From assembly GCF_003334315.1 (NCBI RefSeq), contig NZ_QOWR01000018.1: 64,000 bases of DNA. The stretch is one strand, 5' to 3'. The notes beneath the pieces were generated by a model. The model saw only the letters and a list, made by a program, of their open reading frames with translations. It was not told the DNA's origin and did not search any database. A program made the translations under genes and the position numbers. Positions within the stretch are counted from its first letter, which is position 1; the number at the start of each line of letters is the position of its first letter. This document shows positions 1 through 64,000 of this stretch, piece by piece. The stretch comes from Escherichia coli (GTDB lineage Bacteria; Pseudomonadota; Gammaproteobacteria; Enterobacterales; Enterobacteriaceae).

Positions 1-109
1 AGGCAGCACCTGGCACGGCTGGGACGGAAGTCGCTGTCGTTCTCAAAATCGGTGGAGCTGCATGACAAAGTCATCGGGCATTATCTGAACATAAAACACT
101 ATCAGTAAG

Positions 110-1308
<1,199 letters not shown>

Positions 1309-1350
1309 TTATAGCACAGTGGTGGTGACTTGACCATCGTGCGCGTAGTG

Positions 1351-2652
1351 TCAAGCAGAGGTAAATTGCGGGATGTTATGCCATAACGGCCAGCTAAACG
1401 AGAAGCGGGCACCACCCAGTTCGCTGGTGCCACAATTAACCGTACCGCCCATTGCCAGTGCTATAGAGTGGACAATTGCCAGTCCCAGCCCGCAGCCGCC
1501 GGTTGAGCGACCCCGGCTGGGATCGAGGCGAACAAAAGGTTCAAAGATATGTTCGCGGTTTTCTGGGGCAATCCCTGAGCCATCATCCTCAACAATTAAT
1601 GTCGCTTTATTCCCCGACAGTAGCAGGCTGGTTTCAACCGTTGAATGGCAGTAGCGCAGGGCGTTATTGAGCAAATTATCCAGCACGCGCTCCATTAAGC
1701 GCATATCCAACGCCGCATAATGGCCTTGCATGAGCGTTTTTATCCGTACCGTTTTATCGGGCGTTACTGCCTGAATATCTGCCAGATGCGTTGACAGCCA
1801 CAACGGCAGGTCTGGTTCGCTAAGATGAAGCTCGTTTTGTGGGCGATCGAGTCGGGCATAAGTCAGCAGCTCTTCAATTAAAGCTTCAAGTTGACTGATA
1901 TCACGATTCAACGCCTGGGATTCGGCGGCGCTCAGGTTATCGCTCATCTCCAGTCGATAACGCAGGCGCACTAACGGTGTTCGCAGTTCGTGAGCGATAC
2001 CGTCAATAAGCTGTTTTTTGCTGGCAATTAAGGCGTTGATATTGTCCGCCATCTGGTTAAATGCGACGCCAAGTCGTTCAAAGCTCGAACCCTCATCAAA
2101 GTGAATACGTTCATTGAGATGCCCATCGCCAAATCGTTGCGCCGCTGCTTCCAGTTTTAACATATCCTGCCAGTGCGGACGCATCCAGATAAACACCGGA
2201 AAGGCGAGGGAAATAGCAATAAAAGCGATCAGGGCGATATCCAGCAATCGCATCTGATGGAGATAATAAAGATAAGGAACAGGACCAACTGCCAGCACGT
2301 AGTGGCTGCGCGGGATACGCTGCAAAAACGTGTACTGATCGTCCAGGGCGACAATTTCGCCGCCACGCAGTCGGTGCATGGAAATATCATCAAGATGGTA
2401 TTTACTCAGTGGCTCGACACGCAGATCGAAAGAGAGATTTAAATCCATCTCTTTCAGCGTCTTACCCCAGTCGTGTGGGGGGATCTCACGCAATTCGCTG
2501 CGCATCAGATACAGCGAACTGTTCATCAAATCATCCAGCGACTGTTTGCCCGCGCGTTCGGCGGTAAATTTGTACACCAGCCCAACCAGCAGAGACATCA
2601 CAAGGAAGCAGACAAACAATAACAGGTAAAACTGGATAAACAATTTTTTCAT
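1351..2652 (-). CDS. rstB: sensor histidine kinase RstB
   Basis: 433 aa ORF with N-terminal transmembrane segments, HAMP region and HisKA/HATPase motifs; synteny with rstA. Confidence 0.92.
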   Translation of the reverse strand: MKKLFIQFYLLLFVCFLVMSLLVGLVYKFTAERAGKQSLDDLMNSSLYLMRSELREIPPHDWGKTLKEMDLNLSFDLRVEPLSKYHLDDISMHRLRGGEIVALDDQYTFLQRIPRSHYVLAVGPVPYLYYLHQMRLLDIALIAFIAISLAFPVFIWMRPHWQDMLKLEAAAQRFGDGHLNERIHFDEGSSFERLGVAFNQMADNINALIASKKQLIDGIAHELRTPLVRLRYRLEMSDNLSAAESQALNRDISQLEALIEELLTYARLDRPQNELHLSEPDLPLWLSTHLADIQAVTPDKTVRIKTLMQGHYAALDMRLMERVLDNLLNNALRYCHSTVETSLLLSGNKATLIVEDDGSGIAPENREHIFEPFVRLDPSRGRSTGGCGLGLAIVHSIALAMGGTVNCGTSELGGARFSFSWPLWHNIPQFTSA

Positions 2653-2655
2653 CGC

Positions 2656-3375
2656 TTATTCCCATGCATGAGGCGCAAAAAGATAGCCTTTGTTACGCAC
2701 GGTTTTAATGCGATAAGGTTCTGCGGCGTTATCGAGTAGTTTTTTTCTTAACCGCGAAATAGCCACGTCCACGCTACGATCCAGTCCGTCATAACTGACG
2801 CCGCGTAAATTTTTCAGCAATGCATCGCGGTCCATGATTTGCCCGGCATGGGTAGCTAATTCCCACAATAATTCGAAATCAGCTGTCGAGAGCGAGATTT
2901 CAGTGTTAGCCAGGGTGACTACGCGGTTGATGGGATCGATGGTCAACGTGCCGAAATGCAGGGCTTTGTAGGGAGTCAGAGACGTTTCCTGAAGACCTTT
3001 GGTCAGTGTGGCTTGCTCATTCTGACGCAAATGCAAACGTAAACGCGCTAGCAAAACAGCAGGGGGCGTCGTTTTGAGAATATAGTCGCAGGCACCCATT
3101 TCCAGTGCCAGGATGTGGTTCATATCGCTATCGAGAGAGGTTAGAAGAACAATCGGTCCAGACCACTTTGCGCGTAAATCACGACAAATGGTCATGCCGT
3201 CCTTGCCTGGTAGCATGATGTCGAGTAACACCAAATCCGGATTTTCTCGCAAAATGGTTTCTTCGGCCTGGTCGCCGCGCGGCTCTACGGTAACCTGCAT
3301 ATCATGTTTTGCCAGGTACGCGGCAATCAGTGAACCGACTTCCGCATCATCTTCCACAAATACGATAGTGTTCAT
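2656..3375 (-). CDS. rstA: response regulator RstA (OmpR family), start trimmed to MNTIVFVEDD
   Basis: Receiver domain plus winged-helix C-terminus; 239 aa from the internal ATG. Confidence 0.9.
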   Translation of the reverse strand: MNTIVFVEDDAEVGSLIAAYLAKHDMQVTVEPRGDQAEETILRENPDLVLLDIMLPGKDGMTICRDLRAKWSGPIVLLTSLDSDMNHILALEMGACDYILKTTPPAVLLARLRLHLRQNEQATLTKGLQETSLTPYKALHFGTLTIDPINRVVTLANTEISLSTADFELLWELATHAGQIMDRDALLKNLRGVSYDGLDRSVDVAISRLRKKLLDNAAEPYRIKTVRNKGYLFAPHAWE

Positions 3376-3503
3376 AACATTCACGGTAGATATAAAAACG
3401 TCACAATACACCGCGCTGTTTTTACTTACTATCAATCGTTTCTAAACAAGTTTTCATCAGGTATTCTACTGATGACTTGTTATGGAAGTGTTAAGGTAAA
3501 AAG

Positions 3504-3839
3504 ATGGGGCTGGTAATCAAAGCCGCGCTCGGTGCGCTGGTAGTGCTGTTGATTGGTGTTTTAGCAAAAACGAAAAATTATTATATCGCCGGGCTGATTC
3601 CACTTTTCCCGACCTTTGCGCTTATCGCGCATTATATTGTTGCCAGCGAACGCGGCATTGAAGCCTTACGCGCAACCATCATTTTTAGTATGTGGTCGAT
3701 TATTCCCTATTTTGTTTACCTGGTGTCGCTGTGGTATTTCACCGGAATGATGCGCTTGCCCGCCGCTTTTGTTGGTTCTGTTGCGTGTTGGGGGATAAGC
3801 GCATGGGTGTTGATTATATGCTGGATAAAGCTGCATTAA
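3504..3839 (+). CDS. ydgC: inner membrane protein YdgC (GlpM family)
   Basis: 111 aa hydrophobic ORF; K-12 synteny. Confidence 0.85.
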   Translation: MGLVIKAALGALVVLLIGVLAKTKNYYIAGLIPLFPTFALIAHYIVASERGIEALRATIIFSMWSIIPYFVYLVSLWYFTGMMRLPAAFVGSVACWGISAWVLIICWIKLH

Positions 3840-4558
3840 CGCAGATGACGACCGCCATCAAGTGGGAAACTGCGTCCGGTGACAAAGCAACTGGTAAGTA
3901 AGTAATCGACCAGGTCGATCACTTCTTTCTCGCCAGGCGCGGTTTTCATCAGTGATTTATTCAGCGCCTGTTGTCGATATTCGGCATCATCATGTTCATT
4001 AAACAGGATCAGCGATGGCGCAATAGAATTCACTTTCACTTCCGGTGCCAGCTTGCGGGCAAACGAGCGGGTCATATTATCCAGTGCCGCTTTGCTTGCA
4101 GCATACGCAATATGTTTGTCGCTACCGCGCTCCACCACATAATCGGTAAAGTGAATGATATCGCTGGCGGCGTGTCCGTGCCCACGCAGTAATCTTTCCA
4201 GCGCATGGTTGAGCAGGTATGGGGTATTAACGTGGATCTGCATCATGCAAGCCAGTACGTCGGCCAGTGGCGCACCCGGTTTTTCCGCCATCCACGCACT
4301 GGCGTTATGCAAAATAGCACGCAGACCATGGGTGCTTTTTAGTACTTCATCGGCAAACGCCATCACACCGTCGTTGGTCGAAAAATCAGCCTGAATACAC
4401 TGCGCACCTGCATTAATCAGTCCATCAATGGCTGGATAGTGTGTCCGATAGCTGACAATCACCGGTTGCTTTTGATTAATGAAATGCCATGCGAGGGCGA
4501 GGCCGATGCGACGACCTCCGCCAGTAATTAATATTGGCAAGGGCTGGGTTTTACCCAT
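3836..4558 (-). CDS. folM: dihydromonapterin/dihydrofolate reductase FolM (short-chain dehydrogenase)
   Basis: 240 aa, N-terminal TGGGRRIG Rossmann motif; synteny. Confidence 0.9.
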   Translation of the reverse strand: MGKTQPLPILITGGGRRIGLALAWHFINQKQPVIVSYRTHYPAIDGLINAGAQCIQADFSTNDGVMAFADEVLKSTHGLRAILHNASAWMAEKPGAPLADVLACMMQIHVNTPYLLNHALERLLRGHGHAASDIIHFTDYVVERGSDKHIAYAASKAALDNMTRSFARKLAPEVKVNSIAPSLILFNEHDDAEYRQQALNKSLMKTAPGEKEVIDLVDYLLTSCFVTGRSFPLDGGRHLR

Positions 4559-4594
4559 CGTTATCTCCTTTGCTATCCAACGATGGGATGAACG

Positions 4595-5977
4595 TTATCC
4601 CACCAGCATCCAGGTCGCCGGAACTGAGGCAATTAACAGCATGCCAATCAGCACCATTTCCTGACGGTTCAGTACATTATCATGGGTATGCGTTTTGCGC
4701 GCGTACAGGAAAACCAGCAGCCCCGGTGCATACAGAACAACGGATAACAGCAAGTGCATTGGACCAGAGGCGTACAATAACCATAAGCCATAAATGCAGG
4801 CACCGACACCTACCGCTTTATGCAGTGGACGGGTTGCGATTTTCAGCAAGAACGCGCCGACCAGGAAATAGGGCACCAGAATCATTTCTGAGGCGATGGT
4901 CAGCAACGTGTTGTAATCGGAACCGGTCAGCCAGATGAGTACCAGACAAATTTGCACGCAGATGTTGGTCAACCACAGTGAGGCGGATGGCGCAGCTTGT
5001 GCGTTCTGGCGCGCAAAAATGCGCGGGAATGCTTTATGAGTGGCGGCCAGGAACGGTACTTCTGCTGCCATGATGGTCCAGCTTAAGTACGCGCCGCAAA
5101 CGGAAACGATCAAACCGGCAGCGATGATGATTTCGCCCCATGGTCCCATCATTTCCACCATCAGACCGGCCATTGACGGGTTACGAATTTCAGCCAGTTC
5201 AGGACGTGCCACCACACCCAGCGAAAGCAGCGTTACCAGCAAGTAAACGCCCAGAGCGGAGAGAACCGCCAGCAGTGTCGCTTTGCCAACATCACGTTTA
5301 TTACGCGCACGCGCAGAAACAACCACGGCACCTTCCACACCAATGAAAACCCACAGGGTGATCAGCATGGTGTTTTTCACCTGTTCCCAAACGGGTACGC
5401 CAAGTGCAAGTCCGGTGAAGTCGAGCTTGAAGGTATCCAGTTTGAACATCATCATCGCCAGCACAACAAACAGACCCAGCGGCAACAATTTTGCCAGTGT
5501 CGCCACCAGGTTAATGCTGGCAGCGGTTTGCACCCCGCGCAGGATCAAAAAGTGAACAATCCACAATAAAGCCGATGCACCGACTATCGATTGCCAGGTA
5601 TTACCATCGCCAAACAGGCGCAATTCCGGCGTGTCCGTAAAAAAGCTTAACGCGGAAAAAACGATCACCAGATAGGAGACGTTGGCGATGACTGCGCACA
5701 GCCAGTATCCCCATGCGGAACAAAAGCCGATTAGCTCGCCAAACCCTTCGCGGGCATAGGTAAAGATACCGCCGTCAAGTTCGGGACGAATGCGCGTGAG
5801 GATCAGCATGGCAAAGGCCAGCAATAAAATGCCAGCGCCAGTAATACCCCAGCCGATGAGCAGTGCTGCCGGGCTGGCAACTGCCGCCATATTTTGCGGC
5901 AGACTGAAAACACCCGCGCCCAGCATTGAGCTTAATACCAGCGCGGTGAGTGCGCTCAGTCCCAGTTTCTTTTCCAT
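4595..5977 (-). CDS. ydgI: APC-family amino acid antiporter YdgI (arginine/ornithine antiporter-like)
   Basis: 460 aa polytopic membrane protein; synteny. Confidence 0.88.
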   Translation of the reverse strand: MEKKLGLSALTALVLSSMLGAGVFSLPQNMAAVASPAALLIGWGITGAGILLLAFAMLILTRIRPELDGGIFTYAREGFGELIGFCSAWGYWLCAVIANVSYLVIVFSALSFFTDTPELRLFGDGNTWQSIVGASALLWIVHFLILRGVQTAASINLVATLAKLLPLGLFVVLAMMMFKLDTFKLDFTGLALGVPVWEQVKNTMLITLWVFIGVEGAVVVSARARNKRDVGKATLLAVLSALGVYLLVTLLSLGVVARPELAEIRNPSMAGLMVEMMGPWGEIIIAAGLIVSVCGAYLSWTIMAAEVPFLAATHKAFPRIFARQNAQAAPSASLWLTNICVQICLVLIWLTGSDYNTLLTIASEMILVPYFLVGAFLLKIATRPLHKAVGVGACIYGLWLLYASGPMHLLLSVVLYAPGLLVFLYARKTHTHDNVLNRQEMVLIGMLLIASVPATWMLVG

Positions 5978-6162
5978 CGATATCCAGTGATTAAAACGTG
6001 ATAAGAAGAATAAATATTAGGGCAAAACGCATAAAAATGGAGTTTGCCACTGAAGCGCGGAATTTTACGAAGAGATGTGTCTGCATGCAATGGTCGCGGG
6101 GAAATTTGTGACTAAAAATGCGAAAGGCGGCATCAAGCCGCCTTATAGGAGTAACTGAATAG

Positions 6163-7107
6163 TTATTTATACAGATCTGCGCTGACGGTCAGGTTATTAC
6201 CACGTTCCTGCCACTGGCGGGTGATGTGGTAATACTTAGCACCTTTCTTCGCGGCACGTTTCGCAACCTGATAGGAGACTTCGGTCATGTTGCCGTAGTT
6301 GCCAGAGAATTTGATGCTGTCGAACGGGACCATCATCGCTGCGGTCGCTTTGTTCAGTTCTTCGACTTTAGTGCCATCCGGGAGCGTGACGGTGTAACGC
6401 CCACCTTTTGATGACTGGGTTTCAAAGAAGCGACCGACTTCAGAACTTGGTGATGCGGTAGTCGCAACACCCGGGATCTCAACTTTCTTCGCGGCTTCGC
6501 CACCGGCAGCCAGAGCTGCACGTCCTGCTTCGGAATCTGCCGGGATCACATCCGGGCTCTGGACGATACGTTTCTTAGCATCTTTTTTATAGATGAATGC
6601 AGTAATACGCTGGTTGCCGCCCTGGTTGGCATCGATTTGACGAACGATGTAGAAAGAGTAGGCACCTTTCGCTTTTGCCGCTTTGGTGATGGCATCATTG
6701 ACTTCTGGCTGGCTACGATAGAAGCCCTGGACGGTGACCGTGTCAAACGGTTCAATCAGAACAGCCTGATCTTTCGGCAGTTCGACAACACCGTTAATTA
6801 CGCGATTACTTGTTTCTTCTGCTTTTTCAGCATCGGCTTTATAGAGGTCAGCGACCACACGCCAGTTACCGCTGTTACCAAAATCAGAAGTGTCGACAAC
6901 ATAAAAAGAGGTGGCACCTTCTTTATCTGCGCGACGAGAAACGGCTTTCACCGCTTCGCCAATAGCATTAAAACGACCGGTAACCACTACACGGTCAAAA
7001 GGTTTAACCGCTGCCGCTTGCTCCGGTGTCAGTTCTGTTGCTGCGTTAACGGAGAATGCCGTAGCAGAAAGCAGTGCCGACGCCAGGAGGGTGTTCTTAA
7101 GCTTCAT
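6163..7107 (-). CDS. ydgH: periplasmic protein YdgH (tandem DUF1471 repeats)
   Basis: 314 aa with signal peptide and internally repeated segments; synteny. Confidence 0.85.
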   Translation of the reverse strand: MKLKNTLLASALLSATAFSVNAATELTPEQAAAVKPFDRVVVTGRFNAIGEAVKAVSRRADKEGATSFYVVDTSDFGNSGNWRVVADLYKADAEKAEETSNRVINGVVELPKDQAVLIEPFDTVTVQGFYRSQPEVNDAITKAAKAKGAYSFYIVRQIDANQGGNQRITAFIYKKDAKKRIVQSPDVIPADSEAGRAALAAGGEAAKKVEIPGVATTASPSSEVGRFFETQSSKGGRYTVTLPDGTKVEELNKATAAMMVPFDSIKFSGNYGNMTEVSYQVAKRAAKKGAKYYHITRQWQERGNNLTVSADLYK

Positions 7108-7567
7108 AAAAATAATCCTTCGCCTTGCGCAAACCAGGTACTGGTATTGTTATTAACGAGAAACGTGGCTGATTATTGCATTTAAACGGTGTAACTGTCT
7201 GCGTCATTTTTCATATCACATTCCTTAAGCCAATTTTAATCCTGCTCAAATGACCGTCTATGCTTAAAAAACAGCCGTATCAGCATCATTACTACTGAAG
7301 CAACTGAATTGTATAAGTTAATTTAATGTTAAGTAGTGATTCGTGCCGGGGCGATGTCTCGTTTTACCCGACCGTCGAAGACAATTATCAGTCTTTATCC
7401 GGCGTTCTAAGGTGTTTATCCCACTATCACGGCTGAATCGTTAATATTTTGCGAGTTCACGCCGAAATACTGATTTTTGGCGCTAGATCACAGGCATAAT
7501 TTTCAGTACGTTATAGGGCGTTTGTTACTAATTTATTTTAACGGAGTAACATTTAGCTCGTACATGA

Positions 7568-9163
<1,596 letters not shown>

Positions 9164-9170
9164 GGGGTAA

Positions 9171-10562
<1,392 letters not shown>

Positions 10563-10566
10563 CCCT

Positions 10567-10598
10567 GACGGCCTCTGCTGAGGCCGTCACTCTTTATT
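10567..10598. terminator. hairpin terminator between convergent pntB and tqsA
   Basis: GACGGCCTC-tgctg-AGGCCGTC stem-loop followed by T-rich tract. Confidence 0.5.
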
Positions 10599-11621
10599 GA
10601 GATCGCTTAACAGAACGGCGATGCTTTGACCTCCCGCTGTTTGTTCAAGCGCAATTTTGACAATAATTGTCAACGGCACGGAAAGCAGCATACCCACCGG
10701 TCCTAACAACCATCCCCAAAAAATCAACGACAAAAATACCACCAATGTGGAAAGCCCCAGCCCACGCCCCATGATACGCGGCTCCAGAATATTGCCGAAG
10801 ACCAGATTAATCAGCAGATATCCCGCCAGCACCAGCAACGCTTCGTAGAAGCCATTAAACACCAGTACCTGAGCGATAGGGGGGATTGCCGCGAGGACTG
10901 AACCAATATTCGGGATGTAATTAAGCGCAAAGGCCAGCAATCCCCAGACAAAAGCGAAGCGAACATCGAGTGCGGCGAGCATCGCCCAGGCGACCAGGCC
11001 GGTGATGATGCTGATGGCTGTTTTCAGCACCAGATAATGAGAAACACTGTCAATCGCACGTTGAATCGCCGCCATCCCTTCAACCGGACGCGCCATCATT
11101 TGCTGAAATTTTCCGGGCAATTGTGGCACTTCGAGCAGCATAAACAGCACCGTCAGCAGCAATAAAAATATTGATGACATGGCATTAGATAACTGCGTCA
11201 ATAAGTTGGTGAGCAACGTCATCGCCGCGTTCGGATCAATATAATGCGCCAGCTGGTCAACTGAGACGTCAATCCCTACGCGTTGCAACAACGGTTCAAG
11301 CGCTTGCAGCGGCGTCATAATAGAGTTGCGATATTGCGGTAACGTCCGCGTCAACTCGTTGAGCGCGGAACCCAGATAAGCTAATAGCAACACCATCGCC
11401 ATCACGATGATGGTCATCAAAATCGACACCGCCAGTACACGCGGCACACGCCAGCGGACCATGTGTTGCACCAGCGGGTTAAGAATAACAGCAATAAATA
11501 ATGCGAGAATAAACGGCACGATGATCTCGGCGGCAAAACGGATACCGCAGAGAATAATGACCAGCATTCCCAACATAATGACGATTTTTAGGCCATTGAG
11601 CGTGATGATCGGCTTTGCCAT
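10587..11621 (-). CDS. tqsA: AI-2 transport protein TqsA (YdgG), AI-2E family
   Basis: 344 aa polytopic membrane protein; synteny. Confidence 0.88.
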
Positions 11622-12032
11622 GCTTGTCCCCGTTTTTTCTTCCTTTGCTAATAATAATGTCTTTTTCGCTCCGTCATCATAACGAAAATCAAACCGCTCA
11701 GGTAAAGAAGTGAAAATATTTTGAGTTAATTCTTAAGCTATGATACAAATCAGGCGTGTTCAACTACCGAGGACAATTATCATCCGCGATGACGAGAAGC
11801 AACACTGCGGATAATTGTAATATTATGGACAATTTGTTCAGGACGTTATTTTCTACATTTACCCATCTTCGTACCTCATCCACTATCTTGCTCGTAGGTG
11901 AGCAGCACTGGCGCAACGCGCTTTAGTCCTTTCTTCTGCCAAAGCTTGCGCTATGCGCGGGGCTTGACCACTTTACTTTGGTTTCGCTGAATTAAGCGAA
12001 AATTAAAATAATTCTCTTGCAGGAGAAGGACA

Positions 12033-12398
12033 ATGTATATTTATTGGATTTTATTAGGTCTGGCTATTGCTACAGAAATTACCGGTACGCTGTCAATGAA
12101 ATGGGCGAGCGTCAGTGAGGGAAATGGCGGCTTTATTTTAATGCTGGTGATGATTTCTCTGTCGTATATATTTCTCTCTTTCGCCGTTAAAAAAATCGCC
12201 TTAGGCGTAGCTTATGCGCTGTGGGAAGGTATCGGTATTTTATTTATTACCTTGTTTAGCGTTTTGTTATTCGACGAAAGTTTATCGCTGATGAAAATTG
12301 CCGGGTTAACCACCCTGGTCGCCGGGATTGTGTTGATAAAATCAGGTACCCGTAAAGCGCGTAAACCTGAACTGGAGGTGAACCATGGCGCAGTTTGA
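12033..12398 (+). CDS. mdtJ: spermidine export protein MdtJ (SMR family)
   Basis: 121 aa 4-TM protein, overlapping the mdtI start. Confidence 0.9.
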
Positions 12399-12714
12399 AT
12401 GGGTTCACGCCGCCTGGCTGGCATTGGCAATCGTGCTGGAAATCGTTGCTAACGTCTTTTTGAAATTTTCTGACGGCTTTCGTCGCAAAATATTTGGCTT
12501 GCTCTCCCTGGCGGCGGTGCTGGCTGCCTTTAGTGCGCTTTCTCAAGCCGTTAAAGGGATCGACTTGTCTGTCGCTTATGCATTGTGGGGCGGGTTTGGT
12601 ATTGCCGCCACGTTAGCCGCAGGTTGGATCTTGTTTGGTCAACGGTTAAATCGTAAAGGCTGGATTGGCCTGGTCTTGCTGTTGGCTGGAATGATCATGG
12701 TGAAACTTGCCTGA
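12385..12714 (+). CDS. mdtI: spermidine export protein MdtI (SMR family)
   Basis: 109 aa 4-TM protein. Confidence 0.9.
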
Positions 12715-12720
12715 TGAAGA

Positions 12721-12760
12721 CGCTGCCCGCGCTGTCGGGCAGCGTTTGAACATTATTTTT
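12721..12760. terminator. hairpin terminator downstream of mdtI (convergent with ydgD)
   Basis: CGCTGCCCG-cgctgt-CGGGCAGCG stem-loop then T-rich sequence. Confidence 0.5.
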
Positions 12761-13574
12761 GCGACAGTTGATCCAGCTTGTCGCGAAAACCGGTAACAGA
12801 AATGGCCCGGTTATCGGCGCGCCAGCGATCTTTCGCGGCAGGAGCCGAACTTTGCACCCCAATTAATTGCCAGCCGTCATCGGTATGCAACATCAGAGGC
12901 GAACCGCTGTCACCCGGCAAGGTATCGCACTGATGTGACATCACCGACGTTTGCGCCCAGCCAGTCACTTCACAGTTTTGATGACTGTACAACGTATCGA
13001 GATGATCTTCAGGGTAGCCTGCCTGAGTCACTTTACGACCTGCCGCTTTTAATGCGGCGGTAAGCGCGGCTTTATCTCCCTCAAATAACGGCAACGGCGT
13101 AATGCCAGAAGGGGGATTACGTAGCACAATCAATCCGAAGTCCCACGGCGCGGCTGCGGGAGGTACAATCCAACCATCCCCATCTGCTTTTAACCGCTTT
13201 CCCAGTGTCGGATCAACGCGGCCTTCTATGTCGTGGATCTCATAGCGCCAAAGACCTTTATTTGACACAAAACGCAGCGCCACTGCTTTATCGGCTTTAC
13301 CCTTTGGAGGTGTCAATAAACAGTGTCCTGCCGTTAATGCCAGATTGGGTGCAATCAGCGTCGCCGTACATAAATTGCCGCTGGCCGTTTCCAGTTGCCC
13401 AACCGCATCCCACGGTGATTGGGTCGTGTCATTCACTGGCACACGATCATCATGACCAAAAAACAGGGTGCTGACCTCATCGTTTGCCGATCTGGCAACG
13501 TCTGGTTTATCTGCAAACACAAAAGCAGACGTCAAACTAATTGCACCCAACACTACAGCAATGGTTGTACGCAT
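12753..13574 (-). CDS. ydgD: trypsin-like serine peptidase YdgD
   Basis: 273 aa with signal peptide, TAGHC and GDSGSP active-site motifs. Confidence 0.88.
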
Positions 13575-13849
13575 ATCACACTCTGGTGGGTAATTATGAT
13601 TATTAAAAGCAAACCCTCATAAATACTATAGACGGGACGGGATGAAAGTGGGAGTAAAATCAGATAACTACAATCAGGAAAGATAAAAACGGGCGGCAAT
13701 CAGTGCGCATAAAATAAGGATGATCAGAATGAACTCAAAGCGATAACGGCCCACCATACTACCCTCCGCTAAAGGCGGTGCTAAACGTTACCCGCTTAGC
13801 ACCGTAATTTTCAGGCGCGAGGGGGCGCGCCAGCATTACTGTTGAAAAC

Positions 13850-14158
13850 TTACGCTGCGGGTTGTGCAGCAGGTTTTGCCGGTTGCTGATGGCTGTGTTT
13901 CTTGGCGTGTTTCTTCGCTGCCTGCGCTTTTTGTTCAGGGGCTTTCTGTTCAGCTTTCGTATTTTTATGATGCTTTTTAGCCGCCTGCGCTTTCTGGGCA
14001 GGTGCTGCTTTATGCTGTTTTTTATGATGTGTAGTTTTCGCCGGCGCTGCTTTGGTGGTCGTCGCAGTCGGAGCAGGTGTGGTCGTAGTCTCTGCAGCAA
14101 AGGCGGCAGAAGACAGACCCATAGCAGCGGCAACAACCAGAGCTAATACTTTTTTCAT
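13850..14158 (-). CDS. asr: acid shock protein Asr (102 aa, low-complexity Lys/His/Ala/Gln repeats)
   Basis: [21 protein letters not shown] signal peptide followed by repeated KKHHK / [10 protein letters not shown] motifs. Confidence 0.9.
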
Positions 14159-14581
14159 TGTCATACCCTCAATTTGTTTTTTCATTTAACCCCACTGCGG
14201 GGCCGTTGAAATAACTATATCCCTGGGAATGGCAGACTTCCGTGAGTGGTTGGTTTCAGCGTGTAACGATATGTACAAACGCTGAATAAATTACAGCGTT
14301 GATAATAACGTATTGTGACTTAAGGGAAATTTAGCTACCAATAATAGTAGTCTTGATCGGGTTAACTATTTTACTACTTACAAAGCAGTAGAATAACTGC
14401 GCATCAGTAATAAATGACACACAGCAAAATGAATCCGTTTATTTGGGTACTTATAATCCTGATGACGCTAGACGCGCTGCGGGAATTGGCTGGCGCTTCG
14501 TCTATTTTAGGATGGCTATTAACGTTGGTTTGAGCTGGCAATAAGTCCGGACGGGTATTTACCGCAGTCCGGACTTATTTT

Positions 14582-15835
14582 TCAGGCGTGCAGACGACGA
14601 TGCAAACGCGTCCCGACCAGCAGAGCAATGACCAGCATCAGAGCAATAAATGCGCCGACGCCGTTCCAGCCATAGTTATGCCAGAAAACACCACCCAGCG
14701 TCCCGGCAATACTCGACCCCAGATAGTAACTGAACAGATACAGCGAGGAGGCCTGGCCTTTAGCGCGTTTTGCGCGGGGGCCGATCCAGCTGCTGGCTAC
14801 TGAGTGGGCTGCGAAGAATCCTGCTGAGAAGAGTAACATTCCGGCAAAGATCAGCCACAGCGAGCTGAATAAGGTCATCAGTAAACCAAACAGCATAACC
14901 CCCGTCGAAAACAACATCACTGGACCACGCCCATAGCGGGTGGTCATGGTTCCGGCTTTGGGTGAGCTCCATGTACCGGTCAAATAAGCCAGCGATAATA
15001 AGCCAACCACGGCCTGACTGACGTGCCAGGGGGAGAGCATCAACCGATAGCCGATGTAATTAAACAGCGTGACGAACGACCCCATCAGCAAAAAGCCTTC
15101 TGCGAACAATAACGGTAATCCCCGGTCACGCCAGTGCAGACGAAAGTTGATAAACAACGTCTTAGGGCGCAGCGAAGTCGGGCGAAAATGGCGTGATTCA
15201 GGGAGGATTTTCCAGAACATCAACGCCGAGGCCAGCGCGAAACAACCGATTGCCGCCAGAGCAATTCGCCAGTTGAAAAAGTCCGTGAAGACACCGCTAA
15301 TTAAGCGTCCGCTCATGCCGCCAATTGAGTTGCCGCTGATATACAACCCCATTGAAAAGGCCACGAAACTGGGATGGATTTCCTCGCTAAGATAAGTCAT
15401 GCCAACAGCTGCCACGCCACTTAACGAAAGCCCAATCAAGGCGCGCATAATCAAAATGCCGTGCCAGCTGGTCATCATTGTCGAAAGTAACGTACAAATG
15501 GAGGCCAACAGTAGCGCCGTGACCATCACTGGTTTGCGACCAATGGCATCGGATAGCGGGCCAGTAAACAGCAAACCAATAGCCAACATCGCCGTGGAAA
15601 TGGACAGTGAAATACTACTGTTCGCGGGGGTTAAGCCAAACTCCTGCGAAAGCACCGGAAGGATAGGCTGCACACAATAGAGAAGTGCAAATGTTGCCAG
15701 TCCGGCAGAGAACAGCGCCAGGGTGACGCGCATAAATTGCGGCGTACCGCGTTTAATAAATTGATTTGGCTGAGAAATGCTTTGCTTGTCAGTGTCGCTT
15801 GCCGGAGCGCCATCAACAGTTGTAGTACGGCTCAC
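14582..15835 (-). CDS. ynfM: MFS transporter YnfM
   Basis: 417 aa, 12-TM-like profile; synteny. Confidence 0.88.
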   Translation of the reverse strand: MSRTTTVDGAPASDTDKQSISQPNQFIKRGTPQFMRVTLALFSAGLATFALLYCVQPILPVLSQEFGLTPANSSISLSISTAMLAIGLLFTGPLSDAIGRKPVMVTALLLASICTLLSTMMTSWHGILIMRALIGLSLSGVAAVGMTYLSEEIHPSFVAFSMGLYISGNSIGGMSGRLISGVFTDFFNWRIALAAIGCFALASALMFWKILPESRHFRPTSLRPKTLFINFRLHWRDRGLPLLFAEGFLLMGSFVTLFNYIGYRLMLSPWHVSQAVVGLLSLAYLTGTWSSPKAGTMTTRYGRGPVMLFSTGVMLFGLLMTLFSSLWLIFAGMLLFSAGFFAAHSVASSWIGPRAKRAKGQASSLYLFSYYLGSSIAGTLGGVFWHNYGWNGVGAFIALMLVIALLVGTRLHRRLHA

Positions 15836-15941
15836 TTGAAATCCTTGCTAAATATGCCTGTAGATCAGGCTTATACATAGGGTAGGAAAATCGAATTGTT
15901 CTGTCTAATATATTAATAATCTCAAATAAGATGTTTTAAAT

Positions 15942-16835
15942 ATGAATATTGAACTTCGTCATCTGCGTTACTTTGTTGCTGTTGCGGAAGAGCTGCATTT
16001 CGGGCGCGCCGCTGCCCGCCTGAATATTTCGCAACCGCCGCTAAGTCAGCAGATTCAGGCGCTGGAGCAACAAATTGGTGCCCGACTGCTGGCACGAACC
16101 AATCGCAGTGTATTGCTGACGGCAGCAGGAAAACAGTTTCTTGCAGATAGTCGGCAAATCCTGTCTATGGTGGATGACGCTGCCGCTCGCGCTGAAAGGC
16201 TGCATCAGGGTGAAGCGGGGGAGTTGCGCATTGGTTTTACTTCGTCGGCTCCTTTTATTCGGGCGGTGTCCGATACGTTATCGCTGTTTCGCCGTGATTA
16301 TCCTGATGTCCATTTACAAACCCGCGAAATGAACACTCGCGAGCAAATCGCTCCGCTCATTGAAGGAACGCTGGATATGGGATTGCTGCGTAACACAGCG
16401 TTACCGGAGTCGCTTGAACACGCAGTCATCGTCCATGAACCGCTTATGGCGATGATCCCGCACGATCATCCCCTGGCAAATAACCCGAATGTAACGCTGG
16501 CTGAACTGGCGAAAGAACCCTTTGTCTTTTTTGATCCGCACGTCGGGACAGGGCTGTATGACGATATTCTCGGGCTGATGCGACGTTACCATTTGACGCC
16601 CGTCATCACTCAGGAGGTGGGCGAGGCAATGACCATCATCGGTCTGGTTTCCGCCGGTCTGGGTGTTTCAATTTTGCCTGCGTCATTTAAACGTGTTCAG
16701 CTCAACGAAATGCGCTGGGTGCCGATTGCTGAAGAGGATGCGGTTTCTGAAATGTGGTTGGTCTGGCCGAAACATCATGAACAAAGTCCGGCTGCGCGTA
16801 ACTTTCGTATTCATCTGCTGAATGCTCTCAGGTGA
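15942..16835 (+). CDS. ynfL: LysR-family transcriptional regulator YnfL
   Basis: N-terminal HTH (LRHLRYFVAVAEELHFGRAA) and LysR substrate domain; divergent from ynfM. Confidence 0.9.
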   Translation: MNIELRHLRYFVAVAEELHFGRAAARLNISQPPLSQQIQALEQQIGARLLARTNRSVLLTAAGKQFLADSRQILSMVDDAAARAERLHQGEAGELRIGFTSSAPFIRAVSDTLSLFRRDYPDVHLQTREMNTREQIAPLIEGTLDMGLLRNTALPESLEHAVIVHEPLMAMIPHDHPLANNPNVTLAELAKEPFVFFDPHVGTGLYDDILGLMRRYHLTPVITQEVGEAMTIIGLVSAGLGVSILPASFKRVQLNEMRWVPIAEEDAVSEMWLVWPKHHEQSPAARNFRIHLLNALR

Positions 16836-16969
16836 GGGAAATTTCAGCGAAAAAGCCCGAAAAATGTGCTGTTAATCACATGCCTAAGTAAAAATTTGAC
16901 GACACGTATTGAAGTGCTTCACCATAGCCTACAGATTATTTCGGAGCGCGAAAATATAGGGAGTATGCG

Positions 16970-18190
16970 GTGGTTGCTGAAAACCAGCCTGGGCACATTG
17001 ATCAAATAAAGCAGACCAACGCGGGCGCGGTTTATCGCCTGATTGATCAGCTTGGTCCAGTCTCGCGTATCGATCTTTCCCGTCTGGCGCAACTGGCTCC
17101 TGCCAGTATCACTAAAATTGTCCGTGAGATGCTCGAAGCACACCTGGTGCAAGAGCTGGAAATCAAAGAAGCGGGGAACCGTGGCCGTCCGGCGGTGGGG
17201 CTGGTGGTTGAAACTGAAGCCTGGCACTATCTTTCTCTGCGCATTAGTCGCGGGGAGATTTTCCTTGCTCTGCGCGATCTGAGCAGCAAACTGGTGGTGG
17301 AAGAGTCGCAGGAACTGGCGTTAAAAGATGACTTGCCATTGCTGGATCGTATTATTTCCCATATCGATCAGTTTTTTATCCGCCACCAGAAAAAACTTGA
17401 GCGTCTAACTTCGATTGCCATAACCTTGCCGGGAATTATTGATACGGAAAATGGTATTGTACATCGCATGCCGTTCTACGAGGATGTAAAAGAGATGCCG
17501 CTCGGCGAGGCGCTGGAGCAGCATACCGGCGTTCCGGTTTATATTCAGCATGATATCAGCGCATGGACGATGGCAGAGGCCTTGTTTGGTGCCTCACGCG
17601 GGGCGCGCGATGTGATTCAGGTGGTTATCGATCACAACGTGGGGGCGGGCGTCATTACCGATGGTCATCTGCTACACGCAGGCAGCAGTAGTCTCGTGGA
17701 AATAGGCCACACACAGGTCGACCCGTATGGGAAACGCTGTTATTGCGGGAATCACGGCTGCCTCGAAACCATCGCCAGCGTGGACAGTATTCTTGAGCTG
17801 GCACAGCTGCGTCTTAATCAATCCATGAGCTCGATGTTACATGGACAACCGTTAACCGTGGACTCATTGTGTCAGGCGGCATTGCGCGGCGATCTACTGG
17901 CAAAAGACATCATTACCGGGGTGGGCGCGCATGTCGGGCGCATTCTTGCCATCATGGTGAATTTATTTAACCCACAAAAAATACTGATTGGCTCACCGTT
18001 AAGTAAAGCGGCAGATATCCTCTTCCCGGTCATCTCAGACAGCATCCGTCAGCAGGCCCTTCCTGCGTATAGTCAGCACATCAGCGTTGAGAGTACTCAG
18101 TTTTCTAACCAGGGCACGATGGCAGGCGCTGCACTGGTAAAAGACGCGATGTATAACGGTTCTTTGTTGATTCGTCTGTTGCAGGGTTAA
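16970..18190 (+). CDS. mlc: ROK-family global regulator Mlc (DgsA), GTG start
   Basis: 406 aa MVAENQPGHIDQIKQTNAGAVYRLIDQ...; ROK Zn motif CYCGNHGCLE. Confidence 0.92.
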   Translation: MVAENQPGHIDQIKQTNAGAVYRLIDQLGPVSRIDLSRLAQLAPASITKIVREMLEAHLVQELEIKEAGNRGRPAVGLVVETEAWHYLSLRISRGEIFLALRDLSSKLVVEESQELALKDDLPLLDRIISHIDQFFIRHQKKLERLTSIAITLPGIIDTENGIVHRMPFYEDVKEMPLGEALEQHTGVPVYIQHDISAWTMAEALFGASRGARDVIQVVIDHNVGAGVITDGHLLHAGSSSLVEIGHTQVDPYGKRCYCGNHGCLETIASVDSILELAQLRLNQSMSSMLHGQPLTVDSLCQAALRGDLLAKDIITGVGAHVGRILAIMVNLFNPQKILIGSPLSKAADILFPVISDSIRQQALPAYSQHISVESTQFSNQGTMAGAALVKDAMYNGSLLIRLLQG

Positions 18191-18314
18191 CATTTTTTAA
18201 CTGTTCTACCAAAATTTGCGCTATCTCAATTTGGGCCAGGAAAGCATAACTTAGACTTTCAAGGTTAATTATTTTCCTGGTTTATATTTGTGAAGCATAA
18301 CGGTGGAGTTAGTG

Positions 18315-19010
18315 ATGCTGAAGCGTTTCTTTATTACCGGTACAGACACTTCTGTAGGGAAAACGGTGGTTTCCCGCGCATTGCTACAAGCGTTAGCCTC
18401 CCAGGGAAAAACGGTTGCGGGATATAAACCCGTAGCGAAGGGGAGCAAAGAGACACCCGAAGGGCTGCGTAATAAAGATGCCCTGGTGTTGCAGAGTGTT
18501 TCAACCATCGAACTGCCTTATGAAGCAGTTAATCCTATCGCGTTAAGCGAAGAAGAAAGTAGCGTGGCGCACAGTTGCCCAATCAATTACACCCTCATTT
18601 CAAACGGCCTGGCAAACCTGACCGAAAAAGTCGATCATGTCGTGGTAGAAGGGACTGGCGGCTGGCGCAGTCTGATGAATGATTTGCGTCCACTCTCTGA
18701 ATGGGTAGTGCAGGAACAACTGCCGGTGTTGATGGTTGTCGGTATTCAGGAAGGTTGCATTAACCATGCACTGCTAACAGCTCAGGCGATCGCCAACGAC
18801 GGGCTGCCGCTCATTGGCTGGGTGGCTAACCGAATCAACCCAGGACTGGCGCATTATGCGGAAATCATTGATGTGCTGGGTAAAAAACTTCCGGCACCGC
18901 TCATTGGTGAACTGCCTTATCTGCCGCGCGCCGAACAGCGTGAACTGGGGCAATACATCCGCTTAGCTATGCTGCGCAGTGTGCTGGCGGTAGATAGAGT
19001 CACGGTGTAA
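18315..19010 (+). CDS. ynfK: dethiobiotin synthetase paralog YnfK
   Basis: 231 aa from [17 protein letters not shown] (P-loop). Confidence 0.9.
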
Positions 19011-20219
19011 CGTCCGCGAAATTACCGACGCAATTACGCAGGCAATCAATAAACCGGGGAGTAGCTGATACTCCCCGGTCATTTCACATATCATCAACGT
19101 CGACATAATCGGCGCGTGCGTGGTCGCCGCCAACAGTGTCGCCATCCCGGTCAATCCGAGTAAAAGTGTAATTTCTTCGCCATCAGGGAACCATAATCCC
19201 AGGCTACGACCATACAACATGCCAATGGCAAGACCGATAAATAGCGTCGGTGTAAAGACCCCACCGGGTGCGCCGGAACCGCTACTCGCCAGCACGGCAC
19301 ACAGTTTACAAAGGAAGATCCCGGCAATGATCATTAACAGTGGTGGGGCGGTTAAAAAGGATTGTACGGTGCTATAGCCGTTGCCCCACACTGCAGGTGT
19401 GAACAGGGAAAGCAGACCCACGATCAACCCGCCTAGTGCCAGTTGCCAGGGCGGCGCAAGTTTGAGACTCACAAATCCACGATGACAGGCGTTCATTAAC
19501 GTTAACAACAGTGGTCCGCACAGACCTGCCAGCACACCTGTACTGATAATCAGCGCATAGTCACGAGCCTGAACCGTCACTGAGAGTTGTACGTTGTAGA
19601 GTAACGCGTCGCTATGATTAATCAGATTGCTAACCAGCAATGCCACGACGGCGGAAATAATCACCGGGCCGAGAGAGGCCAACATCATAGTGCCAAACAG
19701 CACTTCGGCTATAAATAAACTGCCAGCAAGCGGGGCACGATAGGCCGCAGCCATTCCCGCCGCGGCCCCACAGGCGATCCATAATTTCCACTCCTGGCGT
19801 GGCGTAAAACGTTGGGCAAAACAGGAGGCGGCAAGGGCAGCTAAAAGAATCATCGCACCTTCGCGACCAATTGCACTGCCGCTGGTTACTACCAGCAGAG
19901 AGGCAAGCGATTTAACCAGGCTTGCTGCGTAATCGAACTGTCCATCGGTTTGCAACGCTTCCATGTAATCGGTCGGCGCATGAGGGCGTTGTTGGGTAAA
20001 TTTCTGCCAGCCCATCAGCAACAAACCCGCCGCCAGTCCGCCGAGCGCCGGAGTTAGCAACCGTCGCCAGGGGGAAAGGTTTGTCGCTGCATTGACCAGA
20101 CTGCCGGAGTCATTATTGAGGAACAACCACTCCAGTAGCAGCATCGCATGACGAAACCCGGCAACGGCAAAGGCCGCGAGAATACCGACGACTGTTGCGA
20201 TAAGCAGACGGCGGAACAT
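18963..20219 (-). CDS. clcB: voltage-gated ClC-type chloride channel ClcB
   Basis: 418 aa from [12 protein letters not shown]...; convergent overlap with ynfK. Confidence 0.9.
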
Positions 20220-20413
20220 AGTGCGCAGATCCGGATAGATGTGTAGATGATGCATGAGCAGAAATGGGCAATGAAACACGGGCGACTATTTTGCGGCAAA
20301 AGAGGCCAGCCGCAAAAGCAGTGCGTGCTTTAAGAGATAAAAAAACGTGACACTGTAACCTATTATTGCCGGATTGCGCGTAATCGTCACCATCCGGCAA
20401 TATTACGGTGATC

Positions 20414-21028
20414 CTATCGAAACAGCGGTTTAACCGCGACAGGAATTAACAGTTGTGATTGCCATTGCGCCAGCGTTAAGCGAGCCAGTTCACCCAGTGC
20501 ACGGTAGAAAGGGTGTTCTGCTTTTTCGATAAAAACATCAAGAAAACGTGTTGACCACGGAAAAAGGTGCCATGCCAGCAATTCTTCGCATTCTTTCTGG
20601 CGACCATTCTCCGCCAACCACGCAGCCATCAACAGCAGTGAACCAAAATGATCTTCCGGTTCGTTTTGCTTCATTTCAAACTGAATGCCTTTCTCGCGCA
20701 TCCACTGACGAAGTGCCAATGTTGAATCGCCAAACAGCACAGATTCGCGATCCAGCCAGACCGACCCCCACGGCGGAGACGGCAGTGCCCACGGGCCGAC
20801 AAACAAACGCTGCCAGGCCTGGGCGTGAGTCTCTTCACACTGTGTCTGAAAAGCCGTCACCAGCGGCGCTAATGACGCTTCTGGTAGAGGCCACTGAGTT
20901 TCCCAGCCGTCACTGGTGAGTACCGCAACCAGAGGTGCGGCTTCCGCACTCTCTGGAGCGTAATAAAACAGCGCGCCCAACACGCGCGCCGCGACAGAAA
21001 AATTATCTTGCTGTGAAAAATGGGTCAT
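20414..21028 (-). CDS. dmsD: Tat proofreading chaperone DmsD
   Basis: 204 aa from MTHFSQQDNFSVAARVLGALFYY. Confidence 0.9.
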   Translation of the reverse strand: MTHFSQQDNFSVAARVLGALFYYAPESAEAAPLVAVLTSDGWETQWPLPEASLAPLVTAFQTQCEETHAQAWQRLFVGPWALPSPPWGSVWLDRESVLFGDSTLALRQWMREKGIQFEMKQNEPEDHFGSLLLMAAWLAENGRQKECEELLAWHLFPWSTRFLDVFIEKAEHPFYRALGELARLTLAQWQSQLLIPVAVKPLFR

Positions 21029-21070
21029 TCCTAACATCCTGAAATGTGCGGGTTGCCCCGCACCAATTTG

Positions 21071-21925
21071 TTAACCTGCAATAGCCATTCCTACTGTCAT
21101 GTGCAGGCCATAAAAGAGCACACGCCCGATCATCTCACCGCCAAGAATGAGGATTAACCCCAGAATAAGTCCGGCAACGTGAGGTTCACGGCGACGAATG
21201 AGCGGACAAACCCAGCATCCTAGACCTGCGCATAACAATACCACACGCCAGACCTGTAAGGAGGCGTAATCTGGTACCAGTGCGCTGGCTTGTTGTACGG
21301 ATGAGTGAATACACGCCAGAGACAAACCTTGCAGCACAATCACCCCGGCACAAGCGATCAGCGCCAGAACGCTAATGATGGCAAATGGTGTGGTATTAAA
21401 TGTAACGCGAGCTGCCCGCAGAATTGCGGCAGCAAGTATTGGACCGCTCAACAATACCGTCAGGAAGAAAGCCAGCGTAGTGTAACCGTTATGCCAGGTT
21501 GGCACGGTGTCGATTTGATACAAGCAGGTCATCATCCAGACGAAAATGACGCCGAGCGCCATGCTGACAAGTAACCAGAGTTTCCCCAACGCTTGCGGCA
21601 TTTTACCGATGACCGCCACCAGCCACCATAGTCCGCCAACGGCAAAAAATATGGAACCGGCAGCAATCTCGTTACTCAGACCAGAAGCTCCGATTCGATT
21701 CAGCGAGTTAAACGCCCGCAGTGGCGATCCCAGGTGCATGACAGAGGCAATAAACCCGATGCCCATCAACAGCCAGAGGAAAAACATGCCACGAACAATG
21801 TGCTGACGGTCTGCGTCATTTTTGGCGGCGAACCAGCCAATTCCGCTAACAATCAGCGCGCCTACTACGCATTGACCCAATACGGTAAAGATAACCAGTG
21901 GCCACTCATGCAATCCATTTCCCAT
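21071..21925 (-). CDS. ynfH: DMSO reductase-type membrane anchor subunit YnfH
   Basis: 284 aa from MGNGLHEWPLVIFTV; the longer 364 aa ORF is an upstream extension overlapping ynfG. Confidence 0.88.
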   Translation of the reverse strand: MGNGLHEWPLVIFTVLGQCVVGALIVSGIGWFAAKNDADRQHIVRGMFFLWLLMGIGFIASVMHLGSPLRAFNSLNRIGASGLSNEIAAGSIFFAVGGLWWLVAVIGKMPQALGKLWLLVSMALGVIFVWMMTCLYQIDTVPTWHNGYTTLAFFLTVLLSGPILAAAILRAARVTFNTTPFAIISVLALIACAGVIVLQGLSLACIHSSVQQASALVPDYASLQVWRVVLLCAGLGCWVCPLIRRREPHVAGLILGLILILGGEMIGRVLFYGLHMTVGMAIAG

Positions 21926-21926
21926 T

Positions 21927-22544
21927 TTACACTTCCTCCGGATTAGCCAGATAACCAGTGGTATCGCCGGTCGGGCGGCTGTTGGCGTTAGGTTTGATAA
22001 CGATATTGGGTTTTGTGAAATGCGCGCGCGGCAGTGGCGCGACGGCAGCAAGAGTGCCGTGCTTCTGGCGCAGCTCTTCAATTGGACCGAACTCAAGTGC
22101 ACGCAGCGGGCAGGATTCGACGCATATGGGTTGTTTCCCCTCGGCGACGCGCGAATAACAACCATCGCACTTCGTCATGTGCCCTTTTTCAGCATTGTAC
22201 TGTGGTGCGCCGTACGGACAAGCCATGTGGCAGTAGCGACAGCCGATACAAACATCTTCATCAACCACCACAAAGCCATCTTCACGCTTATGCATTGCGC
22301 CGCTGGGGCAGACTTTTGTACATGCGGGGTCATCGCAATGGTTACAGGAGATGGAGAGATAATAAGCGAAAACGTTCTGGTGCCAGACGCCATTATCTTC
22401 CTGCCAGTCGCCGCCAGCATATTCATAAATACGGCGGAAACTGACTTCCGGGCCAAGATCTTTAAAATCTTTGCACGCCAGTTCGCAGGTTTTACAGCCA
22501 GTACAGCGGCTGGAATCGATAAAAAATCCATATTGTGTGGTCAT
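21927..22544 (-). CDS. ynfG: 4Fe-4S ferredoxin-type subunit YnfG
   Basis: 205 aa with four CxxCxxCxxxCP clusters. Confidence 0.92.
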   Translation of the reverse strand: MTTQYGFFIDSSRCTGCKTCELACKDFKDLGPEVSFRRIYEYAGGDWQEDNGVWHQNVFAYYLSISCNHCDDPACTKVCPSGAMHKREDGFVVVDEDVCIGCRYCHMACPYGAPQYNAEKGHMTKCDGCYSRVAEGKQPICVESCPLRALEFGPIEELRQKHGTLAAVAPLPRAHFTKPNIVIKPNANSRPTGDTTGYLANPEEV

Positions 22545-22554
22545 GGGCTACTCC

Positions 22555-24981
22555 TTAAACCTTTTCGATCTGGACAAGATTGCTGTGCGACGGGTTTCCC
22601 TTTGCCAGCGGTGAAGGGCGGTGCGAGGTCAGAATATTGATACTGCCGCCGTGATCGACCCGGTCACCAAACATATCCGCTTTAAGCCAAGCACCTTGCC
22701 CGATGGCGGTAACGCCAGGCAGAATACGCGGAGTCACTTTTGCGGCAATCAGCATTTCTCCATTATTGTTAAATACCCGCACGGTATCGCCATGACGGAT
22801 ACCGCGTGCCTGAGCATCAATGGGGTTGATCCACACCTCTTGTGGGCAGGCCTGCTGTAACACATCAATATTGCCGTAGCTGGAGTGGGTACGCGCTTTG
22901 TAATGGAAGCCCGTTAACTGCAGTGGATAGGTTTTCCGCAGGGGATCGTCCCAGCCATCAAAACCTGGCGTATAAGCTGGAAGGGGATGAATAACTTCAT
23001 CTTTTTTCAATTCCCAGGTATCTGCAATCTTCGCCAGTCGTTCAGAATAAATTTCGATTTTCCCCGAAGGTGTTTTCAACGGGTTTGCCTGTGGTTCTTC
23101 ACGGAATGCGCGGAAAGCGACGTAGTGTTCTTCCGGGCATTTTTTCTTAAAGATCCCGGTCGTTTTCATCTCCTCGTAGTCGGGCATCTCAGGGTTACGT
23201 TCCTTCGTTTTCGCATGGAGATATTTGATCCATTCATGCTGACTGCGACCTTCAGTAAAGGTTTGATAAACGTCTGGTCCTAAGCGTTTGGCGACTTCAC
23301 TCAGCATCCAGTAGATGGGTTTGCGTTCAAATTTTGCTGAGGTTGCGGGTTGGGCGAGGATCACATAGCCCATATTCCCGGCAGATTCATGAGAGATAAG
23401 GTCTTCTTGCTCTGTTGGCATCAGGTCGGGCAACAGGATATCGCAATACTTAGCCGAGGCAGTCATGAAGTGGTCAATGCCAACAATCATCTCGCACTTG
23501 CTGTCATCCTGAAGCACCTCATGGGTGTGATTGATGTCACCATGTTGATTGATCAATGTGTTACTGGCGTAGCACCATAAAAACTTGATGGGGACATCCA
23601 GTTTTTCTTTTCCACGAACACCATCACGGGTCGCGGTCATTTCCTTACCATGGTCGATGGCATCTGTCCATGTAAAGACGGAAATCTGCGTTTTAACAGG
23701 GTTCTCAAGCATCGGGAACCATTCTACCCCCAGATCCCAGCTACCTTCGCGTACACCTGAGTTGCCGCCGTTTATGCCGACGTTACCGGTGAGAACGGAA
23801 AGCATGGCAATAGCGCGGGATGTTTGCTCGCCGTTGGAATGTCGTTGTGGCCCCCAACCCTGACAAATATAAGCAGGTTTTGCTGAACCGATCTCTCGCG
23901 CCAACTGGATAATTTTTTCTGCCGGGATGCTGGTGATTTTTGCTGCCCATTCCGGCGTTTTAGCTATGCCGTCAGGCCCTTCGCCCAGAATATAGGCTTT
24001 ATAATGCGCGTTACGTGGTGCGTTGGCGGGCAGCGTTTTTTCATCGTAACCAACACAATATTTGTCGAGAAATGGCTGATCGACCATGTTTTCAGTAATC
24101 AGTACCCAGGCAATCGCACAGGCCAGTGCGCCATCGGTGCCAGGGCGAATGGGCAGCCATTCATCTTCACGCCCGGCAGCTGTGTCGTTATAACGTGGAT
24201 CGATGACGATCATGCGTGCGTTTGAACGTTCGCGGGCTTGCTCGACGTAGTAAGTGACACCACCGCCGCTCATCCGTGTTTCTGCCGGGTTATTTCCGAA
24301 CATAACGACCAGTTTCGTATTGGCGATATCATCCGGGCTGTTGCCATCATTGGCACCGAACATATAACTCATTGCGGCACTGATCTGTGCGGTACTGTAG
24401 CTGCCATAGCGACTGAGAAAACCACCACATGAGTTCATCAGACGGTACGGGACGTTTGAGTTGGTGATGTTTCCGCCATCTACGCCTGTTCCGTACAGGA
24501 CATGTACAGCCTCATTGCCGTAATCTTTCAGGATCCGCCGAAGATTATCACTGATGGTATCCAGGGCTTCGTCCCAACTTATCCGTTCAAATTTACCTTC
24601 ACCGCGCTTGCCGACGCGCTTCATGGGATATTTCAACCTATCAGGATGATTCATCCGTCGGCGGATAGAGCGCCCGCGTAAACACGCTCGAACCTGATGA
24701 TTACCGTAGACGTCGTCACCTGTCGTATCAGACTCCACCCAGTACACGGTGTCATCTTTCACATGCAAACGTAACAGACAGCGGCTCCCGCAGTTAACGG
24801 TGCAGGAACTCCAGACCGCTTTCTCTTCTACCGGAGCCTCTGCCGCCCGGACCATTTGGGAAAATGGCAGAGTGAAAGCACTGCTTGCCAGCGCAAGACT
24901 GCCAAGTGCGGAGGTTTTCATCAGACTTCTACGGCTGATTTCAGCCTTCATGAGCGCCTCTGTGGTATGGATTTTCATCAT
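22555..24981 (-). CDS. ynfF: molybdopterin oxidoreductase YnfF (DmsA paralog), Tat signal
   Basis: 808 aa; SRRSLMK twin-arginine motif; paralogous to the adjacent ynfE. Confidence 0.92.
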   Translation of the reverse strand: MMKIHTTEALMKAEISRRSLMKTSALGSLALASSAFTLPFSQMVRAAEAPVEEKAVWSSCTVNCGSRCLLRLHVKDDTVYWVESDTTGDDVYGNHQVRACLRGRSIRRRMNHPDRLKYPMKRVGKRGEGKFERISWDEALDTISDNLRRILKDYGNEAVHVLYGTGVDGGNITNSNVPYRLMNSCGGFLSRYGSYSTAQISAAMSYMFGANDGNSPDDIANTKLVVMFGNNPAETRMSGGGVTYYVEQARERSNARMIVIDPRYNDTAAGREDEWLPIRPGTDGALACAIAWVLITENMVDQPFLDKYCVGYDEKTLPANAPRNAHYKAYILGEGPDGIAKTPEWAAKITSIPAEKIIQLAREIGSAKPAYICQGWGPQRHSNGEQTSRAIAMLSVLTGNVGINGGNSGVREGSWDLGVEWFPMLENPVKTQISVFTWTDAIDHGKEMTATRDGVRGKEKLDVPIKFLWCYASNTLINQHGDINHTHEVLQDDSKCEMIVGIDHFMTASAKYCDILLPDLMPTEQEDLISHESAGNMGYVILAQPATSAKFERKPIYWMLSEVAKRLGPDVYQTFTEGRSQHEWIKYLHAKTKERNPEMPDYEEMKTTGIFKKKCPEEHYVAFRAFREEPQANPLKTPSGKIEIYSERLAKIADTWELKKDEVIHPLPAYTPGFDGWDDPLRKTYPLQLTGFHYKARTHSSYGNIDVLQQACPQEVWINPIDAQARGIRHGDTVRVFNNNGEMLIAAKVTPRILPGVTAIGQGAWLKADMFGDRVDHGGSINILTSHRPSPLAKGNPSHSNLVQIEKV

Positions 24982-25038
24982 TACTCACTTATTGCTTTTC
25001 AAACAAAATGTCATGCCAGAATTTATGGTTGTCGTGGG

Positions 25039-27465
25039 TTATATTTTTTCGATCTCGACCAGATTAGTGTGCTGCGGGTTTCCCTTCGCCAGTGGTGAAG
25101 GGCGCAGAGTGGTTAGCGTATTCACACAGCCGCCATGGTCGATTTTATCGCCAGACATATTGGCCTCGTGCCAGGCTCCCTGGCCCATAGCGCTAACTCC
25201 AGGGAGAATACGTGGTGTCACTTTGGCTGGTAGCCGAACTTCGCCACGATGGTTAAACACCCGAACCATATCGCCGTTGGCAATCCCTCGTTTCTGCGCA
25301 TCTATAGGGTTGATCCACACCTCCTGACGGCAGGCAGCCTTCAGGAGATCAATATTGCCGTAGGTCGAGTGAGTACGGGATTTGTAATGGAAACCAAACA
25401 GTTGCAGTGGGAAGGTTCTACGTTCAGGGGAGTCCCAGCCTTCAAAGGTTGAGGTATAAACTGGCAATGGGCTTATCACTTCATCTTTTTCCAGTTCCCA
25501 GGTACGGGCAATTTCCGCCAGCCTGCTGGAATAAATTTCAATCTTACCGGAAGGCGTTTTAAGTGGATTTGCCTCGGGGTCGTCACGAAATGCTTTGTAG
25601 GCGACAAAATGACCATTGGGATCTTTACGCTTATAGATACCCATTTTTTTCAGTTCGTCGTAAGACGGTAACGCCGGATCTTTGGCAAGCATTTTGGCGT
25701 ACAGATGTTGTAACCATTGTTCCTGCGTGCGACCTTCTGTGAACTTTTGATAGACGTCAGGTCCAAGACGTTTCGCGACTTCACTCAGGATCCAGTAAAT
25801 CGGTTTACGTTCGAATTTTTCGCTGGTGACTGGCTGGAGGAAAATGAGATAACCCATGTTACCGGCGTAGTCGTTAGGAATAATATCTTCCTGCTCAACG
25901 GTCATCAGGTCTGGCAGCAGAATGTCGGCATATTTTGCCGATGAGGTCATAAAGTTTTCGATGACCACAATCATTTCGCATTTCGATTCGTCTTGCAGAA
26001 TTTCATGCGTTTTGTTGATGTCAGAATGCTGATTAACCAGGGTATTTCCCGCGTAGTTCCAGATGAACTTAATGGGCACATCCAGTTTATCTTTGCCGCG
26101 GACGCCGTCGCGGATTGCCGTCATTTGCGGGCCATGATCGATAGCATCCGTCCAGCTGAAGCAGGAGATTGACGTTTTGACCGGATTATCCAGCACCGGT
26201 AGGCGTTCTATGGTAATGGTATAGGTCGATTCTCGCGCGCCACTATTTCCGCCGCTGATGCCGACATTGCCCGTCAAAATAGGCAACATAGCAATAGCGC
26301 GTGCGGTCAGCTCGCCGTTTGCCTGGCGTTGTGGCCCCCAGCCCTGGCAGATATAAGCGGGTTTTGCTGTGCCAATTTCACGCGCCAGTTTGATGATACG
26401 GTCCACCGGGATACCGGTAATTTGCGAAGCCCACTGCGGCGTTTTCGCTGTGTTATCGTCACCTTCACCAAGAATATAGGCTTTATAGTGACCATTTTTT
26501 GGTGCATCTGCGGGTAAGGTTTTTTCGTCATAGCCGACGCAGTATTTATCGAGAAAAGGTTGATCAACGAGATTTTCGTTAATCAATACCCAGGCAATCC
26601 CCGCAACCAGCGCGGCATCGGTGCCCGGGCGAATAGGAAGCCATTCATCTTCACGACCAGCAGCCGTATCGGTATATCGCGGATCGATAACAATCATTTT
26701 GGCGTTCGATTTCTCGCGCGCTTTTTCAAGAAGATAAGTGATGCCACCGCCGCTCATGCGGGTTTCTGCCGGGTTGTTACCAAACATCACGACCAGCTTG
26801 CTGTTTTCAATATCCGTGGTGCTGTTGCCATCATTACTGCCGTAGGTGTAGGGCATGGCACAGGAAATTTGCGCAGTGCTGTAGGAGCCATACTGGTTGA
26901 GTGAACCGCCGTAGCAGTTCATCAGGCGTTTGACCGCCGAGGCTGATGGCGAAGAGCGGGTCATATTGCCGCCAACGATCCCCGAAGAGTACTGAATATA
27001 TACAGCCTCATTGCCATATTGTTCGACGGTTTTCTTCAGGCTACTGGCGATAGTATCCAGGGCTTCATCCCAGCTAATCCGTTCGAATTTGCCTTCGCCG
27101 CGTTTGCCCACGCGTTTCATTGGGTAATTCAAGCGATCGGGATGATTACTACGCCGGCGGATGGAGCGACCGCGCAAACAGGCCCGTACCTGATGGTTGC
27201 CGTACTCATCGCTGCCGGTATTGTCAGTTTCCACCCAGGTCACTTCATTATCTTTAACATGTAGACGAAGTGCACAGCGGCTACCACAGTTGACGGAACA
27301 GGCACCCCAGACCACTTTTTCGCGGGCCCGTTGTACCGATGCTGCTGCATTGCGCAGGGTAAACGGCAAAGAAAAACCGCCTGCAGCCAGCGCCAGAGAA
27401 CCTATCGCGGTAGATTTAACGAGTGTTCTGCGGCTGATGCCCACCATTCGTTCATTTTTGGACAT
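25039..27465 (-). CDS. ynfE: molybdopterin oxidoreductase YnfE (selenate reductase/DmsA paralog), Tat signal
   Basis: 808 aa; SRRTLVK twin-arginine motif. Confidence 0.92.
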   Translation of the reverse strand: MSKNERMVGISRRTLVKSTAIGSLALAAGGFSLPFTLRNAAASVQRAREKVVWGACSVNCGSRCALRLHVKDNEVTWVETDNTGSDEYGNHQVRACLRGRSIRRRSNHPDRLNYPMKRVGKRGEGKFERISWDEALDTIASSLKKTVEQYGNEAVYIQYSSGIVGGNMTRSSPSASAVKRLMNCYGGSLNQYGSYSTAQISCAMPYTYGSNDGNSTTDIENSKLVVMFGNNPAETRMSGGGITYLLEKAREKSNAKMIVIDPRYTDTAAGREDEWLPIRPGTDAALVAGIAWVLINENLVDQPFLDKYCVGYDEKTLPADAPKNGHYKAYILGEGDDNTAKTPQWASQITGIPVDRIIKLAREIGTAKPAYICQGWGPQRQANGELTARAIAMLPILTGNVGISGGNSGARESTYTITIERLPVLDNPVKTSISCFSWTDAIDHGPQMTAIRDGVRGKDKLDVPIKFIWNYAGNTLVNQHSDINKTHEILQDESKCEMIVVIENFMTSSAKYADILLPDLMTVEQEDIIPNDYAGNMGYLIFLQPVTSEKFERKPIYWILSEVAKRLGPDVYQKFTEGRTQEQWLQHLYAKMLAKDPALPSYDELKKMGIYKRKDPNGHFVAYKAFRDDPEANPLKTPSGKIEIYSSRLAEIARTWELEKDEVISPLPVYTSTFEGWDSPERRTFPLQLFGFHYKSRTHSTYGNIDLLKAACRQEVWINPIDAQKRGIANGDMVRVFNHRGEVRLPAKVTPRILPGVSAMGQGAWHEANMSGDKIDHGGCVNTLTTLRPSPLAKGNPQHTNLVEIEKI

Positions 27466-27663
27466 AACTCACTCCCTGTTCTTTATCGTTATATAAAAGT
27501 TTATATATTGAATATTTAGCGCGCTAACAATAGAGGGAGTCTACCCATTTTGGGTTAAGAATTATTAATCCATATCAATAGAAGGGTATGAGTAATAAGG
27601 TGGGATTATGTTGTATGTTCAAATCGCCGGATTTGTCATATCCGGCGTTCAGTCGATAATGTG

Positions 27664-27969
27664 TTACTGCGGTTCGGCAGGCGCGCCATCCTGGCTAGAC
27701 TGCGCGGGAGCAGAGACGTTACCGCTGGTGGTGCGGGTATAGAGAATTTTATGCGTATCATTAGCGCAATGGCCGACGACCTGGGAATCAGGCTGATCAA
27801 CCTGGTCATTGGGTACAATACTTAACGTGAAGCTGCTTTCGGGTACGCCATTATTGATAATGCGCTGTGATATATCGCTCTGTATGCGCTCACAGGATCC
27901 CGGCGCGGCGAGTACCGCGGGTGAGGCGAGGGCGAGCAGAAGCGCGGCACAGCAGGTTGAGAGTTTCAT
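27664..27969 (-). CDS. ynfD: DUF1161 periplasmic protein YnfD
   Basis: 101 aa from MKLSTCCAALLLALASPAVLA signal peptide. Confidence 0.85.
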   Translation of the reverse strand: MKLSTCCAALLLALASPAVLAAPGSCERIQSDISQRIINNGVPESSFTLSIVPNDQVDQPDSQVVGHCANDTHKILYTRTTSGNVSAPAQSSQDGAPAEPQ

Positions 27970-28040
27970 CATAAGCTCCTTACGCGAAGATAACTTCTTT
28001 AAGCATAGCATTTAACGTGTAAAGTACTGTATTTGCTACT

Positions 28041-28757
28041 ATGATTGAGAATCATCTCTACTCTCTGGTGACTGTTGTGAAATACAAATTACTACCATGC
28101 TTACTCGCGATATTCCTCACAGGATGTGACCGCACAGAGGTAACACTTTCATTTACCCCTGAGATGGCCAGTTTCTCTAATGAATTCGATTTTGATCCGC
28201 TGCGTGGTCCGGTAAAAGATTTCACTCAGACATTAATGGATGAGCAAGGTGAAGTGACGAAACGTGTTTCTGGGACTTTGTCGGAAGAAGGCTGTTTTGA
28301 TTCACTCGAATTACTGGATCTGGAAAATAATACCGTGGTCGCTCTGGTACTGGACGCCAATTATTACCGTGATGCCGAGACGCTGGAGAAGAGAGTACGT
28401 TTACATGGAAAATGCCAGCTAGCAGAATTACCTTCTGCCGGGGTGAGTTGGGAAACCGATGATAATGGCTTCGTGATTAAAGCCAGCAGCAAACAAATGC
28501 AGATGGAATATCGCTATGATGATCAGGGTTATCCGCTGGGTAAAACCACGAAAAGTAACGACAAAACATTATCTGTCAGCGCCACGCCATCAACGGATCC
28601 GATCAAAAAATTAGATTACACAGCGGTTACTTTACTGAATAATCAACGGGTTGGTAATGTAAAACAGAGCTGTGAATATGACAGTCACGCTAATCCGGTG
28701 GACTGTCAGCTAATCATTGTTGATGAAGGAGTAAAACCCGCCGTCGAACGGGTTTAA
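28041..28757 (+). CDS. ynfC: UPF0257 lipoprotein YnfC; the true start may be the internal GTG at 28077 giving MKYKLLPCLLAIFLTGC
   Basis: Lipobox LTGC after a hydrophobic signal region; synteny. Confidence 0.82.
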   Translation: MIENHLYSLVTVVKYKLLPCLLAIFLTGCDRTEVTLSFTPEMASFSNEFDFDPLRGPVKDFTQTLMDEQGEVTKRVSGTLSEEGCFDSLELLDLENNTVVALVLDANYYRDAETLEKRVRLHGKCQLAELPSAGVSWETDDNGFVIKASSKQMQMEYRYDDQGYPLGKTTKSNDKTLSVSATPSTDPIKKLDYTAVTLLNNQRVGNVKQSCEYDSHANPVDCQLIIVDEGVKPAVERV

Positions 28758-28789
28758 ACCATCAAAAATACGATCGATTATTATTAATG

Positions 28790-29350
28790 CTATTGTGCGG
28801 TCGGCTTCAGGAGAGTCTGACCCGGTGTTTTGTGCTCTGCCAGATACTGATGCTGGAATATACACATGCGAATGGCATTACGATATTGACCATTAATAAA
28901 GAACTCGTGCATCAATTCACCTTCAACCGAAAAGCCAAGCTTGCGGTAAATGTGAATCGCTTTTTCATTCTCTTTATCAACGATCAGATACAGCTTATAG
29001 AGATTGAGAACGGTAAAGCCATAGTCCATTGCTAATTTGGCGGCACGGGTTGCCAGACCTTTCCCCTGATACTCCGGGGAGATAATTATCTGAAATTCTG
29101 CGCGGCGATGAACATGGTTAATTTCCACCAGCTCCACCAGACCGGCTTTTTCGCCGTCACATTCCACCACAAAGCGCCGTTCGCTCTGATCGTGAATATG
29201 CTTATCATACAGATCAGAGAGTTCAACAAAGGCTTCGTAGGGTTCCTCAAACCAGTAACGCATCACACTGGCGTTATTGTCGAGTTGATGTACATAGCGT
29301 AAATCTTCACGCTCCAGCGGGCGTAGCTTAACACTGTGGGCGCTTGGCAT
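28790..29350 (-). CDS. speG: spermidine N1-acetyltransferase SpeG
   Basis: 186 aa GNAT-family protein; synteny. Confidence 0.92.
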
Positions 29351-29384
29351 AACGTGTCCTTACATTCCTTAAATCAATAACAGG

Positions 29385-29726
29385 TTAGGGGGTAATAACG
29401 CGGCCAGTTCGACGGTCCAGGCAGCGCAAAGTATTGGGCTCCCAGTAGGCATTGATGTTGGCGCTTTGCTCACATTTATCGCGGTTATCAAAAGCGGCGT
29501 CGGCTTTATCCCACTCTTTTTCAGTGCGTTTATTCACTTTCTGGCGCAGATTGCGCGTGTCATTCCATTGCTCTTTTTCCATAGCGGCGTGCTGGCGGCT
29601 TTGTGCACTGTCGCCAGACTCAATCACCAGTTTGTTAGTTTCGGCATGAACAGTTGTGCTCAATGCCAGTGCGCAAGGCAGCAGAATAGCGAGCAGGCCG
29701 ATTCGTTTGCTGAGAGTGATTTTCAT
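29385..29726 (-). CDS. ynfB: UPF0482 secreted protein YnfB
   Basis: 113 aa with signal peptide. Confidence 0.85.
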
Positions 29727-29860
29727 AATTCATTCCCTGTATGAATGATTAAAGGTGATTCTACACCATCCACTGCGGACGCAAAACGTACCAGGAGGGT
29801 GTTTATATTGATGATATTATGTCGCCCTATAACTATACATGATGTCAATAAGAGACAAAG

Positions 29861-30187
29861 ATGATTAAAACAACGTTACTATTTTTTGCTACTGCGCTGT
29901 GTGAAATTATTGGATGCTTTCTGCCCTGGTTGTGGTTAAAACGAAACGCCAGTATCTGGCTGTTGCTTCCGGCGGGGATTTCACTGGCGCTGTTTGTCTG
30001 GTTGTTAACGTTGCATCCAGCGGCGAGTGGGCGTGTTTACGCGGCTTATGGTGGCGTTTATGTCTGCACGGCGTTGATGTGGCTGCGCGTTGTGGATGGC
30101 GTGAAACTGACTCTTTATGACTGGACGGGTGCGTTGATTGCGCTTTGCGGCATGTTGATCATTGTTGCGGGCTGGGGGCGCACGTAG
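29861..30187 (+). CDS. ynfA: UPF0060 small membrane protein YnfA
   Basis: 108 aa 4-TM protein. Confidence 0.85.
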
Positions 30188-30392
30188 GAACATAAATCCA
30201 TTTTATCAATAAGATAAGAGGAAGTGTCAGCTGACAAAAGGTATTCTATTTCATCTTTTGTCAACCATTCACAGCGCAAATATACGCCTTTTTTTGTGAT
30301 CACTCCGGCTTTTTTCGATCTTTATACTTGTATGGTAGTAGCTCAGTTGCGTAGATTTCATGCATCACGACAAGCGATGCAAGGAATCGAAC

Positions 30393-31607
30393 ATGAAGAT
30401 CGTAAAGGCTGAAGTTTTTGTTACCTGTCCGGGGCGTAATTTCGTCACATTAAAAATCACCACTGAGGACGGTATTACGGGCCTTGGGGATGCCACCCTC
30501 AATGGACGTGAGCTTTCCGTGGCCTCTTATTTGCAGGATCACCTTTGTCCGCAGCTTATTGGTCGCGATGCGCACCGTATCGAAGATATCTGGCAGTTTT
30601 TCTATAAAGGTGCTTACTGGCGTCGCGGTCCGGTTACGATGTCGGCCATTTCAGCGGTTGATATGGCGCTGTGGGATATTAAAGCCAAAGCTGCCAACAT
30701 GCCGCTTTACCAGTTACTCGGCGGCGCGTCTCGTGAAGGGGTGATGGTTTATTGCCATACCACCGGTCACAGTATTGATGAAGCTCTGGATGATTATGCC
30801 CGTCATCAAGAGCTTGGATTCAAAGCCATCCGCGTGCAGTGCGGAATCCCTGGTATGAAAACCACCTACGGCATGTCGAAAGGTAAAGGTCTGGCTTATG
30901 AACCCGCAACCAAAGGACAGTGGCCGGAAGAGCAGCTGTGGTCGACGGAGAAATACCTCGATTTCATGCCGAAATTGTTTGACGCGGTACGTAACAAGTT
31001 TGGTTTTAATGAACATTTGCTGCATGACATGCACCATCGCTTAACGCCTATTGAAGCGGCGCGCTTTGGTAAAAGCATTGAAGATTATCGCATGTTCTGG
31101 ATGGAAGACCCGACGCCTGCGGAAAACCAGGAATGCTTCCGTCTCATTCGCCAACATACCGTCACACCCATCGCAGTGGGTGAAGTCTTCAACAGCATCT
31201 GGGACTGCAAACAACTGATTGAAGAGCAACTTATCGATTATATCCGCACCACGCTGACCCATGCAGGCGGAATTACCGGTATGCGCCGGATTGCCGATTT
31301 TGCTTCGCTGTATCAGGTACGTACTGGCTCACACGGTCCTTCCGATTTGTCACCAGTCTGCATGGCTGCGGCGCTGCACTTTGATCTGTGGGTCCCCAAT
31401 TTCGGTGTCCAGGAATACATGGGTTATTCCGAACAAATGCTCGAAGTCTTCCCGCACAACTGGACTTTCGATAACGGCTATATGCATCCGGGAGACAAAC
31501 CGGGTCTTGGTATCGAATTCGATGAAAAGCTGGCGGCGAAATATCCCTATGAACCTGCTTATCTACCAGTCGCACGTCTGGAAGATGGCACGCTGTGGAA
31601 CTGGTAA
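30393..31607 (+). CDS. rspA: starvation-sensing protein RspA (enolase-superfamily dehydratase)
   Basis: 404 aa from [24 protein letters not shown]. Confidence 0.92.
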
Positions 31608-31618
31608 GGAGTAAGATA

Positions 31619-32638
31619 ATGAAAAGCATATTAATTGAAAAACCGAATCAACTGGCGATTGTCGAACGTGAAATACCCACCCCGTCAGCGGGTGAAGTAC
31701 GAGTAAAAGTGAAACTTGCCGGAATTTGTGGTTCAGATAGCCATATTTATCGTGGGCATAATCCTTTTGCGAAATATCCGCGCGTCATTGGTCATGAATT
31801 CTTTGGCGTCATTGATGCAGTGGGTGAAGGCGTGGAAAGCGCCAGAGTCGGTGAACGTGTTGCTGTCGATCCGGTGGTCAGCTGTGGGCATTGCTATCCG
31901 TGCTCTATAGGTAAACCGAACGTTTGTACGATACTGGCTGTATTAGGTGTGCACGCTGACGGTGGTTTCAGTGAATATGCCATGGTTCCGGCAAAAAATG
32001 CGTGGAAAATTCCTGAAGCAGTGGCCGATCAATATGCGGTAATGATCGAACCTTTTACCATTGCGGCTAACGTAACCGGACATGGTCAACCGACTGAAAA
32101 TGATACCGTTCTGGTTTATGGTGCCGGTCCAATCGGCCTGACGATCGTTCAGGTATTAAAAGGCGTCTATAACGTTAAAAATGTGATTGTTGCCGATCGC
32201 ATTGATGAACGACTGGAAAAAGCGAAAGAGAGCGGGGCTGACTGGGCGATTAATAACAGCCAGACACCGCTTGGCGAGATTTTCACTGAAAAAGGCATCA
32301 AGCCGACATTAATTATCGATGCGGCTTGTCATCCTTCTATCCTGAAAGAGGCCGTAACGCTGGCTTCTCCAGCGGCACGTATTGTATTGATGGGGTTCTC
32401 CAGTGAACCGTCTGAAGTGATTCAGCAAGGAATTACCGGAAAAGAACTCTCTATTTTCTCTTCACGCTTAAATGCAAATAAATTCCCGATCGTTATCGAC
32501 TGGTTAAGTAAAGGGTTAATTAAACCAGAAAAATTAATTACCCATACGTTTGATTTCCAGCATGTTGCTGATGCCATTAGTTTATTTGAACAGGATCAAA
32601 AACATTGCTGCAAAGTCTTACTCACTTTTTCTGAATAA
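31619..32638 (+). CDS. rspB: starvation-sensing protein RspB (Zn-dependent alcohol dehydrogenase family)
   Basis: 339 aa from MKSILIEKPNQ; GHEFFG and CGHCYPC Zn motifs. Confidence 0.92.
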   Translation: MKSILIEKPNQLAIVEREIPTPSAGEVRVKVKLAGICGSDSHIYRGHNPFAKYPRVIGHEFFGVIDAVGEGVESARVGERVAVDPVVSCGHCYPCSIGKPNVCTILAVLGVHADGGFSEYAMVPAKNAWKIPEAVADQYAVMIEPFTIAANVTGHGQPTENDTVLVYGAGPIGLTIVQVLKGVYNVKNVIVADRIDERLEKAKESGADWAINNSQTPLGEIFTEKGIKPTLIIDAACHPSILKEAVTLASPAARIVLMGFSSEPSEVIQQGITGKELSIFSSRLNANKFPIVIDWLSKGLIKPEKLITHTFDFQHVADAISLFEQDQKHCCKVLLTFSE

Positions 32639-32695
32639 TACCAATAACGGCGAGTAAGTAGTACGCATCTTACCTCTTTTTTAGAGATAACCATT

Positions 32696-32806
32696 ATGAC
32701 AATAGAAAAACACGAAAGAAGCACTAAGGATTTGGTGAAAGCAGCAGTATCGGGATGGCTGGGCACTGCGCTTGAATTTATGGATTTCAAGAGTCATGCG
32801 TGTTAA
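32696..32806 (+). pseudogene. ydfJ: 5' fragment of MFS (MHS-family) transporter gene ydfJ, truncated at the prophage junction
   Basis: MTIEKHERSTKDLVKAAVSGWLGTALEFMDF... then premature stop as the sequence becomes phage-like; in K-12 ydfJ is the Qin insertion target. Confidence 0.6.
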
Positions 32807-32825
32807 CTATTTGATAAATATTAAA

Positions 32826-34121
32826 TTAATTTTTCATTGCTTCGTTATGGGGCATGGTTGGGGCAAACTCGCTTAACTGTGTATTTAACAAAGCTACCTG
32901 TGCATTATTGTTTTCAGACATCCATTTTCCGTATACCTGAAATACCATTTGCGCATCTGCATGGCCCATCTGGTTTGCTATAAATGCCGGGTTAGCACCA
33001 GCTGTCAGCGACCAGCAGGCATAAGTATGTCTCGACTGATATGATTTTCGATGGCGGAGTCCGGCACGTTTTATCGCTGCGTCCCACATCTGCCTTATTG
33101 AGTCAACGGTAAAATGGTCACCATAATTTTTTACTCTCGCTGACACTTCAGGTTGAAAAACAAAGGTGCATTTTTGTTTTTCTGTTCTGCCATACTCTCT
33201 GAGGTGAACATCAATGATATGCTCTTTGCTCAGTCTCGTTAATGTCATCTGGCTCCGGAGAGCGTCGATTGCTGGCTTAATAAGATGAATGACCCGATTG
33301 GTTCCCGCCTGTGTTTTTGGTACCGTGAAACGGTCTTTTGCTAAATTTCTCCTGATCATCATTGTTCCATTTTTCAGATCTATGTCCTCCCATCCAAGTG
33401 CACACAGCTCACCAGGGCGAACGCCAGTATAAACAGAAACACACCATAAATTTTTTGCTTGCTGATTTCTGCACGCATCGATAAGACGGATAAATTCCTC
33501 CCGCGAAAGAGGATCCGGAATGGTTCTTGATTCCTTTAATGGCGAGATCCCCTTAAGCGGATTATCTGGCAGGTAACCGTTATCAACACCAAACTGGAAC
33601 ACGGCGTTAAGATTTGTCATGTAATTATTTACAGTTACAGCCGATCGCCCTGGTTGTGTAACAATATAGTTACTTTTGGGGATCTGGTATCCAGTCAGTA
33701 GCTCTTTACGAACCTCCAGTAATTTTTCTTTATTAATCGATGAGGCAAGATTTTTTTCACCGATTATGCTCAGGATATTTTTGATGACGGCACGGTATGT
33801 GTTGAGTGATGTTTTGGCGACTTCAGTTTCTTTCAGTGCCAGAAATTTTTCAGCCAGTTCTTTTATGGTTAAATCTTGTCGGGCCTCACCAAATTTTTCC
33901 AGATTGCGTGAGGAGGGAAACTGTTTTGCATAGTCGAAAACACCAGTTTTTATTGCGTAACAAACAGAGGAGCGTAGTTCACCTGCAACGCGCCTGTTTT
34001 TTGCTGTGTCAGGAACCCCCAGATTTTCCCTGACTCTTACGCCTTTATAAACAAACCAGATACGTAATTTCCCTCCATGGTTTTCCACGCCTGTCGGATA
34101 TTTCATTTCAACTTCTCTCAT
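32826..34121 (-). CDS. phage integrase, tyrosine recombinase (probable start at MKYPTGVENHGG)
   Basis: C-terminal catalytic motifs (R...HxxR...Y region: RHRKSYQSRHTYACW); sits at the prophage edge. Confidence 0.85.
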   Translation of the reverse strand: MREVEMKYPTGVENHGGKLRIWFVYKGVRVRENLGVPDTAKNRRVAGELRSSVCYAIKTGVFDYAKQFPSSRNLEKFGEARQDLTIKELAEKFLALKETEVAKTSLNTYRAVIKNILSIIGEKNLASSINKEKLLEVRKELLTGYQIPKSNYIVTQPGRSAVTVNNYMTNLNAVFQFGVDNGYLPDNPLKGISPLKESRTIPDPLSREEFIRLIDACRNQQAKNLWCVSVYTGVRPGELCALGWEDIDLKNGTMMIRRNLAKDRFTVPKTQAGTNRVIHLIKPAIDALRSQMTLTRLSKEHIIDVHLREYGRTEKQKCTFVFQPEVSARVKNYGDHFTVDSIRQMWDAAIKRAGLRHRKSYQSRHTYACWSLTAGANPAFIANQMGHADAQMVFQVYGKWMSENNNAQVALLNTQLSEFAPTMPHNEAMKN

Positions 34122-34140
34122 TAGTTAGTGTGGCTTTTAG

Positions 34141-34392
34141 TCAAGTAAGATGACGTCTTGGTCTCGCTGATGCCTGGCGCTCAATCCAGCGATCAATTTC
34201 TTCCAGGTTGTAAAAGCATGGACTGTTATCCCATGGCATACCGTCATGAGCGACATGCTTATATTCCCTTCCTTCCATAAACGATTTTTCCCGGGCCTTT
34301 TTTAACGTACCTTTTTTTATTCCTTTCAGCGCAATTAACTGCTCTTCGGATACCCATTTGCCGGGAGAGACAATCATGATTACTTCGCTCAT
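34141..34392 (-). CDS. putative excisionase-like protein
   Basis: 83 aa ORF immediately upstream of int in the same operon orientation. Confidence 0.45.
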   Translation of the reverse strand: MSEVIMIVSPGKWVSEEQLIALKGIKKGTLKKAREKSFMEGREYKHVAHDGMPWDNSPCFYNLEEIDRWIERQASARPRRHLT

Positions 34393-34464
34393 CGATTTCT
34401 TTATCTCTTACATCAGACGAGCGCCGGTTGCAGAATACCAGTCACAACCGGCGACAGTTGAACA

Positions 34465-36936
34465 TTAAGAATCAGCCTGACTCGGGATCAGTTTTTGCCA
34501 GATAACTGAAACGTATTTTGCCTGGTAACGGGCGTCATCAAGTGCATTATGGCGCTCACCTTCGAATGGAATAGCCGTTCTGGCATCGAAGTCTATGGCT
34601 TTCCCCAGCTCAACGATTGTGCGTACATCGCGATCGTTGTAGTAACGCCACGGGCAGGGGATCCCCTGCCGTTCGTATGAACGGCGCAAAATCGTGTTGT
34701 CGAAGTTGGCTCCATTTCCCCAAACCTGAACAAAAAATTCACCGGAGTTTTCGTCGATAAATTCCCGCAATTGTAACAGTGCATCATCTAACGGGATTTC
34801 ATCGGTCATAATGGCAGATTGCGCTTCGCGTGATTGCTTAAGCCACCATTTAATGGTGTTCCGATCAATGACTCCGCCAGCAGTTTCCAGATCGATAGTC
34901 TTACTAAATTCCGGTCCCATATCTCCGGTTTGCGGATCGAAAAATATTGCACCTATTGAGATGATCGGGGCATCAGGATTTTTTCCCATGGTTTCAAGGT
35001 CGATCATTAGATGGTCACACGTCCTGCTGGTGGATGTGATTTCGTGATGACCGTTCACCTTAATTGAGTGATCTGCCGTCTCGCCAGTTTCATTATCGCT
35101 ATTGTGATGCTGATTGCCGCCAGTGTTCTCCTTGTGTGGATGTTCAGCGCCTTCCATTTCCTCCGGATCATCTTCCTGAACTTCAACCTGATATTCTTCA
35201 TCGAATGTTTCTTGATATGTTGCGTCGCCCATCACCGCGCCACAATCAGGGCAGTTGCCGCCGCCGGTCTGACCGCAGGCGGTGCAGACTTTTTCCACTT
35301 CCTGTTGCGCCACTGGTTCAGGCTGTTTCGTTTCTGGCTCGTTTTGTAACGCATTTGTGCTGTTTTGTTCCGCTTTTTGGTAGTTCCGTTCCGATTTATG
35401 CTGGTTCTGGTTCACAGAATCGCGGGTCTGGATCCCCTTAACCCATTTCGGATCATTCGGGTCACTAATCCCTTCAACAAATTCACCACGTGATGCAGCA
35501 AGCAACTTATCGGCGTCAGGCTGGCTGATATTGGCTGCCTGCATAATTTTGTTTACTTCGTCAGCGGTAACTTTTATCGGCTCTGGTTGTTCTGAATCTT
35601 CAGCGGTATCTACATTTTGCGGTAAGCCCGTGTATGTGCCATTTTTTCGGGCAAAATATTCTTCTTTTGTGATTTCAGTGGCGCCAGCAGCCAGTGCCTT
35701 ATCCAGACCAGAAAGTTTGTTTGCGCGACCGTATTTTTCTCCGTCCTTATCTGCGAAGAGGAAATAGAACGGCCCCTCACGCTCTACAGATGGTTCAGCT
35801 TCCGGCGCGGTTTCATTTTTTGGGATATCAGATACCTCAGTTTCCACTGCATCAGTTTGTGTTTCTGATGACTGGAGAACATCAACAGTGCCCAGGTCTG
35901 TTTCTTCATTCTCAAACACGCCCTTTGTCGTCAGGTATTCGCAGATATATTTGTTCAGTGCTATGGGATCTTTGTGAATGTCGATCGGACGCTCACGGAC
36001 AAGGCCAAAAATAGTCTGGCGGTCGTAGCGAAGGGCATCAGGCTGTTTGCGCATTGATGCCGAGATACGCTTCCAGTCTTCGCGGTCGTTGTCGATAACT
36101 TCTTTTTTTGCCCAGCGATGGATGCTGCCGTCAATGTTTCCGGCATCCACATCACCAGGCCAGAGAGCGTAGGCCAGTTCGTCATCCAGTGTTTTCCATG
36201 TCTGCTTGTATTCGCGATGAATGGCAGCAATGACCGGGCTGATTTTTCCTGTTGAATTTTCAGTGTACTGTTGATTGGCTCTGGCGCGGGCGAGATCAAC
36301 AACAGACGTGTATTTTCCGGTTTCCTTGCGTTCACCTTCGCGACGTTTTTTCCAGATGCGCATCTCTGCCTGAATTTCGGGCCATTTAGCACCAGGAATA
36401 CATTTATGCTTAACCCACCCAATGGCGTGCAACTTAAGCTCCGGATACATGGCGTTAACTTCTGGCATTTTCATCAACGCTTCAACGATATGTCCGTCGA
36501 ATGTTGCCATGTCTTCCTGCAACAATTCCTGTGCGCTAATAACCATATCAACGGTGATGTTTTCACATGTGTCGAACTTAACCATGACAGCGTTCTGTAC
36601 TTCAGGGGCCAGCTTGTCAAAAGTGACGTTCATCGGATCGGATTCAGTCTCAACCGGGACAAAAGAAGCAGACTCCTCATCCCAGCGGTTTTCCTGCATA
36701 TATTCAGCATCCCATGAATCGAGGGCAGGGCGGGGTATGCCAGGTTTATCCTCGCAGACAATAAATTTATAAGCGCAGTCCTGAGCAGCCGGATAATGTT
36801 CCAGGAACTGCCAGTGAAATTTTGCTCGAGCACGGCGTTCGTCGCCAGCTTCAATGGCTGTGGCTACAGCCACAGCGCCTTCTTCCCTTGTTGCCAGTTC
36901 GTCAGGAATAGCGGCGCAAATAAAGACTTTACTCAT
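34465..36936 (-). CDS. RecE-family phage exonuclease with a C-terminal DnaQ-like (DEDDh) 3'-5' exonuclease domain
   Basis: C-terminus has Exo I (MIDLETMG), Exo II (GANFDNTIL) and Exo III (HNALDDARYQ) motifs; central DKLLAASRGEFVEGISDPNDPKWVKGIQTRD segment recalled from RecE. Confidence 0.7.
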   Translation of the reverse strand: MSKVFICAAIPDELATREEGAVAVATAIEAGDERRARAKFHWQFLEHYPAAQDCAYKFIVCEDKPGIPRPALDSWDAEYMQENRWDEESASFVPVETESDPMNVTFDKLAPEVQNAVMVKFDTCENITVDMVISAQELLQEDMATFDGHIVEALMKMPEVNAMYPELKLHAIGWVKHKCIPGAKWPEIQAEMRIWKKRREGERKETGKYTSVVDLARARANQQYTENSTGKISPVIAAIHREYKQTWKTLDDELAYALWPGDVDAGNIDGSIHRWAKKEVIDNDREDWKRISASMRKQPDALRYDRQTIFGLVRERPIDIHKDPIALNKYICEYLTTKGVFENEETDLGTVDVLQSSETQTDAVETEVSDIPKNETAPEAEPSVEREGPFYFLFADKDGEKYGRANKLSGLDKALAAGATEITKEEYFARKNGTYTGLPQNVDTAEDSEQPEPIKVTADEVNKIMQAANISQPDADKLLAASRGEFVEGISDPNDPKWVKGIQTRDSVNQNQHKSERNYQKAEQNSTNALQNEPETKQPEPVAQQEVEKVCTACGQTGGGNCPDCGAVMGDATYQETFDEEYQVEVQEDDPEEMEGAEHPHKENTGGNQHHNSDNETGETADHSIKVNGHHEITSTSRTCDHLMIDLETMGKNPDAPIISIGAIFFDPQTGDMGPEFSKTIDLETAGGVIDRNTIKWWLKQSREAQSAIMTDEIPLDDALLQLREFIDENSGEFFVQVWGNGANFDNTILRRSYERQGIPCPWRYYNDRDVRTIVELGKAIDFDARTAIPFEGERHNALDDARYQAKYVSVIWQKLIPSQADS

Positions 36937-37029
36937 TTTGTTTTAACCTCATGACAGATTTAAGGATGAACAAATCCCTGCCATTGCTGGCATATAAGAA
37001 TGAAACCGGATATTTATTACGGAACTGTT

Positions 37030-37221
37030 TTAAAGACCTGCCGGGATTTCGATATTATCCTGGTGAATAACTTTATCGACCGGGTAACAGTTACCGGGAA
37101 TTTTCTGTTCGGTTGCTGCAGTCATACACTCCTGCATTGTCCTGTGAACACTGACTGCAATATCAACTGGCTCTCCGGAAACAAGAAAAACTGTCAGAAC
37201 AAGCGCAAATGCTGAATTCAT
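37030..37221 (-). CDS. ydfD: YdfD-like small lysis-associated protein (63 aa)
   Basis: MNSAFALVLTVFLVSGEPVDIAVS...; 4-nt overlap with dicB stop. Confidence 0.7.
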   Translation of the reverse strand: MNSAFALVLTVFLVSGEPVDIAVSVHRTMQECMTAATEQKIPGNCYPVDKVIHQDNIEIPAGL

Positions 37222-37406
37222 TGTGCACATCCTTTTGGCATCAGACGTAAACGAGCCAGCATTGAAACAATGCATATTTTATTTAATAGCTCCCGTTCTT
37301 GTTTTCTCTTGTTAATGGCATCTTCAGTAAATACAGGGTTACTGATAGTGACACCAATTTCAAAACAACCTTCAGACGTATTAACGTTTGGTAATAACGT
37401 TTTCAT
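37218..37406 (-). CDS. dicB: cell division inhibitor DicB (62 aa)
   Basis: MKTLLPNVNTSEGCFEIGVTISNPVFTEDAINKRKQERELLNKICIVSMLARLRLMPKGCAQ matches DicB as recalled. Confidence 0.85.
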   Translation of the reverse strand: MKTLLPNVNTSEGCFEIGVTISNPVFTEDAINKRKQERELLNKICIVSMLARLRLMPKGCAQ

Positions 37407-37580
37407 TATCGCGTCCTCAACAATGAATTTTGTGATGCAGTGCCTGGTGCCTCCAGGTGACGTTAACCAGTTAACAATTAACGCCGGATACAGAGAATCC
37501 ACCCATAACACTGTTTTTGGTTTTAACTGTTCCGCGTGCGCTTAGCCGCATTCACCGCATCACAAAATTCACTTTAAAAA

Positions 37581-37633
37581 CGGCGGCAGAGCAGTCACGG
37601 AGTAAAACTGATACCGCCAAACGTCACCAGAAA
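37581..37633 (-). ncRNA. dicF: DicF small regulatory RNA (ftsZ-targeting) with its 3' T-run
   Basis: Reverse complement reads TTTCTGGTGACGTTTGGCGGTATCAGTTTTACTCCGTGACTGCTCTGCCGCCG followed by TTTTT, matching DicF as recalled; located upstream of dicB. Confidence 0.85.
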
Positions 37634-37908
37634 ATTGATAACAGAGGGCGTTGCAGCGGGGTTGTCACTTAAGCGTATGGTCAACCTGACAACTCGGTGT
37701 CCTCAACGGGGAAGGAATAACCCCGCCATACTTACCGCCGCGCCATTTCGCGGGTTGCCACAACCGGAAGCGCACGGTCGAATTAAATTTAACGACACCG
37801 TACAGTGAGACGAACTTCGCCGTGCGCTTTCGTGTTGTGTGCCTGCTTTTAACCACGTCAGGCGAGGTGGTATCCTTCTTATTCCGAATAACCAAGAAGG
37901 AAATCTAT

Positions 37909-38109
37909 ATGACTAAAGAAGAATTTGTCTCTTATATTTTTGATAAAACGGTTGAAATGTATGCCGCTACTTACGGGTCCTGTAATCCTCTGAATAAACC
38001 AGAGGGGAAAGATGATTTCGACAAAATTTACCGCTTCTTGGAGGACCGCTATATCAAAAGGTTAGAGGACGCAGGGATCAAATCCCCAGTGAAGTCACCA
38101 TTGTCCTGA
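37909..38109 (+). CDS. hypothetical 66 aa protein, antisense to the dicB operon
   Basis: ATG at 37909 preceded by AAGGAA RBS; MTKEEFVSYIFDKTVEMYAATYGSCNPLNKPEGKDDFDKIYRFLEDRYIKRLEDAGIKSPVKSPLS. Confidence 0.4.
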   Translation: MTKEEFVSYIFDKTVEMYAATYGSCNPLNKPEGKDDFDKIYRFLEDRYIKRLEDAGIKSPVKSPLS

Positions 38110-38455
38110 GAACTTGCAGGACGTCATGATCGTAACTTCCATCCAAACCGCGACGGCAAATTGCTTCTCGTATTACCGGAAGCAGTTCGCTGGAAATCTC
38201 GGTGCATATTTCACCTGCTAATACGCCTGGCTCAAGTGAGAATATTGGTGAACTTACGGTCTTGGTCTCGACAGTTTCAGAGTCAGTGCCAACATTATAA
38301 AGCTCAACGAAAGCGGTCTTGATTTTCCGGGCCAGATCTTTTGCTGGCTCGCTTGCAATATCTTTCCCGATTTCTCGCAGCACAGAATGCAATGTATGAG
38401 CTGCTGTTTTCTGTACATCAGACGGTAAATCTTTAAATTCCATCGTCAGCCTCAT
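38078..38455 (-). CDS. hypothetical 125 aa protein in the dicB operon (position of K-12 ydfB/ydfC)
   Basis: ORF between ydfA-like gene and DicF on the operon strand. Confidence 0.5.
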   Translation of the reverse strand: MRLTMEFKDLPSDVQKTAAHTLHSVLREIGKDIASEPAKDLARKIKTAFVELYNVGTDSETVETKTVSSPIFSLEPGVLAGEICTEISSELLPVIREAICRRGLDGSYDHDVLQVLRTMVTSLGI

Positions 38456-38607
38456 CAGTCAGTGTTTCTGGCTAACCAGCAACGCGCGCCAGATTCGGTT
38501 TTAAACGTTTTGCTTTTGGTATATGTCATCGCGGTGAACGTACCGTCCTGGTTGGGGAACACGCCACATACCAGAGATTCGCTGTTGCCAAGATCGATAG
38601 TATCCAT
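38455..38607 (-). CDS. YdfA-like small protein (50 aa)
   Basis: First small ORF downstream of the Ob-like operator; MDTIDLGNSESLVCGVFPNQDGTFTAMTYTKSKTFKTESGARCWLARNTD. Confidence 0.5.
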   Translation of the reverse strand: MDTIDLGNSESLVCGVFPNQDGTFTAMTYTKSKTFKTESGARCWLARNTD

Positions 38608-38721
38608 GCTGACCTCATTTCCCCTTAACGCCGGGGTAGCGGAACTGTTTGCTGAGAACACCGTGCGGTGTGTTGATGGAGGTAATTTAGTTTTCTCATT
38701 ATTTTTCGTCAAGGTTTTTTG

Positions 38722-38735
38722 ATGAGAAAACTCAA
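38722..38735. promoter_or_regulatory. operator-like palindrome (candidate DicA site Ob) upstream of the ydfA-dicB operon
   Basis: TGAGAAAACTCAAGTATTG, near-identical copy of the motif at 39258-39276. Confidence 0.55.
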
Positions 38736-38799
38736 GTATTGGCGCAAGATAAAGCCAATACATTGAAATGTAAGGCTTTAAAATTTTGTGAAGGGATGA

Positions 38800-39207
38800 T
38801 TATTGATGCTTGTTGCGTTTGCGAGCCTCTAATAGCTCGGTGAACAGGCGATTAAAATTCTCAACGCGGGCGCGGAGTTCGCTGAGTTGTGCTTGTTGCT
38901 CTGATTTAGGAAGTGCGCGATACAAACGCAGCATCTCTAACTCATCTTCCGATAAGTCTAAGGCACTATCGAGTGAAACAGGGGGAGCTGGTGTTTTGTC
39001 CTCGTCGCCAAACAGTATCCAGGTTGGTGAACATTGCAATACCTCGGCGAGGCGATGCAAATTTTGCCCACGCGGGGCTGTATGGTCACTTTCCCATAAT
39101 GAAATTGATGAGCCAGATACGCCAGCAGCTTTGCTTAAACCGTTTTGACTTAAGCCTACCTGCTTACGTCTTTCTCTAATGCGTTGACCTAAAGTTTTCT
39201 CGTTCAT
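38800..39207 (-). CDS. dicA: DicA repressor (XRE-family HTH, 135 aa from MNEKTLGQRIRERR)
   Basis: HTH motif and conserved LQCSPTWILFGDEDK segment recalled from DicA. Confidence 0.85.
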   Translation of the reverse strand: MNEKTLGQRIRERRKQVGLSQNGLSKAAGVSGSSISLWESDHTAPRGQNLHRLAEVLQCSPTWILFGDEDKTPAPPVSLDSALDLSEDELEMLRLYRALPKSEQQAQLSELRARVENFNRLFTELLEARKRNKHQ

Positions 39208-39257
39208 ATTTAGATATCTTAATAACCCTTGACTTGAGATTCCTTGAGTGATTAGCA

Positions 39258-39271
39258 TTGAGAAAACTCAA
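39258..39271. promoter_or_regulatory. operator-like palindrome (candidate DicA site Oc) in the dicA-dicC divergent region
   Basis: TTGAGAAAACTCAA inverted repeat between divergent dicA and dicC starts. Confidence 0.55.
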
Positions 39272-39284
39272 TATTGGAGGTGCG

Positions 39285-39512
39285 ATGTTTAAATCAGACG
39301 TAATTAATTTTTACGGTACGAAAGCCAAAGTAGCGAAAGCTGCTGGCGTTGACCCATCTGCTGTTTCTCAATGGCAAGAGCTGGTTCCTGAAGGTCGCGC
39401 GATGCGTCTACAGGAGGCATCTGGCGGGGAGCTTCTGTATGATCCCAAGGTTTATGACGAATATCGTAAGACGAAGCGGGCGGGGCGGTTGAACAATGAA
39501 AATCACTCCTGA
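39285..39512 (+). CDS. dicC: DicC (Cro-like regulator), ATG with GGAGGT RBS
   Basis: C-terminal LVPEGRAMRLQEASGGELLYDPKVYDEYRKTKRAGRLNNENHS as recalled for DicC; divergent from dicA. Confidence 0.75.
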   Translation: MFKSDVINFYGTKAKVAKAAGVDPSAVSQWQELVPEGRAMRLQEASGGELLYDPKVYDEYRKTKRAGRLNNENHS

Positions 39513-40017
39513 ACAGGCTCGTGAGGCTCTGGATGCCTGGATATGTCGACCAGGAATGACACAGGAGCAGGCGACGATATTAATCACTGAAGCATTCTGG
39601 GCTTTGAAAGAGCGCCCGAACATCGATGTTCAGCGTGTCACAGATGAAGGTGGCGCGGTTGATCAGCGAGCGCTTGGCGTTAATCGAGTGAAGATATTCG
39701 AACGCTGGAAGGCTATCGACACCAGGGATAAGCGTGAAAAGTTCACGGCGCTAGTGCCTGCAATTATGGAGGCTATCCGGATTAATGATTTCAGGTTGTA
39801 TCGTGAAATTAGTGACGGAAAAAGCATCACGTACATGATCGCCGGGTTAAACAAAGAATATGGCGATGTGGTGGAGTCCGGACTGCTTTTTGCTGATCCT
39901 GCCGTAGTGGATCGTGAAACTGACGAACTTATAGAAAAAGCAATTGCTTTCAAACTTGCGTATCGACAGCAATACCAACAAAAAGCTGGATGGAATTATG
40001 AGCCTTCTTTTTGCTGA
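39496..40017 (+). CDS. YdaT-like early-region protein (173 aa)
   Basis: Position immediately after the cro-like gene; weak resemblance to Rac YdaT. Confidence 0.45.
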   Translation: MKITPEQAREALDAWICRPGMTQEQATILITEAFWALKERPNIDVQRVTDEGGAVDQRALGVNRVKIFERWKAIDTRDKREKFTALVPAIMEAIRINDFRLYREISDGKSITYMIAGLNKEYGDVVESGLLFADPAVVDRETDELIEKAIAFKLAYRQQYQQKAGWNYEPSFC

Positions 40018-40963
40018 ACGCCCACTGGTTATAAACACACAGCTTGCGATGAAGATTGGCTTAAATGAAGCCATTGTGTTGCAGCAGTTGCATTACTGGT
40101 TGAGAGATACCAATTCCGGCATGGAATGTGATGGTGTTCGCTGGATTTACAACACAACGGAACAATGGCTGGAACAGTTCCCATTCTGGTCAGAGTCAAC
40201 GTTAAAGCGCGCGTTTGCAAGTCTGAAAACGCTGGGGCTTTTGCGTTGTGAAAAGCTCAATAAATCAAAGCGCGATATGACCAATTTCTACACGATCAAC
40301 TATGGGAGCGAGCTTTTAGATGGTGGCAAATTGAACGAATCCATCGGTTCAAAATGCGCCGCTCCATCAGGTCAAAATGACACGATGGAAGAGGTCAAAA
40401 TGAAACGCTCCATTGGTTCAAAACGACCCAATGTCATCGGGTCAAAATGGCCTGATGATCTTACAGAGAATACAACAGAGATTACTACAGAGAATAAAAA
40501 CACTTTTCGTCCGGAAGCTTCGCAACCGGACCCGCAGACCGCTGAACAGGATTTTTTAATCCGGAACCCCGACGCGGTTGTGTTTAGTGCGAAAAAACGC
40601 CAGTGGGGTAGCAGGGAGGATTTGGCGTGTGCGCAGTGGATTTGGGGGCGGATCGTGAACCTTTACGAACAGGCTGCCAGCGACGATGGAGAGATCATGC
40701 GACCAAAAGAGCCTAACTGGACAGCCTGGGCCAATGACGTGCGCACAATGCGGATGCTGGATGGCAGAAGCCACAGACAAATTTGCGAAATGTTTGGTCG
40801 GGTACAGCGAGATCCATTCTGGGTAAAAAACATCATGAGCCCGTCAAAACTCCGCGAAAAATGGGACGAACTGGTCATCCGCTTGGGACGTTCACCTGTA
40901 CAGCGTTGTGTGAATCATATTTCTGAACCGGATACAGAAATTCCGCCTGGTTTCAGGGGATAA
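39998..40963 (+). CDS. putative phage replication initiation protein (O/YdaU-like N-terminal domain)
   Basis: 321 aa from MSLLFAERPLVINTQLAMKIGLNEAIVLQQLHYWL; position in the replication module. Confidence 0.5.
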   Translation: MSLLFAERPLVINTQLAMKIGLNEAIVLQQLHYWLRDTNSGMECDGVRWIYNTTEQWLEQFPFWSESTLKRAFASLKTLGLLRCEKLNKSKRDMTNFYTINYGSELLDGGKLNESIGSKCAAPSGQNDTMEEVKMKRSIGSKRPNVIGSKWPDDLTENTTEITTENKNTFRPEASQPDPQTAEQDFLIRNPDAVVFSAKKRQWGSREDLACAQWIWGRIVNLYEQAASDDGEIMRPKEPNWTAWANDVRTMRMLDGRSHRQICEMFGRVQRDPFWVKNIMSPSKLREKWDELVIRLGRSPVQRCVNHISEPDTEIPPGFRG

Positions 40964-41003
40964 GTGTTGATTTCAGGTCATGAGGTAATTTTAAGGAGGA
41001 CTT

Positions 41004-41426
41004 GTGGCAAAAGTTTTTACACAGGAAGAGCGGGAAAAAATTAAAGAGCAGGTGGTCGAACTTGTGCGCCAGAGCGGTCGCGAGACATTACGACAGTTGG
41101 AAGCTAAAACAGGTGCGACAAGATATCTGATGAGCATTCTTGCCAGAGAGCTGGTTGCCAGTGGTTATGTATACAACTCCGGCTACGGGTTATTCCCGTC
41201 TGAACAGGCACGAAAGGACTGGCAAAATGCCCGCAAAAAACTCTCTAGGGCGAAGGTGAAGAAACCCGCTGTGGTTGATCCGGACCTTATCTGGTCACTA
41301 CCTGATGGAGAAATACGTCGCTACGACAGTCGTCTAAACATAATCTGTCGCGAGTGCCGGAAGAGTGAAGCTATGCAGCGTGTACTGGCTTTCTATCAGG
41401 GTAATTTTCAGGAGGCGGTACTGTGA
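41004..41426 (+). CDS. hypothetical protein (140 aa), early region
   Basis: ORF with upstream AGGAGG RBS; no recognizable family. Confidence 0.5.
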   Translation: MAKVFTQEEREKIKEQVVELVRQSGRETLRQLEAKTGATRYLMSILARELVASGYVYNSGYGLFPSEQARKDWQNARKKLSRAKVKKPAVVDPDLIWSLPDGEIRRYDSRLNIICRECRKSEAMQRVLAFYQGNFQEAVL

Positions 41427-42107
41427 GTGAAATTAGCTATCAGGCTTCAATTACCGCTGGCATTCGCATCAAAGGAGAGGAGCATGGAAATAAAACCAGA
41501 GGATTAGTTAAGCAATATCGTTTTATTTCCGATAAAAGAGGATGACCCTCGTAATCAGGTTAATTTTCTTTATGAGCCATCGGAAAGACCATATTGCCAT
41601 CACGCTTCTGTCCGGGTTGACGAAAAAGAGCGTCAGGTCCGCTGTAAAATCTGAGGTGCAGTTGTGGAGCCATTTGACTGGATGCTCTCTGTGGCGAAAA
41701 GAGAAACCAGACTGGCAGATGATGTAAGGCTCTTGCGCCAGGAGGAACGGGAAAGACGAAAAAATATAGAAAAGCTAATTCAGATTGAGCGTAACGGGAA
41801 AGCGCGGATACGCAGGGTGACAAAATCCAGAACTGAATAATTAAATTTAGCACTGTTAAAAATTTAATCCTTAACCGGAGGGATTTCTGCACCCTCAGAA
41901 CATCAGGAGGCCGCCCGAAAGGGCGGTAGTTAAATGCGAAAGTTTAAAATAATTATTGAAACGGGAATAGCCGGTGGAGATTTCGAGGATGAATTCGAAG
42001 TGGATAATGATGCGACGCCTGATGAAATACATGACGAAGCAAAAGATATTTTCTTTAACTACTGCAATTAATCATATCACGAAATAAAAGACGAAGAGGA
42101 AGAACAA

Positions 42108-42284
42108 AATGGCTGATTTTGGTTCAACTAAATACAACGTCGGTTTTGAAGAATGGCATGAACTGTTAATGGACTATGCAGAGTTACGTGGTGGCAGTGC
42201 TGCTGATGCTGAAGCATGGCGTGATGATTATGAAGCAGGAAAAACTCCGGTCGAAGCATATTGTGATGAGTGGGGCGATGAATG
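42108..42284 (+). CDS. hypothetical small acidic protein (58 aa)
   Basis: ATG with AGGAAG RBS; stop overlaps the start of a further small ORF (ATGA coupling). Confidence 0.35.
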
Positions 42285-42767
42285 AGCGAGGTTAATTATC
42301 AGGAAGGGCATGAAACGGCGGGGCAAGCAAAAACAGTGGCATGGCGATATCGCTACGTGAAAAAAAGGCGTTACGGACTTTCAGGGGAAGTAGTGGTCTG
42401 GTGACTGGAAATATGTACCGAAAAAAGAGGATTGTAACGATAGGCCGAACTATGAAATTCAGGCCTTATTCACTGCCCCGCCAGTCCCGGTTACATCAGA
42501 AGAACTGGTTAAAGCTGTGCACTTTTATGAACAACTAAAACGCGAAAATCCACCAGCATCCGGAAACCTGATTACAGGTTCCCAGATAAGGCAATGAGCT
42601 ACCTGGCGCAGAACGGGCTGATAAGTATGGGGAATGTTTTACGATGAATATTTAGACTAAAGAGTTTGTAACGCTATGTAAGTGATTTTTTCTGGTTTAG
42701 ATATTTATATGTCCGGCTAAATTGAGGTGTGTTTAAATGTTATTGCACATTGATTGTAGGGGGAATA

Positions 42768-42947
42768 ATGAAAAACGCATTGCAGTTTTTGTTTGTTGCG
42801 TTCTGGTTGTTCGCATCATGTATGCCCATCATCTTCACAGCAAGGTATATGGAAAAAGTTGATGTTTTGATATTAATATTTGGATATATAAATGCCCTTT
42901 TTTTAGGGGTGTTCATGGCGGTCATGTGCATTGAATACTGGCGGTAA
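42768..42947 (+). CDS. hypothetical small membrane protein (59 aa, two hydrophobic helices)
   Basis: GGGGGAATAATG RBS/start; MKNALQFLFVAFWLFASCMPIIFTARYMEKVDVLILIFGYINALFLGVFMAVMCIEYWR. Confidence 0.45.
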   Translation: MKNALQFLFVAFWLFASCMPIIFTARYMEKVDVLILIFGYINALFLGVFMAVMCIEYWR

Positions 42948-43204
42948 ATACAGCGAACTCCATTGGTTTAGTTGGATATTTACTGTGCTGGACAAAACGG
43001 TTTGCGGGGAAATCTTAGTTAAGTAGAATGACTGCGGGTACTTGAGGCTATCTGCCTCGGGCACGAACACCAACGGCAGGTAGAGAAAAGCCCCAGTTAA
43101 CATTACGCGTCCTGCAAGACGCTTAACATTAATCTGAGGCCAATTTCATGCTAGACACATGTAGGTTAGCCTCTTACGTGCCGAAAGGCAAGGAGAAGCA
43201 GGCT

Positions 43205-43360
43205 ATGAAGCAGCAAAAGGCGATGTTAATCGCCCTGATCGTCATCTGTTTAACCGTCATAGTGACGGCACTGGTAACGAGGAAAGACCTCTGCGAGGTA
43301 CGAATCCGAACCGGCCAGACGGAGGTCGCTGTCTTCACAGCTTACGAACCTGAGGAGTAA
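43205..43360 (+). CDS. hokD: Hok-family type I toxin (HokD/RelF-like, 51 aa)
   Basis: MKQQKAMLIALIVICLTVIVTALVTRKDLCEVRIRTGQTEVAVFTAYEPEE; upstream in-frame leader ORF from 43148 (mok-like). Confidence 0.85.
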   Translation: MKQQKAMLIALIVICLTVIVTALVTRKDLCEVRIRTGQTEVAVFTAYEPEE

Positions 43361-43428
43361 GAGACCCGGCGAGGGAGAAATCCCTCGCCACCTCTGATGT
43401 GGCAGGCATCCTCAACGCACCCGCACTT

Positions 43429-43455
43429 AACCCGCTTCGGCGGGTTTTTGTTTTT
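43429..43455 (+). terminator. rho-independent terminator downstream of hok
   Basis: CCCGC-ttcg-GCGGG hairpin followed by TTTTTGTTTTT. Confidence 0.65.
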
Positions 43456-43576
43456 ATTTTCAACGCGTTTGAAGTTCTGGACGGTGCCGGAATAGAATCA
43501 AAAATACTTAAGTAGCGCGCAGGGATAAGAGGGATGGTCCCTTAAAGGGGAGAGCTAATTATCCGGAAGGATTCTG

Positions 43577-43828
43577 ATGATGAACATCGAAGAACTGCGT
43601 AAAATTTTTTGTGAAGATGGCCTCTATGCTGTGTGCGTTGAAAATGGAAATCTTGTTAGTCATTACCGCATTATGTGTTTGCGAAAGAATGGGGCTGCGT
43701 TAATTAATTTTGTGGATGGTCGAGTGACAGACGGATTTATCTTGCGCGAAGGTGAGTTTGTCACTTCATTACAGGCACTGAAAGAGATCGGAATAAAAGC
43801 AGGCTTTTCAGCTTTTGCAGAAGAATAA
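43577..43828 (+). CDS. rem: Rem-like prophage protein (83 aa)
   Basis: Size and position between hokD and ydfU as in K-12 Qin. Confidence 0.55.
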   Translation: MMNIEELRKIFCEDGLYAVCVENGNLVSHYRIMCLRKNGAALINFVDGRVTDGFILREGEFVTSLQALKEIGIKAGFSAFAEE

Positions 43829-43894
43829 ACTCATCTACAATCTTGCGCGGGGCTGAACTCCCGCTGAGTAACACCGTGCCACCGGAGAAAACCG

Positions 43895-44173
43895 ATGGCA
43901 CGCAACGTAAAATATTACAATTCTGATAATTCGCCCGTTCTTGCCTGCACGCACGAGCGGTATTCTCACGCATTCAAGTCTGAATGGTTCCAGCACCCTC
44001 CATGCACTGAAGAGCAGGCTGAATGGATAATTCAGTGTTACCGCAGGCGCGGATACGAGGTTAAGAAAGCTCTTAGTCTCGACTACCGTCACTGGATAAT
44101 CTCAGTCAGATTGCCTTACTCCGAACGCCCACCGCGTCCGTCCCGTACATTCCAGCAACGCATCTGGAGGTAA
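43895..44173 (+). CDS. hypothetical protein (92 aa)
   Basis: ORF between rem and ydfU-like gene; its stop lies just before the GGAGG-GTG start of the next gene. Confidence 0.45.
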   Translation: MARNVKYYNSDNSPVLACTHERYSHAFKSEWFQHPPCTEEQAEWIIQCYRRRGYEVKKALSLDYRHWIISVRLPYSERPPRPSRTFQQRIWR

Positions 44174-44174
44174 C

Positions 44175-45224
44175 GTGCGGGTATTACTTCGACCTGTTCT
44201 GGTACCGGAACTCGGGCTGGTGGTCGTTAAGCCGGGCCGTGAATCCATGCCGGTATTCCACAATACCCGGGTACTGGTGGAGCCGGAACCGAAAAGCATG
44301 CGTAATCTGCCGTCCGGGGTCGTTCCTGCCGTTCGCCAGCCGCTGGTGGAAGACAAAACATTGCTGCCGTTTTTCAGTAACGCACGGGTAATTCGTGCTG
44401 CTGGTGGTGCTGGTGCATTGTCTGACTGGCTGTTGCGCCATATTAAATCCTGCCAGTGGCCACACGGCGATTATCATCACAGCGAAACCGTTATTCACCG
44501 TTATGGTACCGGCGCAATGGTGTTGTGCTGGCACTGCGACAACCAGCTGCGTGACCAGACATCCGAATCACTCGAGCAACTTGCTCATCAAAACCTGTCA
44601 GCATGGATGATTGACGTCATCGGTCACGCAATAAGCGGTACGCAGGAGCGTGAATTATCTCTGGCTGAATTATCCTGGTGGGCGGTCCGCAATCAGGTGG
44701 CGGACGCGCTACCGTAAGTGGTATTACGTCGCTCGCTGGGATTACCAGCGGAAAAAAACTGCTCGGTGTACCGCGAAAGCGACATCGTACCGGGAGAGCA
44801 GACCGCCACCAGCATATTGAAACAGCGCACAAAAAATCTTGCACCGTTGCCTCACGCCCACCAGCAACAAAACCCATCACAGGAAAAGACGGTGGTAAGC
44901 ATCACCGTTGATCCAGAGTCTCCGGAATCTTTCATGAAGCTGCCTAAACGTCACCGTTGGGTTAAGGAGAAATACACACGCTGGGTTAAGACACAGCCGT
45001 GTGCTTGCTGCGGTATGCCAGCCGACGATCCGCATCATCTGATTGGTCACGGGCAGGGCGGAATGGGAACCAAAGCACATGATCTCTTTGTGTTGCCTTT
45101 GTGCAGAAAGCATCACGACGAGTTGCATACGGATACCGTGGCATTTGAAGAGAAGTATGGCTCCCAACTGGAGCTGATTTTTCGATTTATCGATCGCGCG
45201 CTGGCAATTGGTGTGCTGGCCTAA
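44175..45224 (+). pseudogene. YdfU-like (DUF968-type, Cys/His-rich) gene interrupted by an in-frame TAA at 44715-44717
   Basis: ORFs 44175-44717 and 44718-45224 are in the same frame separated by one stop codon; combined length 349 codons. Confidence 0.55.
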
Positions 45225-45241
45225 TTTTGTGGAGTAAGTTG

Positions 45242-45619
45242 ATGCGTGATATTCAGATGGTTCTTGAGCGTTGGGGGGCATGGGCGGCTAATAATCATGA
45301 AGATGTGACCTGGTCGTCCATTGCCGCCGGTTTTAAGGGATTAATTCCTTCAAAAGTAAGATCTCGTCCGCAATGCTGTGACGATGACGCGATGATCATT
45401 TGTGAATGTATGGCTCGCCTGAAAAAAAACAACAGCGATTTACATGATTTATTGGTGGACTATTATGTCGGCGGCATGACTTTTATGGCGCTTGCACGTA
45501 AGCATGGGCGATCTGATTGTTGGGTTGGCAGGATGCTCCAGAAAGCTGAGGGCGTAGTGGAGGGCATGCTGATGGTGTTGGATCTCCGATTGGAGATGGA
45601 TGCTGATTGTTCGAAATAA
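45242..45619 (+). CDS. late-gene antitermination protein Q (QuuD-like, 125 aa)
   Basis: [24 protein letters not shown]...; position immediately upstream of the lysis region; GGAG RBS. Confidence 0.7.
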
Positions 45620-45718
45620 TTAAAGGAAAAGTTGCTGTCTGATTTTCATTAGTCTAACATTTTAAATGTTGGAATCGCAACGTAGTTATTATCATATAAC
45701 AGCTTGTTTCCTGATTTA

Positions 45719-45747
45719 GCCAGCCTCCCCAAAGGCTGGTTTTTTTC
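45719..45747 (+). terminator. rho-independent terminator downstream of Q (tR'-like)
   Basis: CCAGCC-tccccaaa-GGCTGG hairpin followed by TTTTTTT. Confidence 0.7.
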
Positions 45748-45774
45748 TAATAAGTATCATTTCGGGTGGGGATT

Positions 45775-46299
45775 TTATTGTTTAACCCATAATAGTTCAT
45801 TGACATTGAATCCCAACTTTTGAGCGGTACGCACATAGTCTGCTTTTACATTATCTGGAATAGTTTGGGTCCTTGCCAGAATCCATAGGTATTCTCTGTT
45901 CGGACCACTGACAAGAGCATACTTATACTCATCATCCAGCTTGATTACATTATAGCCACCATAGAAGGGGCCAAAAAACGAAACTTTCAACGCTGCAGTT
46001 TTAGTATCTCCAGTAAAGTATGCTTTACCTTCGCTCTCGCTCCATTTGTTTTTCGTTGGATCGTATCCACGGTTAAGTACGCGAATCCCTCCGTCGTTCC
46101 GTTTTTCATAAGTAGCGCTGACCTGTTCCAGACCACGTTCGAACCAGTTCTCGAGGCGAGCTATTTCATACCATTTTCCGAGGTAGCGGTTGGCGTCAAA
46201 ATTTGTAATCGGCTGCACACCTTTAGGTGGTGTCGGGGCCTTACATGCTATAAGAGTGAAAGAGAGTGCAATGCCAGTCAACACAGGCCATAACTTCAT
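45775..46299 (-). CDS. Blc-like outer membrane lipocalin lipoprotein (174 aa)
   Basis: Signal peptide with lipobox LIAC; lipocalin motifs (GKWYEIARL, YALVSGPNREYLWILAR). Confidence 0.75.
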   Translation of the reverse strand: MKLWPVLTGIALSFTLIACKAPTPPKGVQPITNFDANRYLGKWYEIARLENWFERGLEQVSATYEKRNDGGIRVLNRGYDPTKNKWSESEGKAYFTGDTKTAALKVSFFGPFYGGYNVIKLDDEYKYALVSGPNREYLWILARTQTIPDNVKADYVRTAQKLGFNVNELLWVKQ

Positions 46300-46491
46300 A
46301 ATAAATCCTGTACTTTTGATAGTTGAGAGTAAGTATGAAAGATAGATGAGTACGACCGATCACTTAAAGAACTTTCCTACTATATTAGGAATAGTCAATA
46401 ACAGAAAAATTGTCAGTGATGAAGCCAGAAAGGCAATTTAGTCCGTGCACTACAAAGTTTATGTGTTAATGAATTAGTCAAGGGGGAGGAA

Positions 46492-47451
46492 ATGATAAAA
46501 AAACCTGTGATTGGGATCAGCGGTTGTTTGGGCGGTTCTGCTGTTCGTTTTGATGGTGGTCACAAAAGAGATGACTTTTTAATGGACAAATTAGTGGAAT
46601 GGGTAACATTCAGACCAGTATGTCCGGAAATGGCTATAGGGCTGCCAGTTCCGCGTCCTGCTCTACGACTTGTGCGCTCGAAGCAAGGAAATATACGGAT
46701 GTGTTTCAGCCACGACCAGAATGAGGATGTGACAGAGAGAATGACAGAGTTTAGTCGTTCTTATATGGACAAATTAAAGGATGTATCGGGGTTTGTGGTT
46801 TGTGCTAAATCTCCCAGCTGTGGCATGGAGCGCGTGCGTGTCTATGATGAAAATGGTAATCGAGGTCGTAAAGATGGAGTGGGACTATTTACGAGCACTT
46901 TGATGGAAAAGTTTTCCTGGCTACCGGTTGAAGAGGATGGGCGATTACATGATCCAGTGCTTCGTGAGAATTTTATTGAAAGAGTTTTTGCTTTGCATGA
47001 GCTCAATCACCTTTACAAGGAGAAATTATCAAGAAGAGAGTTATTAGCTTTTCATAGTCGTTATAAGCTTCAGTTGTTGGCGCATAGCCAGGCAGGCTAT
47101 AAAGATATGGGACCATTTGTGGCTGCAATACACGAGTGGGCGGACCTTGAATCATACTTTGAGGTGTATCGTGATAATCTGATGGCGATTCTCAGAAAAC
47201 CAGCATCACGTAAAAATCACACGAATGTGCTGATGCATATACAGGGGTATTTTAGTAATTACTTAAGTACACGCCAGCGTAAAGAGTTGAGCGAGGTTAT
47301 ACTTAACTATCGCTTTGGCACATTGCCTCTTCTTGCGCCGTTGACTCTGCTGAAGCATTATCTGGGTGAGTATCCTAATGATTACTTGCTTACACAGAAT
47401 TACTTCGATCCCTATCCGGAAGAACTGGCTCTAAGACTGATGGTGAATTAA
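46492..47451 (+). CDS. DUF523/DUF1722-family protein (YbgA/TudS-like, 319 aa)
   Basis: N-terminal IGISGCLGGSAVRFDGGHKRD ... VCPEMAIGLPVPRPALRLV typical of DUF523 as recalled; AGGGGGAGGA RBS. Confidence 0.55.
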   Translation: MIKKPVIGISGCLGGSAVRFDGGHKRDDFLMDKLVEWVTFRPVCPEMAIGLPVPRPALRLVRSKQGNIRMCFSHDQNEDVTERMTEFSRSYMDKLKDVSGFVVCAKSPSCGMERVRVYDENGNRGRKDGVGLFTSTLMEKFSWLPVEEDGRLHDPVLRENFIERVFALHELNHLYKEKLSRRELLAFHSRYKLQLLAHSQAGYKDMGPFVAAIHEWADLESYFEVYRDNLMAILRKPASRKNHTNVLMHIQGYFSNYLSTRQRKELSEVILNYRFGTLPLLAPLTLLKHYLGEYPNDYLLTQNYFDPYPEELALRLMVN

Positions 47452-47848
47452 CTGTATGCGATATCATCTGAAAGTGATGAGTTCCTGTATGCAGGATATT
47501 TACAATCGTAAAAACTACGCTATGATGCTCATAGTGTCAGTTTTTATAAAAATCCTGTTCACGCTAAAGAAAACATTGAGATGCAATTTAATGTTGGTAA
47601 ACATACCAGCCCCAAACGATTTTATTCAATCTGTTTTTATATGAAGATATTTCAAGTGAATATTAAGAGTATATAATATTATTATTGCACGCAGCTATTA
47701 TAATATAACAGATTAGTTTAATGATTTGTTTTTTGTGAGTTAAACACATGGTTTTATAGTTGTGATGCAATGAGATTTTCCTTATTGTTGAACTGGCGAA
47801 TATTGATTTTCCACCTATACTTACCTGGTGTAACCCCAATGATATCAG

Positions 47849-48571
47849 GTGGATAATATGCCATACATATGTTCTATCATTTTGGTGTTGAACTCGTTTG
47901 GTGTCCGAATTGGTAAAGAAGATATTTTGTTTAAAAAAGGAAATGCTGTCCTCATTGAATACAATTTAAAAGATCTTTTTTCGTCAAATACAGATCATCT
48001 AATGATCGTAGATGTTGAGGAGAAAACAGTTAATGATTTCTTTAAAAACTACACACTCTCACCTTTTTCTGTAAGAAGGTTTTATCCGTCATACTTGATA
48101 GTAGAATGTGAAGATTTTTCATTGTTAAAGAACTTGGTTGCATGCTTGAATTGTGATAGCAAAACCGTGGATGTAGTTAGAAATCAAATATCACTTGCAT
48201 GTCTTGCTGTCTTATCTTCAGAGAAAATAGTGCAAAGTTTTTTGTTCGGAAGTCTTAATAGCTTAGGTTGTAAAGTTAAGGCTATTATTCACTCGGATAT
48301 CTCAGCGTCATGGAGACTTTGTGATATATCTTCAAGATTATATATGAGCGAGAGTTTGTTAAAAAGAAAATTAAAAGACGAAGGATTATCGTTTAGTAAA
48401 TTAATTCTTGAAGAACGAATGATGATGGCGCAAAGATTATTGATCTACAGTAACCATACTGTCGGCAAGGTGGCGGGAATATGCGGGTATGACAATGCAT
48501 CATATTTTGTAAGTGTTTTTAGAAGATATTTTGGTGTGCCTCCGCACCAATATTTATCAAGATTTTCTTAG
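47849..48571 (+). CDS. AraC-family transcriptional regulator (240 aa), AT-rich gene
   Basis: C-terminal AraC HTH signature (...GICGYDNASYFVSVFRRYFGVPPHQY). Confidence 0.75.
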   Translation: MDNMPYICSIILVLNSFGVRIGKEDILFKKGNAVLIEYNLKDLFSSNTDHLMIVDVEEKTVNDFFKNYTLSPFSVRRFYPSYLIVECEDFSLLKNLVACLNCDSKTVDVVRNQISLACLAVLSSEKIVQSFLFGSLNSLGCKVKAIIHSDISASWRLCDISSRLYMSESLLKRKLKDEGLSFSKLILEERMMMAQRLLIYSNHTVGKVAGICGYDNASYFVSVFRRYFGVPPHQYLSRFS

Positions 48572-48761
48572 AAGATATGATGTGATGGCATTTTATAAAG
48601 TTATTTTTTGAAGTGTAAGATTATACGATATTTTTAGCTACGCCAGAATAATTGCTGGCGTTTTTCTTTTTGAATAGATGTTCGGGCCTTACGCTAATGT
48701 AACTTCTTTCCTTCTTCGAACCAAACCGTGTACACCATCCGTTATCTGCGGAGGTGAGGCT

Positions 48762-48977
48762 ATGAAATCCATGGATAAGTTAACAACGGGCATCGCCTAC
48801 AGCACCTCTGCAGGCAGTGCTGGCTACTGGTTTTTACAGTTGCTCGATAAAGTCACACCCTCACAGTGGGCGGCAATAGGTGTATTGGGTAGTCTGGTAT
48901 TTGGCATGCTGACGTATCTGACAAACCTTTATTTCAAGATTAAAGAAGACAGGCGTAAGGCTGCGAGAGGAGAGTAA
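48762..48977 (+). CDS. phage holin (EssD/EssQ-like class II, 71 aa, possible dual start MKSM)
   Basis: [71 protein letters not shown]; GGAGGTGAGG RBS. Confidence 0.85.
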
Positions 48978-48981
48978 GACA

Positions 48982-49200
48982 ATGACTAAAAACTATGAAC
49001 TGATTGTGAAAGGGACCCGCAATTTTGAGAATAAAGTTACGGTAATCTTAACGTTACAGGACAAAGAACGTTTTGCCGGTGAAATTTTTGATCTGAACAT
49101 CAACCTTGAGCGACTTGAAGGAGCTGGTTTGGATTATTATGAAGTTACTGCGGTAAAACATGCCAAACAGTTCTTGAGAGATTTGGCTGAAAAAATATAA
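48982..49200 (+). CDS. hypothetical protein (72 aa) inserted between holin and endolysin
   Basis: ATG with AGAGGAGAG RBS, 4 nt after the holin stop. Confidence 0.5.
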   Translation: MTKNYELIVKGTRNFENKVTVILTLQDKERFAGEIFDLNINLERLEGAGLDYYEVTAVKHAKQFLRDLAEKI

Positions 49201-49224
49201 AGCGGCATTACTGCCGCTTAGAAA
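49201..49224. terminator. bidirectional hairpin between convergent small genes
   Basis: AGCGGCA-tta-CTGCCGCT stem-loop. Confidence 0.45.
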
Positions 49225-49521
49225 TTATTCAATGTCTGGTAGCTTATCAAAGATTTCGGATACTCTTATATTTGTCATATAAGCAAATTGAGATTCTGCC
49301 AGCTCTTTGGGTGATTTTCCCGCTTTTTCTGAGCCAAAAATTGTTTCTAAAGCCAGCATGTTATATTTGAGAACCTCTTCTCGAGTTTTACCTGATAATT
49401 TTGCGGTAACAGCAATATAAAAAGGCAACACTTTATCCAGAAGGTCGTTGTGTTTTGTCAGTTGTGGTAATACCACATCAAGTTGCTTACTGATTGGTTT
49501 GAATGGATCTATACCGTTCAT
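49225..49521 (-). CDS. hypothetical protein (98 aa), opposite strand within the lysis cassette
   Basis: ORF convergent with the 72 aa gene; no recognizable family. Confidence 0.5.
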   Translation of the reverse strand: MNGIDPFKPISKQLDVVLPQLTKHNDLLDKVLPFYIAVTAKLSGKTREEVLKYNMLALETIFGSEKAGKSPKELAESQFAYMTNIRVSEIFDKLPDIE

Positions 49522-49648
49522 AGTTACATTCCCTTATCAGAGGTAATCAGCCATCCCCCCTTTATTACACACGCCAGTATCCACCACTGACGGGCTGAGT
49601 GCTTAACATATCTAGAGATTAGAAACTGATAAATCCTGATAAATATCC

Positions 49649-50676
<1,028 letters not shown>

Positions 50677-51039
50677 ATTAATATTAAATCGGATTATTTT
50701 TAGCGCTGAATGTGAAATTTAAATAAAAAGGACTCTTCCATGAGTCAAAATCCTTGAAATCTTAAGGGTAAGATAAAAGGTCATTAGACAGAATGACACG
50801 TTTTATTAATAAATAAAGCTATTGTTTCATTCGTGTGTTTTTCTTTACAAAAGTAATCCTTGCTATGGTTGGTTAATCATGCGTTAATGGTGTTCTGGTT
50901 TGTTACAAAATTATCTGAAGCAGTCATTGTTATAATTTTATTATTTGTACCTCTTGAGATTTCCTTGTTGGTTTTTCTCTCTGATATTTTTTTTCGGACC
51001 ATTCTGCCCAAGGGCTAACTTCTTCAAAAGGTAATAATG

Positions 51040-51252
51040 ATGTCTAACAAAATGACTGGTTTAGTGAAATGGTTTAACCCTGAAAAAGGTTTTGGTTTCA
51101 TCACGCCGAAAGATGGTAGCAAAGATGTGTTTGTCCATTTCTCAGCTATTCAGAGCAACGATTTCAAAACGTTAACTGAGAATCAGGAAGTCGAATTTGG
51201 TATTGAGAACGGACCTAAAGGCCCCGCGGCTGTTCATGTTGTGGCACTTTGA
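51040..51252 (+). CDS. cold shock protein (CspA family; CspB/CspI-like)
   Basis: [38 protein letters not shown]... RNP1/RNP2 motifs. Confidence 0.9.
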
Positions 51253-51561
51253 GGTAGAAAATATTACAAACCATATTCACTTTAGATGCCCGTGTTGCCA
51301 TGGTTCTCAGTATAGAACATCATCTTTTGATGTTTCTGACAGGAATCCTTTCGGGGCAAAATGTATCTTTTGTAAATCAATGATGATTACATTTGATAAT
51401 ATTTCACAATACTTAAATGTTAGCCGTCTGTCGTTAGATTTAAGAAAGTGAAAATGAAGGCTCCTTCGGGAGCTTTTTTGCTTAGTGTCTAGTCGATGGA
51501 TACTCACATATTACGGTAACATTATGAAAAAAATAATAGTTTTTTTAACTCTGAACCAGCA

Positions 51562-51753
51562 ATGGTAGTGCCAGTGATGACCGGAGTTAACACCATCATG
51601 CGTGAATATCCAAATGGCGAAACAACACACCTCACTGTAATGGCTGCAGGGTTTCCATCTCTGACCGGAGATCATAAAGTCATTTATGTAGCAGCGGATC
51701 GGCATGTAACTTCAGAAGAAATTCTGGAAGCAGCAATGAGACTCTTGAATTGA
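51562..51753 (+). CDS. hypothetical protein (63 aa)
   Basis: ORF only; no RBS check; position of ynfN in K-12 Qin. Confidence 0.3.
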   Translation: MVVPVMTGVNTIMREYPNGETTHLTVMAAGFPSLTGDHKVIYVAADRHVTSEEILEAAMRLLN

Positions 51754-51925
51754 TTTGATTCTAATGCATTGATAATAAATGATAATCATCTTTATCTGTT
51801 TGTGTGAAATTTAGACCGTCGTATGTTGATTATTGCGATGTTTCATCTTATCTTTTATACGCTTGCTCCATATAATTGACACTACTGTGTACCAGGAAAG
51901 TCATAACAGACTAAAAGAGGAAATG

Positions 51926-52099
51926 ATGAACATTGAAGAGTTAAAAACAAAAACAGAAGCAGATATTTCTGAATATATAACAAAAAAAATCATTGAGCTT
52001 AAGAAAAAGACCGGGAAAGAAGTTACCAGTATCCAGTTTACTGCACGGGAAAAAATGACTGGTCTTGAAAGCTATGATATCAAGATTGATTTAATCTAG
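51926..52099 (+). CDS. gnsB: GnsA/GnsB-family protein (57 aa)
   Basis: MNIEELKTKTEADISEYITKKIIELKKKTGKEVTSIQFTAREKMTGLESYDIKIDLI; AAAGAGGAA RBS. Confidence 0.8.
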   Translation: MNIEELKTKTEADISEYITKKIIELKKKTGKEVTSIQFTAREKMTGLESYDIKIDLI

Positions 52100-52164
52100 T
52101 CTGTTTATAGCATTAGCATCAATTTCTCATCAGATGCTATTCAACAATACAAATTACCCATAAA

Positions 52165-52186
52165 CCTCGTTTTTACGGGGTTTTGT
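52165..52186 (+). terminator. rho-independent terminator after gnsB
   Basis: CCTCGT-tttt-ACGGGG hairpin followed by TTTT. Confidence 0.55.
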
Positions 52187-52394
52187 TATATTTAAACATT
52201 ACCGAATAGGTATAAATCTCGATTGTCGATGGTATTGGTTGTGTGACAATACCTAGTCTTTTCGGTATGCCTGAAGAGAATACAAACGACAGATTATGTA
52301 AGGGAAACGCGCTGAATCTTTCACTCTTTCATGCTGAGTGATTTGACGTTATATTTTTAGCCGTAAGTGAAGAGCAAACGCATGGAGCGACAAA

Positions 52395-52601
52395 ATGCAT
52401 AAAGATCAATACACTGATGCCCCCTCCCAGGAGCAGGTTCGTGTAAAAACTATGCTTAATAGCACCATTTCGATGGGTTACCCGGATGTTGTAATTGCAT
52501 GTATAGAACATCAAGTGTCTCTGGAAGCATTCAGGGCAATTGAGGCCGCGTTAGTAAAGCACGATAAGAATACGAAGGATTATTCCCTGGTGGTTGACTG
52601 A
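52395..52601 (+). CDS. hypothetical protein (68 aa)
   Basis: ATG with GGAG RBS about 10 nt upstream. Confidence 0.4.
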
Positions 52602-52966
52602 TCACCATAACTGCTAACCATTCTGACCATTTCACAAGTGACAGAGTCAATATCGTATTCTGTCACTGTCAGGCTAATACAGCAATGCAATTCAACTACA
52701 GCAATGCCTCGTATTTAGGTGAATTTACAATATCGTCCAGTTCGGATGCCGGCTGCATTTCTGAAGATAAGGCATTTCGGTTCTCGTATTTTCCCCTCAT
52801 GCTCGTCAGTCCTGCGCGTAGTAAGAGACAGGACACTCACACTAATTTGTGTGGGCATGCTGTGATGTCCTTCTGAATTATCCCCATGCCATTATGTAAA
52901 GCTCTGTTACAGATGCTCGTCACGGTTGTCAGGCTGTCGGGTCCTCCCAGTGGGGGGCCCTGCCAC

Positions 52967-52984
52967 GGGGCGGGAGCGTCGCGG
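52967..52984. other. candidate cos site (cosN-like) upstream of terminase
   Basis: ACG-GGGCGGGAGCGT-CGCGG resembles lambda ACG-GGGCGGCGACCT-CGCGG; lies about 170 bp before the terminase small subunit start. Confidence 0.5.
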
Positions 52985-53151
52985 AAAAAGGCTAGTTTTT
53001 GCATTTCCATGGTGGCGGCAGCATGTTTGGTAATTTATTGATAATTAAAAGTTATTTCTCTTTTCAGCTGTACAATATTTTTTTCTCCCTGTCATTAGAC
53101 TAGTTTGCAATTAATTGAAATATATAAATAAACCTGATTTTCACCTGCCAG

Positions 53152-53691
53152 ATGGAGTTGCTTATGTCAAATGTGAGCGGGATCGGTGATGCTTATTACT
53201 GGAGTGTTTTTAAAATCGCCGAGGCCTTTGGGCTTCACCGGGACACAGTAAAAAAACGGCTCCTCGCGGCCAACACTCCTGTGGCTGCGACTGTCAGGGG
53301 GAACCCCGTTTACGCCCTGCAGCATGTCGGGCCTGCCCTGTTTAGTGTGAAGCATGAGGCAGCAGACTCTGTTCATGATCCATCCCGTATGGAGCCGAAA
53401 GAGAGAAAGGACTGGTACCAGTCGGAAAATGAAAGGATCAAGTTGGAAAAGGAGCAGCGAAAACTCATCCCCGTTGATGAAGTAGTCATCGTCTATTCGT
53501 CCATGAGAAAGGCTGTCGTCCAGGTTCTGGAGACAATTCCGGATGTTCTTGAACGCGATTGCGCCCTGACTCCTCAGGCCGTTGGCGTTGTACAGCAGGC
53601 CATTGATGACCTGCGATACACTCTTCAGGAAAAATCCTACGAGGCTTGTGCTGCTGAATTAATTCCTGATGAGGAAGGAGAGAGTCTCTAG
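53152..53691 (+). CDS. terminase small subunit (Nu1-like)
   Basis: Position and size; N-terminal HTH-like region; followed immediately by the large subunit. Confidence 0.7.
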   Translation: MELLMSNVSGIGDAYYWSVFKIAEAFGLHRDTVKKRLLAANTPVAATVRGNPVYALQHVGPALFSVKHEAADSVHDPSRMEPKERKDWYQSENERIKLEKEQRKLIPVDEVVIVYSSMRKAVVQVLETIPDVLERDCALTPQAVGVVQQAIDDLRYTLQEKSYEACAAELIPDEEGESL

Positions 53692-53699
53692 GAGGAATA

Positions 53700-55799
53700 A
53701 TGGGTTTTTCATCAGCCCGAAATTTGGGAAGGGACATATCGGCAGGATTTTCCCCACCACGTCGCATGCCGATTTCGGAGGCTGTTAAAAAATTCATGCG
53801 TGTTCCCAAGGGGGCTGGTAACTCGGTGCCATGGGATCCTGAACTGACACCCTACATCATTGAGCCCATGAACTGCCTGGCATCGCGTGAATACGATGCG
53901 GTGATTTTTGTTGGTCCTGCGCGAACAGGGAAGACCATTGGTCTGATCGATGGATGGATTGTCTATACCATCGTTTGCGATCCTTCGGACATGCTCGTTG
54001 TGCAGATGACCGAAGATAAGGCCCGCGAGCATTCAAAAAAGCGCCTCGACAGAACGTTCAGAAGCAGTGCGGCGGTAAAGAAAAGAATGAGTCCACGTCG
54101 TAATGACAATAATGTCCATGATAAGACGTTCAGGGATGGCTCGTTCCTTAAAATTGGTTGGCCCTCGGTCAACATTATGTCGTCGTCGGATTACCGGTTT
54201 GTCGCCTTAACCGATTACGACCGTTTTCCGGAGAATATCGACAGCGAGGGTGATGGTTTCTCCCTGGCCTCAAAACGTACCACCACATTTATGTCCGCCG
54301 GGATGACTCTGGTGGAGAGCTCGCCGGGACGTGACATCTGCGACAGCAAATGGCGACGTAAGTCGCCTCATGAAGCGCCACCGACGACTGGTATTCTTTC
54401 CCTTTACAATCGTGGTGACCGCCGCCGCTGGTACTGGCCATGTCCGCACTGCGGTGAATATTTTCAGCCAGCCATGGATGCCATGACCGGCTACCGTAAT
54501 GAACCGGATCCCTTTAAAGCCAGTGAGGCGGCGTATCTACTTTGCCCGCACTGCAGCGGCATTATCACTGCGGAGAAAAAGCGTGAGCTCAATAGTGCAG
54601 GAGTCTGGTTGCGTGAAGGTCAGGTCATTGATTGTAACGGCAACGTTTCCGGTGAACCGCGCCGCTCCCGTATCGCCAGTTTCTGGATGGAAGGGCCAGC
54701 TGCTGCGTATCAGACCTGGGCGCAACTGGTTTACAAATTACTGACTGCAGAACAGGAGTATGAAGCGACAGGAAGTGAAGAAACACTCAGGGCGGTTATC
54801 AACACCGACTGGGGATTACCTTATCTTCCCCGCGCCAGCATGGAGCAACGAAAAAGTGAACTGCTTGAGCAGCGGGCAGAGCCAGTTCCTTCCCGCAGTG
54901 TGCCAGATGGCGTTAATTTTCTTGTGGCGACAGTGGATGTGCAGGCGGGACGTCATCGCCGTTTTGTGGTTCAGGTAACGGGCTATGGCAGCCGTGGCGA
55001 ACGCTGGATTATTGATCGTTACAACATCACGCAGTCATTGCGCGGTGACAGCGACGGGGAGAGCCAGCGAATTGATCCGGCCAGCTATCCGGAAGACTGG
55101 GATGTCCTGCTGACGGATGTTTTTCATAAAAGCTGGCCGCTGGCCTCCGATCCTTCTCAACAAATGCGACTGATGGCAATGGCGGTGGACTCCGGCGGTG
55201 AAGACGGGGTCACTGATAATGCCTATAAATTCTGGCGTCGTTGCCGTCGTGATGGCCTTGGTAAACGTATTTACCTGTTTAAGGGCGACAGCATCCGGCG
55301 CGCAAAACTGATCACCCGTACATTCCCTGATAACACCGGACGAACGGGCCGACGGGCGCAGGCCGCAGGTGATGTGCCGCTCTGGCTTCTTCAGACGGAT
55401 GCACTGAAAGACCGGGTGAATAACGCGTTATGGCGTGACTCGCCAGGTCCCGGCTATGTGCATTTCCCTGACTGGCTGGGGAGCTGGTTTTACGACGAAC
55501 TGACGTATGAAGAGCGGAGCAGTGACGGGAAATGGAGTAAGCCGGGTCGCGGTGCCAACGAAGCTTTTGACCTGATGGTGTATGCCGAGGCTCTGGTCAT
55601 TCTGCATGGATACGAAAAGATCCGCTGGCCGGATGCACCGGAGTGGGCGAGCCGGGAAACCTGGCTGGAGTGTGTCCCGGACAGTACCGAACCGTCATCC
55701 TCACCGGAACCGGTATCCACGCCTGTTAAAAAACAAAAACGGAAGAAAACAGTAACTGACGATGTTAACCCCTGGCTGACTTCCGGAGGATGGTTATGA
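53700..55799 (+). CDS. terminase large subunit (gpA-like)
   Basis: 699 aa; Walker A-like GPARTGKT; GGAGGA RBS. Confidence 0.85.
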   Translation: MGFSSARNLGRDISAGFSPPRRMPISEAVKKFMRVPKGAGNSVPWDPELTPYIIEPMNCLASREYDAVIFVGPARTGKTIGLIDGWIVYTIVCDPSDMLVVQMTEDKAREHSKKRLDRTFRSSAAVKKRMSPRRNDNNVHDKTFRDGSFLKIGWPSVNIMSSSDYRFVALTDYDRFPENIDSEGDGFSLASKRTTTFMSAGMTLVESSPGRDICDSKWRRKSPHEAPPTTGILSLYNRGDRRRWYWPCPHCGEYFQPAMDAMTGYRNEPDPFKASEAAYLLCPHCSGIITAEKKRELNSAGVWLREGQVIDCNGNVSGEPRRSRIASFWMEGPAAAYQTWAQLVYKLLTAEQEYEATGSEETLRAVINTDWGLPYLPRASMEQRKSELLEQRAEPVPSRSVPDGVNFLVATVDVQAGRHRRFVVQVTGYGSRGERWIIDRYNITQSLRGDSDGESQRIDPASYPEDWDVLLTDVFHKSWPLASDPSQQMRLMAMAVDSGGEDGVTDNAYKFWRRCRRDGLGKRIYLFKGDSIRRAKLITRTFPDNTGRTGRRAQAAGDVPLWLLQTDALKDRVNNALWRDSPGPGYVHFPDWLGSWFYDELTYEERSSDGKWSKPGRGANEAFDLMVYAEALVILHGYEKIRWPDAPEWASRETWLECVPDSTEPSSSPEPVSTPVKKQKRKKTVTDDVNPWLTSGGWL

Positions 55800-56008
55800 A
55801 CCAGAATGATATCGAAGCCATGATTCAGCGTTATACGGAAGCTGAAATGGCGGTGCTGGACGGAAAATCCGTCACCTTTAATGGTCAGCAGATGACCATG
55901 GAAAACTTATCTGAGATCAGGCAGGGACGGCAGGAGTGGGAGCGCCGCCTTGCGGCTCTGATTACACGACGACGGGGGCATCCCGGGTATCGGCTGGCGA
56001 GGTTCTGA
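55796..56008 (+). CDS. head-tail joining protein gpW-like
   Basis: About 70 aa ending ...RRRGHPGYRLARF, similar to the lambda W C-terminus; ATGA overlap with terminase. Confidence 0.65.
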   Translation: MNQNDIEAMIQRYTEAEMAVLDGKSVTFNGQQMTMENLSEIRQGRQEWERRLAALITRRRGHPGYRLARF

Positions 56009-57483
56009 TGGCAATTCTTGATGATGTGATTGGCGTTTTTTCACCAGGATGGAAAGCGGCAAGGCTGCGTTCCCGTGCGGTGATCCAGGCTTATGAGGCC
56101 GTAAAAACGACGCGGACACACAAAGCCCGACGGGAGAACCGAACTGCCGACCAGTTAAGCCAGTACGGGGCCGTGTCGTTACGTGAGCAGGCCCGTTACC
56201 TTGATAACAACCACGATCTGGTTATTGGTGTATTTGACAAGCTGGAAGAACGGGTGGTGGGGAAAAACGGGATTATTGTCGAGCCACATCCGGTATTACG
56301 CAATGGGGCCATTGCCCGTGACCTGGCTGCGGAGATTCGCACCCGATGGAGTGAATGGTCTGTCAGCCCGGAAGTCACCGGGCAGTTTACCCGTCCGATG
56401 CTGGAACGTCTGATGCTTCGTACCTGGCTGCGCGATGGTGAGGTGTTTGCCCAGATGGTTTCCGGGCGCATAAACAGCCTGACGCCTTCTGCCGGTGTTC
56501 ATTTCTGGCTGGAGGCGCTCGAGCCGGACTTTATTCCCATGACCAGTGATGAGAGCAACAGGCTGAATCAGGGCGTGTTTGTTGATGACTGGGGGCGTCC
56601 CGAAAAATATCTGGTGTATAAAAGTCGTCCTGTATCCGGACGGCAGATGGAAACCAAAGAAGTGGATGCAGAGCGAATGCTGCATCTTAAATTTGTTCGC
56701 CGTCTGCACCAGATGCGCGGGACGTCTTTATTGTCCGGTGTGCTGATCCGCCTCAGCGCCCTGAAAGAGTATGAAGATTCTGAGCTGACTGCAGCAAGGG
56801 TCGCCGCTGCTCTGGGGATGTACATCCGCAAAGGCGACGGACAGAGCTATGAAACGGATGGTAATGACAGCAAGGAGAATGAACGCGAGCTTACCATTCA
56901 GCCAGGCATTATTTACGACGATCTGAAACCCGGCGAAGAAATCGGAATGGTGAAGTCGGATCGCCCAAATCCTAACCTTGAAACTTTTCGTAATGCTCAG
57001 TTGCGTGCCGTGGCGGCGGGCAGTCGTCTGAGTTTTTCCAGTACAGCGCGCAACTATAACGGCACTTACAGCGCCCAGCGTCAGGAGCTGGTTGAATCCA
57101 CTGATGGCTACCTGATCCTGCAGGACTGGTTTATTGGTGCCGTCACCCGCCCGATGTATCGTGCCTGGCTGAAACAGGCTGTGGCATCCGGTGTTATCAG
57201 GCTACCCCGCGATCTTGACCGTTCTTCACTGTATACCGCGGTGTATTCCGGACCGGTGATGCCGTGGATTGACCCTGTTAAGGAGGCTGAGGCCTGGAAA
57301 ATCCAGATTCGTGGTGGAGCGGCGACAGAATCAGACTGGGTACGTGCAGGTGGTCGTAATCCGGATGATGTCAAACGTCGGCGCAAGGCCGAAATTGATG
57401 AAAACCGCAAGCTGGACCTGGTATTTGATACCGATCCGGCCAGTGATAAAGGAGGCAGCAGTGCCGCAACGAAACGACAGTAG
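56008..57483 (+). CDS. portal protein
   Basis: 491 aa ORF between W and the protease/capsid gene; TGATG overlap with W. Confidence 0.75.
   Translation: MAILDDVIGVFSPGWKAARLRSRAVIQAYEAVKTTRTHKARRENRTADQLSQYGAVSLREQARYLDNNHDLVIGVFDKLEERVVGKNGIIVEPHPVLRNGAIARDLAAEIRTRWSEWSVSPEVTGQFTRPMLERLMLRTWLRDGEVFAQMVSGRINSLTPSAGVHFWLEALEPDFIPMTSDESNRLNQGVFVDDWGRPEKYLVYKSRPVSGRQMETKEVDAERMLHLKFVRRLHQMRGTSLLSGVLIRLSALKEYEDSELTAARVAAALGMYIRKGDGQSYETDGNDSKENERELTIQPGIIYDDLKPGEEIGMVKSDRPNPNLETFRNAQLRAVAAGSRLSFSSTARNYNGTYSAQRQELVESTDGYLILQDWFIGAVTRPMYRAWLKQAVASGVIRLPRDLDRSSLYTAVYSGPVMPWIDPVKEAEAWKIQIRGGAATESDWVRAGGRNPDDVKRRRKAEIDENRKLDLVFDTDPASDKGGSSAATKRQ

Positions 57484-64000: not shown

What the first reader, a model, noticed from the sequence alone, without database searches (positions are those of the whole stretch)
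41423..43460. Hok-family toxin locus without relBE, preceded by small coupled ORFs and a small membrane protein
A Hok toxin gene with an in-frame leader ORF and a strong terminator is present, but RelB/RelE-like ORFs, which precede hokD in K-12 Qin, are not found in the 1.7 kb upstream. That interval instead holds several very short, translationally coupled ORFs (for example 42108-42284, then an ATGA-overlapping 41-codon ORF) and a 59 aa two-helix membrane protein with a strong RBS. The Sok-type antisense RNA should lie on the minus strand around 43100-43200 but cannot be defined by eye.
Basis: partly seen in the sequence, partly recalled or inferred. Interest (0 to 1): 0.4.

Follow-up and report, generated by a model that had tools for sequence, protein, structure and literature searches.

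The report
Complete hokD toxin-antisense cassette in prophage
This is an ordinary, already-annotated Hok/Sok toxin–antisense-RNA module of a Qin/Rac-like E. coli prophage; lacking relBE is the usual state, and the only new details are one private mutation at a key regulatory base and an unannotated small membrane-protein gene just upstream.

Summary
The hok ORF (43205-43360) encodes a protein identical to K-12 HokD. It has an in-frame mok leader ORF (from 43148) and a terminator (43429-43446). No RelB/RelE is encoded anywhere in the 64-kb window.

The framing is inverted. K-12 Qin matches this DNA only from 43191 onward, so K-12 hokD is the truncated, rearranged form. Of 80 phage loci with identical HokD, 75 carry this full leader at ≥80% coverage and 4 carry relBE.

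The regulatory parts of a hok/mok/sok module are all recognisable in sequence:
- hok leader (Rfam RF01794, 99.9 bits)
- Sok gene on the minus strand, 43156→~43080, with its promoter at 43191-43163
- ucb/mok-SD pairing
- tac/fbi 5'-3' pairing

The mRNA structure is supported by compensatory changes across 71 loci.

Two extras:
- Base 43040 is A. It is G in all 70 other aligned loci, and the A context is absent from 5,426 E. coli genomes. It matches R1 hok G4, where G4A abolishes toxicity, so this copy may be crippled.
- The 59-aa ORF (42768-42947) is probably a real gene that RefSeq does not annotate. A 41%-identical allele of the same length exists, and pN 0.34 is well below pS 0.72.

Most of the "short coupled ORFs" are fragments of genes broken by three nonsense mutations and one frameshift.

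The parts
43024..43029 (+). hok promoter -10 hexamer TAGAAT. The -35 is weak (TTTGCG/TTGCGG around 43001-43007).
   Evidence: Read from the sequence. The position matches the -10 upstream of the K-12 hokC and hokB leaders. Homology with other phages' hok cassettes starts at about 43012-43017. Inferred, not shown experimentally.
43036..43452 (+). Full-length hok mRNA: 5' end by analogy at 43036/43037, 3' end at the terminator T-run.
   Evidence: Rfam RF01794 covers 43036-43210 at 99.9 bits (gathering score 59). The fold is -166 kcal/mol, z = -6.1. On 71 loci, 92% of cells are paired against 34-46% in the slid controls, and 25 pairs change on both sides against 7.2±1.9 in shuffles.
43036..43047 (+). 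tac element (GGGUACUUGAGG), the 5' partner of fbi and of ucb.
   Evidence: It pairs with 43410-43422 in the minimum-free-energy fold. This helix is 98.4% paired across 71 loci. It corresponds to R1 hok nt 1-11 (PMC9841398).
43040..43040 (+). Private G→A substitution in the tac element, equivalent to R1 hok G4.
   Evidence: It is the only difference from the closest genome across 41400-43500. All 70 other aligned loci have G. A 41-nt query with A finds no E. coli genome; with G it finds 2,617. The tac/ucb duplex is -6.3 against -10.7 kcal/mol, and tac/fbi is -14.4 against -21.1. R1 G4A abolishes toxicity (PMC9841398).
43048..43082 (+). 5' leader hairpin (CUAUCUGCC...GGCAGGUAG).
   Evidence: helix 2 is 99.7% paired, with 3 pairs showing compensatory changes.
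43090..43096 (+). ucb (anti-SD, GCCCCAG). It sequesters the mok SD in the closed form.
   Evidence: It pairs with 43134-43140 in the fold. It is homologous to R1 A70-C75.
43080..43156 (-). Sok antisense RNA, predicted at about 77 nt: a 5' single-stranded tail complementary to the mok SD and AUG, then a long hairpin and a U-rich tail.
   Evidence: The ends were mapped from the annotated K-12 sokC and sokB through alignment A1. The fold is -30.4 kcal/mol, z = -5.2. Expression was not tested.
43163..43191 (-). Sok promoter: -35 TTGCCT (43191→43186), 17-nt spacer, -10 TAACCT (43168→43163). The predicted start at 43156 lies 7 nt downstream.
   Evidence: Read from the sequence. The flanking TAGCCTCTTA and CAAGGAGAA motifs are invariant across all 71 hok loci, including the R1-like ones and hokB. 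The consensus scan did not call it; it matches 7 of 12 positions.
43148..43360 (+). mok leader ORF (70 codons, in frame with hok), with SD GAGG at 43136-43139.
   Evidence: The layout is the same as K-12 mokC/hokC. The mok ATG and SD are nearly invariant in A3.
43205..43360 (+). hok toxin gene (51 aa, HokD).
   Evidence: 100% identical to K-12 HokD. Pfam PF01848 at 3.5e-23. PGAP annotates it as hokD in identical genomes.
43368..43389 (+). 3' UTR stem-loop, expected to be the protective 3' end of the processed mRNA.
   Evidence: helix 11 is 99% paired, with 5 pairs showing compensatory changes. The role is inferred from R1.
43410..43422 (+). fbi element (CCUCAACGCACCC), which pairs with tac.
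43429..43455 (+). Intrinsic terminator: 7-bp stem with 5 G-C pairs, then a T-run.
42768..42947 (+). 59-aa two-helix membrane protein gene, not annotated in RefSeq, inside an AT-rich segment (about 42650-43010).
   Evidence: ORF. Kyte-Doolittle hydropathy is high over roughly residues 5-24 and 29-55 (peaks 2.1-2.7) and low between them. GC is 34-39%. The segment is in 1,570 of 5,426 E. coli genomes with nothing annotated under it. A second allele is 59 aa, 41% identical and ungapped. It occurs in 1,045 genomes, also unannotated. Between alleles pS is 0.716 and pN 0.338, and the ORF is 59% identical in DNA against 23-36% for the flanks. No PHROG, NCBIfam, Pfam or PADLOC family matches.
41427..41840 (+). 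Pseudogene of a 137-aa phage protein (phrog_1621), broken by nonsense changes at 41505 (G→T) and 41654 (C→A). ORFs 41427-41507 and 41664-41840 are its fragments; 41423-41545 overlaps it in another frame.
   Evidence: Intact in phage vB_EcoS-640R1. PGAP flags an 'internal stop'. The 58-aa fragment matches only positions 64-120 of phrog_1621, which is 134 long.
41934..42071 (+). DUF7167 gene truncated from 60 to 45 aa by a nonsense change (C→A at 42071).
42109..42285 (+). Intact 58-aa phage accessory ORF. It resembles the C-terminal part of phrog_519.
   Evidence: The same length is conserved in two other phages.
42282..42647 (+). Degenerate gene with a 1-nt deletion in an A-run at about 42360. 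The ATGA-overlapping 40-codon ORF is its first fragment.
   Evidence: PGAP flags it 'frameshifted; internal stop'. The indel was located. There is a weak N-terminal match to phrog_660.

Best explanation
The locus is a hokD-type hok/mok/sok type I toxin-antitoxin cassette. It is about 440 bp long (about 43012-43455) and sits in the accessory (nin-like) region of a Qin/Rac-like lambdoid prophage of E. coli.

The mechanism below is inferred from plasmid R1 hok/sok and fitted to the sequence.
1. A weak promoter (-10 at 43024-43029) makes a stable mRNA of about 417 nt.
2. The 5' tac element pairs with the 3' fbi element, and ucb covers the mok Shine-Dalgarno, so the mRNA is inert.
3. Slow 3' trimming back to the stem-loop at 43368-43389 lets tac pair with ucb instead. 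This frees the mok ribosome-binding site.
4. The unstable antisense Sok RNA (minus strand, 43156→~43080) comes from a constitutive promoter that overlaps the hok SD. It binds the mok initiation region, and the duplex is destroyed.
5. If Sok is no longer made, through loss of the element or transcription shut-off, mok is translated. That allows translation of the 51-aa Hok peptide, which depolarises the inner membrane.

In this particular copy a private G→A change at 43040 breaks the central base pair of both tac helices. It probably weakens activation, making this a partly or fully disabled allele.

The relBE genes next to hokD in K-12 are a K-12-type rearrangement that deleted the hok leader and sok. 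Their absence here is the normal, ancestral arrangement.

The 1.7 kb upstream holds decayed phage accessory genes and one probably genuine small membrane-protein gene of unknown function that RefSeq does not annotate.
For: Identity
- HokD is 100% identical and matches PF01848.
- PGAP calls the gene hokD in genomes that differ from the window at a single base across 41400-43500.
- The prophage context has integrase, dicB, DicF, replication genes, rem, ydfU and Q.

Leader and Sok
- RF01794 scores 99.9 bits.
- That Rfam model lies on the hok-sense strand, opposite the annotated sokB and sokC in K-12. The hit therefore marks the leader that contains the Sok gene in antisense.
- The Sok ends map through the alignment to sokC and sokB.
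- The Sok promoter has a 17-nt spacer and a start 7 nt downstream of the -10. It is embedded in motifs that are invariant in the family.
- The Sok fold has z = -5.2.

mRNA architecture
- The minimum-free-energy fold shows tac/fbi and ucb/SD pairing, z = -6.1.
- On 71 loci, 92% of cells are paired against 34-46% in slid controls. There are 25 doubly changed pairs against 7.2±1.9 in shuffles, and 0 of 500 shuffles reach the observed values.

relBE
- It is absent from the window.
- K-12 homology starts at 43191.
- 75 of 80 loci carry the full leader at ≥80% coverage, against 4 of 80 with relBE.
- The literature says K-12 hokD lacks canonical components because of rearrangement (PMC12214031).

43040
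- The R1 G4A loss of function is reported in PMC9841398.

Upstream genes
Against: - No expression data exist for either RNA. The promoters match the sigma-70 consensus poorly: the Sok promoter matches 7 of 12 positions and the scan did not call it.
- ViennaRNA does not reproduce the tac/ucb refolding of the truncated mRNA for either allele. That refolding step rests on analogy with R1.
- The literature reports that the tested chromosomal hok loci (hokA, hokB, hokC) did not mediate post-segregational killing (bioRxiv 10.1101/2025.08.07.668861). 'Complete' therefore need not mean 'active', even without the 43040 change.
- The effect of G4A was measured in R1, not in a hokD-type leader.
- The A at 43040 could be a sequencing error.
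Confidence: 0.88

Rival explanations
1. The cassette is fully active despite the A at 43040. It works as a prophage-stabilising or abortive-infection module in this strain.
For: All the parts are present. With A, the tac/fbi helix still forms in the fold, with 9.6 expected pairs against 10.9. [quoted passage not shown]
Against: The A removes the central G-C pair of the 7-bp tac/ucb helix, giving -6.3 against -10.7 kcal/mol. In R1 every substitution at this position abolished toxicity, and G4A sharply reduced Hok protein. G is invariant in the 70 other loci.
Confidence: 0.35
2. hok here is an orphan toxin with no antisense partner, as in the K-12 relBEF operon.
For: The generic promoter scan found no minus-strand promoter.
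Against: The complete leader is present, including the region homologous to the annotated sokB and sokC. The Sok promoter geometry is conserved and sits in motifs that are invariant in the family. The diversity hot-spot falls exactly on the Sok 5' tail (19 alleles in 68 loci), as expected for a working recognition region.
Confidence: 0.03
3. The 59-aa membrane protein and Hok form a functional pair. It could be a second membrane toxin, a Hok modulator or immunity factor, or an exclusion protein co-transcribed into the hok leader.
For: Both diverged alleles of the ORF lie immediately upstream of hok or a hok remnant. No terminator separates the ORF from the hok promoter. The ORF shows purifying selection.
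Against: - Only 13 of 80 hokD phage loci carry the segment. Other phages have unrelated genes at this position, such as HP5 or paa/adfO.
- The second allele stays intact next to a dead hok fragment, so it does not depend on hok.
- It has no similarity to any known toxin or defence family.
- About 15% of members of this allele's protein clusters are frameshifted.
Confidence: 0.12
4. The 59-aa ORF is a chance open frame in AT-rich intergenic DNA, not a gene.
For: - PGAP never annotates it.
- Among six close loci, all 4 substitutions in the ORF are nonsynonymous.
- Frameshifted and truncated versions are common.
- It has no family match.
Against: - An ungapped 59-aa homologue at 41% identity has the same start and stop positions.
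- pN is 0.34 against pS 0.72.
- The ORF is 59% identical in DNA while the flanks are at random levels of 23-36%.
- It has a strong SD, and the common polymorphism makes it GGAGG.
Confidence: 0.1

Closest known systems
hok/sok (parB) of plasmid R1, the model type I toxin-antitoxin system
   Same: - A Hok-family toxin, an upstream mok ORF and an antisense Sok whose promoter overlaps the hok SD region.
- tac/fbi 5'-3' pairing, ucb/mok-SD sequestration, and a 3' stem-loop followed by a terminator.
- The nucleotide positions can be put in register: R1 G4/C5/U6, A70-C75 and GAGG 105-108.
   Different: - The Hok protein belongs to the HokD/HokC (Gef) branch.
- mok is in frame with hok, as in mokC. 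In R1 it is out of frame (from my own knowledge).
- The Sok hairpin carries an extra 18-21 nt.
- The cassette sits in a prophage, not a plasmid.
- This copy has the equivalent of the R1 loss-of-function change G4A.
E. coli K-12 hokD (relF) in the relBEF operon of cryptic prophage Qin
   Same: The Hok protein is identical. The downstream genes rem, ydfU and Q are the same, at 94% DNA identity from 43191 onward.
   Different: K-12 lacks everything upstream of 43191: the hok promoter, tac, ucb, the mok start and the sok gene. It has relB-relE there instead, and hokD is co-transcribed with them (PMC3598666). The window has the full autonomous cassette and no relBE.
E. coli K-12 hokC/mokC/sokC (gef) and hokB/mokB/sokB
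   Same: The leaders align over their full length. The annotated sokC and sokB map onto 43156/43155→43080. mokC is in frame with hokC, as mok is here.
   Different: K-12 hokC has an IS186 insertion that removes the 3' fbi region. The window keeps fbi and the terminator. hokB is only about 65% identical.
Hok cassettes of lambdoid phages, annotated MokW / 'host killer' / gef in mEp460, HannyBb, PPompW and Rac-like phages
   Same: The same cassette at 90-99% identity, with the same boundaries and the same position between the replication genes and rem/Q.
   Different: The gene immediately upstream differs from phage to phage: HP5, paa/adfO, or the 59-aa ORF segment. The Sok-tail allele also differs.

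Membership tests
hok/mok/sok type I toxin-antitoxin (Hok/Gef family) | Hok/Gef toxin peptide of about 50 aa with an N-terminal transmembrane helix | tested here: met
   Pfam PF01848 at 3.5e-23; 100% identical to HokD.
hok/mok/sok type I toxin-antitoxin (Hok/Gef family) | An upstream overlapping mok ORF with its own SD, through which hok translation is controlled | tested here: met
   ATG at 43148 with GAGG at 43136-43139, in frame with hok as in mokC. The ATG and SD are nearly invariant in 71 loci. Translational coupling itself was not tested.
hok/mok/sok type I toxin-antitoxin (Hok/Gef family) | A conserved, structured hok mRNA leader | tested here: met
   RF01794 scores 99.9 bits against a gathering score of 59. 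The strand of the model was checked on K-12.
hok/mok/sok type I toxin-antitoxin (Hok/Gef family) | A cis-antisense Sok gene with its own promoter, complementary to the mok initiation region | tested here: met
   Homology to the annotated sokB and sokC gives 43156→43080. The promoter is TTGCCT-17-TAACCT. The fold has z = -5.2. Met at the sequence level only; transcription cannot be tested here.
hok/mok/sok type I toxin-antitoxin (Hok/Gef family) | Long-range tac/fbi pairing between the 5' and 3' ends of the mRNA | tested here: met
   Present in the minimum-free-energy fold. The helix is 98.4% paired across 71 loci, with covariation in hokB and the R1-like loci. In the window it carries one A·C mismatch, at 43040.
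hok/mok/sok type I toxin-antitoxin (Hok/Gef family) | ucb sequesters the mok SD in the closed form; tac/ucb pairing in the processed form | tested here: inconclusive
   ucb/SD pairing is predicted and 98% conserved. The tac/ucb duplex is possible but weakened by A43040, at -6.3 against -10.7 kcal/mol. Whole-molecule folding does not predict it for either allele.
hok/mok/sok type I toxin-antitoxin (Hok/Gef family) | 3' processing, RNase III cleavage of the Sok/hok duplex, and killing when Sok decays | not testable with these tools
   Needs RNA and killing assays.
relBEF operon arrangement (K-12 Qin) | relB and relE immediately upstream of hokD and co-transcribed with it | tested here: not met
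   tblastn with RelB and RelE found no hit in 64 kb. K-12 homology begins at 43191.
Small membrane type I toxin (for the 59-aa ORF) | Similarity to a known toxin family, or an overlapping antisense RNA | tested here: not met
   No hit in PHROGs, NCBIfam, Pfam or PADLOC. No Rfam hit in 42650-43010. Toxicity was not tested.

The most novel reading that the evidence does not exclude
The 59-aa two-helix membrane protein belongs to a small-protein family that RefSeq does not annotate. It has two alleles that are 41% identical, found in 1,570 and 1,045 of 5,426 complete E. coli genomes. The gene always lies directly upstream of a hokD-type cassette or its remnant. It might be a functional partner of Hok, such as a membrane-level modulator or immunity factor, or a second effector of the same prophage 'moron'. 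Separately, the G→A change at 43040 would be a natural example of the tac-stem suppressor mutations so far seen only in laboratory selections on R1.
Probability: 0.12. Interest if true: 0.45.

Novelty: already known. Interest (0 to 1): 0.15.

Why it matters
For the main finding, little. hokD-type hok/sok cassettes in lambdoid prophages are annotated and have been surveyed. The absence of relBE is the rule, not a puzzle.

Three points are useful.
- K-12's relBE-hokD junction is the derived state, so K-12 should not be the reference for what precedes hokD.
- Rfam's 'sok' family (RF01794) models the hok-sense strand. A plus-strand hit does not give the Sok gene's strand or its ends.
- Automated annotation misses a conserved 59-aa membrane-protein gene that may be present in up to about half of complete E. 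coli genomes (the two allele counts were not checked for overlap).

The private change at a base known to be essential in R1 shows how such toxin loci may be silenced by single regulatory mutations.

Tried and rejected
- relBE hidden in the interval. tblastn with K-12 RelB and RelE over the whole window found nothing. Family scans of every small ORF found no toxin-antitoxin family.
- Generic sigma-70 scan. It found neither the hok nor the Sok promoter. I relied instead on positional homology with R1, sokB and sokC and on family-wide invariance.
- Thermodynamic folding of the 3'-truncated mRNA. It did not reproduce the published tac/ucb 'open' form for either allele. I used duplex energies instead, and the refolding step stays an inference.
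- Weak Rfam hits below threshold (isrK, rsmX and snoRNA-like matches at 43049-43450 and 42633-42698) were dismissed as chance or terminator look-alikes.
- Coding test for the 59-aa ORF among close relatives. It was uninformative (4 nonsynonymous, 0 synonymous changes among six loci). Only the distant allele settled it.
- PHROGs, NCBIfam, Pfam and PADLOC gave nothing for the 59-aa protein.
- I did not run structure prediction. A two-helix hairpin would not discriminate between functions.
- Reading 41423-41545 (40 aa, phrog_37408) as a real gene. It overlaps, in another frame, the 5' part of a 137-aa gene that is intact in a 97.7%-identical phage, so it is more likely an annotation artefact. This is not settled.
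Full report
**Context**

The window is a Qin/Rac-like lambdoid prophage of E. coli. Region 41400-43500 matches 878 complete E. coli genomes over at least 80% of its length. PGAP annotates the toxin gene there as hokD. The closest genome, NZ_CP019271, shows the gene order: integrase, excisionase, exonuclease, ydfD, dicB, repressors, ydaT-like gene, O-like replication gene, DUF977, small ORFs, hokD, rem, ydfU, Q, lysis genes. Rfam also finds DicF at 37581-37632.

**Checking the observation**

- The ORF at 43205-43360 encodes a 51-aa peptide identical to K-12 HokD. It matches Pfam HOK_GEF at 3.5e-23.
- An ATG at 43148 is in frame, giving a 70-codon leader-plus-hok ORF. K-12 mokC/hokC are annotated with this same layout.
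- A terminator lies at 43429-43446, followed by a T-run.
- tblastn with K-12 RelB and RelE finds nothing in the 64-kb window.
- None of the small ORFs hits a toxin-antitoxin family in PHROGs, NCBIfam or PADLOC.

**Why relBE is absent**

Aligning K-12 Qin to the window shows that homology on the hok side begins at 43191, 14 nt before the hok ATG. It then runs through rem and ydfU at 94% identity. Everything upstream of 43191 is replaced in K-12 by relB-relE. That includes the hok promoter, the mRNA 5' end, the mok start and the sok gene.

K-12 hokD is therefore the truncated form. This agrees with the literature: K-12 hokD was inactivated by rearrangement and lacks canonical components (PMC12214031), and it is co-transcribed as relBEF (PMC3598666).

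Among 80 viral-contig loci that encode an identical HokD, 75 carry the full leader at ≥80% coverage and only 4 have RelB/RelE upstream. Absence of relBE is the norm.

**Anatomy of the cassette**

- *Leader.* Rfam RF01794 ('sok') matches 43036-43210 on the plus strand at 99.9 bits, against a gathering score of 59.
- *Strand of the Rfam model.* On K-12, the same model hits the hokC and hokB strand, opposite the annotated sokC and sokB genes. The family therefore models the hok-mRNA leader, not Sok itself.
- *Sok coordinates.* Mapping the annotated sokC and sokB through an alignment places Sok on the minus strand from 43156/43155 to 43080. That 77-nt RNA folds into a free 5' tail plus a long hairpin and a U-rich end (-30.4 kcal/mol, z = -5.2).
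- *Sok promoter.* It reads TTGCCT (43191→43186), a 17-nt spacer, then TAACCT (43168→43163). The predicted start lies 7 nt downstream. The surrounding motifs TAGCCTCTTA and CAAGGAGAA are invariant in 71 hok loci, including the R1-like ones and hokB.
- *hok promoter.* The -10 (TAGAAT, 43024-43029) lies 6-7 nt upstream of the leader start. The -35 is poor.
- *Full-length mRNA fold.* The mRNA (43036-43455) folds at -166 kcal/mol (z = -6.1). The 5' GGGUACUUGAGG pairs with 3' CCUCAACGCACCC (43410-43422; tac/fbi). GCCCCAG (43090-43096; ucb) pairs with the mok SD region CUGAGGC (43134-43140).
- *Comparative support.* On an alignment of 71 distinct loci (hokD-type loci from phages and a plasmid, plus hokB and two R1-like loci), 92% of cells are paired against 34-46% when partners are slid. 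There are 25 pairs with changes on both sides, against 7.2±1.9 in shuffles, and 0 of 500 shuffles reach the observed values. The tac/fbi helix is 98.4% paired and the 3' stem-loop has five compensatory pairs.
- *Cassette boundaries.* Homology with other phages' cassettes starts at about 43012-43017 and ends at the terminator. The mobile unit is therefore the transcription unit itself.

**Mechanism (inferred from R1; PMC9841398)**

1. The full-length mRNA is inert because tac/fbi locks it and ucb covers the mok SD.
2. 3' trimming releases tac, which then pairs with ucb and frees the mok SD.
3. Sok binds the mok initiation region and triggers degradation of the mRNA.
4. When Sok decays, mok and then hok are translated, and Hok damages the inner membrane.

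Only the sequence and structure elements are shown here. Processing, Sok expression and killing are not.

**A private change at a critical base**

The window reads A at 43040, giving GGGUACUU.

- All 70 other aligned loci read G.
- It is the only difference from the closest genome across 41400-43500.
- A 41-nt query with A finds no complete E. coli genome. The same query with G finds 2,617 genomes.
- In register with R1, this base is R1 G4. The register was checked against the paper's A70/G71/C72 and GAGG 105-108.
- In R1, every substitution at G4, C5 or U6 abolished toxicity, and G4A sharply lowered Hok protein.
- The change costs 6.7 kcal/mol in the full-length fold.
- It reduces the tac/ucb duplex from -10.7 to -6.3 kcal/mol and the tac/fbi duplex from -21.1 to -14.4.

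I judge it more likely than not (about 0.55) that this copy is attenuated. The caveats are that the effect was measured in R1 and that a sequencing error cannot be excluded.

**The upstream 1.7 kb**

I compared it with phage vB_EcoS-640R1, which is 97.7% identical.

| Region | State in the window | Cause |
|---|---|---|
| 41427-41840 | Pseudogene of a 137-aa gene | Nonsense changes at 41505 and 41654 |
| 41934-42071 | DUF7167 gene cut from 60 to 45 aa | Nonsense change at 42071 |
| 42109-42285 | Intact 58-aa ORF | Unchanged |
| 42282-42647 | Degenerate gene, first fragment is the ATGA-overlapping 40-codon ORF | 1-nt deletion near 42360, in a gene PGAP already flags as degenerate |

PGAP marks two of these as pseudogenes. 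PHROG matches cover only parts of longer families. The ATGA overlap is ordinary phage gene packing.

**The 59-aa ORF (42768-42947)**

- It lies in an AT-rich segment (34-39% GC). That segment is present in 1,570 of 5,426 genomes at ≥95% identity and is never annotated.
- Close relatives are uninformative: there are 4 nonsynonymous and 0 synonymous changes among six loci. About 15% of members of this allele's protein clusters are frameshifted.
- An exhaustive protein search found a second allele class, P0037/P0042. It is also 59 aa, 41% identical, and aligns without gaps from start to stop.
- The second allele sits in a prophage remnant at the Rac site: dbpA, ttcA, integrase fragment, the ORF, a hok fragment, uspF, ompN. 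It occurs in 1,045 genomes, again unannotated.
- Between the alleles pS is 0.716 and pN is 0.338. The ORF is 59% identical in DNA while the flanks are at 23-36%.
- That pattern points to a protein-coding gene under constraint. Its function is unknown, and no PHROG, NCBIfam, Pfam or PADLOC family matches.
- Its link to hok is positional only. Other phages carry unrelated genes at this spot, and only 13 of 80 hokD phage loci have the segment.

**Verdict**

This is a known, annotated hokD-type hok/mok/sok cassette in its usual autonomous form. Two modest new details remain: a private G→A change at the tac base that is essential in R1, and a conserved small membrane-protein gene that RefSeq does not annotate.

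Noticed in passing
window 43136-43165: Among 68 hokD-type loci, sequence diversity peaks here, at the Sok 5' tail and mok start. There are 19 alleles in 68 loci, while the rest of the leader and the hok CDS barely vary. Hairpin-preserving changes occur around the mok ATG. This looks like diversification of Sok/hok recognition specificity.
   Followed up: partly
window 43036-43210; L003 1067-1218; L004 902-1054: Rfam RF01794 'sok antitoxin' is modelled on the hok-mRNA sense strand. It is 157 nt long and ends at the hok AUG. On K-12 it hits the strand opposite the annotated sokB and sokC, so a hit gives neither Sok's strand nor its ends.
   Followed up: yes
window 44715: A second private SNP against the closest genome (G→T) turns GAA into TAA. 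It truncates the ydfU/DUF968 gene from 349 to 180 aa. Only 6 SNPs separate the two genomes over about 17 kb, and two of them hit functionally critical sites.
   Followed up: partly
window 43343-43346: hok codon 47 is TAC followed by G (UACG). This is the site where low-level TadA A-to-I editing (Tyr→Cys) is reported for K-12 hokD (PMC12214031). The motif is preserved here.
   Followed up: no
L097 3001-3180 (E. coli, between ttcA and uspF); L096 829-1008: A second allele of the 59-aa membrane ORF, 41% identical. It sits intact in a heavily deleted prophage remnant at the Rac attachment site, next to a dead hok fragment. It is present in 1,045 of 5,426 E. coli genomes, including the type strain, and PGAP does not annotate it.
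   Followed up: partly
window 41423-41545: A 40-aa ORF that PGAP annotates as a hypothetical protein and that matches phrog_37408 over its full length. It overlaps, in another frame, the start of a 137-aa gene that is intact in a close phage. It is probably an annotation artefact that has propagated into a PHROG family.
   Followed up: partly
window 37581-37632 (-) and 50882-51298 (+): A DicF sRNA (72.5 bits) and a cspA-type thermoregulator leader (109.8 bits), consistent with a Qin-like prophage backbone.
   Followed up: no
window 43106-43123: The hokD-type leader carries about 18-21 extra nucleotides in the loop of the Sok terminator hairpin, compared with hokC, hokB, the R1-like loci and the PPompW-type phage cassettes. 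This extends the hairpin and makes Sok about 77 nt rather than 57-59 nt.
   Followed up: partly

Follow-up and report, generated by a model that had tools for sequence, protein, structure and literature searches.

The gene ydfU studied here belongs to a lambdoid prophage that adjoins rspB, i.e., lies at the Qin site of K-12, and fills a large part of the window (the whole 64,000-nucleotide stretch of Escherichia coli DNA that was analysed; the positions of the features are collected in Table 1). The prophage contains the genes of an integrase, an excisionase and an exonuclease, dicB, repressor/cro, O, hokD/sok, rem, ydfU and Q, and continues with lysis, terminase, portal, capsid and tail genes. 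In comparison with Qin of K-12, it is far more complete, having integrase, lysis, terminase, portal and tail genes, and carries another type of Q. The place of ydfU is between the replication genes and Q, where lambdoid phages hold their accessory nucleases for recombination and DNA processing.

Just upstream of ydfU there is a conserved 92-codon ORF, for which no PADLOC family match was obtained. A single base separates the end of its TAA from the GTG of ydfU, and the Shine-Dalgarno sequence of ydfU falls within its end, so the two genes look translationally coupled. The next gene of the operon, the antiterminator gene, encodes a short (125-aa) Q protein of another family than K-12 ydfT, which points to a mosaic junction just after ydfU. 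Further on, a lipocalin-family gene and a YbgA-family gene, located between Q and the lysis genes, seem to be prophage cargo ("morons"). In the hok/sok type I toxin–antitoxin locus, the sok antisense RNA (Rfam RF01794, 99.9 bits) overlaps the hokD/mok reading frame, and two SNPs relative to strain IBS28, at 43040 and 43202, are found there. Two ORFs of the nin region are marked by PGAP as pseudogenes in near-identical prophages with the flags "internal stop" and "frameshifted; internal stop", and the window is identical to them there; these lesions are older and common to relatives, whereas the stop in ydfU is private.

Table 1. Position of ydfU, its parts and its neighbours in the window
Feature	Position	Strand	Details
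Lambdoid prophage at the Qin site	32826-64000		adjoins rspB
nin-region ORFs	about 41517-41840 and 42282-42647	+	PGAP pseudogenes in near-identical prophages
hok/sok locus	43036-43210 and 43148-43360	+	type I toxin–antitoxin
Upstream 92-codon ORF	43895-44173	+	hypothetical protein WP_023147795.1 in near-identical prophages
Shine-Dalgarno sequence of ydfU, GGAGG	44166-44170	+	predicted duplex with 16S rRNA 3' end, -10.6 kcal/mol
ydfU (DUF968 family), very probably a pseudogene	44175-45224	+	349 codons, internal ochre stop
5' ORF (ORF list)	44175-44717	+	GTG start, 180 codons, then TAA
N-terminal module, residues 1-160	44175-44654	+	site C-x7-[CH]-x16-C-x2-[HC]
Premature TAA (ochre), codon 181	44715-44717	+	from base-by-base comparison with close relatives
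3' remnant, aa 182-349	44718-45224	+	168 codons, then TAA (45222-45224); same frame as the 5' ORF
C-rich, G-poor segment	44800-44877	+	C 37%, G 14%; 85-160 nt past the premature stop
Possible internal start GTG 44892	44892-45224	+	AGGA at 44881-44884, -4.3 kcal/mol; 110 aa called by gene finders
His-Me (HNH) finger core	45000-45128	+	C276, C279, H287-H288, D303, C310, H313-H314, H318
Antiterminator Q family gene	45242-45619	+	annotation of 13P460A and IBS28, which are identical here
Lipocalin-family gene	45775-46299	-	
YbgA-family (DUF1722) gene	46492-47451	+	

The reading frame of ydfU is broken at a single place. The premature TAA is the sole separator between the 5' and 3' ORFs, and 180 + 1 + 168 codons give 349. 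The original prediction, which was made from the letters alone, had described two ORFs of the same frame split by one TAA, a joined length equal to that of K-12 YdfU and two Cys/His strings, and all of this proved to be accurate: K-12 YdfU (b1560, Qin prophage) is a 349-aa protein with 91% identity, and the strings SCQWPHGDYHH...LCWHC and CACCG...DPHHL...LCRKHHDELH correspond to aa 92-121 and 276-318 of the joined frame. The K-12 gene occupies the same place, with rem/hokD on one side and the gene of the Q antiterminator on the other, and shares with the window copy the 349 codons, the Cys/His motifs and, before the mutation, Glu181; the window copy differs in having TAA at this codon. The joined frame is collinear with the PHROG 96 profile (334 positions), which is matched from 1 to 180 and then from 183 to 334. 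Since this collinearity is accompanied by a difference of only one base from an intact 349-aa ydfU, the pair of ORFs is no chance juxtaposition.

The comparison with other strains indicates what the stop has replaced. Megablast of the 1050 bases of the locus against 5426 complete E. coli genomes gave matches in 4918 genomes. The best of these reach 99.9% identity, and all of the best are annotated as a single ydfU or DUF968 gene. In at least 40 genomes, at 99.8–99.9% identity, an intact DUF968/ydfU gene is annotated across the whole 1050-nt match, with a product of 349 aa where it was read. The gene of strains 13P460A, IBS28 and others is identical to that of the window except for base 44715 (1 mismatch in 1050 nt), where the window has T and all close relatives have G. 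Codon 181 is GAA in 13P460A, IBS28 and K-12; hence, a single G-to-T change has converted the codon of Glu181 into TAA, and close orthologues have a sense codon here and no other change. The suggestion of a recent nonsense mutation was thus borne out, and the alignment with ydfU of K-12 and other strains, proposed as its check, shows a sense codon under the stop. The intact protein (P0031) has an exact match on 810 contigs in public protein data. Residue 181 itself is variable in the family, being Glu in 11 and Asp in 6 of 34 clusters. The region 24000-64000 of the window is collinear with IBS28 at 99.72% identity, and only about a dozen differing positions were counted in its prophage part; because of this closeness, the nonsense change is regarded as recent.

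In intact YdfU, the C-terminal part is the one that can be recognised as a nuclease domain. The protein with the repaired codon matches Pfam DUF968 (PF06147) with E 1.2e-76 over the complete model (1-171 of 171, residues 160-346), while only model positions 1-21 (E 0.028) are left in the 180-aa ORF. Weaker Pfam matches of the repaired protein are HNHc_6 (E 5.5e-5) and RecA_dep_nuc (E 0.024). The C-terminal part is predicted to have a beta-beta-alpha-metal fold with a conserved catalytic His and zinc ligand, and its closest solved structures are those of P1 Ref and YbcO, with Cap5 and McrA also listed beside them. Conservation among the 34 clusters is high at C276 (34), C279 (26), D303 (34), C310 (28) and C/H313 (26), as well as at the histidines H287 (31), H288 (31), H314 (30) and H318 (30), and these nine positions fit a zinc-stabilised His-Me finger. 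In line with this, both DUF968 and DUF1364 have been placed in group 7 of the His-Me finger proteins (Jablonska et al. 2017, PMC5714182). Neither the protein nor a 34-sequence profile gave a meaningful match in PDB sequence searches, NCBIfam and PADLOC scans of the ORFs and of the repaired protein gave none, and no published nuclease assay of YdfU was found in the literature.

Several known proteins are comparable with YdfU in their construction. P1 Ref (PDB 3plw), a RecA-dependent HNH endonuclease (PMC4330346, PMC3973344), is a structural relative of the C-terminal domain, to which no significant sequence match was found by PDB sequence and profile search; Ref has a disordered basic N-terminus (PMC4330346), whereas YdfU has a folded Cys/His module instead. 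YbcO of prophage DLP12/82 (PDB 3g27, DUF1364) is related in structure to the HNH domain of YdfU, but, at about 96 aa, it stands alone and lacks the 240 residues of N-terminal module and linker. Gp16 of Staphylococcus phage PhiNM1 and Gram-positive DUF968/HNHc_6 proteins combine a NinB/Orf-like N-domain with HNH and share with YdfU a common plan, consisting of a non-catalytic N-module and a C-terminal CxxC...CxxH HNH finger. RecA-dependent nickase activity has been described for Gp16 (PMC12817073). By analogy with Ref and Gp16, intact YdfU might act as a RecA-dependent nuclease and take part in recombination-related processes.

The N-terminal module has its own conserved site, formed in the 180-aa product by C93, H101, C118 and C121. 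Position 93 is Cys in 33 of the 34 clusters, position 101 is Cys or His in 32, and positions 118 (Cys) and 121 (His or Cys) are invariant in this sense in 34/34; W119 and D122 are likewise conserved. The E. coli protein has H101 and C121, and most relatives have C101 and H121. All these residues sit on a hairpin-plus-helix element, and the site probably binds zinc. The module belongs to no Pfam family, and fold searches gave no solved structural relative. No Pfam HNH match was obtained for any of the 34 N-modules, the first strand of the hairpin lacks a conserved His, position 108 being variable, and the test for an Orf/NinB-like domain did not reveal the fold of lambda Orf (1PC6).

These data bear on the idea that both halves carry a duplicated, zinc-binding, nuclease-like motif. 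Conserved four-ligand Cys/His sites are indeed present in both halves, and the nuclease-like character holds for the C-terminal His-Me/HNH domain; it does not hold for the N-terminal half, which lacks a Pfam or PDB relative and a conserved catalytic His. BLASTP of one half against the other gave a non-significant E of 0.36, and hhalign of the half profiles, each of 34 sequences, gave P 0.05 and a probability of 1%, though the alignment was collinear (LCWHHDN vs LCRxxHxELH). The clusters are real and conserved, but as the halves are not significantly similar, their origin by duplication of a nuclease motif is unsupported.

The 180-aa fragment taken alone was folded by AlphaFold2 with pLDDT 93.2 and pTM 0.76, so that, should the N-module be active by itself, the word "pseudogene" may be too strong for the loss. 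It is conceivable, though rather improbable, that the TAA allele is a natural separation-of-function variant, in which the fragment made from the native start would keep targeting or binding without the nuclease. Some chimeric proteins of public protein sets might seem to show the N-module in alternative architectures: in P0188, P0234, P0235, P0209, P0196, P0290, P0169 and P0186, the first 110-300 residues of YdfU pass into fragments of tail-fibre, portal or baseplate proteins. Their junctions are arbitrary, and domain shuffling was rejected for them. They probably arose by deletion and fusion in decayed prophages or by misassembly, and they distort the apparent domain architectures of the family.

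Very improbable is a functional two-gene arrangement, in which the zinc-binding N-terminal half would be a protein of its own and the HNH nuclease of the C-terminal half would be translated by termination–reinitiation at GTG 44718 or else from GTG 44892. It could be suggested by the GTG that abuts the stop (TAAGTG), by the predicted independent folding of the N fragment (pLDDT 93), by the existence of short stand-alone HNH relatives (PHROG 1588, PHROG 23141 and YbcO/DUF1364; PMC5714182) and by the 110-aa HNH-only product that gene finders call. Such a product was called in Logan contig L002 and is on record as P0004, "HNH nuclease domain-containing protein". The family as a whole argues against this arrangement. 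A homologue search covering 1.84 billion cluster representatives gave 2787 homologues; the 349-aa protein can be aligned over its whole length with more than 30 clusters that measure 320-370 aa (25-81% identity), and 173 records of a phage collection cover at least 80% of YdfU in one place. A split at codon 181 was found in 0/34 divergent clusters and in 0/173 phage records. Phages HannyBb (99% identity) and PhiR42_1 have one ydfU CDS each in the order hok, rem, (orf92), ydfU, Q; PhiR42_1 was considered as a split case and rejected, as the second feature under its match is an opposite-strand hypothetical ORF. The original prediction had named two normally separate genes at this position as the result that would overturn it, and the homologues, being single ORFs, show the opposite. 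As the relatives are single ORFs and the window has a TAA, the window copy belongs to the YdfU family by descent and is disrupted: the single polypeptide of 320-370 aa, with N-module, linker and HNH finger, is interrupted in it.

The starts available to the second ORF lead to the same result. The GTG next to the premature TAA has a weak and misplaced Shine-Dalgarno-like pairing (-4.8 kcal/mol), and the site before GTG 44892 (-4.3 kcal/mol) is equally inadequate against the native -10.6 kcal/mol. AlphaFold2 modelling of intact YdfU on a 34-sequence alignment (mean pLDDT 88) showed a disordered stretch at 228-241, and because of this dip in pLDDT the stop would fall some 45-60 residues ahead of the linker, within the ordered N-terminal part; two helices, the variable disordered linker and the His-Me finger domain are left to the 3' remnant. 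A break in an ordered region upstream of the predicted linker, and an allele that is confined to one lineage and differs from intact genes by a single base, both stand against an evolved pair. Since GTG directly follows TAA, some termination–reinitiation is conceivable and may occur at a low level, with no sign of an evolved two-product design: the second ORF has no adequate Shine-Dalgarno sequence, and none of the relatives examined is split. The two-product arrangement, offered earlier as the alternative to a nonsense mutation, is therefore unsupported. The 3' remnant is probably untranslated, judging by the weakness of these sites.

A sequencing or assembly error, with G as the true base 44715 and ydfU intact, hardly deserves credence. 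In its favour, only one base separates the window from many otherwise identical genomes, and the TAA allele is missing from the 5426 complete genomes. With a 73-nt probe that has the stop at its centre, matches were obtained in 2807 complete-genome records (4017 places), none of them perfect, and no exact match of the allele was found among GTDB species-representative genomes. The same T, however, is present in independently assembled Logan contigs of several SRA runs (contigs L002, L004 and L007; runs SRR1122540, SRR3824135 and SRR3951468). The contig of SRR1122540 with TAA was seen in 3 samples and the allele in at least 5 public samples overall, possibly all from one clone or even from the window's own strain. 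These contigs are identical to the window across 1.5-4.4 kb (up to 4384 nt), TAA included, and also carry its SNP at 46306, which is absent from IBS28. Moreover, the change is a substitution, unlike the typical homopolymer-type error. As short-read assemblies carry TAA and none of the 2807 complete records does, the mutation is real, rare and lineage-specific and not an error of assembly. The exact 180-aa product is also on record in public data (P0016). Three other public contigs with a 180-aa "protein" were discarded, as they end 2 bases past codon 180 and carry G, not T.

Programmed recoding, in which readthrough or suppression would yield the full-length protein beside the short one, is practically negligible: nothing but the in-frame arrangement speaks for it, UAA with a G after it terminates efficiently in E. 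coli, relatives plainly encode Glu, and it was rejected because no suppressor or other tRNA gene was found within the window and the Rfam scan of 40000-48000 gave sok as the only match and no conserved element at the stop.

Considering these data together, ydfU is very probably an ordinary recent pseudogene in the Qin-site lambdoid prophage, inactivated by the lineage-specific G-to-T transversion at 44715 that made the GAA of Glu181 an ochre codon. Intact YdfU is one 349-aa polypeptide, made up of the N-terminal Cys/His module, a linker that is variable and disordered, and the predicted His-Me (HNH) finger nuclease domain at the C-terminus. In the mutant, ribosomes loaded at the strong native site would halt after residue 180, the N-terminal fragment that they release would lack the nuclease domain, and the nuclease-coding remainder would be untranslated or translated in traces only. 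The nuclease function of the gene would presumably be lost in this way.

A C-rich, G-poor segment that encodes the variable linker lies past the premature stop. It is rut-like in composition, and one may speculate that Rho would act there on the untranslated RNA and lower the expression of Q. Transcription that would enter ydfU in K-12 is blocked by a Rho-dependent terminator that ranks among the strongest measured (PMC9160355).

In our opinion, the stop in ydfU is one more case of the decay of an accessory prophage gene by point mutation and has little weight alone. It is also an annotation trap, in which gene finders turn one broken gene into a 180-aa "DUF968, partial" and a 96-110-aa "HNH nuclease", and TAA at 44715 can serve as a marker SNP of the lineage. 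If the stop does cause Rho polarity on Q, the inducibility of an otherwise complete-looking prophage could drop. YdfU itself occurs in more than 90% of complete E. coli genomes as a predicted two-module nuclease, and its N-terminal zinc module, which is without a known fold relative, is the only mildly interesting remainder for the biology of the family.

Follow-up and report, generated by a model that had tools for sequence, protein, structure and literature searches.

Lambdoid phages carry cargo genes at the Q-S junction, which holds stx in Stx phages and cspB/cspF in the Qin prophage of K-12. Two described gene families bear on the cargo reported here. RudS is the first bacterial tRNA 4-thiouridine (s4U) eraser; its family consists of tRNA 4-thiouridine desulfidases, among them RudS_vir, which is gp66 of Escherichia phage 1H12 (Jamontas et al., NAR 2024, PMC11417400). 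All RudS variants tested, RudS_vir included, lowered s4U in E. coli tRNA upon overexpression, and RudS_vir, assayed only by overexpression, was the less active among the tested enzymes relative to its protein level. The ligands of the [4Fe-4S] cluster are given the same numbering, Cys12/44/110, for RudS_vir and RudS_ST. [quoted passage not shown] The other family comprises the prophage-borne AraC-type regulators of E. coli O157:H7. PatE and PsrB activate the GAD/hdeAB acid-resistance genes, and their targets are host chromosomal genes (PMC10877973).

Results

Organization of the cargo region

The window, a 64,000-nucleotide stretch of E. coli DNA, contains an intact Qin-like lambdoid prophage at the rspB site. 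Three cargo genes lie between Q and the essD holin gene with all open reading frames in place (Table 1), and the corrected extent of the cargo is about 45620 to about 48740, as the holin starts at 48762. An earlier reading made from the letters alone (the sequence-only reading) had described a Q-to-holin cargo slot that holds a lipocalin, a DUF523/DUF1722 protein and an AraC regulator in an AT-rich stretch, preceded by a tR'-like terminator. These points held up. In DLP12 the nmpC gene sits between essD and a quuD gene whose product is 86% identical in amino acids to the window Q, the three domain assignments were upheld by Pfam and NCBIfam profile searches, and the GC content of 47400-48600 is 30-34% as compared with 43-55% in the flanks. 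The region resembles a moron in that the cargo between the conserved phage genes is variable, with nmpC in DLP12 and an AraC gene only in locus L166. Base composition also differs from the neighbours, with 33% GC for araC, 43-44% for the lipocalin-rudS pair and 47% for Q. As to signals of its own, a terminator follows araC at 48640, and promoter matches occur at chance frequency.

Table 1. Features of the cargo region and its borders, with positions in the window.
Feature	Position	Strand	Basis and remarks
Q antiterminator, QuuD/DLP12 type, 125 aa	45242-45619	+	PHROG 79 anti-termination protein Q-like, 2.8e-50; RefSeq: antiterminator Q family protein
tR'-like intrinsic terminator	45718-45751	+	9-bp stem with 5 G-C, then T-run; terminator scan and sequence
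Lipocalin lipoprotein, 174 aa	45775-46299	-	Pfam Lipocalin_2, NCBIfam Blc subfamily; antisense to late transcription
Lipocalin-rudS divergent intergenic region, 192 bp	46300-46491	.	MerR gene of many chromosomal loci absent
rudS, TudS(DUF523)-DUF1722 fusion, 319 aa	46492-47451	+	Pfam; strong ribosome-binding site AAGGGGGAGG
rudS-araC intergenic region, AT-rich	47452-47857	.	Weak hairpin and T-run 47517-47537; homology break 47667-47762
AraC-like regulator, 237 aa, 33% GC	47858-48571	+	Pfam HTH_18/HTH_AraC; PatE/PsrA/PsrB family of prophage regulators
Intrinsic terminator 3' of araC	48640-48669	+	7-bp stem with 5 G-C, then TTTTTCTTTTT; terminator scan
essD-type class II holin, 71 aa	48762-48977	+	PHROG holin families; RefSeq: essD; right end of conserved mobile block

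The hairpin and T-run at 45718-45741 lie about 100 nt past the Q stop (45619), short of the lipocalin stop at 45775. Position suggests that this hairpin acts as tR'; PR' was not located with confidence. Terminator-like sites were enriched (8 found versus 2.6 expected), whereas the promoter scan, with 14 sites versus 13.3 expected, did no better than chance. In 46300-46491, where both the lipocalin and the rudS promoters presumably lie, no site reached a promoter match of 9/12. A search of the two intergenic regions for inverted repeats that could serve as operators gave only weak AT-rich pairs, and in an Rfam scan of 45000-49600 the single match, over the terminator hairpin, stayed below threshold (28.6 bits versus a gathering score of 50).

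The desulfidase gene

The fusion protein consists of a 2-thiouracil desulfurase domain (PF04463, residues 7-149, 1.2e-39) and a DUF1722 domain (PF08349, residues 192-309, 9.4e-40). Cys12, Cys44 and Cys110 are invariant across 12 homologues, and so are E46, R55, S107 and S109. The cysteine spacing of these residues is the same as for E51, R60, S111 and S113 of RudS_KT, a comparison made from the published numbering. Phage 1H12 carries the cassette with rudS in single copy, and the window protein shares 91.8% amino acid identity with its gp66, the published RudS_vir, both being 319 aa long. By homology, the middle cargo gene is assigned as RudS, a predicted [4Fe-4S] tRNA 4-thiouridine desulfidase.

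The lipocalin and its pairing with rudS

The lipocalin matched Pfam Lipocalin_2 at 8.6e-43 and scored 312.6 bits against the NCBIfam Blc subfamily, above the cut-off of 267; its best solved relatives are the E. coli Blc structures (8e-67). A lipobox, L-I-A-C, was read by eye at residues 16-19, the N-terminus being MKLWPVLTGIALSFTLIAC-KAP with Cys19. Identity is 59% to K-12 Blc versus 70-80% to the Enterobacterales lipocalins that adjoin rudS. Orthology with the host blc gene, which is linked to ampC, was rejected on this 59% identity and on the synteny with rudS.

The window lipocalin belongs instead to the rudS-linked paralogue, which is encoded beside that gene in Serratia, Enterobacter, Kluyvera, Citrobacter sedlakii and others. 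Among 80 species-representative Enterobacterales rudS loci on chromosomes, an opposite-strand lipocalin gene of 70-80% identity lies just upstream of rudS in 30, and a MerR gene stands between the two in 22 of these 30, leaving 8 where it is absent. Serratia rubidaea provides an example of the lipocalin-MerR-rudS locus and Salmonella orf242-orf319 a MerR-rudS version, and the MerR-less pair of C. sedlakii has a gap of 187 bp as compared with 192 bp in the window. An AraC gene was adjacent to rudS in none of the 80 loci. The Serratia and phage copies share 75% (lipocalin) and 74% (RudS) identity; the best chromosomal relatives reach 80% and 75%, respectively, and no close donor was found. The segment 46300-46491 is conserved among three phage alleles and is not alignable to the chromosomal loci, and a tblastn search with the Serratia MerR returned no remnant of it from the intergenic region or the whole window. 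The pairing seen in the chromosomal loci indicates that the lipocalin-rudS pair derives from an enterobacterial chromosome.

The AraC-type regulator

The third cargo gene encodes a C-terminal double helix-turn-helix (HTH_18 at 4.2e-17, HTH_AraC at 2.2e-07). Its start is most likely ATG 47858, which is preceded by AGGTGG, gives 237 aa and agrees with RefSeq, and not GTG 47849. The protein aligns with PatE (48% over 237 aa) and PsrB (38% over 236 aa) almost without gaps and with the N-terminal domain included, while PatE and PsrB are only 37% identical to each other. Position and annotation, not z-numbers, served to pick out both in the EDL933 re-sequence, as the only AraC-type genes in the OI-8 and OI-57 stretches; for PsrA, no AraC gene was present in the examined OI-50 stretch of this re-sequence. 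As the identity to the characterised regulators is only 48% and 38%, their targets are no more than candidate targets for the window allele. The gene overexpressed as "PatE" in Nissle 1917 is CIW80_12240, and RefSeq RS12240 is bcsZ.

Other relatives were more remote. The best NCBIfam match is YdeO at 1e-32, and its 113.8 bits fall below the curated cut-off of 348, so that the protein was taken as a relative and not as YdeO itself. Among solved structures, the DNA-binding domain of GadX came closest, with CsvR, Rns and ToxT next, and a homologue search returned generic names only. The deletion primers for orf10 of an APEC prophage (PMC7724020) do not match the window; that gene is therefore unrelated and was rejected as the same gene.

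Distribution and mobility of the block

The same gene order, counted over at least 80% of 45200-49000, is found in 954 of 5426 complete E. coli genomes. Single genes were counted in 1135 (lipocalin), 1136 (rudS) and 922 (araC) of the 5426; the most divergent araC allele escapes megablast and is absent from the last count. About 21% of complete E. coli genomes thus carry rudS by way of the Q-to-holin cassette, counter to the statement that the species is without it. Among phages, lipocalin and rudS occur in the same 12 records, the AraC allele is present in 12 records, and 21 IMG/VR loci have the complete gene order. Since the order recurs in E. coli genomes, 12 phage records and IMG/VR contigs, the arrangement of the block is not due to chance, and the proposal that the three genes travel together across lambdoid prophages is borne out for the lambdoid phages of E. 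coli.

The AraC alleles form a clade, 77-100% identical to one another and at most 51% identical to anything else found. Q, lipocalin and rudS lie upstream in 20 of the 20 IMG/VR loci of this clade that reach far enough upstream. That this clade and the pair strictly co-occur would also agree with a functional link, which is a counterpoint to a composite view of the cassette.

Across four different backbones the homology spans exactly 45200-48977, with the left edge at about 45200 and the right edge at 48977, which is also the edge in DLP12. The alignments indicate that this block is exchanged as a whole among different lambdoid backbones. Parts of the cargo also occur singly. A second prophage lineage has rudS alone in the nin region, upstream of Q (loci L046-L051 and L075), and L166 has a PatE-like AraC gene alone between Q and the holin gene. 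All three cargo genes are under purifying selection, with dN/dS values of 0.08-0.25 overall, 0.11-0.24 for rudS and 0.20-0.25 for araC.

Discussion

We consider it likely that the locus is a composite lysogenic-conversion ("moron") cassette in the Q-to-holin slot of a DLP12/QuuD-type late region, made of a captured lipocalin-rudS pair without MerR and a separate PatE-family gene, because the pair has a chromosomal locus of its own, usually with MerR, and the AraC gene stands separate with its own terminator. The divergent pair would have been captured from an enterobacterial chromosome, where the locus is MerR-controlled, and MerR would have been left behind. Judging from the 92%-identical orthologue, RudS would use a [4Fe-4S] cluster on Cys12/Cys44/Cys110 to return host tRNA 4-thiouridine to uridine. 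Less UVA-sensitive s4U would then mean less tRNA cross-linking and a shorter growth delay. The lipocalin would be exported as a lipoprotein and, by homology to Blc, probably binds envelope lipids. The AraC protein, as an independent acquisition, most likely works in trans, with AT-rich promoters of the host, for instance those of gadE and hdeAB, as its targets, and would raise acid resistance. Expression of the cargo genes is expected in lysogens, with the lipocalin transcribed only from its own promoter. As rudS and araC are co-oriented with the late operon, Q-modified RNA polymerase would transcribe both after induction.

Could the three genes instead form a single module, in which the AraC protein has replaced MerR as the cassette's own regulator and switches the lipocalin and rudS promoters upon a host signal? 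Such a module would account for the finding that AraC alleles of at least 77% identity occur solely downstream of Q, lipocalin and rudS, in all 20 informative IMG/VR loci and 12 phage records. The MerR gene present in 22 chromosomal pair loci is missing from the phage copy, and the lack of a sigma-70-like promoter in 46300-46491 would fit dependence on an activator. Nevertheless, we regard it as unlikely. Tight linkage within a 3.8-kb block bounded by the recombination-prone Q and holin genes suffices for co-occurrence, and neither MerR nor AraC accompanies the pair in 8 chromosomal loci. The proposal of the sequence-only reading that the AraC gene is a dedicated regulator of the desulfidase was likewise not borne out, as AraC adjoins rudS in 0/80 chromosomal loci, differs from the pair in GC content (33% versus 43-44%) and has a terminator of its own. 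GC content, dS and the homology break at 47667-47762 point to a separate history, and each gene is found without the other, rudS in the second prophage lineage and AraC in L166. The characterised relatives PatE and PsrB, moreover, act on host chromosomal genes (PMC10877973).

A benefit to the phage itself during lytic growth, with rudS as the first gene on the Q-antiterminated late transcript, is compatible with the composite cassette but seems improbable as the explanation. The gene runs in the same direction as the late operon, with no other sense gene between it and the tR'-like terminator; its two unrelated positions, the Q-holin slot and the nin region, suggest repeated selection by temperate phages. 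The effect of RudS_KT overexpression on the UVA growth delay of E. coli (PMC11417400) also agrees with such a benefit. However, RudS removes s4U, and repair of tRNA after cross-linking is not known for it, so that it would be more important to have the enzyme made in the lysogen ahead of exposure. The rudS gene of the second lineage is placed upstream of Q and therefore outside the late operon.

Prophage cargo slots often house defence genes, and the predicted exported lipoprotein could in principle mask a receptor, so that incoming phages might be blocked either at the envelope or through tRNA de-modification. We hold this anti-phage or superinfection-exclusion role, raised by the sequence-only reading, to be very improbable, and found no support for it. 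A PADLOC search (5027 models, E up to 0.01) gave no match for the three cargo proteins or four neighbouring ones, seven proteins in all. The PHROG families of the three cargo proteins are of unknown function, and many Enterobacterales have the lipocalin-rudS pair as an ordinary locus of the chromosome, unrelated to phage regions.

About 21% of complete E. coli genomes hold an apparently intact rudS that is under purifying selection and was brought in by a mobile prophage block. How strains differ in s4U content, in their response to UVA and in the dynamics of the stringent response may therefore depend on the prophage. The conserved pairing with rudS in many Enterobacterales places a bacterial lipocalin paralogue in a functional context that can be tested. 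With the AraC gene, a very widespread clade of putative regulators joins the PatE/Psr family, which connects prophages with acid resistance and, in EHEC, also with type III secretion. A more far-reaching and doubtful idea is that the pair without its MerR switch is a rewired stress module, controlled by the adjacent PatE-like AraC or by Q antitermination. If so, gut or acid signals or prophage induction, and not light, would trigger the erasure of a tRNA modification in about one fifth of E. coli strains, a phage-imposed change of the host epitranscriptome.

The sequence-only reading had called the cluster an undescribed module. No description of the three genes as a unit was found in the literature searched, but RudS_vir has already been tested from the same cassette (PMC11417400) and the regulator is a member of the PatE/Psr family, which has itself been described. 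RudS_vir is the same gene in the same cassette, with the same TudS+DUF1722 architecture, Cys ligands and catalytic Glu/Ser/Ser/Arg; s4U erasure is known for RudS_vir, whereas the window allele is known from its sequence. That study treats the phage gene in isolation, and the words "lipocalin" and "AraC" are absent from its main text. The chromosomal lipocalin-MerR-rudS locus has the same two genes in divergent orientation, both at a similar divergence from the phage copies; the phage copy, however, is without MerR, lies inside a late operon and has an AraC neighbour. With E. coli Blc the window lipocalin shares the Lipocalin_2 fold, the Blc subfamily score, the lipoprotein signal and a GxWYEIAR motif, but it is 59% identical and its genomic partner is rudS, not ampC. 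The regulator resembles PatE/PsrA/PsrB in being prophage-borne and AT-rich, with full-length homology to PatE and PsrB and a nearly identical first helix-turn-helix (WRLxDISSRLYxSESLLKRKLKxEG), and PsrB and related genes likewise lie between a Q-type gene and a holin gene. It differs as a distinct clade that is always linked to lipocalin-rudS and occurs mostly in non-EHEC strains. DLP12 of K-12 has the same slot and shares Q (84% in nucleotides) and essD (89%) with the window, but its cargo is nmpC on the opposite strand, as compared with three genes of two origins here. What is new about the cassette is how genes of known kinds are combined; it is not a new kind of system.

Results

The middle gene of the cassette, the Q-to-holin stretch with a lipocalin gene, rudS and an AraC-type regulator gene as cargo, encodes a protein in which a 2-thiouracil desulfurase/DUF523 domain and a DUF1722 domain are each matched at about 1e-39 (Pfam). 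RudS was defined by Jamontas et al. as a TudS-DUF1722 fusion that uses a [4Fe-4S] cluster to turn tRNA 4-thiouridine (s4U) into uridine, and RudS_vir, with Cys12, Cys44 and Cys110, is gp66 of Escherichia phage 1H12 (PMC11417400). Phage 1H12 bears the same cassette, and its sole RudS copy shares 91.8% identity with the window protein, which retains all three cysteines as well as E46, R55, S107 and S109, residues invariant across 12 aligned homologues. Judged by sequence, the middle gene is thus a rudS. Every overexpressed RudS variant assayed, RudS_vir among them, reduced the s4U of E. coli tRNA, RudS_vir having lower activity relative to its protein level (PMC11417400).

The ORF layout confirms the three genes where the sequence-only reading had placed them, and its lipocalin, DUF523/DUF1722 and AraC assignments were all matched in profile searches (Pfam, NCBIfam). 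The lipocalin matches Pfam Lipocalin_2 at 8.6e-43 and the curated NCBIfam Blc subfamily at 312.6 bits, above the cut-off of 267.

Features of the Q-to-holin stretch and its surroundings (window coordinates)
Feature	Position	Strand	Remarks
ydfU nonsense codon	44715-44717		TAA
Hairpin and T-run	45718-45741		3' of Q
Lipocalin gene	45775-46299	minus	174 aa
rudS	46492-47451		319 aa, DUF523 + DUF1722
AraC-type regulator gene	likely start ATG 47858		RefSeq annotation
Second terminator	48640-48661		3' of AraC-type regulator gene
essD holin gene	start 48762
Antisense ORF	49225-49521	minus	98 aa
Terminator of antisense ORF	49219-49200	minus
cspI	51037-51252 and downstream		cold-shock gene

Window 44001-50000 is 99.97% identical to strain S1-INA-02-B, where the counterpart region is part of an apparently complete lambdoid prophage (integrase, dicB, hokD, rem, ydfU, Q, lysis genes, cspI, terminase, head and tail genes) inserted beside rspB, the Qin site in K-12. 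In the window, ydfU (DUF968), immediately upstream of Q, has a nonsense codon in place of the GAA of the near-identical S1-INA-02-B, which splits it into two ORFs of 180 aa and 168 aa. The antisense ORF, inside the lysis cassette between a ydfR-like gene and the lysozyme gene, matches PHROG 25324 (function unknown) at 6.8e-61 and may be another moron. 3' of the Rz gene the window has, like K-12 Qin, cspI and a second csp-like ORF as additional late-region cargo.

The cargo genes travel together in E. coli phages. In the phage collection, the lipocalin and RudS occur in the same 12 records and the AraC clade in 12 records; the cassette-bearing records are IdasGreatGrand and eleven lambda-like phages, and in the two whose annotation was examined (IdasGreatGrand and Lambda_ev203) Q and the holin flank the genes. 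The arrangement Q, lipocalin, rudS, araC, essD is complete in 21 IMG/VR loci, deviating loci being cut contigs or IS insertions (e.g. locus L029). In four different backbones, homology begins immediately 5' of Q and stops at the essD end, and the nin regions and lysozyme/Rz genes are unlike among them. Since the bounds coincide and the flanks differ, the sequence comparison points to the entire block 45200-48977 as the mobile unit. By megablast, complete E. coli genomes carry the lipocalin in 1135/5426, rudS in 1136/5426 and the AraC gene in 922/5426. The lower AraC count fits the divergence of its alleles (330 matches at >=99% identity and 567 at 80-90%), one of which, at 77% amino acid identity, is beyond megablast's reach. 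With dN/dS of 0.08-0.25 among alleles, all three cargo genes are under purifying selection.

Individual E. coli genomes can have as many as three copies of these genes, which presumably belong to different prophages. Certain lineages show decay of the block: of the 25 genomes that match it best, 8 have it disrupted by IS1, IS2, IS3, IS5 and IS1203 elements, and the AraC gene of locus L008 is frameshifted. The laboratory strain Nico21(DE3) retains a cassette remnant, the first 147 nt of rudS only (NZ_CP053600.1 1589699-1589845, 100% identical), which bears the annotation 2-thiouracil desulfurase family protein.

Outside E. coli, the nearest RudS proteins are chromosomal (Citrobacter, Serratia, Klebsiella and Enterobacter; 70-75% identity). 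At the Serratia rubidaea locus, a minus-strand lipocalin gene, a MerR gene and rudS lie in that order; its RudS is 74% and its lipocalin 75% identical to the phage proteins. Scanning one genome per species and inspecting the best 80 loci, we found lipocalin, MerR and rudS in 22, lipocalin and rudS directly divergent in 8 (Citrobacter sedlakii, with a 187-bp gap, Kluyvera species and Huaxiibacter), and MerR with rudS in a further 8. Because chromosomal loci pair the two genes and the phage lipocalin shares no more than 59% identity with K-12 Blc, lipocalin and rudS are an old chromosomal pair, probably taken up together by the phage without MerR, of which no remnant was found in the window.

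An alternative context in many Enterobacterales (L054, L055, L058, L059 and 31 of the 80 loci L060-L139) is a DUF3833/CFA-synthase-like operon ending in rudS, ordered SnoaL, SDR, amine oxidase, DUF1365, CFA-synthase-like, DUF2878, a 175-aa protein without Pfam match, DUF3833, rudS. In Citrobacter braakii ATCC 51113, rudS is present twice (L061, L062). A second prophage lineage (IMG/VR L046-L051, rudS at 6001-6957; L075 of Citrobacter sp. MGH106, rudS at 5001-5957) carries rudS alone (72% identical), without lipocalin or AraC, at a nin-region position 5' of RusA, DUF968 and Q, so temperate phages look to have acquired rudS independently at least two times.

The regulator has an AraC double helix-turn-helix (Pfam). 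Its best curated NCBIfam match is YdeO, yet it scores far under that cut-off and was not accepted as YdeO; among solved structures, the GadX DNA-binding domain is the nearest, ahead of CsvR, Rns and ToxT. PatE and PsrB were taken from the EDL933 re-sequence, as the single AraC-type genes of O-island stretches OI-8 and OI-57, respectively.

Discussion

In the sequence-only reading, the module was not known to be a described one. In part it is known: rudS is published, the regulator family has been described and the Q-to-holin slot is a classic cargo site. For the cassette as a unit, no description was found in the literature searched. What appears new is that lipocalin and rudS, conserved as a unit in chromosomes, were captured in one piece, that the three-gene block is one mobile module in about one fifth of E. 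coli genomes, and that this prevalence conflicts with the stated absence of RudS from E. coli (PMC11417400).

The cassette is best read as a composite of lysogenic-conversion genes, and we infer that the cargo is expressed in lysogens. RudS would reduce the photosensitive s4U that host tRNA contains, the AraC protein would act in trans on AT-rich promoters that belong to the host's acid-resistance regulon (presumed targets of this allele), and the lipocalin would be a lipoprotein of the envelope with a functional tie to RudS. The lipocalin gene is antisense to late transcription; rudS and araC are co-oriented with it and would be expressed upon induction too. That gene order agrees with RudS acting in lytic growth after UV, a less likely role that is compatible with lysogenic conversion. 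An anti-phage function, also suggested earlier, finds no support, PADLOC models being unmatched.

The AraC protein had been proposed as the cassette's dedicated regulator, and its clade is indeed never seen apart from the pair: Q, lipocalin and rudS are present in 20 of the 20 loci reaching far enough upstream, and no promoter was assignable by scan in 46300-46491. This idea is weakened by the distinct character of the gene, which has 33% GC against 43-44% for lipocalin and rudS and lies in a stretch of 30-34% GC, with dS among alleles of 0.33-0.60 against 0.04-0.30 for the pair, a homology break at 47667-47762 and its own terminator; moreover, an AraC relative lies near rudS in none of the 80 chromosomal loci. 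In locus L166, a PatE-like AraC gene (4992-5735, 49% identical to the window regulator) stands alone between a different, 235-aa Q-like protein and an essD-type holin, a simpler form of the same slot. Given these features, the history of the AraC gene is separate from that of the pair, in keeping with a composite of conversion genes.

Compared with known systems, the regulator aligns end to end with PatE (48% identity) and PsrB (38%), which are 37% identical to each other, and its sequence assigns it to the PatE/Psr family, within which its clade is uncharacterised. Reviews describe PatE and PsrB as activators of gadE, hdeAB and related acid-resistance genes and as indirect repressors of the LEE type III system (PMC10877973, PMC8565820). 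Relatives of the Psr type likewise occupy the interval from a Q-type gene to a holin; genes of the PatE type are found close to pinE at a prophage end. The cargo slot itself, as anticipated, recurs in K-12 DLP12, which has a related Q (86% amino acid identity) and a related essD, with nmpC between them.

Follow-up and report, generated by a model that had tools for sequence, protein, structure and literature searches.

Two convergent accessory genes and a conserved leader element between the holin and endolysin genes of a Qin-like Escherichia coli prophage

Results

A tail-to-tail gene pair occupies the holin-endolysin interval

The window analyzed here is a stretch of 64,000 nucleotides of Escherichia coli DNA (contig NZ_QOWR01000018.1, assembly GCF_003334315.1) that carries a Qin-like lambdoid prophage. 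In the interval between the S21-type holin and the SAR endolysin of this prophage, two ORFs lie tail to tail around a hairpin. The upstream neighbour is an S21/EssD-type (pin)holin gene (48762..48977, plus strand; 71 aa counted from MKSMDK), which matches phrog_9876 (E = 2e-37) and phrog_20, is named essD by PGAP in identical loci, and ends with a TAA stop codon at 48975-48977. The downstream neighbour (49649..50182, plus strand) encodes a SAR-type endolysin, an rrrQ-like lysozyme (phrog_7, E = 7e-61; rrrQ in PGAP), and Rz and Rz1 were found downstream of the pair. The first of the two small genes encodes 72 aa and runs on the plus strand (48982..49200), from an ATG at 48982 to a stop codon at 49198-49200. 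It starts 4 nt past the holin stop, with an AGGAG Shine-Dalgarno sequence (48968-48972) 9 nt upstream. The second encodes 98 aa, is antisense to the late operon (49225..49521, minus strand), and is preceded by an AAGGGA Shine-Dalgarno sequence at 49535-49530. An earlier description of this DNA, made by inspecting the letters (hereafter the sequence-only reading), had reported this convergent pair and the strong ribosome-binding site of its 72-aa member, and we confirmed both the coordinates and the anatomy. In identical E. coli loci, both ORFs carry a PGAP annotation. The G+C content of the interval is 36-38%, a moron-like low value, compared with 45-53% in the holin and endolysin genes.

The hairpin between the two genes (AAGCGGCATTACTGCCGCTT, 49200..49219, 8-bp stem) folds with -12.8 kcal/mol, a z-score of -3.7 relative to shuffled sequences. 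The sequence-only reading had taken it to be shared by the two genes. The hairpin does lie between them, but a terminator scan called it for the minus strand only, and the minus-strand tail TATATTTTTT, with its U-tract at about 49190-49199, is the complement of the last codons of the 72-aa gene. Thus, the hairpin is the intrinsic terminator of the 98-aa gene and not a symmetric, shared one. With this end point, the 98-aa transcript would overlap the 72-aa gene by only about 10 nt in this window. The hairpin sequence is kept in a Cronobacter prophage (locus L004).

We compared the window with the Qin prophage of K-12 (NC_000913) using blastn. Homology at 84% stops at 49142 and restarts at 93% from 49639, 10 nt upstream of the endolysin start, and the endolysin DNA continues at 93% identity. 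The segment in between (49143..49638) is a local mosaic breakpoint interval that replaces 137 bp of K-12 Qin, corresponding to the 3' third of ydfR. A unit of about 610 bp (48990..49598), comprising the leader described below, the 98-aa gene, its terminator and the 72-aa gene, shares 79% DNA identity with the Cronobacter prophage (blastn, window against L004), where the copy is located at another site, after Rz (context of L004 and L005). The prophage in the window appears to carry no Q gene, so late transcription of the 72-aa gene may not happen in this prophage.

The late-strand gene encodes a short DUF1327/YdfR protein

The 72-aa protein belongs to the Pfam family DUF1327 (PF07041; E = 2.4e-26, residues 1-72 against positions 1-72 of the 93 in the model). 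PGAP labels the identical protein DUF1327, and residues 1-70 are matched by five PHROG families, all of unknown function. The protein aligns with residues 1-72 of K-12 YdfR at about 58% identity and ends there, without the 31-residue C-terminal helix (YdfR 73-103). It is therefore the short form, made of the N-domain only, and does not have the full-length architecture of YdfR. Its slot is that of K-12 ydfR: on the late strand, directly after an S21-type holin gene and before the lysozyme gene. The two genes are of one family and occupy the slot between essQ and rrrQ, and their first ~54 codons are 84% identical in DNA; they differ in that the last ~18 codons of the 72-aa gene belong to the mobile unit carrying the reverse gene. 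DUF1327 DNA is present in 3643 of 5426 complete E. coli genomes (67%). A gene between holin and endolysin is nothing unusual here, as K-12 Qin has ydfR in that slot. The view of the sequence-only reading, in which adjacency of holin and endolysin is the norm and the 72-aa gene an unknown one inserted there, needs correcting: the gene is the usual occupant of this position.

Forms of 71-73 aa are the rule beside members of the 98-aa gene family, and short DUF1327 forms also occur in tail operons, distant from lysis genes. About 98% of the E. coli occurrences of DUF1327 come without the 98-aa gene. The dN/dS of the 72-aa gene (0.16-0.46) indicates purifying selection.

Our literature searches for a functional study of DUF1327 found none. 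Residues 1-72 of K-12 YdfR bind the N-terminal (catalytic) half of RNase E, as well as RNase G, in two-hybrid assays, and both Rne 1-598 and RNA co-purify with the full-length protein (PMC13232886). Overexpression of ydfR alters few transcripts, and growth arrest is not among its reported effects (PMC13232886). As cited in that paper, a genetic screen ties ydfR to envelope integrity. Homology to YdfR 1-72 makes the catalytic half of RNase E, or RNA, a probable binding target of the 72-aa protein. In the window, a version of precisely this RNase E-binding fragment of YdfR occurs naturally as a 72-aa protein, which supports the N-domain as the functional unit of DUF1327.

The reverse gene belongs to a rare and mobile cargo family

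The 98-aa protein is a member of phrog_25324 (category unknown function), and searches of Pfam and NCBIfam returned no match. Its homologs form 16 clusters with 59-99% identity. A profile search of 1.84 billion representatives gave six matches, one of which is a eukaryotic repeat protein that is probably irrelevant, and a scan of species-representative genomes gave four loci. The gene is rare in E. coli, where it is found in 1.1% of the genomes. Compared with the Cronobacter homolog, its dN/dS is 0.08 (dS = 0.92); compared with more distant homologs, dN is 0.1-0.36 while dS is saturated or above 1.7. Across genera, the family has kept its length, its start and its Shine-Dalgarno sequence.

AlphaFold2, supplied with a 22-sequence alignment, modelled the protein as four helices (pLDDT 89, pTM 0.70); the single-sequence prediction was unusable (pLDDT 53). 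In hhalign, the 98-aa protein matched HK97 gp23 with a probability of 83% (E = 9e-6, 17% identity over 70 columns), and it is a probable distant homolog of that protein. Foldseek returned one match for the model, a 76-aa protein of Enterobacter hormaechei (TM-score 0.74 on the target). The gp23 cluster holds Enterobacter proteins of 75-76 aa and may include this one. The homology searches and structure predictions called for by the sequence-only reading thus assigned the 72-aa protein to DUF1327, and for the 98-aa protein they yielded the gp23 match and a four-helix model.

The GRAVY values of the two small proteins are -0.2 and -0.34, and neither contains a hydrophobic stretch; the 98-aa product, with no hydrophobic segment, is predicted to be cytoplasmic. 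As the sequence-only reading had judged by eye, neither gene encodes an antiholin, a spanin or a lysis regulator, in that no PHROG lysis category, NCBIfam match or hydrophobic segment points to such a role.

Members of the 98-aa family in Enterobacterales prophages, among them those of the window and of phage Evi, invariably run antisense to late genes. A survey of related cassettes, which the sequence-only reading had also proposed, found DUF1327 to be common and the 98-aa gene to be rare and spread over at least five slots: between holin and endolysin, after Rz, upstream of the holin, between M and L, and between I and J. Its convergent partner is of the DUF1327 type, of the HK97-gp22 type, or missing. 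The 98-aa gene is mobile, prophage-borne cargo, which makes a role in phage-phage or phage-host conflict plausible.

A conserved leader precedes the reverse gene

The 98-aa gene is preceded by a structured 5' leader of ~80 nt (49522..49598, minus strand), in which we recognized three pairings: P1 (UCAGCC 49598-49593 with GGCUGA 49552-49547), the P2 hairpin (49592-49585 with 49579-49572) and P3 (AGGGG 49561-49557 with CCUCU 49543-49539), all on the minus strand. Two alignments were used, one of 15 protein-anchored loci (A3) and one of 95 distinct leaders (A8). P2 is paired in 94-98%, with compensatory changes in six of its eight pairs; its many G-U pairs are compatible with this strand alone. 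P1 is nearly invariant, with one compensatory variant (TCAACC/GGTTGA) and two mismatch variants, and P3 is paired in only about 80%. The leader is conserved although synonymous sites are saturated, and it is more conserved than the coding sequences. The window contains a single copy of its exact 18-mer, where 0.03 would be expected. None of the Rfam covariance models, at E up to 10, overlaps the leader, either in the window or in a canonical copy.

The leader stretch GAUUACCUCU (GAUYACCUC) resembles the 3' end of 16S rRNA. We also saw a CsrA-site-like AGAGGGAUGG. A preQ1-I-like appearance (AGAGG...CCUCU...AUAAGG) and a ZTP-like ACUGGCG were dropped, as no covariance model matched. A mini-ORF in the leader, AUG GCU GAU UAC CUC UGA (MADYL), was rejected as well: its coding is not conserved, its stop shifts, and its AUG is lost in loci L011 and L037.

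The putative promoter region of the 98-aa gene (49599..49650, minus strand) abuts the start codon of rrrQ on the opposite strand and contains a -10-like TATGTT (49610-49605) and a TATCAGG box (49641-49635). In the 95 leaders, a TAnnnT hexamer lies ~6 nt upstream of TCAGCCC, with T1 and T6 invariant and A2 in at least 90%. A sigma-70 consensus scan of the region (9/12 matches) found no promoter, and the -35 is poor. The promoter is a putative one, inferred only from the conservation of TAnnnT. Further upstream, an inverted repeat (CAGGGT...ACCCTG) may indicate a start further upstream, or an operator. The upstream CTG-N9-CAG box is not a LexA box; LexA boxes have the spacing CTG-N10-CAG.

The same element precedes many unrelated cargo genes

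A pattern scan combined with alignments found the same promoter-leader element in front of at least 85 distinct small proteins (20 families) on at least 116 viral contigs. Where a large ORF is present on both sides, the cassette is antisense to both neighbours in 72 of 83 cases. In each cassette, a good Shine-Dalgarno sequence is present and the spacing between leader and ORF is fixed. In 80 of the 116 cassettes, a small ORF on the late strand converges on the cargo gene and ends within 60 nt; the other 36 lack such an ORF. The 3' ends often overlap the convergent ORF by 4-41 nt. Across the 116 cassettes, cargo families combine with many partner clusters, each family being found with several of them or with none. 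Another leader-borne cargo, of 268 aa, matches PD-(D/E)xK/NucC models (PADLOC-DB v2). The element is also present upstream of HK97 gp23, HK022 gp23 and ES18 gp25, genes annotated at deposition as reverse or possible morons and with terminators.

The arrangement is known from HK97, HK022 and ES18

The arrangement is of a known kind, since a "moron" and a "reverse moron" are already annotated in HK97, HK022 and ES18. In HK97 (gp22/gp23) and HK022 (gp22/gp23, Srb), the pair is located between tail genes I and J (GenBank annotation, Juhala et al. 2000). As in the window, it consists of a small gene on the late strand that converges with a small reverse gene, and the latter carries a terminator of its own. 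The shared sequence features are the ACTG..TATCAGG box, TAnnnT, TCAGCCC, the P2 hairpin, GGCTGA, CCTC and the Shine-Dalgarno sequence. In addition, HK97 gp22 is a homolog of the other type of partner found with the 98-aa family (probability 96%). There are also differences. The pair in the window is in a lysis cassette and theirs is in a tail operon; the late-strand partner here is DUF1327 and not gp22-like; the two genes do not overlap; and a late-strand terminator, which in HK97, HK022 and ES18 flanks the promoter, is missing here.

ES18 has the same convergent combination, with a terminator between the genes: gp24 (DUF1327) and gp25 (the reverse "possible moron"), between tail genes M and L. 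Like the 98-aa gene, gp25 bears the leader, but it belongs to another cargo family, is 95 aa long and is common in Salmonella. ES18 gp24 has 86 aa instead of the 72 found here, and its slot is in the tail operon. No functional study of a "reverse moron", of HK022 srb or of HK97 gp23 came up in our literature searches.

Morons are units expressed from the prophage with their own promoter and terminator, and one of them, HK97 gp15, encodes a superinfection-exclusion protein (PMC3594210). Like HK97 gp15, lambda bor/lom, cor and P22 sieA, the 98-aa gene is late-region cargo with its own expression signals and low G+C, and by analogy with gp15-type morons one would expect it to be expressed from the prophage. 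In contrast, the products of those genes are located in the membrane or envelope and have demonstrated roles in exclusion or virulence, whereas the 98-aa protein is predicted to be cytoplasmic.

A conserved regulatory anchor beside hypervariable small ORFs is also found in the anti-CRISPR loci anchored by aca genes and in the PeSL cassettes of T4-type phages. As in those systems, the conserved flanks could promote cassette exchange by recombination. Here, however, the anchor is a promoter with a structured leader RNA and not a regulator gene or an early-promoter stem-loop, and the hosts are temperate lambdoid phages.

Discussion

The two genes do not behave as a matched pair

The sequence-only reading had seen in this pair the footprint of a toxin-antitoxin or defense module. 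Its description of the genes as cargo is borne out; the cognate two-gene module that it implied is not. The genes are convergent with a terminator between them and do not form a bicistronic operon of the type II toxin-antitoxin kind, nor is the pairing stable, as partners are swapped or absent and DUF1327 is mostly solitary. Searches of Pfam, NCBIfam and PADLOC gave no match of either protein to toxins, antitoxins or defence proteins, and at E up to 1 neither matches a defence-protein HMM of PADLOC-DB v2. Because cargo and convergent partner recombine freely, a cognate pair resembling a toxin-antitoxin system is unlikely, and the locus is best read as two independent morons.

One could still envisage the 98-aa protein as a defence or toxic effector expressed from the prophage, and the late partner as an antidote or self-immunity factor that frees the phage's own lytic cycle. 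Reciprocal expression, in the lysogen versus late, would suit such an effector and its self-immunity. Small late-strand ORFs converge on the reverse gene in the 80/116 cassettes and, with one exception, in all readable loci of the 98-aa family; the 610-bp unit has moved between E. coli and Cronobacter with both genes, and homologs of HK97 gp22 and gp23 recur together. However, the partners come from at least two families, with homology between DUF1327 and the gp22-like proteins unsupported (hhalign probability 6%), and the partner type does not follow the 98-aa phylogeny. Locus L037 has no partner at all, cargo families pair with several partner clusters or none, and DUF1327 occurs overwhelmingly without the 98-aa gene. 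The proteins show no similarity to toxins, antitoxins or defence proteins, and no growth arrest is reported for ydfR overexpression (PMC13232886). Taken with these points, a cognate module appears unlikely to us.

It is also conceivable that the function lies mainly in the RNA. The minus-strand transcript would then be an antisense RNA directed at late mRNA, either that of the resident phage or that of a related superinfecting one, and the leader would be the functional RNA. Exclusion by an antisense RNA within late genes has a precedent in STnc6030 of the Salmonella prophage BTP1 (PMC7067206). The cassettes are nearly all antisense to the late operon, their 3' overlaps measure 4-41 nt, and leader conservation exceeds that of the coding sequences, all of which would fit. 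What makes this explanation improbable is the strong purifying selection on the 98-aa protein (dN/dS = 0.08), whose length and start are conserved, together with the good Shine-Dalgarno sequence and the ORF at fixed leader distance in every cassette; in the window, moreover, the overlap with the DUF1327 gene is only about 10 nt.

We likewise find little to recommend a role in lysis tuning, in which DUF1327, and perhaps the 98-aa protein, would set the timing or stoichiometry of the pinholin and the SAR endolysin. The means could be processing of the lysis mRNA by RNase E, or antisense cleavage between holin and endolysin. DUF1327 is typically found in the holin-endolysin slot of S21-type cassettes, YdfR binds RNase E and possibly RNA (PMC13232886), and the screen cited in the same paper ties ydfR to envelope integrity. 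Against this, short DUF1327 forms and the 98-aa family are also present in tail operons, neither protein has membrane segments or similarity to antiholins, spanins or lysis regulators, and few transcripts changed upon ydfR overexpression (PMC13232886).

Finally, the sequence-only reading had allowed for spurious ORFs, as the small size of both and the lack of a Pfam or NCBIfam family for the 98-aa ORF might suggest, but conservation already refutes this: dN/dS values well below 1, lengths kept across genera, Shine-Dalgarno sequences, PGAP annotation and a confident AlphaFold2 model argue for real genes, leaving the idea a negligible chance for either ORF.

A model of reciprocal expression

We lean, by a modest degree, towards a model in which two independent accessory units, a moron and a reverse moron, lie tail to tail and are expressed reciprocally. 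The 72-aa DUF1327 gene would have no promoter of its own and would be translated from the late polycistronic mRNA; consequently, its product would be made only in lytic growth. Transcription of the 98-aa gene would run the other way, starting at a promoter of its own that has the -10-like TATGTT. Its mRNA would begin with the 5'-terminal P1/P2 stem, followed by a helix between a Shine-Dalgarno mimic and an anti-Shine-Dalgarno mimic, just upstream of the real ribosome-binding site, and would end at the hairpin terminator. Our model suggests that this unit is on in the lysogen, where the late operon is silent, and perhaps also just after DNA entry, and that antiterminated late transcription shuts it off by convergent interference and antisense pairing. 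The leader may set the stability and translation of the mRNA. We hypothesize that the 98-aa protein is one allele of a hypervariable cargo slot, most likely a small protein-binding factor in phage-phage or phage-host conflict. The convergent ORFs in 80 of 116 cassettes and the recurring combination of gp22-like and gp23-like genes leave room for a functional link between the two units.

The leader as a possible anchor for phage cargo

The locus itself is ordinary: a moron and a reverse moron of the kind annotated since the HK97, HK022 and ES18 genomes, with one common DUF1327 protein. The more valuable result is a side result, namely a promoter-leader element that is absent from Rfam, covaries, and stands in front of genes for small proteins from at least 20 unrelated families, nearly always antisense in late operons. 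We raise only tentatively the possibility that the leader and its promoter form a previously undescribed class of cis-regulatory RNA, one marking a hypervariable reverse-moron slot in lambdoid phages of Enterobacterales, whose cargo would be on in the lysogen and early infection and off late. If so, the leader class could be a genomic anchor for mining small defence and anti-defence proteins, including those of the 98-aa family. Should the leader prove to be a true regulatory RNA, it would provide a testable model of prophage cargo expression reciprocal to that of the late genes, and a simple sequence anchor with which to catalogue the hypervariable small phage proteins encoded as cargo, one of which is a NucC-like nuclease.

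The convergent pair in the lysis cassette

The sequence-only reading placed a convergent pair of small genes between holin and endolysin, and this layout was borne out. An S21/EssD-type holin gene ends at 48977 (+). It is followed 4 nt later, behind an AGGAG Shine-Dalgarno sequence, by a 72-aa ORF (48982-49200, +), by a 98-aa ORF on the opposite strand (49521-49225) and by rrrQ, encoding a SAR-type lysozyme (49649-50182, +), with Rz next. This lysis region of E. coli DNA, 2 kb in all, is matched at 100% identity by about 50 complete genomes, in which a Qin-like prophage adjoining rspAB carries it. The window differs from K-12 Qin only across 49143-49638, and the interval holding both genes is low in G+C, as is typical of morons. 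A hairpin with an 8-bp G+C-rich stem (49200-49219; -12.8 kcal/mol, z = -3.7) does separate the two ORFs, but it is not shared as had been proposed. Its U-run exists on the minus strand only, encoded by the complement of the final codons of the 72-aa ORF, and we therefore assign it as the terminator of the 98-aa gene.

Sequence conservation indicates that both ORFs are genuine genes rather than spurious ones. Homologs of the 98-aa protein, of conserved length and 59-99% identity, occur in Escherichia, Cronobacter, Serratia, Buttiauxella, Pantoea, Xenorhabdus, Yersinia and Providencia. Against the Cronobacter copy dN/dS was 0.08 (dS = 0.92), and against remoter copies dN was 0.1-0.36 with dS saturated or above 1.7. 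For the 72-aa gene, dN/dS was 0.16-0.46.

Both genes had been taken as unknown, which held for only one of them. The 72-aa protein belongs to Pfam DUF1327 (E = 2.4e-26), the family of K-12 YdfR, which occupies the same slot (essQ|rrrQ) in K-12 Qin. DNA for the N-terminal part of DUF1327 was found in 3643 of the 5426 complete E. coli genomes, so cassettes of this kind normally carry a gene between those for holin and endolysin, and the premise that the two are usually adjacent does not apply here. The window protein is equivalent to residues 1-72 of YdfR, without the C-terminal helix of the latter; a two-hybrid screen in a 2026 study yielded exactly this fragment, YdfR 1-72. That study showed binding of the fragment to the N-terminal half of RNase E and to RNase G, and full-length YdfR co-purified with Rne 1-598 and with RNA. 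Overexpressing YdfR altered the transcriptome only slightly (PMC13232886).

The 98-aa protein, by comparison, matched solely phrog_25324, whose function is unassigned, with no Pfam, NCBIfam, PADLOC or PDB-sequence match. Its gene is rare: it was found in 62 of 5426 E. coli genomes, in 17 IMG/VR loci, in 4 of about 100,000 species-representative genomes and in one isolated phage, Evi (LR597642), arranged as in the window. A profile search, run on 1.84 billion representatives, returned P0020, a eukaryote-like repeat protein of 1077 aa with 4 matches to the 98-aa profile through its DLPAYLAVSSNTSG repeat (E = 6e-5), probably compositional or coincidental.

A mobile reverse gene with exchangeable partners

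All readable loci place the 98-aa gene antisense to a lambdoid prophage's late operon, but in varying slots: between holin and endolysin (window, Evi), after Rz (Cronobacter), ahead of the holin (Xenorhabdus, Buttiauxella and Pantoea-type), between the tape-measure protein or gpM and gpL, or between gpI and gpJ. The window and the Cronobacter prophage share, at differing sites and with 79% identity, a 610-bp unit comprising leader, 98-aa gene, terminator and DUF1327 gene. A small late-strand partner usually ends 2-29 nt from the stop codon. The exception is L037 (162-464, +), the only locus of the family without such a partner, where 50 nt separate the stop from the end of tail gene I. Partners are either short DUF1327 proteins (71-73 aa) or members of a 93-99-aa family, between which homology was not detected (hhalign probability 6%), and partner kind does not mirror the phylogeny of the 98-aa protein. 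On the tests applied, the proposal of a toxin-antitoxin module fails: the genes do not form an operon, their pairing is unstable and neither shows homology to toxins, antitoxins or defense proteins.

Small late-strand morons also recur without a reverse gene. These are shaped like a 70-aa phrog_2891 protein of L021 (5029-5241, -), encoded between the tape-measure gene and gpM, which looks DUF1327-like (beta strands and a C-terminal helix) and is weakly linked to the DUF1327 partners (E = 0.03).

A structured leader with a putative promoter precedes the reverse gene

The roughly 80 nt ahead of the 98-aa start (leader, 49522-49598, -) are conserved as DNA even between loci with saturated synonymous sites. 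In helix P1, UCAGCC is complementary to a downstream GGCUGA and encloses P2, an 8-bp hairpin. Helix P3 pairs AGAGG with CCUCU and carries GGCUGA within its loop, so that P1 and P3 jointly would make a pseudoknot. A GAU(U/C)ACCUC stretch resembling the 16S rRNA 3' end lies 3-6 nt before the Shine-Dalgarno sequence. The leader matched no Rfam family.

Six of the 8 P2 pairs showed compensatory changes across 15 protein-anchored loci. A strict leader-derived DNA pattern then matched at least 120 IMG/VR contigs, with at least 91-95 distinct leaders among the matches listed, depending on the flanks included. Across 95 aligned leaders from these listed matches, P2 was 97.8% paired and again 6/8 pairs covaried. 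Many pairs were G-U; read from the opposite strand these would become A-C mismatches, which assigns the fold to the sense transcript of the cargo gene. P1 was almost invariant; targeted scans gave one compensatory (TCAACC/GGTTGA), one G-U and one mismatch variant.

A TAnnnT hexamer (T1 and T6 invariant, A2 at least 90% conserved) precedes UCAGCC by about 6 nt. Further upstream is an ACTG-N-TATCAGG box (window ~49635-49650, -; alignment columns 16-32), an imperfect CTG-N9-CAG palindrome at about -50 to -36 of the putative promoter. Between box and -10, many copies carry an inverted repeat, CAGGGT...ACCCTG or CAGGATGT...ACATCCCTG, whose arms covary and which could be an operator or a transcribed structure. 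A consensus scan called no promoter ahead of the leader, and the -35 is poor.

The leader marks a hypervariable cargo slot

Taking the element loci together (IMG/VR L040-L159, HK022, HK97, ES18 and window 49522-49650, -), the leader precedes at least 85 distinct proteins of 20 BLAST families in at least 116 cassettes. In the 116 listed, most are of 65-100 aa with unassigned function; recognizable cargo comprises a DUF1883 protein and a 268-aa DUF6602/PD-(D/E)xK protein. The latter (L099, behind the leader at 3910-3970) matched Pfam DUF6602 and the PADLOC PD-(D/E)xK and NucC models (E = 3e-26 and 1e-13), the only defense-like signature among the cargo of the matches listed.

Nearly all the cargo genes run antisense inside late operons. 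Among these matches, 83 cassettes have a large ORF on each side, and in 72 of them the cargo is antisense to both neighbors; a convergent small late-strand ORF ended within 60 nt in 80 of 116. This ORF often overlaps the cargo 3' end, and it often begins MTLEQRVEALEK and varies at its C-terminus. Cargo families are freely combined with partner clusters, and 36/116 listed cassettes lack a partner. In many late-strand ORFs, those of L049, L052, L058, L070, L074, L083, L085 and L120 among them, MTLEQRVEALEK-type N-termini and conserved upstream DNA accompany hypervariable C-termini and a 4-41 nt overlap with the 3' end of the reverse gene; conserved flanks around a variable center suggest cassette exchange by recombination.

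The element occurs in 26 phage records. The HK97 gene behind it is gp23 ("reverse moron product"), which converges with the "moron" gp22 between tail genes I and J. The corresponding gene of HK022 is gp23 ("srb protein; moron gene product"), and that of ES18 is gp25 ("possible moron"), which converges with the DUF1327 protein gp24 between M and L; putative terminators are annotated there. Profile comparison makes HK97 gp23 a probable distant homolog of the 98-aa family (hhalign probability 83%), and HK97 gp22 a homolog of the 93-99-aa partner family (96%). In the databases these proteins are all named "hypothetical".

A model for reciprocal expression

The pair is best read as a moron and a reverse moron, two independent cargo units. 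Our model suggests that DUF1327 expression would rely on late transcription, while the 98-aa gene would use its own signals and structured leader, the latter setting mRNA stability or translation. Expression would then be reciprocal: the reverse gene would be active while the late operon is silent, and convergent transcription under antitermination would switch it off.

In the window's prophage, YbgA and AraC-type genes and IS elements apparently replace the Q region, so late DUF1327 expression may be lost. A strong terminator-like hairpin with a U-run (48640-48661, +) lies just ahead of the holin, at the tR'-type terminator position, and the Q antiterminator gene is absent upstream of it. The YbgA-family gene (DUF1722, 2-thiouracil-desulfurase-like; 46492-47451, +) and the AraC-type HTH gene (47849-48571, +) directly precede the lysis cassette, with IS1 on the flanks. 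As metagenomic prophage L011 also carries a YbgA-like gene between Q and cassette, this gene looks like recurrent post-Q cargo. Downstream, Rz (50179-50676, +) contains an out-of-frame 84-aa ORF (50372-50626, +) with lipobox LIVLTSC that matches rzoQ/Rz1, so the spanin pair is apparently intact.

By analogy with other morons (PMC3594210, PMC7067206), a defense, exclusion or anti-defense role of the 98-aa protein is plausible. The locus is an instance of the already known moron/reverse-moron arrangement and modest in itself; the more interesting by-product is a widespread structured promoter-leader element, without Rfam match, that marks a hypervariable cargo slot.

Follow-up and report, generated by a model that had tools for sequence, protein, structure and literature searches.

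A probable chain of phage morons, formed by the Qin cold-shock block and a ybcW module, between the lysis and packaging genes of an Escherichia coli prophage

In the window (the whole 64,000-nt stretch of Escherichia coli DNA analysed), the interval that separates the Rz spanin gene from cos is very probably a chain of phage morons, genes of putative benefit to the host. It is put together from two mosaic pieces and belongs to the late operon of a lambdoid prophage that is full-length and of the Qin type. The marks of morons are its position between Rz and cos, its deviant GC content and its own terminators (51460-51479 and 52162-52193). The order on the + strand is Rz/rzpQ, cspI, ynfQ, the ynfR remnant, ynfN, gnsB, a 68-aa ORF, cos and the small terminase gene (Table 1). 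The GC content is 38% across the interval (50677-52967), and 36.5% for 50700-52700 against 48.8% in the lysis genes and 53.5% in the terminase genes. At the left edge, rzpQ is the final lysis gene, whose product shares 148 of 165 residues with K-12 RzpQ, and at the right edge the small terminase gene is the first packaging gene.

Table 1. Features of the interval and its borders, with positions in the window
Feature	Position	Strand	Basis or description
Interval	50677-52967		between Rz spanin gene and cos
Rz-type i-spanin gene rzpQ	50179..50676	+	phrog_312 Rz-like spanin, E 4.6e-58; RefSeq rzpQ
cspI 5' untranslated leader, cspA-type RNA thermometer	50882..51039	+	Rfam RF01766
cspI, CspA-family cold-shock protein, 70 aa	51040..51252	+	phrog_729, E 2.7e-28; NCBIfam Csp models, E 1e-40; RefSeq CspI
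ynfQ (ymcF-like), 62 aa, CxxC...CxxC	51263..51451	+	Pfam PF23641 YmcF-like, E 6.6e-33
ynfR remnant	51454..51492	+	alignment with K-12; RefSeq "too short" pseudogene
Intrinsic terminator after cspI-ynfQ	51457..51479	+	hairpin 51460-51473, then T6
ynfN	51524..51753	+	phrog_3425, E 8e-46; phrog_4911, E 8e-36
TATAAT hexamer, candidate -10 of gnsB promoter	51871..51876	+	read from sequence; kept in K-12
gnsB, GnsA/GnsB family, 57 aa	51926..52099	+	Pfam PF08178, E 2.3e-33, positions 1-54 of 54
Intrinsic terminator after gnsB	52162..52193	+	9-pair stem 52162-52183, then T-rich tail
Mosaic junction	52231..52236	no strand	K-12 Qin homology ends, lambda/DLP12 homology begins
ybcW-like ORF, 68 aa	52395..52601	+	phrog_657, E 4.6e-48, positions 1-68 of 68
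Perfect 9-bp inverted repeat	52637..52667	no strand	AGTGACAGA (52637-52645), 13-nt spacer, TCTGTCACT (52659-52667)
cosN, predicted 12-nt cohesive end GGGCGGGAGCGT	52968..52979	no strand	ends of phage genome records
DUF1441-type small terminase subunit	53164..53691	+	phrog_141, E 3.8e-65; RefSeq DUF1441 family protein

The preliminary description had proposed an AT-rich cargo interval running from lysis to packaging genes, and the gene order and base composition (36.5% GC against 49-54% in the flanks) bear this out. The CspA-family and GnsA/B-family genes that it named are both present, as cspI and gnsB. It was also right about a ribosome-binding site before each gene and about long AT-rich spacers: Shine-Dalgarno-like motifs precede the starts (by eye, AAGG for cspI, GAGG for ynfQ, GGAG for ynfN, AGAGGA for gnsB and GGAG for the 68-aa ORF), and the spacers have 30-37% GC. 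Its terminator exists, though there are two intrinsic terminators and not one. The "two short unknown ORFs" did not hold up, as there are four small genes beside cspI and gnsB (ynfQ, ynfR, ynfN and the ybcW-like ORF), all named or annotated in RefSeq or K-12, and ynfQ and ynfR had been overlooked. RefSeq gives the names cspI, ymcF/ynfQ, ynfN and gnsB within the interval, and the family matches are PF23641, PF08178 and phrogs 729, 3425, 2301 and 657. The consensus promoter scan of the interval gave 6 promoter-like sites versus 8.6 in shuffles, which is no enrichment, and the Rfam scan of 46000-56000 at E <= 1 returned the cspA element, one chance snoRNA match and nothing else.

Generally, the interval is widespread. 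At least 80% of it is present in 1037 of 5426 complete genomes and part of it in 3360; many E. coli chromosomes differ from it by one base, and the isolated phages HannyBb and mEp460 (mEp460_ev081) are 98.7-98.8% identical to it.

Aligned with K-12 Qin, 49639-52236 has 91.8% nucleotide identity, from the endolysin gene to 137 nt beyond gnsB, and the prophage occupies the Qin attachment site, adjoining rspB. At the protein level the residues identical to K-12 are 70 of 70 for CspI, 59 of 62 for YnfQ, 48 of 51 for YnfN and 53 of 57 for GnsB. The likeness to a K-12 Qin cspI-ynfN-gnsB-ydfO block, which had been noticed before, is thus correct through gnsB and fails for ydfO, since the homology stops at 52236. 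The sizes of the ORFs had been said to differ from K-12, and it turned out that the difference traces to start-codon annotation and to the ynfN T7/T8 homopolymer. As to novelty, the alignment identifies the small ORFs with annotated genes, yet the identity to K-12 is partial and not full.

The translation of cspI carries RNP1 (KGFGFI) and RNP2 (VFVHF), and a promoter is predicted just 5' of its leader, in a region identical to K-12 upstream of the gene. The cspA thermoregulator model matches 50882-51298 with 109.8 bits (gathering score 78; E 5.6e-28). In the minimum-energy fold at 37 C, the leader is a single long stem-loop, and both the Shine-Dalgarno motif and the AUG are base-paired in it (z = -2.5). 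K-12 cspI is induced on temperature downshift and its 5'UTR is reported to be an RNA thermometer, and the fold obtained here agrees with the published cspI model (PMC13271884). A retron or defence reading of cspI was rejected, as the similarity to retron effectors is that of a generic cold-shock domain and no reverse transcriptase lies nearby.

Ten nucleotides past the cspI stop, ynfQ begins with an ATT start, and it is probably on one transcript with cspI. The YmcF-like family covers positions 1-61 of its 62 residues, and its cysteines (CPCC...CIFC) form a zinc ribbon of the YmcF kind. The next gene, ynfR, has 12 codons here versus 21 in K-12 Qin, with TAT changed to TAG, and its ORF extends through the hairpin of the first terminator (GCTCCTTCGGGAGC then T6, 51460-51479). 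This hairpin has a GCTCC/GGAGC stem and a UUCG loop and is unchanged in K-12 and HannyBb. K-12 YnfR is a verified small protein with strong cold-shock induction (PMC6001520).

For ynfN, the Pfam search found no match. Its T-run at 51540-51546 is T7 here and in K-12 and T8 in most relatives, where a 76-aa ORF results. With T7, this form is divided between two ORFs, an upstream one of 14 codons (51524-51568) and one of 63 aa (51562-51753), and K-12 YnfN is annotated from an internal ATG (51 aa), which corresponds to the ATG at 51598 here. Besides, gnsB has a perfect TATAAT hexamer 49 nt upstream, the candidate -10 element of its promoter, which the consensus scan missed because the -35 is poor. 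The terminator after gnsB is kept in K-12 Qin. Unsaturated fatty acids increase when gnsA or gnsB is overexpressed (bioRxiv 10.1101/2024.03.27.586906; PMC10607373).

Beyond the junction, the 68-aa ORF is, by its sequence, a homologue of DLP12 YbcW (54 of 68 residues identical to the K-12 protein) and of an unnamed ORF in the lambda right arm, with 83% nucleotide identity to J02459 47629-48090. Its variable sites fall 15/12/24 by codon position. Kinship of this last ORF with ydfO was dismissed, as the Qin homology ends at 52236 and the lambda/DLP12 ybcW module begins at about 52231. The protein had no match in Pfam, NCBIfam or PADLOC, and the PDB profile search gave only E > 1 and no relative. 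A search of 5.8 billion proteins found close relatives only; among the 120 best listed, none has a name and the identity never falls below 74%, and many YbcW-like relatives sit on ENA contigs of about 3.5 kb and may be lambda-derived. The AlphaFold model predicts three helices (mean pLDDT 73.8), and Foldseek against PDB found nothing better than E = 2 for it. An FNR box (TGTTGATGATTTATGTCAAATATT) was mapped upstream of DLP12 ybcW (PMC1802558). FNR regulation of the homologue was discarded, since the published box lies just outside the shared homology and has no equivalent here.

The position of cosN follows from the exact ends of phage genome records: the phage cdtI record starts at the base aligned to 52968, and the phage Tritos record stops at 52967. 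Compared by eye, the predicted cohesive end resembles lambda cosN, which we take to be GGGCGGCGACCT.

The two pieces would work as follows. The Qin cold-shock block makes up piece 1 (50677-52236), in which cspI would have its own promoter and a long RNA-thermometer leader. At 37 C the leader would hold the ribosome-binding site and start codon in a paired state; on cooling it would refold, so that CspI, an RNA chaperone and antiterminator, could be made, and ynfQ would be translated off the cspI mRNA. Beyond the first terminator, ynfR and then ynfN would be reached by read-through. Next to its own terminator, gnsB would have a promoter of its own, and its expression would shift membrane lipids toward unsaturated fatty acids. 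Piece 2 (52231-52746) is the ybcW module common to lambda and DLP12, with a conserved 3' hairpin, and is followed by cos and the terminase genes. Most likely, the whole serves as a cold-inducible moron set that would add RNA-chaperone and membrane-fluidity functions to the lysogen. In this account the sequence analysis shows the identity of the genes, their homology and synteny, the base composition, the terminators, the match to the thermometer and the place of cos. From the literature on the K-12 orthologues we infer that the genes are induced by cold, remodel lipids and are expressed in the lysogen, the last being documented for the related prophage Tritos only (PMC9928086).

The host benefit is only probable because annotations of the GnsA/GnsB family also speak of a toxin, and gnsB with ynfN as its partner might instead stabilise the prophage as a toxin-antitoxin (addiction) module, like ymcE-gnsA, and not be cold-adaptation cargo. 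The family is labelled "GnsA/GnsB toxin / addiction module toxin" in Pfam and RefSeq, a list of type II toxin-antitoxin systems of E. coli includes ymcE-gnsA (PMC8484670), and ynfN holds the place of ymcE in the paralogous locus. Nevertheless, we consider an addiction module very improbable. YnfN has no detectable similarity to YmcE, and no adjacent overlapping YmcE homologue was found at gnsB when a GnsA-YmcE-type pair was looked for; ynfN and gnsB are separated by 172 nt with the TATAAT hexamer inside, whereas ymcE and gnsA overlap by 11 nt. Slippage at T7/T8 breaks ynfN in several lineages while gnsB stays intact, and one would not expect this of a gene for an essential antitoxin. Besides, multicopy gnsA or gnsB rescued growth and did not kill the cells (bioRxiv 10.1101/2024.03.27.586906; PMC10607373), and the PADLOC matches among the interval proteins amount to the generic cold-shock domain of CspI. 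A different objection is that the interval could have lost all current function and be junk decaying in a cryptic prophage. Decay may indeed have reached parts of the block, as ynfR is truncated and T7 breaks the long ynfN ORF by a frameshift, and K-12 Qin is itself defective. We give this hardly any credence as an account of the interval: the block is nearly unchanged in HannyBb and mEp460, which were isolated as virions, the CspI protein is 100% conserved despite about 8% nucleotide divergence of the region, the terminators are invariant, the cspI leader is kept with 3 differences from K-12, and the prophage has intact terminase, portal and tail genes.

Within the moron chain, two regulatory proposals concern single elements. 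One combines a cold-responsive attenuator at the terminator embedded in ynfR with a slippage switch in ynfN. A Csp antiterminator made in the cold, or ribosomes translating ynfQ and ynfR into the hairpin, may suppress termination and turn on ynfN, an idea suggested by the translation and cold induction of K-12 YnfR although its ORF crosses the terminator (PMC6001520); the T7/T8 tract may toggle between the 76-aa form and the short form with the upstream ORF, as suggested by T7 and T8 alleles found on otherwise identical haplotypes. Both together are doubtful and seem to us clearly improbable. The other proposal stands a slightly better chance, though we still think it unlikely: the inverted repeat may be a functional cis element, which could either form an RNA hairpin at which the ybcW transcript ends or by which it is stabilised, or else be bound by a dimeric protein. 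A repeat GTGACAG-n15-CTGTCAC at 52638-52666 had been described earlier as a possible regulatory site; it is present as such, and its arms are in fact perfect over 9 bp. It starts 36 nt past the ybcW-like stop and moves together with the ybcW module, across Nu1-type (lambda) and DUF1441-type (here) packaging modules, and in DLP12 it lies between convergent ybcW and ylcI. By our arithmetic, chance alone would give about 0.14 perfect 9-bp repeats per 2 kb. For perfect 7-bp inverted repeats, the region has 11 registers, and first-order Markov simulations gave 4.1 +/- 2.5. The RNA fold of the segment is better than that of shuffles (z = -3.2). Every locus long enough to include the site keeps the arms, as do lambda and DLP12, the loop varies (4 substitutions and 1 indel), and one variant changes A-U to G-U, so that RNA pairing is still possible. 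On the other hand, 80 IMG/VR loci yielded only 4 haplotypes of the repeat and about 8 of the 165-nt downstream block, in two lineages, with no compensatory change, and the flanking non-coding DNA is equally conserved; conservation of 14-16 arm bases at a background of about 83% has a chance of about 0.05-0.07 by our arithmetic. After the stem comes GTCAGGCTAATAC, neither strand has a T-run there, and the terminator scan did not report it, so the repeat is not a canonical intrinsic terminator, for lack of a U-tract; nor does it match an Rfam family.

The interval as a whole is ordinary, as it consists of the well-known Qin cold-shock block and a copy of the lambda/DLP12 ybcW, and the cspI-ynfQ-ynfR-ynfN-gnsB cargo is already known and documented. 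What it adds is that a full-length and probably inducible Qin-type prophage carries the cold-shock cargo that K-12 keeps in its Qin remnant, a tidy case of phage-borne stress-adaptation genes spread by live phages. Its significance is small outside annotation. For curators, it gives the exact cos position for the phage group with the DUF1441 terminase, the fact that the ybcW homologue has lost its upstream FNR box, and a ynfN T7/T8 polymorphism that accounts for the clashing 51-aa and 76-aa annotations.

Among the closest known systems is K-12 Qin, where rzpQ-cspI-ynfQ-ynfR-ynfN-gnsB (b1553-b1550) has the same order, orientation and attachment site, and shares the cspI leader, both terminators and the ynfN T7 tract. 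The two differ by a 36-nt indel after gnsB and in what lies 3' of the block, which is ydfO-ynfO-nohA in K-12 Qin and the ybcW-like gene, cos and DUF1441 terminase here, and K-12 Qin is a defective remnant whereas this prophage is full-length. In phages Tritos (from E. coli LF82), HannyBb, mEp460 and 2H10, the cspI...gnsB cargo also lies between Rz and cos, with 91-99% identity, and differs only by small indels and by the partner genes that follow it; the morons counted in strain LF82 include Tritos CspI and YnfN (PMC9928086). The ybcW homologue stands just upstream of cos in lambda, in DLP12 (b0559) and here, and the homology (about 83%) includes about 165 nt upstream and about 145 nt downstream with the inverted repeat. 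In DLP12, ybcW is flanked by bor and ybcV to one side and by ylcI to the other, and here the neighbours of the homologue are gnsB and cos. Finally, the chromosomal cspG-ymcF-ymcE-gnsA locus follows the same plan of a csp gene, 10 nt, an ATT-start zinc-ribbon small protein, a middle gene and a Gns protein. The paralogues are 79% (CspI/CspG), 68% (YnfQ/YmcF) and 63% (GnsB/GnsA) identical, while the middle gene product YmcE is not similar to YnfN, and the chromosomal genes overlap and have neither internal terminators nor ynfR, unlike the block carried by this prophage.

The preliminary description had placed an AT-rich interval with cold-shock and GnsB genes between the lysis and packaging modules, and this observation is confirmed. 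The interval runs from the stop codon of the Rz-type spanin gene to the cos site (50677-52967), and 50700-52700 has 36.5% GC, against 48.8% in the endolysin and Rz genes and 53.5% in the terminase genes, with spacers of 30-37%. The gene order combines the DNA itself, the list of ORFs and the RefSeq gene calls for a genome that is one base different. It turned out that four small genes, rather than two unknown ORFs, stand beside cspI and gnsB, all of them named genes, and that there are two canonical intrinsic terminators where one had been noted. The family assignments, phrog 2301 also among them, agree with the K-12 identities. A Shine-Dalgarno-like motif can be read 5' of every gene, as had been described. 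The annotated start of ynfQ is a non-canonical ATT, as in ymcF, 8 nt 3' of a GAGG motif which overlaps the cspI stop codon. Besides, a hairpin at 50731-50746 (GACTCTTCCATGAGTC), preceded by an A-run and kept in the K-12 cryptic prophage Qin, is terminator-like on the minus strand only, and no minus-strand gene lies to its right.

Genes and terminators of the cargo interval and the adjoining spanin gene
Feature	Position	Strand	Family or remark
Rz-type spanin gene	50179-50676	+	phrog_312
cspI	51040-51252	+	phrog 729
ynfQ/ymcF-like	51263-51451	+	PF23641 YmcF-like, E 6.6e-33
ynfR remnant, 12 codons	51454-51492	+	
ynfN	51524/51562-51753	+	phrogs 3425/4911
gnsB	51926-52099	+	PF08178 GnsA/GnsB, E 2.3e-33
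68-aa ybcW-like ORF	52395-52601	+	phrog_657, full length
Intrinsic terminator, GCTCC-UUCG-GGAGC then T6	51460-51479		canonical
Second intrinsic terminator	52162-52193		canonical

The supposed likeness to the Qin block holds from cspI to gnsB: the alignment gives 91.8% identity over 49639-52236, short of full identity, and homology ends 137 nt past gnsB. CspI is identical to its K-12 counterpart (70 of 70 residues), while YnfQ shares 59 of 62, GnsB 53 of 57 and YnfN 48 of 51 residues, the last counted over the part annotated in K-12. In YnfR only 12 of the 21 K-12 residues are left, through a TAT to TAG change, and the remnant ORF overlaps the cspI-ynfQ terminator hairpin. The differing ORF sizes that had been remarked on come from a T-tract (51540-51546) and start annotation in ynfN. 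With T7, as in the window and K-12, an upstream ORF of 14 codons is followed by one of 63 aa, and the K-12 annotation covers just the final 51 codons of the latter; with T8, as in most relatives, YnfN has 76 aa. This polymorphism accounts for the conflict between 51-aa and 76-aa annotations. Among the loci compared, T8 occurs in 30 and T7 in 7. The T7 allele turns up on several haplotypes that are not related, among them two pairs with 1-kb flanks otherwise identical, a pattern that may reflect recurrent slippage or else sequencing error in the homopolymer.

Where Qin homology stops, about 83% homology to phage lambda 47629-48090, and also homology to the ybcW region of the K-12 prophage DLP12, begins (~52231-52746), which places a mosaic junction at about 52231-52236. 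The last ORF matches phrog_657 and YbcW (54 of 68 residues identical) and is unrelated to ydfO, which follows gnsB in K-12. An FNR box has been reported 5' of DLP12 ybcW (PMC1802558), as has activation of ybcW by ArcA (PMC3798270). By comparison with DLP12 and lambda, this box is absent from the window; in both of them it lies just left of the junction, outside the common segment. Searches of Pfam, NCBIfam, PADLOC and PDB found no relatives of the 68-aa protein, and among the 120 best matches listed from 5.8 billion proteins there were close homologues only. Its predicted model has three helices at moderate confidence and gave no significant fold match. Many family matches sit on ENA contigs of ~3.5 kb, which we suspect may be lambda-derived sequencing-control DNA; if so, the apparent size of the family is inflated.

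At the right limit, the record of phage cdtI begins at the base aligned to 52968 and that of phage Tritos ends at 52967. The sequence here reads ACG, GGGCGGGAGCGT, CGCGG and resembles lambda cosN, so we place cosN at 52968-52979, with GGGCGGGAGCGT as the predicted cohesive end, 184 nt upstream of the DUF1441 small-terminase ORF (phrog_141).

The inverted repeat is real and longer than had been noted, with perfect 9-bp arms (AGTGACAGA, 52637-52645; TCTGTCACT, 52659-52667) around a 13-nt spacer, and the regulatory role given to it is putative. Its RNA fold is better than that of shuffles (z = -3.2), and both arms are kept in all related loci reaching the site and in lambda and DLP12, while the spacer varies by four substitutions and one indel. 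In one variant an A-U pair has become G-U, but no compensatory change occurs among about eight haplotypes of only two lineages, the adjoining non-coding DNA is conserved to an equal degree, no U-tract follows the stem and no Rfam family matches, so that a functional element is unlikely here. As it accompanies ybcW across two different packaging modules, the repeat is more probably part of the ybcW transcript than of cos.

A megablast search with 50600-53200 matched 3360 of 5426 complete E. coli genomes, 1037 of them with at least 80% query coverage, and the best matches differed by one base. E. coli 2018-06-4CC is colinear with 22740-64000 except for a 311-bp segment found only in the window; its prophage has complete head and tail genes and an integrase adjoining rspB, the Qin attachment site. 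The segment (40679-40989) is missing in the near-identical genome NZ_AP021893, where the matching replication-region gene is annotated as truncated. The large terminase ORF (53700-55799, 699 aa) is intact in the window, and the NZ_AP021893 annotation labels its counterpart a pseudogene interrupted by a stop codon. Between the Q antiterminator and holin genes there is another AT-rich cargo stretch (~45775-48571). Its gene content, judged by colinearity with NZ_AP021893, is blc (minus strand), a gene of the YbgA family and an AraC-type HTH gene (47849-48571, ~32% GC). In the holin-endolysin gap (48982-49521), the DUF1327 gene, a homologue of ydfR, is 72 codons long where K-12 has 103, followed by a 98-aa minus-strand ORF (49225-49521, phrog_25324) that K-12 Qin lacks.

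The same cargo DNA occurs in the isolated phages HannyBb and mEp460_ev081 (98.7-98.8% identity) and in 2H10, PhiR63_1 and Tritos (91-99%), indicating that the block is moved by live lambdoid phages. This presence, together with the perfect conservation of CspI, contradicts a reading of the interval as junk. The proposal that gnsB is the toxin of a toxin-antitoxin pair is weak, because a YmcE homologue is lacking, the 172-nt ynfN-gnsB gap contains a TATAAT hexamer and ynfN is frameshift-variable.

Most likely, the block is a cold-inducible set of morons (cargo genes within a phage late operon) which would supply the lysogen with an RNA chaperone and a membrane-fluidity factor. The cspI leader, three positions different from that of K-12, scores 109.8 bits against the Rfam cspA thermoregulator (curated threshold 78), and its predicted 37 C fold is one long stem-loop pairing the ribosome-binding site and AUG; this is the same model to which in-cell probing led for cspI (PMC13271884). 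Starting 10 nt past cspI, ynfQ is probably carried on the same mRNA. In K-12, the ORF of YnfR spans the terminator after cspI-ynfQ, and cold shock strongly induces this small protein (PMC6001520), implying that the terminator would be leaky in the cold. Overexpression of gnsA or gnsB leads to more unsaturated fatty acids and to the rescue of cold-sensitive mutants (10.1101/2024.03.27.586906; PMC10607373), and judging from these K-12 orthologues the block would be cold-induced and affect lipids. A published list of the morons in E. coli LF82 includes CspI and YnfN from prophage Tritos (PMC9928086). In conclusion, the preliminary interpretation was essentially right, and the interval is an already known and annotated feature, whose architecture matches the chromosomal cspG-ymcF-ymcE-gnsA locus, with proteins 63-79% identical save the middle gene.

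Follow-up and report, generated by a model that had tools for sequence, protein, structure and literature searches.

Lambda-like phages are defined by 12-nt 5' cohesive ends that resemble those of lambda (Feiss et al., PMC4669245). Selection in these phages acts on the left half of the overhang, the CG dinucleotides flanking the nicks and the 7-bp cosQ, which is highly conserved, and leaves free bp 7-12, where differences are common, e.g., at positions 9 and 12 in N15 and at 8, 9 and 11 in Gifsy-1 (PMC4669245). Mutations in cosN's right half have little effect because the small terminase subunit (TerS), bound at cosB, anchors the large subunit (TerL) there (PMC4669245). Phage Tritos, i.e., prophage 3 of Escherichia coli LF82, forms virions and plaques (PMC9928086) and, together with phages cdtI and HannyBb, is 98-99% identical to the locus described here over positions 52700-53700 of the window, the stretch of 64,000 nucleotides of E. 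coli DNA (contig NZ_QOWR01000018.1) that we analysed.

The locus belongs to a prophage (~32640-64000) which adjoins rspB, at the position held by the cryptic Qin prophage in K-12, and has its right end beyond the window. Its integrase (~32826-34106, minus strand) lies ~20 kb to the left of the site, which is preceded by a lambdoid early region and lysis genes. Tritos 1-11044 runs colinear with 52968-64000 of the window, the two being 98-99% identical. The records of both cdtI (AB285204 / NC_009514) and Tritos (OV696610) start at the equivalent of 52968 and end in ...CCACG; the start of the Tritos record probably reflects annotation by homology. Window positions 1264-50284 are 99.3% identical to E. 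coli 13P460A, and by the annotation of that near-identical genome the prophage carries dicB, ydfD, hokD, rem and cold-shock genes.

We consider it very probable (about 0.92), judging from the sequence, that 52938-53151 is the cos site of a cdtI/Tritos-type lambdoid prophage and serves a lambda-like packaging mechanism. Sequence homology, gene neighbourhood, family-wide conservation and coincidence with the starts of phage records are all observed at the locus. The site is of an already known type, and two public phage genomes already begin with its sequence. The features are collected in the following table.

Table. Features of the predicted cos site and the adjoining terminase genes (window coordinates; bp are counted from the predicted top-strand nick)
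Feature	Position	Strand	Remarks
Whole cos unit, cosQ-cosN-cosB	52938..53175	+	extent shared with PICI-like islands
cosQ heptamer GGGTCCT, termination signal	52939..52945	+	identical to the lambda heptamer
16-bp cosN, CG + 12 bp + CG	52966..52981		CGGGGCGGGAGCGTCG; both CG flanks as in lambda
Predicted 12-nt 5' cohesive end GGGCGGGAGCGT	52968..52979	+	from lambda homology and cdtI/Tritos record starts
cosN-proximal conserved block CGCGGAAAAAGGCTAGTTTTTG	52980..53001	+	near-invariant in DUF1441-type cos sites
Candidate TerS-binding site, R3 equivalent, CCATGGTGGCGGCAGCATG	53007..53025	+	bp 40-58; predicted
IHF consensus TATCAATAAATTA (WATCAANNNNTTR)	53031..53043	-	exact match, bp 64-76 from the nick; predicted
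Distal AT-rich cosB to the terS start	53044..53151	+	conserved in window-type cos sites and five satellite copies
terS, small terminase, 179 aa	53152..53691	+	Pfam DUF1441 (PF07278), E = 2e-44; alternative start 53164
terL, gpA-type large terminase, 699 aa	53700..55799	+	phrog_15, E = 0; predicted cosN nickase and packaging ATPase

The sequence ACGGGGCGGGAGCGTCGCGG is present in a single copy in the window, at 52965-52984 on the plus strand. The annealed lambda junction, rebuilt from both ends of J02459, reads ...GGGTCCTTTCCGGTGATCCGACAGGTTACG/GGGCGGCGACCT/CGCGGG..., and the flanks ACG and CGCGG in the window are those of lambda at ACG/GGGCGGCGACCT/CGCGG. The core GGGCGGGAGCGT is identical to the lambda 12-mer at 8 of 12 positions, with mismatches at exactly 7, 8, 9 and 11; bp 1-6 (GGGCGG) are the same in both and all core differences fall in the right half. 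At the level of sequence the predicted cosN follows exactly the pattern of variation described in PMC4669245. No other 20-mer of the window comes within five mismatches of lambda cosN, and at up to four mismatches 0.03 hits per window are expected by chance (mononucleotide shuffles; 20-mer alone). The resemblance to lambda cosN named in the original prediction, with identical flanks and about four changes in the core, is borne out by the J02459 junction, as is its location in a G-rich segment: G makes up 44% (27/61) of 52930-52990, in a window of 48.7% G+C.

From homology, a variant overhang of 12 nt would be produced by nicks at 52967/52968 in the top strand and 52979/52980 in the bottom strand. 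Both predicted nick positions are flanked by conserved CG dinucleotides (aCG/GGGCGGGAGCGT/CGcgg), which stand 12 bp apart as in lambda. The 16-bp cosN has rotational symmetry at 8/16 bp, compared with 10/16 in lambda and ~4/16 by chance, and the CG flanks account for 4 of the 8. A full-text literature search with the 11-mer GGGCGGGAGCG returned only unrelated papers on G-quadruplexes and primers.

The distance from cosQ to the nick is 22 bp in the window and 23 bp in lambda. To place such features in a wider family, IMG/VR viral contigs were scanned for GGGTCCT-N17-22-CACGGGGCGG, with the cosQ heptamer as a fixed anchor. The survey set comprised at least 120 IMG/VR loci which, with the window and loci from phage records, gave at least 133 sites, or 134 with lambda. 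Among the matches listed, 103/133 sites have the 22-bp spacing and most retain the right flank CGCGG, while the right half of the overhang occurs in 26 variants, of which that of the window is the commonest (35/133). Again among the matches listed, an open reading frame of 120-260 aa starts 40-420 bp past the nick at 101 of the 134 sites, and 93 of these 101 match a small terminase by BLAST (79 DUF1441-type, 14 Nu1-type). The segment from cos to terS has matches in 2203 of 5426 complete E. coli genomes, in 624 of them over most of its length.

The surveyed sites also present cos as a mosaic joint: a given left arm, e.g., ACGCTCTCATTTGTGCGGGTCCTTCCGGTGGGGTGGCCTGCCACG, is joined to at least five different overhangs and to right arms of the Nu1 as well as the DUF1441 type, and the 12-mer of the window is found with at least three different cosB types.

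To the right of cosN, the 167 bp from 52985 to the start codon of terS (52985-53151) are 69% A+T. The cosN-proximal block CGCGGAAAAAGGCTAGTTTTTG (bp 13-34) is common to DUF1441-type sites with differing TerS and cosB types, and by this near-invariance it is probably not the specificity determinant. For the next segment, bp 34-62, the type of site pairs one-to-one with the helix motif of TerS in the DUF1441-type sites that were compared. The helix HRDTVKKR, which is that of the window, goes with GGYGGCGGCAGC at the candidate site and GGYGGCGGCAGCATG over bp 34-62, and HRQT helices go with triplet-repeat sites of the CATCAT or CACCAT type, e.g., GTCATCATCATCAT and GGCACCATCACCACC. On account of this pairing we propose the element at bp 40-58 as the TerS site equivalent to R3, although the pairing could also arise because site and gene are physically linked. 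Its position is comparable with that of R3 in lambda (bp 50-65) and in N15 (bp 48-60). In this element the window copy has a T at 53013, within GGTGG, where five of six sampled relatives have a C.

Between bp 59 and 420 the bp 40-58 element did not recur above chance in either orientation, the best match being 10/19 against a shuffle mode of 11. Nor was the lambda-type repeat set R3-I1-R2-R1, with R2 inverted, found in cosB, which holds weak short repeats only; one example is AGGCTAGTTT / AGACTAGTTT, 108 bp apart, of which the second copy reads AGACCAGTTT in most relatives. Without a second element, a lambda-style R3-R2-R1 cosB is not supported, and a simple, N15-like cosB is possible. The IHF consensus is not peculiar to the window: of the 105 distinct homologous cos sites among the matches listed, 40 have it at +61 to +64 on the strand that carries it here, and the background rate is 0.016 per 200 bp.

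The original prediction had placed the site about 170 bp upstream of a Nu1-like terminase gene. The distance is accurate, as the motif ends 167 bp and the predicted nick lies 184 bp before the ATG at 53152, while the likeness to Nu1 holds for remote homology and architecture and not for Pfam family. Pfam assigns the window TerS to DUF1441 only, its sequence does not match the Phage_Nu1 profile (PF07471), and BLASTP detects no similarity between it and Nu1 (E = 4.6). The PHROG families do connect the two: TerS matches phrog_141 'terminase small subunit' at E = 4e-65 and cross-matches the Nu1 family phrog_57 at 1e-9, and Nu1 matches phrog_57 at 1e-76 with a reciprocal cross-match to phrog_141 at 6e-8. 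In addition, small alignments of DUF1441-type and Nu1-type proteins are colinear by hhalign over 142 columns from the N-terminal helix-turn-helix (P = 9e-4). A sequence search of the PDB with the TerS of the window and that of the islands described below gave no relatives. The window TerS is 100% identical to those of cdtI and Tritos, and the PGAP label 'DUF1441 family protein' here means small terminase. A literature search for DUF1441 and terminase gave phage-genome papers, none of which, in the parts available, appears to concern this type of cos site.

TerL is homologous to lambda gpA (24% identity over 627 aa, E = 7e-22) and is followed by a W-like adaptor, the portal and a ClpP-protease/capsid fusion. 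With lambda the locus shares the order cosQ, cosN, cosB, terS, terL, the cosQ heptamer, the left half of the overhang, the CG flanks and an IHF site in cosB. It differs in overhang positions 7, 8, 9 and 11, in the 22-bp spacing and the DUF1441-type TerS, in the repeats that were not found and in its proximal block, which reads A5...T5 where lambda has T4...A4. The locus departs from the lambda paradigm only in its DUF1441-type TerS and apparently simple cosB, both of which many known lambdoid phages have as well.

Like the simple cosB of N15, with its single R3 site (Feiss et al. 2015), that of the window has one apparent candidate TerS site, placed between cosN and terS at a similar distance from the nick. 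However, the TerS of N15 is Nu1-type and its site is unrelated in sequence, and N15 has an accessory inverted copy inside terS, an equivalent of which was not found in the window. The putative cos sites of mEp213/LLS and mEp460 have the same architecture, cosQ, flanks and proximal block, with TerS ~41% identical to that of the window. They differ in the recognition-helix motif of TerS and in the bp 34-62 site, which implies a different packaging specificity. The overhang of mEp460, GGGCGGGAGCGG, is one base off that of the window, and for LLS and mEp213 an overhang of GGGCGGCGCGCT has been predicted. The '5' extended cohesive site' annotated on the LLS record was considered as experimental support and rejected, since its authors state that it was inferred (PMC12315714).

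The mEp460_4F5 record (LR595868.1; end of L007, start of L010) has its break 5 nt left of where the nick is predicted, and the junction CCACGGGGCGGGAGCG-CGG has 3 nt fewer within the overhang than mEp460 (...GAGCGGCGCGG). A real variant may lie behind this, or an artefact of assembly where the DNA physically ends. With the 5-nt offset and the 3 nt missing from the overhang, the break was uninterpretable as a physical end and was discarded as such.

Compared with cdtI and Tritos themselves, the overhang, flanks and cosQ of the window are identical and cosB is 97-98% identical. The window has a few substitutions in the spacer between cosQ and cosN and in cosB, including the T for C in the candidate TerS site, and its copy is an integrated prophage with a portal 11 residues shorter.

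These comparisons lead us to propose a mechanism in which the nick positions, the binding of TerS and IHF and the activity of the window's own prophage are predictions. On induction, the DUF1441-type TerS would bind cosB, the likely contact being the G/C-rich candidate element, aided by a bend that IHF would introduce at its adjacent site. Bound TerS would position the gpA-type TerL on cosN, and TerL would make the two staggered nicks to leave 12-nt 5' ends of GGGCGGGAGCGT. Packaging would then run rightward through the head and tail genes and stop at the next cos on the concatemer, with cosQ needed for the terminating cut. Such a reading fixes the predicted left end of the virion map for a packaging module that is very common in E. 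coli prophages and has little import beyond annotation, and the predicted ends are useful for the design of end-mapping, cos-plasmid and transduction work with phages of the Tritos/cdtI type.

The strongest rival to this reading, though still an unlikely one, is that the site is a cos by descent which has gone unused since this prophage copy became defective. A codon of the portal gene that reads GAG in Tritos is TAG here (57481-57483), so that the protein ends ...ATKRQ* instead of ...ATKRQEPQHTDDQSEE* and loses its last 11 residues; the T-for-C change lies in the candidate TerS site; and the tail fibre and the attR end fall outside the window. In the near-identical prophage of 13P460A an IS3 element interrupts the Rz-region gene annotated DUF2514, which indicates that decay of this prophage lineage does occur. 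In the window, however, Rz (50179-50676) is intact, as are all other visible lysis, head and tail genes, and the region from the predicted nick to the end of the window is nearly identical to a plaque-forming phage. The cos subsites of the window copy are undamaged, and at least 10 complete E. coli genomes carry a cos-terS segment that is 100% identical.

Less likely still is a working cos whose nicks lie off the lambda-homologous positions, giving another overhang length or register. Overhang length varies in the wider group: the Cylindrospermopsis phage Cr-LKS3, whose DUF1441-type TerS is 38% identical to that of the window, is reported to have 5' cohesive ends GGGCTCGCG of 9 nt with lambda-like flanks (PMC9303873), and a range of 7-12 nt is quoted there from Vahanian 2017. 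Stx-phage, VT1-Sakai and CP-1639-type cos sites have only 10-11 nt between CACG and the CGCGGAAAAA flanks (GGGCGGGCGG(G); e.g., L012:1501-1565, L013:1501-1575 and the similar IMG/VR loci L021, L024, L077 and L078), a spacing that suggests shorter overhangs or a shifted right nick and is consistent with the quoted range. Gifsy-2 of Salmonella LT2 (L138:200-430, NC_010393) departs from the family pattern, with a degenerate cosQ, GGTACTC in place of GGGTCCT, and 14 nt (GGTGGCTTCGGGCT) between CACG and CGCGGG. Against such a shift in the window, its CG flanks stand exactly as far apart as in lambda and the first base of the cdtI and Tritos records is the lambda-homologous one. The record of Hafnia phage yong2, which has a DUF1441-type TerS, starts exactly at CGCGGGAAACGG, the base after the overhang (homologous bp 13), and ends 34 nt past a GGGTCCT. 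The cohesive-end reading of the original prediction is supported by the starts of the cdtI and Tritos records at the predicted top-strand nick, by the start of the yong2 record just after the overhang, by the ends reported for the distant relative Cr-LKS3 and by the lambda-like features of the sequence.

We give almost no weight to the idea that the cos belongs to a satellite (PICI) which takes over the terminase of a helper phage, since, even though the cosQ and cosN of PICIs are nearly those of their helpers and PICI-like islands with the cosB of the window exist, the site is followed by a full set of terS, terL, adaptor, portal, protease-capsid and tail genes colinear with Tritos, and is preceded by lysis genes within a prophage that has its integrase ~20 kb upstream, whereas a PICI cos precedes rpp or a lone terS in a small alpA/primase island with an incomplete set of virion genes. 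A chance G-rich resemblance, or conservation owing to an overlapping small open reading frame (52837-53010, minus strand, or 52886-53041, plus strand), is hardly credible either: such frames, called mechanically, do overlap cos and several phage records annotate a 'hypothetical protein' across the homologous region, but the chance expectation is 0.03 and conservation starts exactly at cosQ and the upstream flanks of homologous sites are unrelated, so that both frames are truncated, boundaries which argue that neither is a gene.

The satellites lead to a question of wider interest than the cos site of the prophage itself. PICIs with two cos sites are known, e.g., EcCICFT073, and the reason for the second was stated to be open (PMC6739421). 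Like the window, islands of this type have a lambda-like cosQ and cosN; unlike it, they are ~10 kb elements with alpA and a primase and without full virion genes, whereas the window site lies in a complete-looking morphogenesis module. The matches listed include six PICI-like islands (IMG/VR loci L015, L066, L077, L090, L100 and L102), which encode an AlpA-like regulator, a primase and an SSB. They are laid out as a first cos, a ClpP-protease/capsid fusion, a second cos, a DUF1441-type terS and a 95-aa open reading frame (e.g., L015:5760-9291). A distance of 2535-2537 bp separates the two cos sites and is kept even in the diverged L077, whose capsid is only 62% identical.

Out of 52500-53700, five of the islands (L015, L066, L090, L100 and L102) share with the window the stretch 52938-53175 alone, which matches their first cos at 90-92% identity. 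The homology begins at cosQ and ends ~20 nt into terS, as expected for a self-contained packaging signal. The match in L077 is confined to the cosQ-cosN core (52938-53012; 78%). The second cos of the five islands with a window-type first cos matches the island's own TerS type.

A tentative and, on balance, rather doubtful extension of the main reading is that the cosB of the window defines a packaging specificity of its own (HRDTVKKR helix, a single (GGY)n-type site and IHF, without R2 and R1) which the islands copy as their first cos. If it is true, prophages of the cdtI/Tritos type, including that of the window, would be helpers of these islands, and if each island cos addresses a different helper terminase, this would answer the question of Fillol-Salom et al. 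2019 about two different cos sites. The satellite copies of the window cosB bear in this way on the choice of helper by PICIs. With the island itself as query, coverage reaches 80% or more in 178 of the 5426 E. coli genomes.
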